32,000 bases of DNA from Zymomonas mobilis subsp. mobilis ATCC 10988 (GCF_000175255.2 NC_017262.1:1020001-1052000); one strand, 5' to 3'. Positions 1 to 32,000 are shown, counted from the stretch's first letter. The notes: generated by a model from the sequence alone, not told the origin. A program made the numbers and translations.

Positions 1-624
1 GTAGCGGCTTCCTTGCCGAAGGATCGGGCATGGCCTTACAAGATTGATGTTTCAGATCCCGATGCCGTCAAAAAAATGATGGATGATATTGCGGCAAAAT
101 ACGGCAAGATTGATGTTTTGGTGAATAATGCCGGTATTTTAATCCCCGGTAAGATTATGGATGCTTCGGTCGAGGATTGGAAAAAGATTTCATCGGTCAA
201 TATTGATGGTGTTATCTACTGTGCCAAATTCGCGATGCCTTATCTCATAAAATCCAAGGGTTGTATTGTTAATACGGCCTCGGTTTCTGGTCTGGGTGGC
301 GATTGGGGTATGGTTTATTATTGCACCACCAAAGGTGCGGTTGTGAACTTTACCCGTGCTTTGGCCTTGGATTCAGGCGTGAATGGTGTTCGCGTCAATT
401 CGGTTTGCCCTTGCCTCGTTAAAACCAAAATGGCGGCTAATTGGCCGGAATCTGCCCAAGCCCAATTTAAAAATCGCGTTTCTTTGGGGCGTATTCCTGA
501 AGCTGAAGAAATTGCGTCGGTTATGGCTTTCCTTGCCAGCGATGATGCCCGCTTTATCACGGGTGTAAATTTGCCGGTTGATGGTGGAGCAACGGCTTCA
601 GATGGTCAGCCGCATTTGGGATGA
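1..624 (+). CDS. Short-chain dehydrogenase/reductase (SDR), 5'-truncated by the window edge
   Basis: Frame 1 is open from base 1, so the TTG at 13 in the track is an edge artefact. SDR motifs are present: LVNNAGI, the catalytic YxxxK (YYCTTKGAV), and the C-terminal ITGVNLPVDGG. Stop is TGA at 622-624. Confidence 0.85.
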   Translation, partial: VAASLPKDRAWPYKIDVSDPDAVKKMMDDIAAKYGKIDVLVNNAGILIPGKIMDASVEDWKKISSVNIDGVIYCAKFAMPYLIKSKGCIVNTASVSGLGGDWGMVYYCTTKGAVVNFTRALALDSGVNGVRVNSVCPCLVKTKMAANWPESAQAQFKNRVSLGRIPEAEEIASVMAFLASDDARFITGVNLPVDGGATASDGQPHLG

Positions 625-658
625 TAACCGCGCTCTCCCTATTTTCTTGGTAAGTCTG

Positions 659-698
659 AAAATGGCGAGGCTTTGGGAACAAGGCTTCGCCATTTTTT
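659..698. terminator. Bidirectional rho-independent terminator between convergent genes
   Basis: ATGGCGAGGCTTT (662-674) pairs with AAGGCTTCGCCAT (681-93), about 13 bp including G-U pairs, with loop GGGAAC. It is flanked by an A-run on the left and TTTTTT on the right. Confidence 0.7.
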
Positions 699-708
699 AA
701 GCGATTGT

Positions 709-945
709 TTAGATTATTTTGTAGCCGTGCTGTGTTTTGGCTTGGATATATTTTTCTAGGGCGCTTTGGGCTTCGGAAAGAGAAGAAAAAGAGAGGGCCT
801 CTCGAAAATTATGGCGGCATTTTTGGCCGATGCGTCCCCAATCTTTCTTGATGATCCAGTCGTTGAACAAGCTAGGCGACAAGTAAAGCTGATAATAGCG
901 ATACATATTTTTAGCGGGATCAATATGCTCAAGATGAACGATCAT
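709..945 (-). CDS. Small stand-alone WGR-domain protein (78 aa)
   Basis: The WGR signature is present: YYQLYL...F.DW.I.KDWGRIGQ, followed by a short helical tail. It uses the shared terminator at 659-698. Confidence 0.7.
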   Translation of the reverse strand: MIVHLEHIDPAKNMYRYYQLYLSPSLFNDWIIKKDWGRIGQKCRHNFREALSFSSLSEAQSALEKYIQAKTQHGYKII

Positions 946-1139
946 CAGCCATAGCCTTTGATGTCTATTAGACGATCGTTTTAAAATAATAAAATAAAAG
1001 TAATTTTACAATTATAGGAAAAGAATAAAATTCTTTTTACGCAGAGAACGAGGCTTCAGATTTCTAGTCTCAAGACATAAATCTGTTTGTTTTTAAGGAT
1101 TTATATAAAGGATAAAGCGAAATTCGCGATAAGAAATAA

Positions 1140-1216
1140 TGGTCGGGGAAAGAGGATTCGAACCTCCGGCCCCTGCCTCCCGAAGGCAGTGCTCTACCAG
1201 GCTGAGCTATTCCCCG
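1140..1216 (-). tRNA. tRNA-Pro (anticodon CGG), CCA encoded
   Basis: The reverse complement reads CGGGGAA-TA-GCTC-AGCCTGGTA-GAGC-A-CTGCC-TTCGGGA-GGCAG-GGGCC-GGAGG-TTCGAAT-CCTCT-TTCCCCG-A-CCA. This is a full cloverleaf with a 7-bp acceptor stem, GTTCGAAT T-loop and anticodon loop TT-CGG-GA. Confidence 0.93.
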
Positions 1217-1559
1217 ACGATTTAAAGATAAGCTTGAAAAGCCTATCATTGCCTGATGACGGCTCTCATATAACTTGCATGATCGTCTGGCAAGCAGAAT
1301 TATACAAAAAACAGGAAAATTTTGATTTTTTAGGGTTGGAAATAGGCCAGAGCGCGTTTTTGTTAAAATTTCTATCTTTTAAAGACTGTGTTTTAAAAAT
1401 GGTGTTTTCTTAACAGCCTTTTGTAAATTTTTATGGATATGGCCAGACTGGGGCTGGCTGAGAAGTCGATATCGGCTATATCCTCGGCTTGATCGGCGGT
1501 TCCTCTTGGAATTTTTTCTGGTTGGTTTTTGTCTTTGCTGTTTGGATCTCTATCAATTT

Positions 1560-2057
1560 ATGCCTTCTTTATCTGAAATAATGCTTATTTTTGCCCGCGC
1601 TCAAAATGGCGTAATTGGCAAGGATAACACCATGCCTTGGCATATTTCTGCTGATTTGAAACATTTTAAGGCCTTAACGCTTGGTCATCCGATGATTATG
1701 GGGCGGCGGACTTTTGAGAGTTTGCCCGGCTTGCTGCCGAAAAGGCCACATATTGTTTTGACCCATAATCATCATTGGCAGGCGGAGGGTGCCGAAGCCG
1801 TTTGTGATTTGGAAGAGGCCATAAAAGCTGCTCGGAAATATAGTAGCCAGATCGCGGTGATTGGTGGAGCCAATATTTTTCAACAATTTTGGGATAAAGC
1901 GGATCGGATCGAACTGACCGAAATTTATCGCGATTATTCCGGTGATACCTTTGTCGATTTGCCGGATATGAATCATTTTTCTTTGGTAGGACAAGAGGAT
2001 TTTAAAGCAGAAGGTGAATGCCCTGCTTTTAGTTTCAAATCATTTCTAAGGAAATAA
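1560..2057 (+). CDS. folA: Dihydrofolate reductase
   Basis: DHFR motifs are present: ARAQNGVIGKDNTMPWHISADLKHFKALTLGHPMIMGRRTFESLP and LPKRPHIVLT. The track's TTG 1506 extension looks non-native. Likely start is ATG 1560, or alternatively ATG 1581. Confidence 0.88.
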   Translation: MPSLSEIMLIFARAQNGVIGKDNTMPWHISADLKHFKALTLGHPMIMGRRTFESLPGLLPKRPHIVLTHNHHWQAEGAEAVCDLEEAIKAARKYSSQIAVIGGANIFQQFWDKADRIELTEIYRDYSGDTFVDLPDMNHFSLVGQEDFKAEGECPAFSFKSFLRK

Positions 2058-2395
2058 GACTACAAAAGAAGAAGGTTGTTTTATTCTTTTAGTGAATCAT
2101 TGCCTTAATGTGATATAATTCTGATATATTCGAGAAATATACAGATAATTTTTTGTCATCATTAAAGGCTATCTGGGGAAAACACTGGTTATAGGTAATA
2201 TTGATCGGCCTATTCTTTTTTTGAAAATCGCTTGAATCGTTTTCTTATTGTGGAAATTTATACGCTATTTTAGAAAAAGGATATTTTCAGGGCTTTTCTT
2301 TTTTTGTCACTTTGCTTATGCCTTTTTCACCTAAAGATTGCCTTTTTTAGCAGTCTTTCATGGGTAGCGCCTGTGTTCTTATGTAAATCGAGACT

Positions 2396-3340
2396 ATGAC
2401 CTGTCTTTTTAGTGACGCCCCGATACCCGATCATTTATATGGCGCTATTGTTGCGCTTGGTAATTTTGACGGCTTCCATTTAGGCCATCAGGCTGTGGTA
2501 GCGGCAGCGGTAGCCCGTGCCCATGCCGAAGGTCGCCCCGTTATTGTCGCGACTTTTGATCCGCATCCTGTGCGTTTTTTCTGTCCCGATTTGCCGCCCT
2601 TTGCTTTGACGACTATCCCGCAACGCGCGCGTTTGTTTGAAAAAGCGGGCGCTGATGCGACTTTCGTCATTCGTTTTTCGGAGGCCATGGCGAATTTAAG
2701 CCCCGAAGAATTTATTCAACAGCAAATTATCGACCATTTGAAAGCGGCAGGCGTTGTCACCGGACGTGATTTTACCTTTGGTAAAGGGCGAAAAGGCGGC
2801 GTTGATTTGTTGCAGGCGATGGGACAGAGTTTAAATATTTCTGTCGATACTATTATGCCTGTTTGTGATCAGCAGGGCGCTATTTCCTCTACCCGTATTC
2901 GAGAGGCTTTGAAGCAGGGCGATCCCGAAACGGCAGCCCGTCTTCTTAGTCGGCCTTTTACGGTTGAAGGCGTTGTCCGTCATGGAAATCAGGTGGGTCG
3001 TCAACTGGGATTCCCAACGGCCAATCTATTGATGGGCGATTATGTTCGACCTGCTTATGGTATCTATGCGGTGAAGGGGCGGTTGCCCGATGGACGTTAT
3101 CTTGATGGCGCCGCTAATTTAGGGATACGTCCCAGTTTTTCTCCGCCAACAGAATGGCTGGAGCCTTGTTTTTTTGACTGGGAAGGCGATATCTACGATC
3201 AGACGATTGCCGTTTCCTTGATTGCTTTTTTACGGCCAGAGCAAAAATTTAAGGGTATGGATGCCTTGATTCAGCAAATAGGCGAGGATTGTAAGGTTGC
3301 CCGCGCCTGTTTAAGCGAATATGTCATTGATCCTATCTAA
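2396..3340 (+). CDS. ribF: Bifunctional riboflavin kinase / FMN adenylyltransferase
   Basis: The N-terminal FAD-synthetase motif is GNFDGFHLGHQ. The C-terminal riboflavin-kinase motif is GRQLGFPTANL. It sits in the conserved ribF-ileS-lspA order. Confidence 0.92.
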   Translation: MTCLFSDAPIPDHLYGAIVALGNFDGFHLGHQAVVAAAVARAHAEGRPVIVATFDPHPVRFFCPDLPPFALTTIPQRARLFEKAGADATFVIRFSEAMANLSPEEFIQQQIIDHLKAAGVVTGRDFTFGKGRKGGVDLLQAMGQSLNISVDTIMPVCDQQGAISSTRIREALKQGDPETAARLLSRPFTVEGVVRHGNQVGRQLGFPTANLLMGDYVRPAYGIYAVKGRLPDGRYLDGAANLGIRPSFSPPTEWLEPCFFDWEGDIYDQTIAVSLIAFLRPEQKFKGMDALIQQIGEDCKVARACLSEYVIDPI

Positions 3341-3459
3341 AATAGACAACAATAATCGGATAGATATCGCTTTACTGTAAACAATCCTGTTTCTTCCAAG
3401 GAGGCTTTACATTAAAGGTATCTTTCCTTTCTTATCCCGTTTCGTATCAGAGCTTCATT

Positions 3460-6285
3460 ATGTCCGATCAAAAATCTGCCGATGCTACCCAGGCGCGCGA
3501 CTGGCGTCCGACTGTCTTTTTGCCAAAAACTTCCTTCCCAATGAAGGCTGGATTGGCAAAAAAAGAACCAGAAATTCTGGCGCGTTGGCAAAAAGAAGAC
3601 CTTTATCAGCAGTTGCGCGAACAGCGTAAAGGCGCGGAACGCTTTATCCTGCATGATGGCCCGCCTTATGCCAATGGCGACATTCATATCGGTCATGCTC
3701 TGAACAAGATTTTAAAAGACATTATTATGCGCAGCCAAACCCTGTTGGGGAAGGATGTGCCTTATATCCCCGGTTGGGATTGTCATGGTCTGCCTATCGA
3801 GTGGAAAGTCGAAGAGCAGTTTCGTAAAAAGAAACTGAATGTCGATAAAGACGTTAACGCGGTCGAATTCCGTCAGGAATGTCGGAAATATGCCGTTCAC
3901 TGGGTCGATACCCAGCGGCAGGAATTCAAAAGATTGGGTGTTTTAGGGGAATGGGATAACCCCTATCTGACCATGAATTTTGAAGCCGAGGCTATTATTG
4001 CCGGTGAGTTGATGCGCTTTTCTGAAACCGGTCAGATTTATCGTGGTGCCAAGCCGGTTCTGTGGTCAGTCGTTGAAAAGACCGCTTTGGCTGAAGCTGA
4101 AGTTGATTATGCCGATGTCGATTCTACCACGATTGATTTGGCCTTTAAAATCACGGACAGCAAAATCCCCGAATTAGTCGGTGGCTATGCCGTTATCTGG
4201 ACGACCACGCCTTGGACGATTCCAGCCAACCGTGCTTTGGCTTATGGCCCCGACATTGATTATGTTTTAGTCGATTTGAACGGCAAGCATTATCTTTTCG
4301 CAGAGGTCTTGCTCGAAGACAGTCTGAAACGGATTGGCCATGAAGGGGATGCGCCTGTTTTATGGCGGGGTAAGGGTGCCGAATTAGATGGCAGCATTGC
4401 TCAGCATCCGATGTTTGAAAAAGGCGGCTTTTTTGCAGAGCCTCGTCCGTTTTTGGGTGGCAGCCATGTTACGACCGAAGCCGGAACCGGTATCGTCCAT
4501 ATGGCACCTGATTATGGTGAAGACGATTTCCTTCTTTGTAAGGCGCATAACATTGATCCGGTTTTTGCGGTTGAAGATGATGGTCGTTACCGGAAAGATT
4601 GGCTGTGGATGGGCGGTGAAGGTCTGGTTATCTCGCCGAAAATCAATGCGGCTGATGGCCCGATCTGTTCTGATTTAAGAGAAGTCGGGGCATTATTGGC
4701 GACCTCGGTTCTGCACCATAGCTACCCCCATAGCTGGCGTTCAAAAGCCAAGCTGATTTATCGTTGCACCCCGCAATGGTTTATCGCTCTTGATCGTCCA
4801 GTAGAAAAGGGAGCGATCGCCGGAAAAACCCTGCGCGAAACCGCTTTGAAAGCCATTGATGAAGTGAGTTGGTTCCCTGCCAAAGGGAAGAACCGGATTC
4901 AGACCATGGTTGAAGGCCGGCCTGATTGGGTTATTTCCCGTCAGCGGGCATGGGGCGTTCCGATCACCCTTTATGTCAATCGCGAAAGCGGCGATTATTT
5001 GCGCGATCCAGAGGTCAATGCCCGTATTCTGGCGGCTTTCCGCAAAGAGGGTGCCGATGCTTGGTTTAAAGCCAATCATCAGCTTTTCCTTGGCGATAAA
5101 TATCGCCTTGAGGATTATGAACCCGTTAATGATATTTTGGATGTATGGTTCGATTCCGGTTCGACCCATGCTTTTGTCGTTGAAGCGCGTTATGGTGAGG
5201 GCACTCGCGCCCAGCTTTATTTAGAAGGATCGGATCAGCATCGCGGTTGGTTCCAGTCATCCTTGCTGGAAAGCTGTGGTTCGCGGGGACATGCTCCTTA
5301 TGAAGCGGTGTTGACCCACGGCTTTACCTTGGATGGCACTGGCCGGAAAATGTCGAAATCGGTCGGTAATGTCATTGATCCTTTGAAGGTTATCAATGAA
5401 AGCGGCGCCGATATTCTGCGTATGTGGGTGGCTTCGACAGATTATAATGAAGATGTCCGTATCAGTAAGGAAGTCTTGTCCGGCACATCGGATGGCTATC
5501 GCAAATTGCGGAATAGCTTCCGTTACTTGCTGGGGGCTTTGGAAGGCTTTTCAGAAGAAGAAAAAGTCGATTTAGCTGACTTGCCGGAATTGGAAAAATA
5601 CATCCTGCATCTTCTGGCCGAGCTGGATCAGGCATTGCATGAATCGGTCAATGGCTTTGCCTTTAACCGTTATCTCCGCTTGCTGTCTGATTTTGTGAAT
5701 AATGATCTTTCGGCTTTCTTCTTCGATATTAGAAAAGACCGCCTTTATTGCGATGTCGGTGAAGCTGCACCGCAAGGCACCGAAGAGCGGCGCGCTTATC
5801 GCACGGTTTTGGATATTCTGTTCCATGCTTTGGTACGCTATGCGGCGCCTATCTTATGCTTTACGGCAGAAGAAGTCTGGTTGCATCGCTTCCCTGACGC
5901 GGGATCAGTTCATCTTTCCGTCTGGCCAGAAGTTGATGGCCAGTGGAAAAATGCGGTTCTGGGTGAAAAATGGGCGGTTATCCGCGAACAACGCCAGATC
6001 GTAACGGAAAAAATCGAACCGTTACGGCGTGAAAAAATCGTGGGTTCCAGCCTTGAAGCTGAAGTCACCTTGCCAGTTGATGCGGCTACTGCGAAGATTC
6101 TCTCTTCAGTTGATTTTTCCGAAATCTGTATCACGGCTAAAATCAATCTGGTTGATGCCTCGGATGCTGCAATAACGGTTGATCGCACCCAAAATCATAA
6201 ATGTGGTCGTTGCTGGCAGCATCTTCCCGAAGTGGAAGAAGATGGCGCTTTATGTGATCGTTGTAAGTCGGTTGTTGGTGAATAA
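3460..6285 (+). CDS. ileS: Isoleucyl-tRNA synthetase
   Basis: 941 aa with the HIGH motif (PPYANGDIHIGHALN), the KMSKS motif (GRKMSKSVGN), and a C-terminal zinc knuckle CGRCW...CDRC. Confidence 0.97.
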   Translation: MSDQKSADATQARDWRPTVFLPKTSFPMKAGLAKKEPEILARWQKEDLYQQLREQRKGAERFILHDGPPYANGDIHIGHALNKILKDIIMRSQTLLGKDVPYIPGWDCHGLPIEWKVEEQFRKKKLNVDKDVNAVEFRQECRKYAVHWVDTQRQEFKRLGVLGEWDNPYLTMNFEAEAIIAGELMRFSETGQIYRGAKPVLWSVVEKTALAEAEVDYADVDSTTIDLAFKITDSKIPELVGGYAVIWTTTPWTIPANRALAYGPDIDYVLVDLNGKHYLFAEVLLEDSLKRIGHEGDAPVLWRGKGAELDGSIAQHPMFEKGGFFAEPRPFLGGSHVTTEAGTGIVHMAPDYGEDDFLLCKAHNIDPVFAVEDDGRYRKDWLWMGGEGLVISPKINAADGPICSDLREVGALLATSVLHHSYPHSWRSKAKLIYRCTPQWFIALDRPVEKGAIAGKTLRETALKAIDEVSWFPAKGKNRIQTMVEGRPDWVISRQRAWGVPITLYVNRESGDYLRDPEVNARILAAFRKEGADAWFKANHQLFLGDKYRLEDYEPVNDILDVWFDSGSTHAFVVEARYGEGTRAQLYLEGSDQHRGWFQSSLLESCGSRGHAPYEAVLTHGFTLDGTGRKMSKSVGNVIDPLKVINESGADILRMWVASTDYNEDVRISKEVLSGTSDGYRKLRNSFRYLLGALEGFSEEEKVDLADLPELEKYILHLLAELDQALHESVNGFAFNRYLRLLSDFVNNDLSAFFFDIRKDRLYCDVGEAAPQGTEERRAYRTVLDILFHALVRYAAPILCFTAEEVWLHRFPDAGSVHLSVWPEVDGQWKNAVLGEKWAVIREQRQIVTEKIEPLRREKIVGSSLEAEVTLPVDAATAKILSSVDFSEICITAKINLVDASDAAITVDRTQNHKCGRCWQHLPEVEEDGALCDRCKSVVGE

Positions 6286-6288
6286 GGC

Positions 6289-6813
6289 GTGACAGAAAAA
6301 GCGATAGCGTCTGATTCCAGAAATAAAATCAGGGTGGCCGGTTTTCTGGCTGCCCTTATCGCCTTATTTTGTGACCAGTTTAGTAAATACTATGTTGCTC
6401 ATCCGTTGCATCTGCCAGAACGGATAGAAATTCAGATATTGCCTATTTTCCAGTTAAAATGGGTTTTGAATTACGGTATTTCTATGGGCTTTCTGACCGC
6501 TGGAAGTGATGTAGGACGGTGGCTTTTGGTGGCCTTGACGGCGGCTATTGCTTTGGCTGTTGTTATTTTGATCCTACGGGAAAAGCATTTTTCTTCGGCT
6601 ATGGCGCTTGGGCTTGTATTAGGGGGCGCTATCGGTAATATCACTGATCGGATACGGTCAGGGGCTGTTGTCGATTTTCTCGATTTACATTTTGGTAACT
6701 GGCATCCTTTTTTGGTTTTTAATGTTGCAGATGCCGCCATAAGCTGTGGGGTTGTCTTTCTTATCCTGCGGTCATTATGGTCGAAAAACGAGGATGATAA
6801 CAAGGCTGCCTGA
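6289..6813 (+). CDS. lspA: Lipoprotein signal peptidase II
   Basis: GTG start lies 3 nt after the ileS stop. The product is a multi-TM protein with GGAIGNITDR, AVVDFL and FNVADAAIS motifs. Confidence 0.9.
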   Translation: MTEKAIASDSRNKIRVAGFLAALIALFCDQFSKYYVAHPLHLPERIEIQILPIFQLKWVLNYGISMGFLTAGSDVGRWLLVALTAAIALAVVILILREKHFSSAMALGLVLGGAIGNITDRIRSGAVVDFLDLHFGNWHPFLVFNVADAAISCGVVFLILRSLWSKNEDDNKAA

Positions 6814-6894
6814 TTTTGAGGTGAGCTTCTTTCTATCTATGAAATTTCGGGATTGAGACATAGCCTTCTTTCCGAATCTGCTGGAGCTTTTAAT

Positions 6895-7410
6895 GTGATG
6901 ATAAAAACGACCAAGAATAATCCTGTTGCCCCCTTGTTGAAAAAATCAGCTATCATCATGATGGGATTGGCGGCAGCGATTACGGCTGGTTGCACCACAC
7001 ATAAATCCAAACCCGGGGTTTTCGCCAACCCGAATGCCAAAGAAATGGAAGCCACCCGCCAGCAGCCTTTGGTTATTCCGCCTGAATTTACTTTGGCTCC
7101 GCCGAAACCTGGTGCGCCACGTCCTCAAGATACCGACAGTTCAACGCAGGCTTTGGCCGCGATGTTTGGCCAGCCTGCGGTTAAAGCCGCGGCAGAAAGA
7201 GGATTATTGGAAAAAGCCTCGGCCAAGCGCGCCCAACCCGGTATTCGGAGTTCGGTAGGCGATCCTCAGACCGAGACGGTTAATAAAGGTGGTTTGACAA
7301 GTGATCTTGTTGCATCGCCCGCCAAGCAGGATGATTTGGCCGTGGTGAAGGCCGGAGGACAGGAAGCGCCTTCTGTCCCACCGGTAACCTATAAAAATAT
7401 GCCGCAATAA
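6895..7410 (+). CDS. Putative lipoprotein (DUF3035-like, Pro/Ala-rich)
   Basis: It has a signal peptide with lipobox ITAG-C (MMGLAAAITAGCTT), followed by PLVIPPEFTLAPPKPGAPRPQD. GGAG at 6883-6886 favours GTG 6895 or ATG 6898 as the start rather than the track's TTG 6853. The family assignment is from memory only. Confidence 0.6.
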   Translation: MMIKTTKNNPVAPLLKKSAIIMMGLAAAITAGCTTHKSKPGVFANPNAKEMEATRQQPLVIPPEFTLAPPKPGAPRPQDTDSSTQALAAMFGQPAVKAAAERGLLEKASAKRAQPGIRSSVGDPQTETVNKGGLTSDLVASPAKQDDLAVVKAGGQEAPSVPPVTYKNMPQ

Positions 7411-7417
7411 AATTCAG

Positions 7418-7440
7418 ATCGGGGGATTAACGCCCCCGAT
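7418..7440. terminator. GC-rich hairpin at a convergent gene junction, overlapping the queF stop
   Basis: ATCGGGGG (7418-7425) pairs with CCCCCGAT (7433-7440), and the queF stop codon lies in the loop. A T-rich tract follows only on the minus strand (CTGAATTTTATT). Confidence 0.45.
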
Positions 7441-7870
7441 AAGGTGGCACGCCTTGTTCTGGCAACCAAACATCCTGCGGGGCGGCGCCACTTTGCCAGA
7501 AAACATCAATCGGGATGCCACCGCGAGGATACCAATATCCCCCAATACGCAGCCATTGTGCCTTCATTTCTGTAAATAGTTTTTCACCAATGCCGACGGT
7601 GCAATCTTCGTGAAAAGCTCGATGATTGCGGAAAGATCCCAAAAATAATTTAAGTGATTTGGATTCGACAATCAGTTTGTCCGGCACATAGTCGATAACC
7701 AGATGCGCGAAATCCGGCTGTCCCGTGACAGGGCAAAGCGAAGTAAATTCTGGAATCGCAAAGCGAATAAGATAGTTTTTACCTTGCCGAGGATTGGGCA
7801 CATAATCGAGGGAAGCCTCTTCCGGTGATTGGGGGATGGGGCTGTTTTTACCTAAATGAGTGGTTTGCAT
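7427..7870 (-). CDS. queF: NADPH-dependent 7-cyano-7-deazaguanine (preQ0) reductase
   Basis: Size matches unimodular QueF (147 aa). It carries the Cys nucleophile motif [12 protein letters not shown] and the QueF motif ESKSLKLFL. Confidence 0.92.
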
Positions 7871-8052
7871 CTATTTATATTACCCTGTTTTGTATGATAT
7901 AAAAACACCAGATTAAAATAGGATATCCAGTATTGCCGATAGTTTTTTAGAAAATTGTCGCTATTTTTTTCTTTCAAGGAGTGAAATTAAACATTGTTGA
8001 ATATGGTCAGGTATTTTTTAATGTTAAATTTCGCTTAAAGACTGCTGTCAGG

Positions 8053-10101
8053 ATGAATTGCCTTATGAAGCTTTTGGTAACGCCAGAGTGGCTATATCGG
8101 AACCTCGCTAACCCAAGGTTACATGTTATTGATGCAGGGAGCTATCCGCCAGACGTCGATACCAAGGCTTATGATGAATATTGTAAGGCGCATATTCCGG
8201 GGGCGCTTTTTCTTGATAACCATCTTTTAAAAGATCAAAATGCACCCTTACCGCGCATGGTGCCAAGCCTCGAAAAAGTTGAATATGAATTCGGGCGGTT
8301 GGGATTAGATCCCGACGATATGATCGTTATTTACGATAATTTATCTTTACCTTCGGCTGCCAGAGCATGGTGGCTGTTTATGTTGCATGAATATCGTCAT
8401 GTGATGATTTTGGATGGCGGCTTCGCCCGTTGGAAAGCTGAGCGTTTGCCCGTTGAAAGCGGCGCGGCGATCGCGCCTTCTCCGATTATATTGCAGCTTT
8501 CTCGCAATGAAGCGCTCATTCGCACCCGTAATCAGGTAATGCATAATATCGCTTCCGGGCATGAAGTGGTTGTCGATGCCCGTGCGCCCAAAGTCTTTAG
8601 TGGCGAAGCTGTTGCCAATCCGGCACTTGCCCCCGGTCATATCCCGCATAGTCTTAATTTGCCTTATGAAGAAATGCTGGATGCCAATGGTTGCTGGAAA
8701 ACGCCGACGAAAATCGAGAAGGCTTTTGTCAGCAATCGGATAAATCTTGAGCAGCCTTTATTATTCACCTGTGGTGCAGGGCGAACGGCTCCAGCCTTGT
8801 TATTTGCTGCCCGTCTTTTAGGAAAAAGAGATGTATCCCTTTATGATGGGTCATGGGAAGAATGGGGCAGCGATCCTGATACACCCAAAGAAACGGGGCC
8901 TGCCTTCCGTGAATCGACCCGTCTGATAACAGCGGGTCGCCGTCGTGAATGGGTGCGCGGGAAAGGTGGGTCAGTTGTTAACCCACCTGTCTGGCGCGCT
9001 TCGACTATTCTGTTCGATTCTGTTGAAGATTTAAGAGAAGCCTCAAGCCATCCTGATGACCAGCTTTATTATGGTCGTCGTGGCACCCCGACCCAATGGG
9101 CATTGAGTGAGGCTTTGACAGAATTGCATCCCGGCGCAGAAGCGACGATGCTGTATCCATCAGGTGTGGCCGCTTTATCCATGGCTTTATTAAGTGCTTT
9201 GGAAGCCGGCGATGAGTTATTGATGGTTGATAGTTGTTATGAACCAACCCGCGTTTTTTGTGATACCGTTTTGAAAGCGCAGGGAATCAATGTCACTTAT
9301 TATGATCCGTTAATTGGGCAAGACATTGAACAGCTGTTTACCCCGCAGACACGGGCTATTTTTATGGAAAGCCCAGGAAGTCTGACCTTTGAAGTGCAAG
9401 ACATCCCCGGTATTTGCGAAGTTGCCCATCGCTATTCTATTACGACCATTCTTGATAATACTTGGGCTACGCCTTTATTCTTTCCTGCGATTGAGCGGGG
9501 CATTGATCTATCAGTGATGGCCTGCACCAAATATATTACGGGTCATTCTGATACGATGATGGGATCAGTGACAGCTATTCCTAGTCATATTGATAAATTA
9601 AAGCGGATTAGCAATCTATTCGGGCAATATGTCAGCCCAGATGACGCCAATTCTGCCCTTAAGGGGTTGAGGACTTTGGAAGTCAGGCTGAAAGCGCATG
9701 AGAAAAATGCCCTTAAAGTCGCCAAATGGTTGAGCGAACAGCCGGAAGTAGCTTGGGTATTACACCCAGCCTTGTCTTCTTGTCCGGGGCATGAATTCTG
9801 GCATCGGGATTTTAAAGGTTCATCCGGTTTGTTTAGCTTTGTCCTTGAAGGGGGCGATGACCGCGACCGCACGGCTTTGATTGATAGCCTTGAACATTTT
9901 GGTATCGGTTTTTCATGGGGCGGCTATGAAAGTTTAGCTTTGCCGGTTGATCCGCAGCCAATACGGACGGCGGCCAGTTGGCAGGCGGCTGGCCCTGTTG
10001 TCCGTTTACATATCGGTTTGGAAGATCCCGATGACCTGATTGAAGATCTGGCTTTTGGATTGAAACGCTTTAAGGCTTCGAGAGATCAATCCGGCTTTTA
10101 G
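8053..10101 (+). CDS. Fusion protein: tandem-rhodanese sulfurtransferase (SseA/3-MST-like) joined to cystathionine beta-lyase (MetC-like, PLP)
   Basis: The N-terminal ~280 aa form two rhodanese domains with active-site loop FTCGAGRT (Cys codon 8770-8772). From about 8905 the sequence is a Cys/Met-metabolism PLP enzyme (RLITAGR..., YGRRGTPT, PLP-Lys in ACTKYITGHSD at 9529-9531). It is a single uninterrupted frame. The start is ambiguous: ATG 8053 or 8065, with the track using GTG 7981. Confidence 0.85.
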   Translation: MNCLMKLLVTPEWLYRNLANPRLHVIDAGSYPPDVDTKAYDEYCKAHIPGALFLDNHLLKDQNAPLPRMVPSLEKVEYEFGRLGLDPDDMIVIYDNLSLPSAARAWWLFMLHEYRHVMILDGGFARWKAERLPVESGAAIAPSPIILQLSRNEALIRTRNQVMHNIASGHEVVVDARAPKVFSGEAVANPALAPGHIPHSLNLPYEEMLDANGCWKTPTKIEKAFVSNRINLEQPLLFTCGAGRTAPALLFAARLLGKRDVSLYDGSWEEWGSDPDTPKETGPAFRESTRLITAGRRREWVRGKGGSVVNPPVWRASTILFDSVEDLREASSHPDDQLYYGRRGTPTQWALSEALTELHPGAEATMLYPSGVAALSMALLSALEAGDELLMVDSCYEPTRVFCDTVLKAQGINVTYYDPLIGQDIEQLFTPQTRAIFMESPGSLTFEVQDIPGICEVAHRYSITTILDNTWATPLFFPAIERGIDLSVMACTKYITGHSDTMMGSVTAIPSHIDKLKRISNLFGQYVSPDDANSALKGLRTLEVRLKAHEKNALKVAKWLSEQPEVAWVLHPALSSCPGHEFWHRDFKGSSGLFSFVLEGGDDRDRTALIDSLEHFGIGFSWGGYESLALPVDPQPIRTAASWQAAGPVVRLHIGLEDPDDLIEDLAFGLKRFKASRDQSGF

Positions 10102-10125
10102 CCCAAAATTCCCCTTAAAATATAG

Positions 10126-10161
10126 TTTCCGGCTTGTTATTCTTTAAAAACAAGCCGGAAA
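10126..10161 (+). other. Perfect 13-bp stem-loop downstream of the fusion gene (possible terminator or RNA-processing site, no U-tract)
   Basis: TTTCCGGCTTGTT (10126-10138) pairs with AACAAGCCGGAAA (10149-10161) around a 10-nt loop. It is followed by CAGGCTTTCC, not a T-run. Confidence 0.45.
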
Positions 10162-10256
10162 CAGGCTTTCCAACCTCTGACAGGATCGTTAGAGAGAAAA
10201 GCAATAAAGCCTGTTTTAGGTTTAATTTTTTCCTTTTTAGTAATCGCGAGACCGAC

Positions 10257-10820
10257 ATGAAAATCAGTGGCGTCGATATTCGGCCCGGCAATATTCTTGA
10301 ATATGAAGGTGGCCTGTGGCGGGCTGCGAAAATCCAGCACACCCAGCCCGGTAAGGGCGGGGCCTATATGCAGGTTGAAATGAAAAACCTGATTGACGGA
10401 CGGAAAACCAATGTCCGTTTCCGTTCGGCTGAAACCGTAGAGCGGGTACGTCTGGATACCAAAGATTTTCAATATCTGTTCGCCGATGGTGACATGCTGA
10501 CCTTTATGGACAAAGAAACCTATGAACAGATTTCTTTGCCGAAAGATTTGTTGGGTGATGCCGTCGCTTTCTTGCAGGACGGCATGGATGTCGTCATGGA
10601 ATTATATGAAGAAAAACCGATTTCGGTTCAGCTGCCTGAACAGGTAGAAGCCGAAATTGTTGAAGCCGATGCGGTGGTTAAAGGTCAGACGGCTTCTTCT
10701 TCCTATAAGCCTGCCATTTTGGATAACGGCGTTCGCGTGATGGTTCCGCCTCATATCACGGCTGGAACGCGGATTATCGTTGATGTGAACACCCAAGAAT
10801 ATGTGAAGCGGGCAGACTAA
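10257..10820 (+). CDS. efp: Elongation factor P
   Basis: It begins [25 protein letters not shown]... and has a Lys-type loop QPGKGGAY. 187 aa from ATG 10257. The track's upstream extension from 10134 runs through the hairpin and is unlikely. Confidence 0.93.
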
Positions 10821-11635
10821 TGGCAGCACCTGGTCTTATTTCTATTATGGAGCGCGCTGCACGTAAGGCAGCGCCGCTTCTGAGACGTGATTTCGGTGAA
10901 GTTCAGCATTTGCAGGTCAGCCGTAAAGGCCCCGCTGATTTCGTTTCGATCGCTGATAAGCGGTCGGAGAACACCATTTATGAAATCCTGAAACATGCCC
11001 GCCCCGATTGGGGTTTCTTGGGTGAAGAAACCGGCGCTATCCCAGGTGATCCGACCAAACCGCGTTGGATTGTTGATCCCTTGGATGGCACCTCTAACTT
11101 TCTTCATGCGATTCCGCATTTTGCTGTTTCGATTGCGGTTGAAGAACCGCGTCCCGATGGCACGGGTGAAATCACCCAAGCCTTGGTTTATCAGCCAATT
11201 ACCGACGAAAGTTTTTGGGCTGAAAAAGGCCGTGGGGCATGGTTGCATGACAGCCGTATTCGCGTTTCTTCCCGTCGTAATTTGAATGAAGCTTTGATCG
11301 CAACGGGTATTCCCTTTGCCGGTCATGGTAATTTCGATCAGTGGGAAGCTATTTTCCGCCAGATTTCACCAGAAGTCGCAGGCACCCGTCGTTTTGGTGC
11401 TGCCGCCCTTGATTTGGCATGGGTCGCGGCCGGTCGTTTCGACGCCTATTGGGAATCAGAGATTTATCCTTGGGATGTCGCTGCTGGTATGTTGTTGGTT
11501 CGCGAAGCGGGCGGTTTTGTAACCGATTTCCGTGGCGGTGATAAGCCAATTGAACGGCGCGAATTTTTGGCAGCCAATAGCGGTTTGCATTCTAAACTGC
11601 ATCGTTTGGTCGCAACGGCTTTAAAAAATATCTAA
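10820..11635 (+). CDS. suhB: Inositol monophosphatase family protein (SuhB-like)
   Basis: IMPase motifs are present: WIVDPLDGTSNF and YPWDVAAGMLLVREAGG. The ATG overlaps the efp TAA by 1 nt (TAATG). Confidence 0.88.
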   Translation: MAAPGLISIMERAARKAAPLLRRDFGEVQHLQVSRKGPADFVSIADKRSENTIYEILKHARPDWGFLGEETGAIPGDPTKPRWIVDPLDGTSNFLHAIPHFAVSIAVEEPRPDGTGEITQALVYQPITDESFWAEKGRGAWLHDSRIRVSSRRNLNEALIATGIPFAGHGNFDQWEAIFRQISPEVAGTRRFGAAALDLAWVAAGRFDAYWESEIYPWDVAAGMLLVREAGGFVTDFRGGDKPIERREFLAANSGLHSKLHRLVATALKNI

Positions 11636-11664
11636 AGGTAAAGGATTCTCTTTATCTTGAGAAA

Positions 11665-11708
11665 AGACGGTAGCAGGGAAGGTTCTTTGCTGCCGTTTTT
11701 TTATTTTT
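11665..11708 (+). terminator. Rho-independent terminator after suhB
   Basis: AGACGGTAGCAG pairs with TTGCTGCCGTTT (one G-U pair). A long T-rich run follows (TTTTTTTTATTTTTTT). Confidence 0.75.
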
Positions 11709-12080
11709 TTATCTATTTTAAGAAATAAAGCCGAGTCGTCTGTTGCCTTTGTTTTTGGCTTTTTATCATTGCTTGAGCCTTGGCATTTCTTGCTGAAAAA
11801 CAAAATTTATGAAGTCGGGTTCCTGTCCAAAAGATAAAACGTGCTGACGACACGATAAAAGACATTTTTTTGTTATTCCCGAAATCACTAAAATCATCTT
11901 ATGATGCCAGTTATCATCTGAAAATCTTTTTCGAGCTTTTCGGGTAAAAGTTTTTCCCCATATTTTCGTAACACTTTGTCAATATTTTTGTGACAAATTT
12001 GGAAAATGTATCGGTTTATTCCCGCCTAATTTCAGGAGGAGAAACCGGACTGGCGTTATTGTAAGGATTGAGGTGGCGAA

Positions 12081-12677
12081 ATGAAAAGAAAGCTTGGTCG
12101 TCGCCAGTTATTAACTGGCTTTGTTGCCCTTGGCGGTATGGCGATTACAGCTGGTAAGGCGCAGGCTTCTTTACATCAGCCGGGATCTGATTTTCTTCAT
12201 TGGGGTAATGTCAAAGAAAAGCGGTTAGCTTTTCGGAATGTTCATACAAATGAACGCATTGATGCCCGTTTCTTTGGTAAACATGGTTATGATGATGAAG
12301 GACTGGCCGAAATCAATCACGCTTTAAGAGATTGGCGAACCGGTGATATTACCGAAGTCGATACCGATCTTTTAAATTTGTTGGTTAAAATTCGCGACCG
12401 TCTAGACATCTCTGCTAACCAGCCTTTTGATCTTATTTGCGGTTATCGTTCTCCCATCACAAATCGTCGTTTGCATGAGCGTCGTGGACGCCATAGCGGC
12501 GTTGCTGTCCATAGTCAGCATTTATTGGGTAAAGCGACCGATATTGCTATGCCGGGGGTTTCTTTGAACCATCTGCGTATGGCCGCCGAATTCGATCAGC
12601 AAGGGGGTGTCGGCTATTATCCCGAAGATGGTTTTATCCATGTTGATACGGGACCTGTTCGGAGTTGGATGGGCTAA
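12081..12677 (+). CDS. Tat-exported DUF882/YcbK-type peptidase M15A (MepK-like murein peptidase)
   Basis: It has a twin-arginine signal (GRRQLLTGFVALGGMAITAGKAQA). It also carries the GYRSPITN motif and zinc ligands in SQHLLGKATDI and FIHVDTG. Confidence 0.8.
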   Translation: MKRKLGRRQLLTGFVALGGMAITAGKAQASLHQPGSDFLHWGNVKEKRLAFRNVHTNERIDARFFGKHGYDDEGLAEINHALRDWRTGDITEVDTDLLNLLVKIRDRLDISANQPFDLICGYRSPITNRRLHERRGRHSGVAVHSQHLLGKATDIAMPGVSLNHLRMAAEFDQQGGVGYYPEDGFIHVDTGPVRSWMG

Positions 12678-12698
12678 TTCCTGAAATATAGCCTATAA

Positions 12699-12731
12699 TA
12701 AAGCCTGAGTGTAAAAACTCAGGCTTTTTTT
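12699..12731. terminator. Bidirectional terminator between convergent genes
   Basis: AAGCCTGAG (12701-12709) pairs with CTCAGGCTT (12718-12726). TTTTTTT lies to the right and an A-rich run to the left. Confidence 0.8.
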
Positions 12732-12741
12732 GTTTTTCATT

Positions 12742-13458
12742 TTAAGCGATTTCGCCTTTGACCGCCTGATCGAGCACTGTATTGAAATGGGCAACCGCTT
12801 TGTCTTCGCCTTCTTTCGCTTTCCAAATACCGGCGCAGACGGCGACAAAATCAGCACCAGCTTTGACGATAGGCGCTACATTCTCGGTTGTGATGCCTCC
12901 AATAGCGACAGAAGGCAGTTCAAAAAGAGTTGCCCACCATGACAGAATTTCAGGACGCGCATAGTAGCGGACATCTTTGCTGGTCGTCGGGTAAAATGCC
13001 CCAAAAGCGACATAATCTGCCCCTTTTTCACCGGCAATCATCGCGAGATGACGGCTATTGTGACAGGTAACCCCGATTTGTGCCGAAGGTCCCAGAATGA
13101 CACGAGCTTCAGCGGCATCACCGTCACCTTGCCCCAGATGAACCCCGTCGGCACCCAGCCTTTTGGCGAGAGAAACGCTATCATTGACGATAAAGGCAAC
13201 ATCTCTATCGGCACATACCTTTTGTAGAGGTTCAGCCAGTCGGGCGATGGCATGTTCATTTAGACCTTTTAATCGGAGTTGAAAGGCCGAAACATCGCCT
13301 CCGTCAAAGGCTTTTTTTAATCTTTCAACGAAATGCTCATCTATTTCCGGCGGAGAAATAAGATAGAGGCCGCAGGGATTCTCAGATGGCCGTTGATAAT
13401 TATTAGTGAAGGCATCCAGTGCTTCATCATTATCGGTCAAAATTTCATTTTCTGCCAT
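12742..13458 (-). CDS. thiE: Thiamine-phosphate synthase
   Basis: It contains GLYLISPP, GADGVHLGQ, GADYVAFGAFYPTTSK and VAIGGI motifs. There is an N-terminal extension of about 30 aa. Confidence 0.88.
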   Translation of the reverse strand: MAENEILTDNDEALDAFTNNYQRPSENPCGLYLISPPEIDEHFVERLKKAFDGGDVSAFQLRLKGLNEHAIARLAEPLQKVCADRDVAFIVNDSVSLAKRLGADGVHLGQGDGDAAEARVILGPSAQIGVTCHNSRHLAMIAGEKGADYVAFGAFYPTTSKDVRYYARPEILSWWATLFELPSVAIGGITTENVAPIVKAGADFVAVCAGIWKAKEGEDKAVAHFNTVLDQAVKGEIA

Positions 13459-13846
13459 TATGCTTCCTTTGTGCCATATATCGGCCTTGCTTGATGATAG
13501 CTTTTAGCAAAATAATCACCGGTTGCGCAGTATTTAAAGCATTATTTCGCTATCGACCTTCTATCTTTTGTTGCAAATTAGCGGTTGCGATACCGCCTGA
13601 CATAGCTATTTACGGGAATGATTATAATCCTTGTCATAAGGCCTTATAAACAAGAGCATTATAACCGTGATGATAGTGTTTAAATACTTTTGAAATTTTA
13701 TTATCTGGACAATACTTTATACCCTGTCCCTTTTGATTATCGGTATTTTCTGTTTCGCCGTAATAATGAATATGTTTTGAGGGGGCTATCTGTCCTGATA
13801 GGAAAAGCACGAACCGGAAAAGCGCAAGAGGAAAGGCCGAAATATA

Positions 13847-14632
13847 ATGTCAGCTAAAAACGCTTATTTCATCGTTTTTGCGAATGAGAAGGGGGGCTCG
13901 GGAAAGTCAACGACAGCGGTTCATGTCGCGGTGGCGTTGAGCGCTAAAGGCCTGAAAGTGGCGGCTGTTGATCTTGATACACGTCAGCGGACTTTTGCCC
14001 GTTATATGGAAAATCGTGTCGAAAGCGTAAAGCGGATTGGCATGGATTTGCCGACCCCTGAGACGAAAGTTTTTGATCCCGACAGCGGGGACGACCTGAA
14101 TCTTTTGCTGGATGAGCTTTCCCAGAATTATGATTTTGTTATTGTTGATACGCCAGGACGTCATTCTTCCGATATCCGCTCGGCACTTGAAAGAGCGGAT
14201 AGTTTGGTAACGCCTATCAATGATAGCTTTGTCGACCTTGATCTGATTGGTCAGGTTGATCCTGAAAGTTATCATATCAAACGTCCCAGCTTTTATGCAG
14301 AATTGGTTTGGGAAGCGCGGAAAGCTCGCGGAAAACGCGACGGCAAAACGGTTGACTGGATTGTGTTAAGAAATCGGCTTCAGCATTTGGAAGCGCGGAA
14401 TATGCGCCATGTCGCTTCTGCTATGACTGAATTATCGAAGCGCGTTGGTTTCCGTATTATTTCAGGATTGAGCGAGCGAGTTATTTATCGTGAGCTGTTC
14501 TTAAAAGGTTTAACGCTGTTAGATGTTAAGGCTTTGGGTCGTGCCGGATTGGGGCATGTGGCAGCCAGACAGGAATTAAGAGACTTGATTGCAGGCTTGA
14601 AATTATCAATCCCAGATCCGAAAAAAGCCTGA
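13847..14632 (+). CDS. mipZ: MipZ-type ParA-family ATPase (division-plane positioning)
   Basis: It has the deviant Walker A NEKGGSGKST. Long collinear similarity to Caulobacter MipZ as I recall it includes DLDxRQRTxARxxENR, DTPG, PxNDSFVDxDxxGxVDP, DWxVLRNRL..EARN and RVGFRI..GL.xRVIYRELF. Confidence 0.8.
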   Translation: MSAKNAYFIVFANEKGGSGKSTTAVHVAVALSAKGLKVAAVDLDTRQRTFARYMENRVESVKRIGMDLPTPETKVFDPDSGDDLNLLLDELSQNYDFVIVDTPGRHSSDIRSALERADSLVTPINDSFVDLDLIGQVDPESYHIKRPSFYAELVWEARKARGKRDGKTVDWIVLRNRLQHLEARNMRHVASAMTELSKRVGFRIISGLSERVIYRELFLKGLTLLDVKALGRAGLGHVAARQELRDLIAGLKLSIPDPKKA

Positions 14633-14728
14633 TGGGTGTGGGTTGGTAAAGATAATTTTAAGATATCGGATGGTAATCAAGAATAACAAAGATATTTTTT
14701 GGCCAGATGGGAGCATGGCTTTAATTTC

Positions 14729-15403
14729 ATGCAGATTTTAACGCTATTAGCTTTGGCCTTGGCCTTGTGGAGTTGGTGCCGTCCGGTGGCAGCCGCTCTT
14801 CGTATTGGTGATTTAGCGGCCTTAATCGCTGGTCTTGGGGGCTTTTCATTGCTGGTAAAGGGGGAGGTGATCCCTGCGGTTATCGCCATCCTTGGCGCTT
14901 CGATCTGGTTTTTAAAACGGCAGAATCATGCTTCTGTGGCAAAAGATCGCGCCAAAAAATATCAGAATTTTCGGGATTCTTTTGCATCTGCTTATAGCAC
15001 ACGTCGGAAGAAAGAGAGCTTTAAGCCTTATAGTCCTTCTAAAAAGCCGGAGAATGATACCGCAAGCCGTTTTCAGAACACCGCCTCCCCAAAAAGCGGA
15101 GCGGCTTATTCTACCAGCAGGGGAAAGCCTTATCCTTCGGCACAAAAGGCAACAGTGGCTCCACCTTCTAAAGCGGACAAACGCGCCGATATCATCAATC
15201 GTATTCAGAAAATCGGTATCCCACAAAATAGAAGTGATGCTTTGAAATTATTGGGCTTGAACGAACAAGCTGACAAAATTTCTATTAAAAAATCCTATCA
15301 TCAGTTGATTGCTTTGGTTCACCCCGATGCCGGAGGAAGCGAAGAATGGGCGCGGCATGTCAATATTGCCCGCGATATCCTGTTAAAATTCAATGCAGGT
15401 TAA
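14729..15403 (+). CDS. Membrane-anchored J-domain protein (DjlA-like topology)
   Basis: N-terminal hydrophobic segments are followed by a Ser/Lys/Pro-rich linker. The C-terminal J domain carries HPD (LKLLGL...IKKSYHQLIALVHPDAGGS). Likely start is ATG 14729, whereas the track uses TTG 14699. Confidence 0.7.
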   Translation: MQILTLLALALALWSWCRPVAAALRIGDLAALIAGLGGFSLLVKGEVIPAVIAILGASIWFLKRQNHASVAKDRAKKYQNFRDSFASAYSTRRKKESFKPYSPSKKPENDTASRFQNTASPKSGAAYSTSRGKPYPSAQKATVAPPSKADKRADIINRIQKIGIPQNRSDALKLLGLNEQADKISIKKSYHQLIALVHPDAGGSEEWARHVNIARDILLKFNAG

Positions 15404-15543
15404 CGATATTCATTTTAAAAAAAACAAGAAATTCTTTGATAAAAAAAGGATGCCTTTGATTTATTGGGCTTTTTCGGGCAGCTTTTCTTTTCTTGCTGCG
15501 TTATAGCCATCATACAATAGGATTTTCCTGATAGGAGCTTTTA

Positions 15544-16923
15544 ATGTCCCATAAATTTGATCCTACCGTACTGCGTGAATATGATATTCGCGGTATTGTC
15601 GGAGAAACGCTTTCCCCTGATGATGCTTATGCCATTGGTCGAGGATTCGCGACCCGTTTGCGGCGGGCTGGTGGTCGTCGGATTGCGGTGGGATATGATG
15701 GCCGCACCTCTTCTCCGGCTTTAAAAGATGCCTTGATTAAAGGGTTGACCGAAGCGGGTGTTGATGTCGTCAATATCGGTTTGGCTTCGACCCCTATGCT
15801 GTATTTTGCCGAAGCAACCTTGGATGTTGATGGTGGTATCCAGATTACGGGTAGCCATAATCCGGCAGAATATAATGGCTTCAAAATGGTCTTGAAGCAT
15901 AATTCTTTCTTTGGAAAAGATATCCGCGATATTGGTGAGCTGGCCGCTAAAAGTGACTGGGAAGAAGGCAAGGGCAGTGTCGAAACCGCCGATATTATGG
16001 ATGCCTATGTTGACCGTTTGGCACAGGGCTATGAAGGCGGCGAATATCGCATTGGTTGGGATGCCGGTAATGGTGTCGGCGGCCCTGTTCTTGAGAAGCT
16101 GATTAAAAAATTACCGGGTGAGCATCACGTTATTTATACGGATGTTGATGGTCGTTTCCCGAACCATCATCCCGACCCAACGGTTGAATCCAACCTTGCT
16201 GACCTGAAAGCCTTGGTCAAAAAAGAAAAACTTGATTTTGGTTTTGCCTTTGACGGCGATGCTGATCGCATCGGAGCCGTCGATAGTGAAGGACATGTGA
16301 TCTGGGGTGACCAGATTTTGGCTATCCTTTCTGCGCCCGTTCTGAAGCGTCATCCCGGCGGCACCATCATTGCCGATGTGAAAGCCAGTCAGGCTTTGTT
16401 TGATCGGGTAGCTGAATTGGGTGGTAAACCCTTGATGGGACGCACGGGTCATTCTTTGATTAAAACTTTGATGAAAGAAACCCATTCACCTTTGGCTGGT
16501 GAAATGAGCGGCCATATTTTCTTTGCCGATCAGTGGTTCGGTTTTGATGACGGTATCTATGCCGCGGTGCGGATGATCGGGGCTGTCCATCAGATGGGTG
16601 GTTCTTTGACTCAAATCCGTAAAGATATGCCGAAAATGGTCAATACACCGGAATTACGCTTTCAGGCTTCTGAAACCCGCAAATTCCAAGTAATTGGCGA
16701 AGTGCTGGGGCGTTTGACCGCTGCCGATGCCAAGATCAACACAATTGATGGTGTCCGCGTTACTAATGATGATGGTTGGTGGCTGTTGCGGGCTTCCAAT
16801 ACCCAAGATGTTCTGGTCGCTCGTGCTGAAGGACGCGATCAGGCGGCTTTGGATCGTTTGGTCAGCCAGCTGAATGACCAGCTGAAACAATCTGGGATTG
16901 AGCCGGTCACAACGACCCATTGA
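15544..16923 (+). CDS. Phosphomannomutase/phosphoglucomutase (alpha-D-phosphohexomutase)
   Basis: It has the active-site Ser loop TGSHNPAEYNG, the Mg site FDGDADR, and the sugar-binding loop GEMSGH. Confidence 0.92.
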   Translation: MSHKFDPTVLREYDIRGIVGETLSPDDAYAIGRGFATRLRRAGGRRIAVGYDGRTSSPALKDALIKGLTEAGVDVVNIGLASTPMLYFAEATLDVDGGIQITGSHNPAEYNGFKMVLKHNSFFGKDIRDIGELAAKSDWEEGKGSVETADIMDAYVDRLAQGYEGGEYRIGWDAGNGVGGPVLEKLIKKLPGEHHVIYTDVDGRFPNHHPDPTVESNLADLKALVKKEKLDFGFAFDGDADRIGAVDSEGHVIWGDQILAILSAPVLKRHPGGTIIADVKASQALFDRVAELGGKPLMGRTGHSLIKTLMKETHSPLAGEMSGHIFFADQWFGFDDGIYAAVRMIGAVHQMGGSLTQIRKDMPKMVNTPELRFQASETRKFQVIGEVLGRLTAADAKINTIDGVRVTNDDGWWLLRASNTQDVLVARAEGRDQAALDRLVSQLNDQLKQSGIEPVTTTH

Positions 16924-16947
16924 TTTTGATGAATGTCTAAAAGAAAG

Positions 16948-16976
16948 AGGCAGCCATTTATCTGGCTGCCTTTTTT
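16948..16976 (+). terminator. Rho-independent terminator
   Basis: AGGCAGCCA (16948-16956) pairs with TGGCTGCCT (16963-16971), followed by TTTTTT. Confidence 0.8.
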
Positions 16977-17109
16977 ATAAAGGGATTAAGCTTGCTCAAA
17001 TTTTTTCAGAATTAGAAAATAGCCTATATTTGGGAGCTGTTCTTAATTGATGCAGTCTTATTTTGGGTTAGATTGAGATCAGAAAAATCTAAGAGCCTGG
17101 AGAGATGTC

Positions 17110-17889
17110 ATGCCACGTTTGAAGAATAAAATATGTGTCGTGACGGGTGCTGCGCGTGGTATCGGGTGGGCTATTGCTGCTGCTTTTCAGCATGAGGGTG
17201 CCAAAGTTATTGTGACTGATATAGATGAAGTCACAGGTAAAAAGACAGCGGCTGAAATCGGCGGGCAATTTCAAAAGCTGGATGTCCGCGAAGAAAAAGA
17301 CTGGCAAAATTTGGCAGAGATAGTGCCTGTTGTCGATGTCGTGGTCAACAACGCCGGAATAACAGGTTTTGAGAATGGAGCTGTTGCCCATGATCCAGAA
17401 CATGCCACTTTAGAAGATTGGAGAGCTGTCCATCGGGTTAATCTGGATGGATGTTTTCTGGGTTGCCGTTATGCGATTGCGGCGATGAAGAACAAGGGAA
17501 CGGGATCAATTATCAATATTTCTTCCCGTTCGGGGTTAGTCGGAATTCCCCTAGCCGCCGCTTATGCTTCATCAAAAGCCGCTATTCGTAACCACAGTAA
17601 AAGCGTCGCCCTTTATTGCGCCCAGCAAGGCTGGAAAATTCGCTGTAATGCGATTAATCCGGCCGCTATTTTGACTTCGATATGGGAGCCTATGCTGGGG
17701 GATGGGGACGACCGCGAAAAGAGAATGCAAGCTCTAGTCGCCGATACGCCTCTAAAACGATTTGGACTGCCAGAAGAGGTGGCGGCTGTTGCGGTTATGC
17801 TTGCTTCGGATGAGGCTACTTACATGACTGGGGCTGAATTCAATATTGATGGCGGGTTATTGGCTGGTTCTGCTGCAACTCCGAAATAG
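17110..17889 (+). CDS. SDR-family oxidoreductase (classical, NAD(P)-binding)
   Basis: SDR motifs are [17 protein letters not shown] and the catalytic YASSKAA. The substrate cannot be determined from sequence. Confidence 0.88.
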
Positions 17890-17896
17890 CACCAAT

Positions 17897-17928
17897 AAAA
17901 AAGCCCGATTTTATCAATCGGGCTTTTT
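17897..17928. terminator. Bidirectional terminator between convergent genes
   Basis: GCCCGATT (17903-17910) pairs with AATCGGGC (17916-17923). It is flanked by AAAAAA and TTTTT. Confidence 0.8.
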
Positions 17929-17950
17929 ATTGTGGATGGAATCGACGCTT

Positions 17951-19222
<1,272 letters not shown>

Positions 19223-19275
19223 TCAGGTAAGAAAGCAAAATATATCTTTTACTTTACTGGCCATGGCGGCGGTTT

Positions 19276-19947
19276 TTAGCGAAGTAATTTTGCCTTGACT
19301 AGCCCGAACAGGTCATGGCCGATGAGAAATCCGGATTTTAAATCCTGTAGAGATAACAGCGATTCTTTGGCGTTGCCGCTTGATAATAAGCGCTCGCGTA
19401 GGAGACCGGGAAGAAGCCCCAATGAGCGCGGTGGCGTTAACAGCCTATCGTTATCCTGAATAAAAATATTGCCTAAGGCTGTTTCTGTCACATGGCCGGA
19501 TGGATCAATAGCAAGCCAAATATTAGTATTCTTGCCTGAAATATCATTGGCTACCCGTGGTAGCAGCGCATGATAAAGTCTTTCATCATTGGCCGGACAA
19601 GATCGTTGAACGGGAAAACATTCAATTATTTTTTCGGGTGCATTTTCTGGTGGAGCAATTTCAACGGCAATTCGGCCATTATAATTGATAACCAACCGAA
19701 TAAAATGAGGCTTTATCAGAGGAAAACAGGCCATATGAAGCATATTGCGAACAGCATGGCGATTATAAGTGAAGCCCAGTGTTTGAGTTGAATTTTCAAG
19801 CCGTGCCAGATGTTCTTCCAGATTGGCGATGCCCCCCAAAGGTTCAAAACGCATTGTTTCTACCAGCGCTTTTGACTCTTTTGCTATCTGGATAGGGTGC
19901 GGCTCAATCAATTTTAGCCTTTCTTTTATTGTAGGGGTTTCTTTCAT
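19276..19947 (-). CDS. Aminotransferase class-IV fold protein (aminodeoxychorismate-lyase-like)
   Basis: 223 aa, with FEPLGGIANLEEHLARLENS... and ALGNIFI...LLTPP...GLLPG resembling short PabC/IlvE-fold proteins. The assignment is by pattern only, and I did not pinpoint the catalytic Lys. Confidence 0.55.
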   Translation of the reverse strand: MKETPTIKERLKLIEPHPIQIAKESKALVETMRFEPLGGIANLEEHLARLENSTQTLGFTYNRHAVRNMLHMACFPLIKPHFIRLVINYNGRIAVEIAPPENAPEKIIECFPVQRSCPANDERLYHALLPRVANDISGKNTNIWLAIDPSGHVTETALGNIFIQDNDRLLTPPRSLGLLPGLLRERLLSSGNAKESLLSLQDLKSGFLIGHDLFGLVKAKLLR

Positions 19948-20249
19948 AAAAGTAAGGCCGATTAACTATACCATTCAATAACTTGAAAAGATTGATTGCG
20001 TAATAAAATTGCTATTTCGCAAGAATAAGAGAAAAAGGTAACTTCTTATTACTCTTTTAATATATTTATGCCACCAAAGAAATTAAATGAATTTAATCAC
20101 TTTTGGTGGTGGTTGAGAGAAGCCTGTCCTGAAATAGGCTGAAATCCGCCTTTTTTTGAGCCTATTTGCCCTGCTCCTTTAGGAATTATTCTGCCTCGCT
20201 ATGCGTTCAGTGATTGCACCGATTGCCAGAGCGTTATAACTAATAGTCT

Positions 20250-21692
20250 ATGACTATTGCTGACATAGCTGATGCGCCTCGCCATTTTCTCTATCGCCCC
20301 GGGCTGCTGACCCCGGATGATGCCAAGCGTTTGACATCACAAACACTTCACGGCTGTGATGATGGGGAGCTTTATTTACAATATAGTGTTTCCGAAAGTT
20401 TCTCTTTTGATGATGGCCGCCTGAAAAATGCGAGCTATGATAATCAGGCAGGTTTTGGTCTGCGGGGATTATCCGGTGAAGCGACTGCCTTTGCTCATGC
20501 AAGCGAGATTTCTGCTGATGCGATCAGGCGGGCAGGGGAAACCTTGCAGTTATTAGACCCTCAAAAGGGTAACCATCCTTCGTCTCCGCTTCATACCAAT
20601 CGGCATCTTTATACCGAGGCTAATCCGCTCACTTTGAAGCCTTTTGCTGAAAAAGTAGCCTTGTGTCAGAAAATTGATGCAGCCGCGCGCGCCAGAGATC
20701 CGCATGTTTGTCAGGTCTCTGTCGGACTGTCGGCTTCATGGAGCGTGATTGAAATTGTCCGTCCTGATGGTTTTGTGGCTCAGGATATCCGGCCTTTGGT
20801 GCGGTTGAATATTTCGGTTGTCGTTGAAAAGAACGGACGACGCGAATCCGGATTTTACGGTTTCGGTGGCCGCTATCTTTACGATCCCCTTTTTGAAGAA
20901 TCGGCATGGCAAAAGGGTATTGATATGGCCTTAGCCTCGGCTTTGGTTAATTTAGAAGCGATACCTGCACCCGCTGGAGAAATGCCCGTTGTTTTAGGCC
21001 CGGGATGGCCTGGTGTATTGCTCCATGAAGCTGTCGGTCATGGGTTGGAAGGCGATTTTAACCGGAAGGGTTCTTCTGTTTTCTCTGGCCGGATTGGTGA
21101 AAAAGTCGCGTCTGAAGGGGTCACGGTTATTGATGATGGCTCTATCCCGAACCGGCGTGGTTCTTTGAGCATTGATGATGAAGGCACCCCGACTAGTCGC
21201 ACGGTTCTGATCGAAAACGGTATTCTGAAATCCTATATGCAGGATAGATTGAATGCGCGTTTAATGGGTATGAAACCAACGGGTAACGGACGGCGTGAAA
21301 GCTATGTCCATGCCCCGATTCCGAGAATGACGAATACCTTTATGGCGGCTGGACAGGATGACCCTGCCGAAATTATGTCCCGCGTCAAAAAAGGCATTTT
21401 TGCCAAGAATTTTGGCGGCGGCCAAGTCGATATTACCAGCGGTAAATTCGTCTTTTCTTGCACTGAAGCCTATATGATTGAAAATGGTCGTATTGCAGCC
21501 CCTATTAAAGGGGCGACTTTGATCGGTGACGGCCCGACCGTTCTGAATAAAATTGCCGCAATTGGTAATGATCTGGCTTTGGATGAAGGGGTCGGTATTT
21601 GCGGAAAAGGTGGTCAGTCTGTGCCTGCGGGTGTTGGACAGCCTACTTTGTTAGTTGAAGGTTTGACGGTTGGCGGAACGGCCACTGAATAA
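20250..21692 (+). CDS. tldD: Metalloprotease TldD
   Basis: 480 aa with HEAVGHGLEGD and a C-terminal PmbA/TldD-type glycine-rich region (GICGKGGQSVPAGVGQP). Confidence 0.92.
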   Translation: MTIADIADAPRHFLYRPGLLTPDDAKRLTSQTLHGCDDGELYLQYSVSESFSFDDGRLKNASYDNQAGFGLRGLSGEATAFAHASEISADAIRRAGETLQLLDPQKGNHPSSPLHTNRHLYTEANPLTLKPFAEKVALCQKIDAAARARDPHVCQVSVGLSASWSVIEIVRPDGFVAQDIRPLVRLNISVVVEKNGRRESGFYGFGGRYLYDPLFEESAWQKGIDMALASALVNLEAIPAPAGEMPVVLGPGWPGVLLHEAVGHGLEGDFNRKGSSVFSGRIGEKVASEGVTVIDDGSIPNRRGSLSIDDEGTPTSRTVLIENGILKSYMQDRLNARLMGMKPTGNGRRESYVHAPIPRMTNTFMAAGQDDPAEIMSRVKKGIFAKNFGGGQVDITSGKFVFSCTEAYMIENGRIAAPIKGATLIGDGPTVLNKIAAIGNDLALDEGVGICGKGGQSVPAGVGQPTLLVEGLTVGGTATE

Positions 21693-21718
21693 ACTGACTG
21701 ACTTGTGATAAAGAAAGA

Positions 21719-21750
21719 AAAGCGGGGCTTTTTAGGCTCCGCTTTTTTTT
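21719..21750 (+). terminator. Rho-independent terminator after tldD
   Basis: AGCGGGGC (21721-21728) pairs with GCTCCGCT (21736-21743, one G-U pair), followed by TTTTTTTT. Confidence 0.75.
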
Positions 21751-21980
21751 AAATAAAGAAGACAGAATCCTAAAAATAATTTTTATACTTAAAAAGTTTT
21801 TTTGTTTTTAAATGGCTTTTGGGTGAGGTAATTTTTAGATATATCTTTTTTAAATCAGAATAGTTTTTTGAAATAAAAAATCGAAACTGATAGTTTTATA
21901 AGCGTATAAAAAGTCGATAGACGGCTTTCTTATAGCGGGGTGTAAAACGGGTATAATAATGTGAGGAGAGGCCCGTAAAA

Positions 21981-22700
21981 GTGACTATGCCTGATTATAC
22001 GATAAAAGTGGCCTCTTATAATATTCACAAAGCAATCGGTGCTGATAAACGGCGCGACCCAGAACGGATTTTATCTGTTCTGGATGAAATCGATGCGGAT
22101 TGTGTCGTCTTGCAAGAAGCCGATCATCGTCTGGGGAAAAGACGCGCTATTCTGCCTTTTGATGCCTTGGCTGCGCATGGTTATAGCTATGTGCCATTAT
22201 CTTTGCGCTCTTGTAGCCTTGGATGGCATGGTAATGCCCTGCTATTACGCGATTTCGCCAGCTGTGTTGCATATGAGCGAGTCAGACTACCTCGTTTGGA
22301 ACCCAGAGGCGCGATTATCTGCGATATTAAAATTCGAGGTCGTGTTTGGCGATTGATAGGTTCGCATCTCGATTTATCGGGTCTGTTCCGGCGGCGACAA
22401 GTTGCCTTTATTGTTGATAGATTAAGAAATTTGCAGCGCGATTTGCCGACTGTGATTATGGGCGATTTTAATCAATGGCGCAGGCGGGATGGATGTCTGC
22501 GATTATTGCCGGATGATTTCTCTGTTTTACCAACTGGTGCCAGTTTTCCTGCCCAGCATCCTTTAGTCGGATTAGATCGTATTATTATAGCCCCCCAAAT
22601 TAGATATTTGGAATGTGGTGTTCACAATACGCCGCTTGCAAGGCAGGCTTCCGATCATTTGCCTGTTTGGGCGAAATTGGCTTTATCTCCAGATTTTTAA
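21981..22700 (+). CDS. Endonuclease/exonuclease/phosphatase (EEP) family protein
   Basis: EEP motifs are SYNIHK, VVLQEAD, GDFN and the C-terminal SDHLPVW. GAGGAGAGG precedes the candidate starts GTG 21981 and ATG 21987. AT-rich spacers flank the gene on both sides. Confidence 0.82.
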   Translation: MTMPDYTIKVASYNIHKAIGADKRRDPERILSVLDEIDADCVVLQEADHRLGKRRAILPFDALAAHGYSYVPLSLRSCSLGWHGNALLLRDFASCVAYERVRLPRLEPRGAIICDIKIRGRVWRLIGSHLDLSGLFRRRQVAFIVDRLRNLQRDLPTVIMGDFNQWRRRDGCLRLLPDDFSVLPTGASFPAQHPLVGLDRIIIAPQIRYLECGVHNTPLARQASDHLPVWAKLALSPDF

Positions 22701-22900
22701 AATTTTTATCAAAAAAATCAGTTTTTATGAATTTTTATGTCATTTTTGCCGCATAAATCCTGTGGAAAATAGCTGACTAAGTAATTTTTATTGTATAGTC
22801 TTCTGTGTCTGCGTTAATTTTTTGAAATATAAAAGTTATCTCGGCTTTATTAATTTTCATGACGCCGGCTCGTTCAGAGTCTTGAGGGATATATCGGGGA

Positions 22901-24250
22901 ATGCAGAGATTTTCATTAAAGGCGCCTGTTCTTTTGCGCTCTATGGCTAATTCGATAGGGTTTTGTAAAAAATTAATTGCACTACCCTTGTTATCTTGTG
23001 CCGTTCCGGCTCTGGCTGAAACGCCGGCCGCTGTAAATAGCGGGGATACCGCCTGGATGTTGATATCAACAGCGCTTGTGTTGTTGATGATTATCCCGGG
23101 CTTGGCATTATTCTATGTCGGCATGGTTCGGGCGAAAAATGCGCTTTCTCTTTTGACCCAGATGTTGTGCATGACCGCTCTTGTCATGGTTTTATGGCCT
23201 TTGATTGGATATTCTCTGGCCTTTAGCGGATCATCCCCTTTCTTTGGTAACTTGACCAATGCCTTTTTGAAAAAGGTAACGCCGGACAGCATCAATGGCA
23301 CGATACCAGAATATGTCTTTGTCTGTTATCAGATGACTTTTGCCGCAATTACGGCAGCTTTGGCTTTGGGCGGTTTTGCGGAAAGAATTAAATTTCGGGC
23401 AGTAATGCTTTTCACCCCGCTTTGGCTGGTCTTGGTTTATTTGCCACTCGCCCATATGGTTTGGTCTTCTGACGGTTATTTCTTCAAAATGGGCGTTCTG
23501 GATTTCGCCGGCGGGACGGTCGTTCATATCAATGCGGGTATTGCGGCTTTGGTTGGCTGCTTGATGATCGGTAAACGGAGCGGCTATGGCAAAGAACTGA
23601 TGGCACCCCATTCCATGATGATGACCCTGATCGGAACCGGATTGTTATGGGTTGGTTGGTTTGGCTTTAACGCAGGTTCAGCCTTGGGTGCCAATGCTTC
23701 TGCTGGTTTAGCGATGATAAACAGCTTTGTTGCGACGGCAGCAGCCATCCTTGTCTGGATCGCAACCGAGGCTCTCGTTGGTCGTAAGCCGTCGCTGCTG
23801 GGGGCTTGTTCCGGTGCTATTGCCGGTTTGGTTGCCATTACCCCTGCCGCCGGTAATGCGGGCCCGATGGGTGCTATCGCTATTGGCGCTTTGGCTTCTT
23901 TCGGCTGCTTCTGGATGGTCGTCTATGTCAAACCCAAATTGAAATTTGATGATGCGCTTGATGCTTTTGGTGTTCATGGCGTTGGGGGTATTATCGGTTC
24001 CATTGCGACGGGTTTGTTTTGTTCACCATTATTAGGTGGCCCTGGTAAAGCCGATTATATGATTGGGCATCAGCTCTTCTTGCAGATTTTTGCCGTGGTC
24101 GTTGCCGTTATTTGGTCAGCTATTGGTTCTGCTATTGCCTTTTACATCGTTGATAAACTGGTTGGTTTGCGCGTTACCAAGGAAGAAGAAGCGATGGGGC
24201 TGGATATCAGCGAGCATGACGAGCGGGCTTATAATATGAACTCGCTATAA
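22901..24250 (+). CDS. amtB: Ammonium transporter (Amt family)
   Basis: It has a signal peptide plus about 11 TM segments. The Amt signatures DFAGGTVVHINAG and DDALDAFGVHGVGGIIG (twin-His) are present. Confidence 0.93.
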   Translation: MQRFSLKAPVLLRSMANSIGFCKKLIALPLLSCAVPALAETPAAVNSGDTAWMLISTALVLLMIIPGLALFYVGMVRAKNALSLLTQMLCMTALVMVLWPLIGYSLAFSGSSPFFGNLTNAFLKKVTPDSINGTIPEYVFVCYQMTFAAITAALALGGFAERIKFRAVMLFTPLWLVLVYLPLAHMVWSSDGYFFKMGVLDFAGGTVVHINAGIAALVGCLMIGKRSGYGKELMAPHSMMMTLIGTGLLWVGWFGFNAGSALGANASAGLAMINSFVATAAAILVWIATEALVGRKPSLLGACSGAIAGLVAITPAAGNAGPMGAIAIGALASFGCFWMVVYVKPKLKFDDALDAFGVHGVGGIIGSIATGLFCSPLLGGPGKADYMIGHQLFLQIFAVVVAVIWSAIGSAIAFYIVDKLVGLRVTKEEEAMGLDISEHDERAYNMNSL

Positions 24251-24301
24251 AGGCTTGGATGCTGGTTTTCTTTTGAAAGACCTCTAGCCGAAAAAAGAAT
24301 G

Positions 24302-24336
24302 AAGCCGGATCTAGGAAACTGGATCCGGCTTTTTTT
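24302..24336 (+). terminator. Rho-independent terminator after amtB
   Basis: AAGCCGGATC (24302-24311) pairs with GATCCGGCTT (24322-24331), followed by TTTTTTT. Confidence 0.85.
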
Positions 24337-24644
24337 ATCGCGCCGGAAAGAGCCTGTACTTCTTTATTGACTTGAAAATCATCGGAGAGGGACTATTTTA
24401 ACAAAATCCCGATGGCGTTTTTCTTTTCTTTTACAATTCTATGATAATTGAATAATATTTCATTGTCCTTTGTAATAAAGGATAGAAAAATGGATTGGCC
24501 TAGTAAATTGTTTCTGTGACATTTGAAATTTTAAACTATATTATCATCTCTTGAGAGACTCTTCACATAGGCGTGCATCCATATTTGCTGGACGTGGATG
24601 TTTTGTAATGATTTTGTCCAGCCAACAAACCGGAGAACCGGACA

Positions 24645-25130
24645 ATGGCCGAAAAGGTCAACAATCTTCAGGATTTTTTCCTTAATACCTTGCGCAAGAC
24701 CCGCACACCGGTGACGATGTTTTTGGTAAAAGGTGTCAAATTACAGGGCGTTATCACCTGGTTTGACAATTTTTCTATTCTGCTGCGGAGAGATGGTCAG
24801 TCACAGCTGGTCTATAAACACGCTATTTCTACCATTATTCCGGCGCATCCGCTGGAACAGCTGCGCGAAAGCCGCAGTTTGATGGCTGAACGTAAATCCA
24901 GTTTGCTTCAGGATGTCTTTTTATCGGCGATTATGCAGCAGCAAGAACCGGTGACAATGTTTTTGATAAACGGGGTCATGTTGCAAGGTGAAATTGCCGC
25001 CTTCGATTTATTCTGCGTCTTGTTAACCCGTAATGACGACGCACAGCTGGTTTATAAACATGCGGTTTCAACAGTGCAGCCTGTGAAATCTGTAGATTTG
25101 ACAATGACAGAAAGGCGAGACGAGGATTGA
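24645..25130 (+). CDS. hfq: RNA chaperone Hfq with two tandem Sm domains (161 aa)
   Basis: There are two complete Sm1/Sm2 units: LQDFFLN...[14 protein letters not shown]...[10 protein letters not shown] and LQDVFLS...[14 protein letters not shown]...[10 protein letters not shown]. It lies directly upstream of hflX. Confidence 0.92.
24666..25094 (+). repeat. In-frame tandem duplication inside hfq (period exactly 240 nt / 80 codons)
   Basis: CTTCAGGAT occurs at 24666 and 24906. CCGGTGAC(G/A)ATGTTTTTG occurs at 24708 and 24948. CAGCTGGT(C/T)TATAAACA occurs in both units. By hand alignment, residues 8-67 versus 88-147 give 33/60 identities with no indel. Confidence 0.9.
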
Positions 25131-26509
25131 GTGGTTTTGTCCGTTCCGAAGCCGATGGCGTTTCACATGGCGCCCGCGTATTGATCGTTCTTCCTGAACT
25201 GGAAGATAATAACAAGCGTTCGACCGAAGCCCGATTGGAAGAGGCAACTGGTCTAGCCTGTGCCATCGGGTTGGATGTTGTTTCCAAATTAGCTTTTCAT
25301 TTGCGCGCCCCAAAAGCCTCGACTTTGTTTGGCCCGGGGCAGGTTGAGCAGATTGTCACCGCAGCAAGAGATGAAGAAGTCGATCTGGTCATTGTCGATG
25401 GCCCTTTGACGCCGATTCAGCAGCGCAATCTTGAGACTTCTTTGGATGTAAAAGTCATCGACCGAACCGGTCTTATCCTTGAAATTTTCGGTGCGCGTGC
25501 AGCAACTGCTGAAGGGCGTTTGCAGGTCGAGCTCGCCCATTTGGATTATCAAGCGGGGCGTTTGGTTCGGACATGGACCCATTTGGAGCGTCAAAGAGGG
25601 GGCTTCGGATTTTTGGGCGGCCCGGGTGAAACCCAAATTGAAGCCGATCGCCGCATGATCCGTGACCGCATGGCAAAATTACGGCGTGATTTGGCACAAG
25701 TTACGCGGACACGTGGATTGCATCGGGCAAGACGGAAAAAAGCACCTTGGCCGGTGGTGGCCTTGGTCGGTTATACCAATGCTGGAAAATCGACCCTGTT
25801 TAACCGTATGACCGGAGCCGATGTCATGGCCAAGGATTTGCTTTTCGCAACCCTTGATCCAACGATGCGCCAGATTGCTTTACCCGGTATTGATAAGGCT
25901 ATTTTGTCAGATACGGTGGGTTTTGTTTCCGATTTGCCGACCCAGTTGGTTGCGGCCTTTCGGGCGACCTTGGAAGAAGTTACCGCGGCTGATCTTATTC
26001 TGCATGTCCGCGATATCGCCCAAGAAGATAGTGAATCCGAACGCGAAGATGTTGAGCGTGTTTTGGCTGAAATCGGGATTGCGCCTGTCGAAGACGGCGG
26101 AGAATTTGCTATTCCGGTTATTGAGGCTTGGAATAAAAGTGATCTTTTATCCGAAGAAGCTCATGAAAGCCTTGCCGCTGAAGCTGCGCGTCGTGATGAT
26201 GTTGCCTTGATATCAGCATGGACAGGGGAAGGCATCGAAGACTTACGGGAGTTGGTTTCCCAGAGACTTTCAGAAGCCCATCGCCTGCGTCATATTGATA
26301 TTCCGGTGACGGAAGGTCAGGCTATGGCTTGGCTTTATGCTCATGGCGATGTTGTCAGTGACGTGATGAATGACGAGACCGGAAAAATGGAATTCGACGT
26401 CAGAATGTCGGATGAAAATTGGGGACGTTTTATCGAACGCTTCGGTTTCTTGTATCAGGATATGTCTTCTTCTGAAGATGAATCCGAAGACTTGCATCCG
26501 TCTTTGTAA
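25127..26509 (+). CDS. hflX: GTPase HflX
   Basis: It has an HflX N-domain followed by a GTPase with G1 [10 protein letters not shown]3 DTVGF and G4 NKSD, and an acidic C-terminal tail. The TTG start overlaps the hfq TGA (TTGA), and there is no other in-frame start nearby. Confidence 0.9.
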
Positions 26510-26529
26510 GAAGACTATGACCCTTTCTT

Positions 26530-27096
26530 ATGGTTACTGATCCTTGTCCAGAGCTAAGCGGATTATTGCTTTTGGCTTTGCCCAATATAAGGGATGTCGA
26601 ATTTCAAAAAGCGGTTATCGCTTTATGTGCCTTTAATGAAAAAGGGGCTTTGGGGCTGAATATTGGTCGCATTATTCCCGATGTGACGTTGCATTCTTTG
26701 ATGCATCAATTGGGTATTCAGCCCGGCCTTGTTCCTGATCGACCTGTTCATGATGGTGGCCCCTGTGAACCCCAGCGTGGGATGGTATTGCATAGTCGCG
26801 ATTGGCATAGTCCTGATAGCATGATGGTTGGGCAGGATTGGGCTTTGACCTGTACTCTGGACGTGCTTCATGCGCTTAGTCGAGGAGAAGGCCCGCAGCA
26901 TTGGCTGGTTGCCTTAGGCTATGCTGGCTGGGGCGCTGGTCAACTGGATCAGGAAATGAAACAGGCGGATTGGTTTCTTTCCAAAGTGGATGACCAATTA
27001 CTCTTTTCTTGTCCGGCAGAAAATCGTTGGCAGCAGGGATATCAACAGGCTGGTGTCGATTTTTATCGTTTGGCGACAAAAATAGGGCAGGCTTGA
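26530..27096 (+). CDS. YqgE/AlgH family protein (UPF0301)
   Basis: Characteristic segments are F.KAVI.LC.....GA.G...[15 protein letters not shown] and [16 protein letters not shown]. Confidence 0.8.
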
Positions 27097-27235
27097 CGAT
27101 AGATAATGTCTTTCATTCTTTGATATATTTCTTTTGTAGAAGAAAATATTTTTCAAGAATATTACTTTCTAGAAGCTGAAAGAATGATCCCACCGATTGG
27201 ATGCATGTCTCATTTATCCCGATAAAGGAGAGAAT

Positions 27236-27862
27236 ATGGCTGATATCCGCGAACCTGTGCTGTTGACAGCCGCTTTGACTGATTTGCATCCTACCCAGAT
27301 TTCGGTCGGTATGCGGGAAGTCGAAAATAAACGCGAAAATTGGCGCGAAAAAGAGGATGATAAAAAATCTCTTTATCTTGGTAGCCATTTAATTCCGGTG
27401 GTTCTGGGGGATCAGAGTCAGCCTTTTGTTGTTGATCATCACCATCTATGTCGCGCGCTTTTAGAAGAAGGGGTGACTAAAGTTGCCTTATCCGTGATGG
27501 CCGATCTTTCTTCTTTGGAAAAAGATCATTTCTGGTTTGTTATGGATAGTCAGCGCTGGATGCATCCTTTCGATGAAAAGGGCATCCGCCGTAGTTATCA
27601 GGATATTCCCGATAGTCTGACCGAGATGAAAGATGATCCTTATCGTTCTCTGGCCGGTTCTTTGCGTCGTGCCGGAGGATATGCCAAAGACGTGACACCT
27701 TTTAGTGAATTTTTATGGGCAGATTATTTGCGGCGGCAATTTAACGGAGCCGATATTGCACATAATTTCAATGATTTTTTGGAAAAAGCCTTGATTCTTG
27801 CTCATGACAAAAAGGCTTCCTATTTGCCCGGATGGTGTGCGCCGCAAGTAAAGCATGTCTAG
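27236..27862 (+). CDS. ParB/Srx-fold protein (ParBc_2-like 'putative ParB-like nuclease')
   Basis: AAGGAG at 27225-27230 precedes ATG 27236, whereas the track's TTG 27197 lacks an SD. It carries L.DLHPTQISVG and the ParB-box-like VVDHHHLCRAL, followed by a helical C-terminal half. The family assignment is by motif memory and is not verified. Confidence 0.65.
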   Translation: MADIREPVLLTAALTDLHPTQISVGMREVENKRENWREKEDDKKSLYLGSHLIPVVLGDQSQPFVVDHHHLCRALLEEGVTKVALSVMADLSSLEKDHFWFVMDSQRWMHPFDEKGIRRSYQDIPDSLTEMKDDPYRSLAGSLRRAGGYAKDVTPFSEFLWADYLRRQFNGADIAHNFNDFLEKALILAHDKKASYLPGWCAPQVKHV

Positions 27863-28084
27863 ACATGATATTTCCCTGATCTTGTTTTCTCCAATATCCC
27901 TATGTATTTTCAGTAAATTATCTTTTTTTGCCTTTTTTCAGGCTTTATGATGAAAAAGCGATTGAATAACGCTTGCTATCAAGTTCTATAGGGTATTTGG
28001 GCAAGGCTTGCCTTATATTGGCTGTTGTTTTCGGGTGAGGATAACCAAGCGTCTGTCCATGCGCGAGGTTCGGGATTATTGTGC

Positions 28085-31000
28085 ATGCGTATCAAAATTG
28101 GCGTTTCTGTCGCCAGTAAAATTGGTTTTGCTTCTCATCAGAATGCGGTCCCGTTAATTCACGATTTGGAAATAACCAATCCGACCTCGGAAGATTTTCA
28201 GGATTTGACCTTGATCCTGAAAGCGGATTTACCCTTTATTGAAGAAGTCCGTTGGAGAATTCCTCTTTTAAAAAAAGAAGAAAGCTATCAGCTTGCTTTG
28301 CAGCCGGTGATTTTAGACGCTGGTTTTCTGCATGATTTAAACGAAAATCTGACAACTCATCTGACTTTCTCGCTTGTCAAAGGCGATACTATTCTGGCCG
28401 AAACTGTCTTGCCGGTTGAGCTGCTGTCTTATGACCAATGGGGTGGTTATAAGACGATGTCGGAATTGCTGCCCGCCTTTGCTATGCCGAATGATCCGGT
28501 CATTGATTCCGTCTTGAAATCGGCTTCTGATGTTTTGGAAAAAGCTGGAAGATTGGCTTCGATTGAAGGTTACCAGTCACAGTCGCGGGAACGGGTTTGG
28601 GAAATAACCTCTGCCATTTGGTCGGCACTTTGCGGCTTGCATCTATCTGAAGCCCCGATGCCTGACCAATATGCTGAAAATGGTCAGAAAATACGGACGC
28701 CTGAACGCATTATATCAGGGCAGATCGCCAATAGCCTTGATGCGGCCTTGCTTTTGGCCGCAGTGTTAGAAAAATCCGGATTAAACGCTTTGGTCGTTTT
28801 GTTACGAGAGACCGTTTTGGTGGGGGTCTGGTTACAGCCGATTGAATTTGCCTCTCTTATTACCGATGAAGCGGCGGCCTTGAGGCGGCGGGTCGATTTA
28901 AAAGATATGCTGTTACTGGATTCTCGGCTTTTATTGCAGCTGATACCCTCTGCTTTGTCTGTTGCCGAGCGAGAGGCTCTGAAAAAAATTGCCGAAGAGC
29001 GTGCCGCCGATTTTGTTATGGCGATTGATATCCATCGGGCGCGTTTACAAAAAATCCGGCCTTTAAATAGCTTGTCGGGGAATGGTGAAGCATTTTCGCC
29101 ATCTGAATGGGAAGCGGCTGAAGCCTTTGAAACTGCGCCGGTATTACCCGCTTTTGATGTTGAAAGGCCGGAAAGTGATGCCATCGCAAAAGATCGGCTA
29201 ACCAGTTGGCAGCGCAAATTATTGGAATTAACGCCGCGCAATCGGTTGTTAAATTTACCTGCCAAAAGCAAACAGGTGCCTTTGATCTGTTCAGACCCGA
29301 TGAAGCTAGAAATTGGGTTGAGCGACGGTAAAAAGCTGAAAATCGTAGCGATGCCGGATTTTTCGGCCAATGGGCGCGATAAAGAACTGTATGCCTCACA
29401 AAATCAGAGTGATTTGCTTCAAGAAATGGCAGAAGCGGCTATGGCGAAAGGTGAAATTATGTCTTCACTTTCGGCGAATGCTTTGGAAGCGGCTCTGATT
29501 GATCTTTACCGGAAAGCCAGAAGCGATATTGACGAGGGCGGGGCGAATACCCTGTTTTTGGCAATCGGTTTTCTGAAATGGAAGCGGCATCCTGAAGAAA
29601 CGCGGGAATATTACGCGCCTCTGGTGCTGTTACCGGTGACTTTGGAACGGAAAAATGCCCTGTCAGGTCTGGTTCTGGTCAGGCATGAAGATGAAATCCG
29701 TTTCAATCTAACACTTCTGGAAATGTTGCGGCATGATTTTAGCCTGACAATACCAGAATTGAATAAGGCTTTGCCAGAGCAAGACGGGCTTGTTGATATT
29801 GCAGCGATATGGAATATTATCCGTCACGCTATTCGGGATATTAAAGGTTTCGAGCTAATCCCCGAAGTCAGTTTAAGCACTTTTTCCTTTGTCAAATATT
29901 TGATGTGGAAAGATTTAACCGATCGTTCTGATCAGTTAAAAGAAAGTCCTCTTGTTCATTATCTGTTAGACCGGACAAAAGAGAATTTACCTAAAAATAA
30001 GCATTTTCCCACTGCTGAAACGCTCGATAAAACCGTTAATCCAGGCGAATTATTTACCCCTTTACCTGCGGATAGCTCTCAATTAGCGGCGATTGTGGCC
30101 TCGGCTAAAGGCTGTGATTTTGTTCTGGATGGTCCTCCGGGGACAGGGAAATCCCAGACTATCGCCAATATTATTGCCCATAATCTGGCTTTGGGGCGGC
30201 GCGTTTTATTCGTAGCAGAGAAAAAAGCCGCACTCGATGTCGTTCAGCGGCGTTTAAATGCCAATGGATTAGGCGATTTCTGTCTGGAACTTCATTCCAG
30301 CAAGGCGACCCGTAGCGAAGTTATTAAACAGCTCAATCGAGCTTGGGCAGCGAGTAAGGATATTCCCGAAGCTGACTGGAAAAGTGAAGCTGAAAAGCTG
30401 CGGCAGTTGCGCGACAACCTTAATGAAGTCGTTCATTTGTTGCATCAGCGTCAGCCGAATGGGCTAACGCTCTATCAAGCAATCGGGGTTGTGGTTCGGG
30501 ATGGTGGCCGTGCGGTGCCTCGTCTGAATTTTTATCATCCGCTGCAACATAGTGAGCAAGACCTTGCTCATTTTCGTGATCTGGCGCAGCGTTTAGGGCT
30601 GGCTTGGCAGGAAGTTGAAGATATCCCGCAGGATTTCGATGCAGTAACGGTAAGCGAATGGTCGAATGGTTGGCAGGAATCCATTGTTGCAGCAGCCAAG
30701 AAGTTAAAAAATGCTGTTTTAGAAGTGATTGCCGCCAAAGAGGCTATTATTGAGGCTTCTAATTTGCCGATTATGGCCGATAGTCGCGACGGATTGGAGC
30801 AATTAAGTCATTTTATCCATTTGTTGGGAAAAGCCTATGGCCGGAATTGTTATCTGGCTTTCTCACCTGAAAAAAATAAAATTATCGAGGCCGCTTATCA
30901 GCTTATTTCTATTCTAAAAAGCTATCGCAAAGAGGCTTCCGGTCTGTCTGTCCGCTATGATCGCGATATTCTAAGACGGCTACGCACACATCCACGCCGA

Positions 31001-32000
31001 TTATGGCAGGAGTGGGAAAAAGCTGACCAGCGCTTCTGGTTCTTTTCTGTTTTTGAAAAGAAAAAAATTATCAAGCATTTGGCTAAAGCTGGACGCACCA
31101 AAGGCCGGATTGATGCCGCGCATGATTTGCCTCGTCTGGTGATGATGGGGCGATTCTATGAAAAGCTCTATCACTTAAGAAAAACAATGCCTGCCTTGAA
31201 ATATTTTTCTGGCTGGAAAGGTATTAGCAGCAATCTGACGATGATTGCAGATGAATGCAGCTTTGCCGAAGAATTGGAAGCTGCGGTTACAGCGCAGGCA
31301 GCTAACCCCGCCCATTTGATCGAATTACGGCAAGCTGTCAAAAATCTGGTTATGGAGGCGAATGCGCTATTAGACCCTGCTTCGCCTTTAATGATTGCAG
31401 CGCGGCGGCTGAAAAGTGCTTTGCAAATATTGGATAGAGCCAAGGATAGTTTTGTTTCTTTGGCTGATTCCGATATGCCCAATGACCCAAAGGCATGGCT
31501 GGAATTGGCTGAAACCATTATCAGCTATGAAAACCGTTTGCAGGCTTGGGCGAATTGGCAACGGATTCGGTATGAAGCAGTATCAGCGGGACTAAAACCT
31601 TTGGTCGATGCGATCGAAAGTCATGCGATCCCAAGCGATCAGGTGGCTTCTGCCTTTGAAGCCGGTTATGCGCGCTGGTTTGCCAGTAATCTGATTGATG
31701 CTGAACCGCGATTGCGGCGTTTCTCTTCGGCTATGCAGATGGCTGATATTGCGGCTTTCCGAAAAGTTGATGACCGTGTGTCTGAATTATCAGTGCAATA
31801 TATTCGGGCGCAATTAGCTAAAAATATTGCGGTTGATGAAAATAACGGTTTGCCTGCTGGTTATGCCATTTTGAAAAGACAGCTTCAATTAAAGCATCCT
31901 ATGCCTATCCGGCAGTTGATTAGCGAAATGGGTGATGATTTCGGACGCTTGGCACCTTGTATGCTGATGAGTCCATTATCAGTTGCCCAGTTTTTACCGC
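28085..32000 (+). CDS. Very large DUF4011-type / Upf1-like SF1 helicase-family protein, 3'-truncated by the window (at least 1,305 codons); not in the supplied ORF track
   Basis: By hand translation, the frame is open from ATG 28085 to 31999. The nearest upstream in-frame stop is TAG 27989-27991, and alternative TTG starts exist at 28025 and 28079. Motifs found: SWQRKLLELTPRNRLLNL (from 29204), GANTLFLAIGFLKWK, APLVLLPVTLER, Walker A LDGPPGTGKSQTIANII (GPPGTGKS = 30131-30154), and VLFVAEKKAALDVVQRRL..GLGDFCLELHSSKA. The window ends at CMLMSPLSVAQFLP, before any DExx motif II. Confidence 0.85.
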   Translation, partial: MRIKIGVSVASKIGFASHQNAVPLIHDLEITNPTSEDFQDLTLILKADLPFIEEVRWRIPLLKKEESYQLALQPVILDAGFLHDLNENLTTHLTFSLVKGDTILAETVLPVELLSYDQWGGYKTMSELLPAFAMPNDPVIDSVLKSASDVLEKAGRLASIEGYQSQSRERVWEITSAIWSALCGLHLSEAPMPDQYAENGQKIRTPERIISGQIANSLDAALLLAAVLEKSGLNALVVLLRETVLVGVWLQPIEFASLITDEAAALRRRVDLKDMLLLDSRLLLQLIPSALSVAEREALKKIAEERAADFVMAIDIHRARLQKIRPLNSLSGNGEAFSPSEWEAAEAFETAPVLPAFDVERPESDAIAKDRLTSWQRKLLELTPRNRLLNLPAKSKQVPLICSDPMKLEIGLSDGKKLKIVAMPDFSANGRDKELYASQNQSDLLQEMAEAAMAKGEIMSSLSANALEAALIDLYRKARSDIDEGGANTLFLAIGFLKWKRHPEETREYYAPLVLLPVTLERKNALSGLVLVRHEDEIRFNLTLLEMLRHDFSLTIPELNKALPEQDGLVDIAAIWNIIRHAIRDIKGFELIPEVSLSTFSFVKYLMWKDLTDRSDQLKESPLVHYLLDRTKENLPKNKHFPTAETLDKTVNPGELFTPLPADSSQLAAIVASAKGCDFVLDGPPGTGKSQTIANIIAHNLALGRRVLFVAEKKAALDVVQRRLNANGLGDFCLELHSSKATRSEVIKQLNRAWAASKDIPEADWKSEAEKLRQLRDNLNEVVHLLHQRQPNGLTLYQAIGVVVRDGGRAVPRLNFYHPLQHSEQDLAHFRDLAQRLGLAWQEVEDIPQDFDAVTVSEWSNGWQESIVAAAKKLKNAVLEVIAAKEAIIEASNLPIMADSRDGLEQLSHFIHLLGKAYGRNCYLAFSPEKNKIIEAAYQLISILKSYRKEASGLSVRYDRDILRRLRTHPRRLWQEWEKADQRFWFFSVFEKKKIIKHLAKAGRTKGRIDAAHDLPRLVMMGRFYEKLYHLRKTMPALKYFSGWKGISSNLTMIADECSFAEELEAAVTAQAANPAHLIELRQAVKNLVMEANALLDPASPLMIAARRLKSALQILDRAKDSFVSLADSDMPNDPKAWLELAETIISYENRLQAWANWQRIRYEAVSAGLKPLVDAIESHAIPSDQVASAFEAGYARWFASNLIDAEPRLRRFSSAMQMADIAAFRKVDDRVSELSVQYIRAQLAKNIAVDENNGLPAGYAILKRQLQLKHPMPIRQLISEMGDDFGRLAPCMLMSPLSVAQFLP

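What the first reader, a model, noticed from the sequence alone, without database searches (positions are those of the whole stretch)
28085..32000. The largest gene in the window is missing from the ORF track: an open frame of at least 1,305 codons encoding a DUF4011/Upf1-like helicase
Frame 2 is uninterrupted from ATG 28085 to the last base. It was presumably dropped because no stop codon falls inside the window. The only track entries in this region are three minus-strand ORFs (28684-29370, 29016-29399, 31171-31518), which are antisense shadows of this frame. The product carries an RNRLLN-type segment (SWQRKLLELTPRNRLLNL), GANTLFLAIGFLKW and APLVLLPVTLER. I associate these with the DUF4011 domain that precedes AAA_11/AAA_12 helicase cores. 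A canonical P-loop, GPPGTGKS, follows at 30131-30154. Proteins of this architecture usually continue into motif II-VI, a Vsr/REase-like nuclease and DUF3320. Single-gene 'Hhe'-type (helicase + Vsr endonuclease) anti-phage proteins have, as far as I recall, a related layout. An annotation that trusts the track alone would leave about 4 kb unexplained or fill it with spurious antisense genes.
Basis: partly seen in the sequence, partly recalled or inferred. Interest (0 to 1): 0.72.

Follow-up and report, generated by a model that had tools for sequence, protein, structure and literature searches.

The report
Truncated ProA-type anti-phage helicase-nuclease gene
The unlisted 4-kb open frame at the window's end is real: it is the first three-quarters of a large Zymomonas helicase-nuclease of a catalogued anti-phage family (ProA), ordinary except that this lineage has lost a conserved putative catalytic site and a tail domain.

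Summary
Window 28085-32000 (+) is one open frame of 1305 codons that runs off the window, which is why ORF lists omit it. All quoted motifs are present and the P-loop is at 30131-30154. Orthologs continue the frame: L001 (98% aa) carries helicase motifs II-VI, and Z. mobilis L002 (91%) ends naturally at 1733 aa.

The best family match is NCBIfam "anti-phage protein ProA" (L002: 1902.7 bits, cut-off 1500) and PADLOC PDC-S37. Hhe is a relative but falls far below its cut-off.

Architecture: beta-sandwich, probable transglutaminase-like domain, DUF4011, Upf1-like SF1 helicase with a ~600-aa insert, then a Vsr-type MTES_1575 nuclease.

New here: the family's near-invariant Cys217/His243/Glu279 read Ser/Thr/Asp in all three Zymomonas copies. 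The DUF3320 tail is also absent. Yet the gene is under strong purifying selection (dN/dS ~0.04), is found across Z. mobilis, and sits among housekeeping genes.

Verdict: a correct but ordinary catch, a member of a known family with a lineage-specific variant. I found no paper on ProA, so anti-phage activity rests on the database label.

The parts
28085..32000 (+). 5' 75% (codons 1-1305 of an expected ~1733) of a ProA-family / PDC-S37 helicase-nuclease gene; the frame runs off the window
   Evidence: Open frame. ProA profile positions 2-1298 of 1903, 1188.9 bits. PDC-S37 E 3e-156. Orthologs L001 and L002 continue the frame. dN/dS 0.038 against L002.
28085..28423 (+). N-terminal beta-sandwich domain (aa 1-113)
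   Evidence: AlphaFold model, pLDDT 90.6, all-beta over residues 4-113. Foldseek matches of ~115 columns to transglutaminases and other Ig-like sandwiches.
28430..29074 (+). Alpha/beta domain (aa 116-330), probably transglutaminase/papain-like; the putative catalytic set is substituted in Zymomonas
   Evidence: Domain-only model, pLDDT 88.8. Fold hits are weak (best E 9e-3) but almost all are transglutaminase-fold proteins: 3kd4, PNGase, Rad4/XPC, menin, 3isr, CPR-C4. Homologs weakly match Pfam DUF553 (17 of 30) and Transglut_core (7 of 30); the window's copy matches neither. 17 of 61 family-conserved columns differ in Zymomonas.
28733..28735 (+). Codon 217: Ser where the family has Cys (TCLD becomes NSLD)
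   Evidence: Cys in 26 of 26 non-Zymomonas loci and in 150 of 150 best representatives. The position lies at the N-terminus of helix 217-230 in the model.
28811..28813 (+). Codon 243: Thr (Ala in L001 and L002) where the family has His (GHAxVGVW becomes ETVLVGVW)
   Evidence: His in 26 of 26 loci and 150 of 150 representatives.
28919..28921 (+). Codon 279: Asp where the family has Glu (FETT becomes LDSR)
   Evidence: Glu in all 26 non-Zymomonas loci and in 144 of 150 representatives, with Asp in 4.
29216..29728 (+). DUF4011 domain (aa 378-548), including the RNRLLN, GANTLFLAIGFLKW and APLVLLPVTLER motifs
   Evidence: Pfam PF13195, E 5.7e-46, profile positions 1-158 of 158.
30071..30274 (+). 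Start of the SF1 (Upf1-like) helicase core, with Walker A GPPGTGKS at 30131-30154
   Evidence: AAA_11 aa 663-730, 29 bits against a cut-off of 27. P-loop position. PDB sequence hits to IGHMBP2, Upf1 and Sen1. 0 of 47 conserved columns differ.
30365..32000 (+). Large family-specific insert between helicase motifs I/Ia and II (aa ~761-1305+). No Pfam domain. Motif II (DEASQ) is expected about 12 codons beyond the window's end.
   Evidence: No Pfam hit. Covered by the ProA and PDC-S37 profiles. DEASQ at residue 1317 of L002, and seen in L001.
28684..29370 (-). Antisense shadow ORF (228 aa)
   Evidence: Internal stop in both L001 and L002.
29016..29399 (-). Antisense shadow ORF (127 aa)
   Evidence: Internal stop in L001 and L002; start codon lost in L002.
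31171..31518 (-). Antisense shadow ORF (115 aa)
   Evidence: Start codon ATG becomes ATC in L002. No independent support for coding.
27197..27862 (+). Upstream neighbour: ParBc_2 (PF08857) putative ParB-like nuclease. Adjacent to the helicase gene only in Zymomonas, so context rather than a demonstrated partner.
   Evidence: Pfam E 5.5e-63. Homologs found only in L001 and L002 among 32 loci. No PADLOC match.

Best explanation
The frame encodes the first 1305 residues of a ~1733-aa single-polypeptide helicase-nuclease. It belongs to the DUF4011/Upf1-like family that NCBIfam names 'anti-phage protein ProA' and PADLOC lists as single-gene candidate PDC-S37, a sister family of Hhe. Shown here: the domain order is beta-sandwich, probable transglutaminase-like domain, DUF4011, SF1 helicase split by a ~600-aa insert, then (in orthologs) a Vsr-type MTES_1575 endonuclease. 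Helicase and nuclease motifs are intact. The gene is under strong purifying selection. No partner gene is conserved. Inferred mechanism: the protein acts alone. The N-terminal module and DUF4011 probably sense or gate activity. The ATP-driven helicase then loads and translocates on nucleic acid, probably phage replication or recombination intermediates, by analogy with Hhe (whose candidate triggers in T7 are DNA-metabolism genes) and with other helicase-coupled nucleases. The C-terminal endonuclease cuts the DNA. In Zymomonas the transglutaminase-like domain has lost the family's Cys/His/Glu and the DUF3320 tail is gone. So here the N-terminal domain most likely serves as a non-catalytic binding or regulatory module.
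For: Open frame and motifs. ProA equivalog: 1188.9 bits for the fragment and 1902.7 bits (cut-off 1500) for the 91% ortholog. PDC-S37: E 3e-156 for the fragment and 1091.5 bits for the ortholog. Pfam finds DUF4011, AAA_11, AAA_12 and MTES_1575. Motifs I-VI and the nuclease core agree with the family consensus. dN/dS is 0.038 at dS ~1.4, and 0.036 in the degenerate domain. No neighbour is conserved across 20+ loci. Some homologs elsewhere lie beside Wadjet, type III methyltransferase, mad3 and PARIS genes. N-terminal models have pLDDT 90.6 and 88.8. The transglutaminase-fold hit list and weak Pfam hits agree. Hhe background comes from 10.1101/2024.10.10.617714.
Against: I found no paper describing ProA or PDC-S37, so anti-phage activity rests on a database label. 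In Zymomonas the gene is species-wide and syntenic among housekeeping genes (hfq, hflX, algH), with no compositional anomaly. That is atypical for mobile defence genes. The protein lacks two family features, the Cys/His site and DUF3320. The transglutaminase-fold assignment rests on individually weak matches, and a profile search of PDB sequences found nothing. The window itself stops before motif II, so intactness of this exact copy is inferred from L001 and L002.
Confidence: 0.8

Rival explanations
1. It is an Hhe (Gao et al. helicase + Vsr endonuclease) anti-phage protein in the strict sense.
For: The Hhe profiles match. PADLOC Hhe gives E 1.9e-62 for the fragment and 2.5e-173 for the ortholog. 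NCBIfam Hhe_antiphage gives 326.6 and 778.8 bits. The overall layout is shared: DUF4011, split SF1 helicase, Vsr-type nuclease.
Against: The NCBIfam Hhe score is far below the 2000-bit cut-off, and the match comes in two separate stretches that miss the N-terminus and the middle insert. ProA and PDC-S37 score much higher over one continuous stretch. In the Hhe profile DUF4011 starts near position 114, whereas here it follows about 370 aa of extra domains.
Confidence: 0.07
2. In Zymomonas the protein is no longer, or never was, an immune gene. It is a vertically inherited chromosomal helicase-nuclease with a housekeeping role in DNA repair, recombination or nucleic-acid quality control, and 'ProA' is only a family resemblance.
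For: It is syntenic in three Zymomonas lineages separated by dS ~1.4 and is embedded between hfq-hflX-algH and polysaccharide genes. It is present at 1733 aa in ZM4, ATCC 10988 and many other strains. Composition is native. Two family features were lost on a long branch. In P. aeruginosa a large DUF4011 gene is a core gene flanking hotspot cDHS1 (PMC10250203).
Against: The helicase and nuclease remain family-typical, and the ortholog passes the equivalog cut-off. Homologs elsewhere lie beside defence genes. Core, chromosomally fixed defence genes are known. Nothing here points to a specific housekeeping pathway.
Confidence: 0.15
3. The frame is a decaying pseudogene or an artefact of the window edge.
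For: The stop codon is not in the window. The N-terminal domain has lost conserved residues. One distant homolog (L025) is truncated at 695 aa.
Against: dN/dS is 0.03-0.04 in every segment. There are no indels across 3915 nt in three lineages. L001 stays open for at least 1634 codons and L002 ends at the natural terminus shared by other ~1730-aa members.
Confidence: 0.02

Closest known systems
ProA (NCBIfam NF058533, 'anti-phage protein ProA') = PADLOC candidate PDC-S37
   Same: End-to-end collinear match. The fragment covers profile positions 2-1298 of 1903. The ortholog scores 1902.7 bits, above the 1500 cut-off. Same order of N-terminal module, DUF4011, split SF1 helicase and MTES_1575 nuclease. 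Stand-alone gene.
   Different: The Zymomonas protein stops at profile position 1715 and has no DUF3320 tail. It has Ser/Thr(Ala)/Asp where the family has Cys217/His243/Glu279. It is a species-wide gene in a housekeeping context. The PDC-S37 profile itself does not cover the N-terminal ~370 aa.
Hhe (Gao et al. 2020 helicase + Vsr endonuclease; NCBIfam NF042953, PADLOC PDLC02194)
   Same: Single-gene DUF4011 + Upf1-like helicase + Vsr-type nuclease. The DUF4011/P-loop region and the motif II-to-nuclease region are clearly homologous. It is probably the best functional analogue. Per 10.1101/2024.10.10.617714, Hhe's candidate triggers in T7 are DNA-metabolism genes.
   Different: Scores lie far below the Hhe cut-off. 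The N-terminal ~450 aa and the middle insert do not align, and the Hhe profile has only ~110 positions before DUF4011.
Eukaryotic Upf1-like SF1 helicases (Upf1, IGHMBP2/Smubp-2, Sen1)
   Same: The nearest solved structures by sequence, for the Walker A and motif II regions. AAA_11/AAA_12 Pfam families.
   Different: Only short stretches align (E 5e-7 at best). The eukaryotic proteins have no DUF4011, no ~600-aa insert, no fused endonuclease and no transglutaminase-like module.
Rad4/XPC transglutaminase-homology domain and PNGase
   Same: They appear among the fold matches of residues 116-330. Rad4/XPC is the established example of a transglutaminase fold that lost its catalytic residues and works as a structural or binding module in a DNA-surveillance protein (my own knowledge). 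That parallels the Zymomonas state.
   Different: Matches are weak (E 0.04-0.3, TM 0.3-0.38). This is an analogy for the inactive-domain idea, not a membership claim.
Helicase-coupled nuclease immune systems (Druantia DruE-DruH, Hachiman HamAB)
   Same: A helicase that reads DNA structure or integrity and licenses a nuclease (10.64898/2026.05.13.724313; abstracts seen).
   Different: Different helicase superfamilies and multi-protein systems. No sequence relationship was shown here.

Membership tests
ProA (NCBIfam NF058533, equivalog) | Whole-protein HMM score at or above the curated cut-off (1500 bits) | tested here: met
   The 91%-identical full-length ortholog L002 scores 1902.7 bits. The window fragment alone scores 1188.9 bits because it covers only profile positions 2-1298 of 1903.
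ProA (NCBIfam NF058533, equivalog) | N-terminal beta-sandwich plus alpha/beta (transglutaminase-like) module ahead of DUF4011 | tested here: met
   The profile aligns from residue 15. Models have pLDDT 90.6 and 88.8. The domain sits at residues ~115-350 of 1730-2250-aa proteins in the 150 best of 5415 representative clusters.
ProA (NCBIfam NF058533, equivalog) | Near-invariant Cys217 / His243 / Glu279 in the N-terminal alpha/beta domain | tested here: not met
   Window has Ser/Thr/Asp; L001 and L002 have Ser/Ala/Asp. All 26 other loci and 150/150, 150/150 and 144/150 representatives keep Cys, His and Glu. Whether this site is needed for function is unknown.
ProA (NCBIfam NF058533, equivalog) | DUF4011 domain | tested here: met
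   PF13195, E 5.7e-46, full profile length.
ProA (NCBIfam NF058533, equivalog) | Complete SF1 helicase core (motifs I-VI) with the large insert | tested here: met
   Motif I lies in the window. Motifs II-VI are present in L001 and L002 and agree with the consensus, apart from one motif V-adjacent residue, QGIERD against QGDERD. For this exact copy, motifs II-VI lie beyond base 32000.
ProA (NCBIfam NF058533, equivalog) | C-terminal Vsr-type / MTES_1575 endonuclease | tested here: met
   PF18741, E 9e-35, at residues 1618-1715 of L002. 1 of 49 conserved columns differs. This part lies outside the window.
ProA (NCBIfam NF058533, equivalog) | C-terminal DUF3320 tail (profile positions ~1716-1903) | tested here: not met
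   L002 ends at profile position 1715. There is no Pfam DUF3320 and no remnant downstream. A ~1730-aa class without the tail also occurs in other lineages.
ProA (NCBIfam NF058533, equivalog) | Protection against phage | not testable with these tools
   No paper on ProA or PDC-S37 was found in the held library.
PADLOC PDC-S37 (single-gene candidate) | HMM match over most of the profile; stand-alone gene | tested here: met
   E 3.2e-156 for the fragment. 1091.5 bits over positions 7-1345 of 1550 for L002. No conserved neighbour.
Hhe (NCBIfam NF042953, equivalog) | Whole-protein HMM score at or above the cut-off (2000 bits), collinear match | tested here: not met
   326.6 bits for the fragment and 778.8 bits for L002, in two separate stretches.
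Upf1-like SF1 helicases (Pfam AAA_11 / AAA_12) | AAA_11 and AAA_12 above gathering thresholds; Walker A and DEAxQ motifs | tested here: met
   AAA_11 scores 29.0 bits (window) and 57.1 bits (L002) against a cut-off of 27. AAA_12 scores 49.9 bits. GPPGTGKS and DEASQ are present.
Transglutaminase-like / papain-like thiol peptidase superfamily (N-terminal domain) | Fold with Cys at a helix N-terminus and His and an acidic residue on following strands | tested here: inconclusive

The most novel reading that the evidence does not exclude
Zymomonas carries a domesticated ProA. After vertical fixation in the core genome, the family's otherwise invariant Cys-His-Glu site was replaced and the DUF3320 tail deleted, while the helicase and nuclease stayed under strong purifying selection. 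This would be a natural pseudo-enzyme experiment. Either the transglutaminase-like domain of ProA proteins is a sensor or autoinhibitory module whose chemistry is dispensable, or the Zymomonas protein was repurposed from phage defence to a chromosomal nucleic-acid maintenance role.
Probability: 0.25. Interest if true: 0.55.

Novelty: new member of a known kind. Interest (0 to 1): 0.33.

Why it matters
For annotation, about 4 kb at the window's edge should be called as one gene fragment (ProA-family DUF4011 helicase-nuclease), not left empty or filled with three antisense ORFs. For biology, the family is large. The N-terminal domain alone defines more than 5000 representative clusters. Yet I could find no paper on it. 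The Zymomonas lineage is a natural variant lacking the putative catalytic Cys/His and the DUF3320 tail while remaining strongly constrained. That makes the roles of those two modules directly testable, by comparing Zymomonas and Pseudomonas-type proteins in the same assay. Z. mobilis is an industrial ethanol producer, so knowing its nucleic-acid-targeting barriers also bears on phage resistance and on transformation efficiency.

Tried and rejected
- Literature on the name: five searches for ProA or PDC-S37 as a defence protein found nothing relevant. A search for transglutaminase-like + helicase defence papers found only unrelated systems.
- ParB-like nuclease (27197-27862) as a conserved partner: rejected. 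It is adjacent only in Zymomonas and has no PADLOC match.
- Any conserved neighbour across 20+ loci: none found.
- Sequence-level link of the alpha/beta domain to solved structures: a profile search of PDB sequences found nothing even at E 10.
- Foldseek on the whole N-terminal model returned eukaryotic transglutaminases, but only ~115 columns aligned and other Ig-like sandwiches also appeared. I did not count this as evidence for the catalytic-core fold and modelled the domain alone instead.
- Promoter and terminator scan of 27000-28300: counts were no higher than in shuffled sequence and nothing convincing lay in the 222-nt gap.
- Pseudogene reading: rejected on dN/dS and on the intact orthologs.
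- DUF3320 remnant downstream of the Z. mobilis gene: none.
- My first protein search (N-terminal 375 aa) returned only 29 fragments because of the word-index candidate limit. It was useful as an alignment but not as a census. The exhaustive profile search served as the census.


Full report
**Observation.** Translating window 28085-32000 on the + strand gives 1305 codons without a stop. The mechanical ORF list contains no + strand entry here. It shows only three minus-strand ORFs, at 28684-29370, 29016-29399 and 31171-31518. The tool states that ORFs running off the source are not listed, which explains the omission. The nearest upstream in-frame stop is at 27989. ATG 28085 aligns with the N-termini of homologs (MxIKI...). 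The equivalent start is the deposited one in Z. mobilis: the 1733-aa product is found by exact look-up and the longer variant is not. GC content (0.45-0.48) is the same as in the rest of the window. The three antisense ORFs are interrupted by stops or lose their start codon in the Zymomonas relatives, so they are shadow ORFs.

**Source and completeness.** A scan of species-representative genomes found 32 loci encoding relatives. The nearest are a Zymomonas sp. MAG (L001, 98% aa, 92% nt) and Z. mobilis AN0101 (L002, 91% aa, 81% nt). In L001 the frame stays open to the contig end (at least 1634 codons) and carries DEASQ, GDPRQMPP, HYRS, TVQGIERD and LNVALTRAR. In L002 the gene ends naturally at 1733 aa. 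Across the 3915 shared nucleotides the three copies have no indels. dN/dS is 0.038 (window against L002, dS ~1.46) and lies between 0.01 and 0.11 in every segment. The pseudogene scenario is therefore rejected. The only caveat is that this exact copy's 3' quarter is not in the window. The same 1733-aa protein occurs in ZM4 (AAV88975.2, 'putative DNA helicase', seen on 313 contigs), in ATCC 10988 and in many other strains. There it is annotated only as 'DUF4011 domain-containing protein'.

**Family assignment.**
- Pfam finds DUF4011 (aa 378-548, E 5.7e-46) and the start of AAA_11 in the fragment.
- In L002, Pfam finds DUF4011, AAA_11, AAA_12 and REase_MTES_1575 at residues 1618-1715.
- NCBIfam's best model is NF058533, 'anti-phage protein ProA' (equivalog). 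The fragment scores 1188.9 bits over profile positions 2-1298 of 1903. L002 scores 1902.7 bits, above the 1500 cut-off.
- PADLOC's best model is the single-gene candidate PDC-S37: E 3.2e-156 for the fragment and 1091.5 bits for L002.
- Hhe models also match, but far more weakly and in two separate stretches. NCBIfam gives 326.6 and 778.8 bits against a cut-off of 2000.

The precise family is ProA/PDC-S37, a sister of Hhe. The nearest solved structures by sequence are IGHMBP2, Upf1 and Sen1, over short stretches only.

**Single gene, and context.** The window's upstream genes are tldD, an Exo_endo_phos gene, amtB, hfq, hflX, algH and a ParBc_2 ParB-like nuclease. The same order holds in L002. 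There the helicase gene is followed by a glycosyltransferase-like ORF and an IspD-SDR fusion. The ParB-like gene neighbours the helicase only in Zymomonas. No gene family recurs beside the homologs across distant taxa, which fits a stand-alone system. Among 115 large neighbouring ORFs of 19 other loci, some match defence proteins strongly: Wadjet JetC, type III methyltransferase, mad3, PARIS AriA, ZorD/DpdE-like helicase, PDC-S04 and PDC-S06. So the family lies in defence neighbourhoods in some genomes, but not in Zymomonas. I did not compute a background rate, so I claim no enrichment.

**The uncharacterised N-terminus.** Pfam does not cover residues 1-370.
- An AlphaFold model built on 29 database homologs is confident (pLDDT 90.6). 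It shows a beta-sandwich at 4-113 and an alpha/beta domain at ~121-321.
- Homologs of this region weakly match the transglutaminase-like Pfam families DUF553 (17 of 30, best E 8e-4) and Transglut_core (7 of 30). The window's own sequence matches neither.
- Foldseek on the whole model returns TG3, factor XIII and TG2 (E ~3e-4) over only ~115 columns, probably the sandwich.
- A domain-only model (pLDDT 88.8) gives individually weak matches (best E 9e-3). The list is almost entirely transglutaminase-fold proteins: the putative proteases 3kd4 and 3isr, PNGase, Rad4/XPC, menin and CPR-C4.
- The topology fits the papain/transglutaminase arrangement. Position 217 opens a helix, and positions 243 and 279 lie on the following strands.

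I rate the fold assignment as probable, not proven. An exhaustive profile search shows the domain in 5415 representative clusters (1240 at E<=1e-30). In the 150 best it always lies at residues ~115-350 of proteins of 1730-2250 aa, or of fragments of them. It is thus a hallmark of this helicase family.

**The lineage-specific twist.** The family has near-invariant motifs TCLD, GHAxVGVW and FETT.
- All 26 non-Zymomonas genome loci keep Cys217, His243 and Glu279. These loci were recruited through peptides elsewhere in the protein, so they are unbiased for this site.
- The 150 best representatives keep them in 150, 150 and 144 cases. That set is biased towards good profile matches.
- The window, L001 and L002 read NSLD, E(T/A)VLVGVW and LDSR, that is Ser, Thr or Ala, and Asp.
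- Against columns conserved in at least 90% of the other 23 full-length proteins, the Zymomonas protein departs at 17 of 61 columns in this domain. Any other member departs at 0-10.
- By contrast it departs at 0 of 47 columns around the P-loop, 9 of 129 in motifs II-VI and 1 of 49 in the nuclease.
- The domain is nevertheless as constrained within Zymomonas as the rest of the protein (dN/dS 0.036).

It is therefore a maintained and presumably non-catalytic module rather than decaying sequence.

Zymomonas also lacks the C-terminal DUF3320 tail. L002 ends at ProA profile position 1715 of 1903, directly after the nuclease, and has no remnant downstream. A ~1730-aa class exists in other lineages. 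In a neighbour-joining tree, however, Zymomonas is a long-branch sister to a clade made up only of long forms. Its loss of the tail therefore looks independent.

**Mechanism (inferred).** What is shown is the domain order, the intact ATPase/helicase and endonuclease motifs, the stand-alone organisation and the selective constraint. The rest is inference from related systems. I propose that an N-terminal sensing or gating region (sandwich, transglutaminase-like domain, DUF4011) controls an SF1 translocase, which delivers a Vsr-type endonuclease to foreign DNA.

For Hhe, a phage knock-out screen found seven T7 DNA-metabolism genes behaving as potential triggers, and one Bas63 gene that is toxic only in Hhe cells. 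The authors concluded that activation responds to what the trigger genes do rather than to direct recognition (10.1101/2024.10.10.617714). A second screen found a phage anti-Hhe gene. Druantia III shows how a helicase-nuclease can be licensed by forked DNA (10.64898/2026.05.13.724313).

In canonical ProA proteins the invariant Cys/His suggests a thiol-dependent activity (peptidase, isopeptidase or transglutaminase) of unknown target. In Zymomonas that chemistry cannot operate in the same way. Rad4/XPC is the known precedent for a dead transglutaminase fold acting as a structural or binding module in DNA surveillance (my own knowledge).

**Rivals.**
- Strict Hhe membership fails the score test.
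- A housekeeping role in Zymomonas is not excluded. The gene is core, syntenic, compositionally native, has lost two modules and sits on a long branch. P. aeruginosa also has a core 'large DUF4011 gene' flanking defence hotspot cDHS1 (PMC10250203), though I did not test whether that gene is a ProA.
- The pseudogene or artefact reading is contradicted by the selection and ortholog data.

**Novelty and limits.** The family is catalogued (NCBIfam, PADLOC) and the Z. mobilis protein is deposited, so the finding is a correct annotation catch rather than a discovery. The substituted putative catalytic site and the missing tail are, as far as I could find, undescribed. They are modest in scope. I found no paper on ProA or PDC-S37 in the held library, so the 'anti-phage' function is a database label that I could not verify.

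Noticed in passing
window 24645-25130 (+): The hfq gene encodes 161 aa, and the Pfam Hfq model matches it in two separate stretches. That suggests a duplicated Sm-like domain rather than the usual single-domain Hfq of ~80-100 aa.
   Followed up: no
window 27197-27862 (+): A ParBc_2 (PF08857) 'putative ParB-like nuclease' lies 222 nt upstream of the helicase gene on the same strand. The pairing is conserved in all three Zymomonas lineages but in none of the other loci, and it has no PADLOC match. Whether it works with the helicase-nuclease in Zymomonas is open.
   Followed up: partly
L025 10001-12085 and L012 899-3955: Two homologs end prematurely: L025 (an alphaproteobacterial MAG) at 695 aa and L012 at 1019 aa. 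L012's contig is only 4 kb. These may be pseudogenes or assembly errors, so not every copy of the family is intact.
   Followed up: no
PADLOC profile PDLC05009 against L002 and L006: The PDC-S37 profile starts at DUF4011: protein residue ~369 aligns to profile position 7. It therefore does not model the ~370-aa beta-sandwich plus transglutaminase-like module, which the NCBIfam ProA profile does cover. Tools relying on PDC-S37 will not notice changes in that module.
   Followed up: yes
L002 17023-18369 (downstream of the ortholog): A fused IspD-like cytidylyltransferase plus short-chain dehydrogenase. The best match is D-ribitol-5-phosphate cytidylyltransferase, 170.1 bits against a cut-off of 166. 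It follows a glycosyltransferase-like ORF. This suggests a CDP-ribitol-type surface polysaccharide locus next to the helicase gene.
   Followed up: no
L002 residue 1517 (motif V region; beyond the window): The Zymomonas proteins read TVQGIERD where at least 90% of the family reads QGDERD. This is the only departure I noted at a family-conserved position within one of the named helicase motifs. Its significance is unknown.
   Followed up: no
PMC10250203 (P. aeruginosa cDHS1): A 'large DUF4011 gene', preceded by a small conserved hypothetical gene, is reported as a core gene present in every P. aeruginosa isolate and flanking a defence hotspot. This resembles the core-like status of the Zymomonas gene. 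I did not test whether that protein is ProA-type.
   Followed up: no
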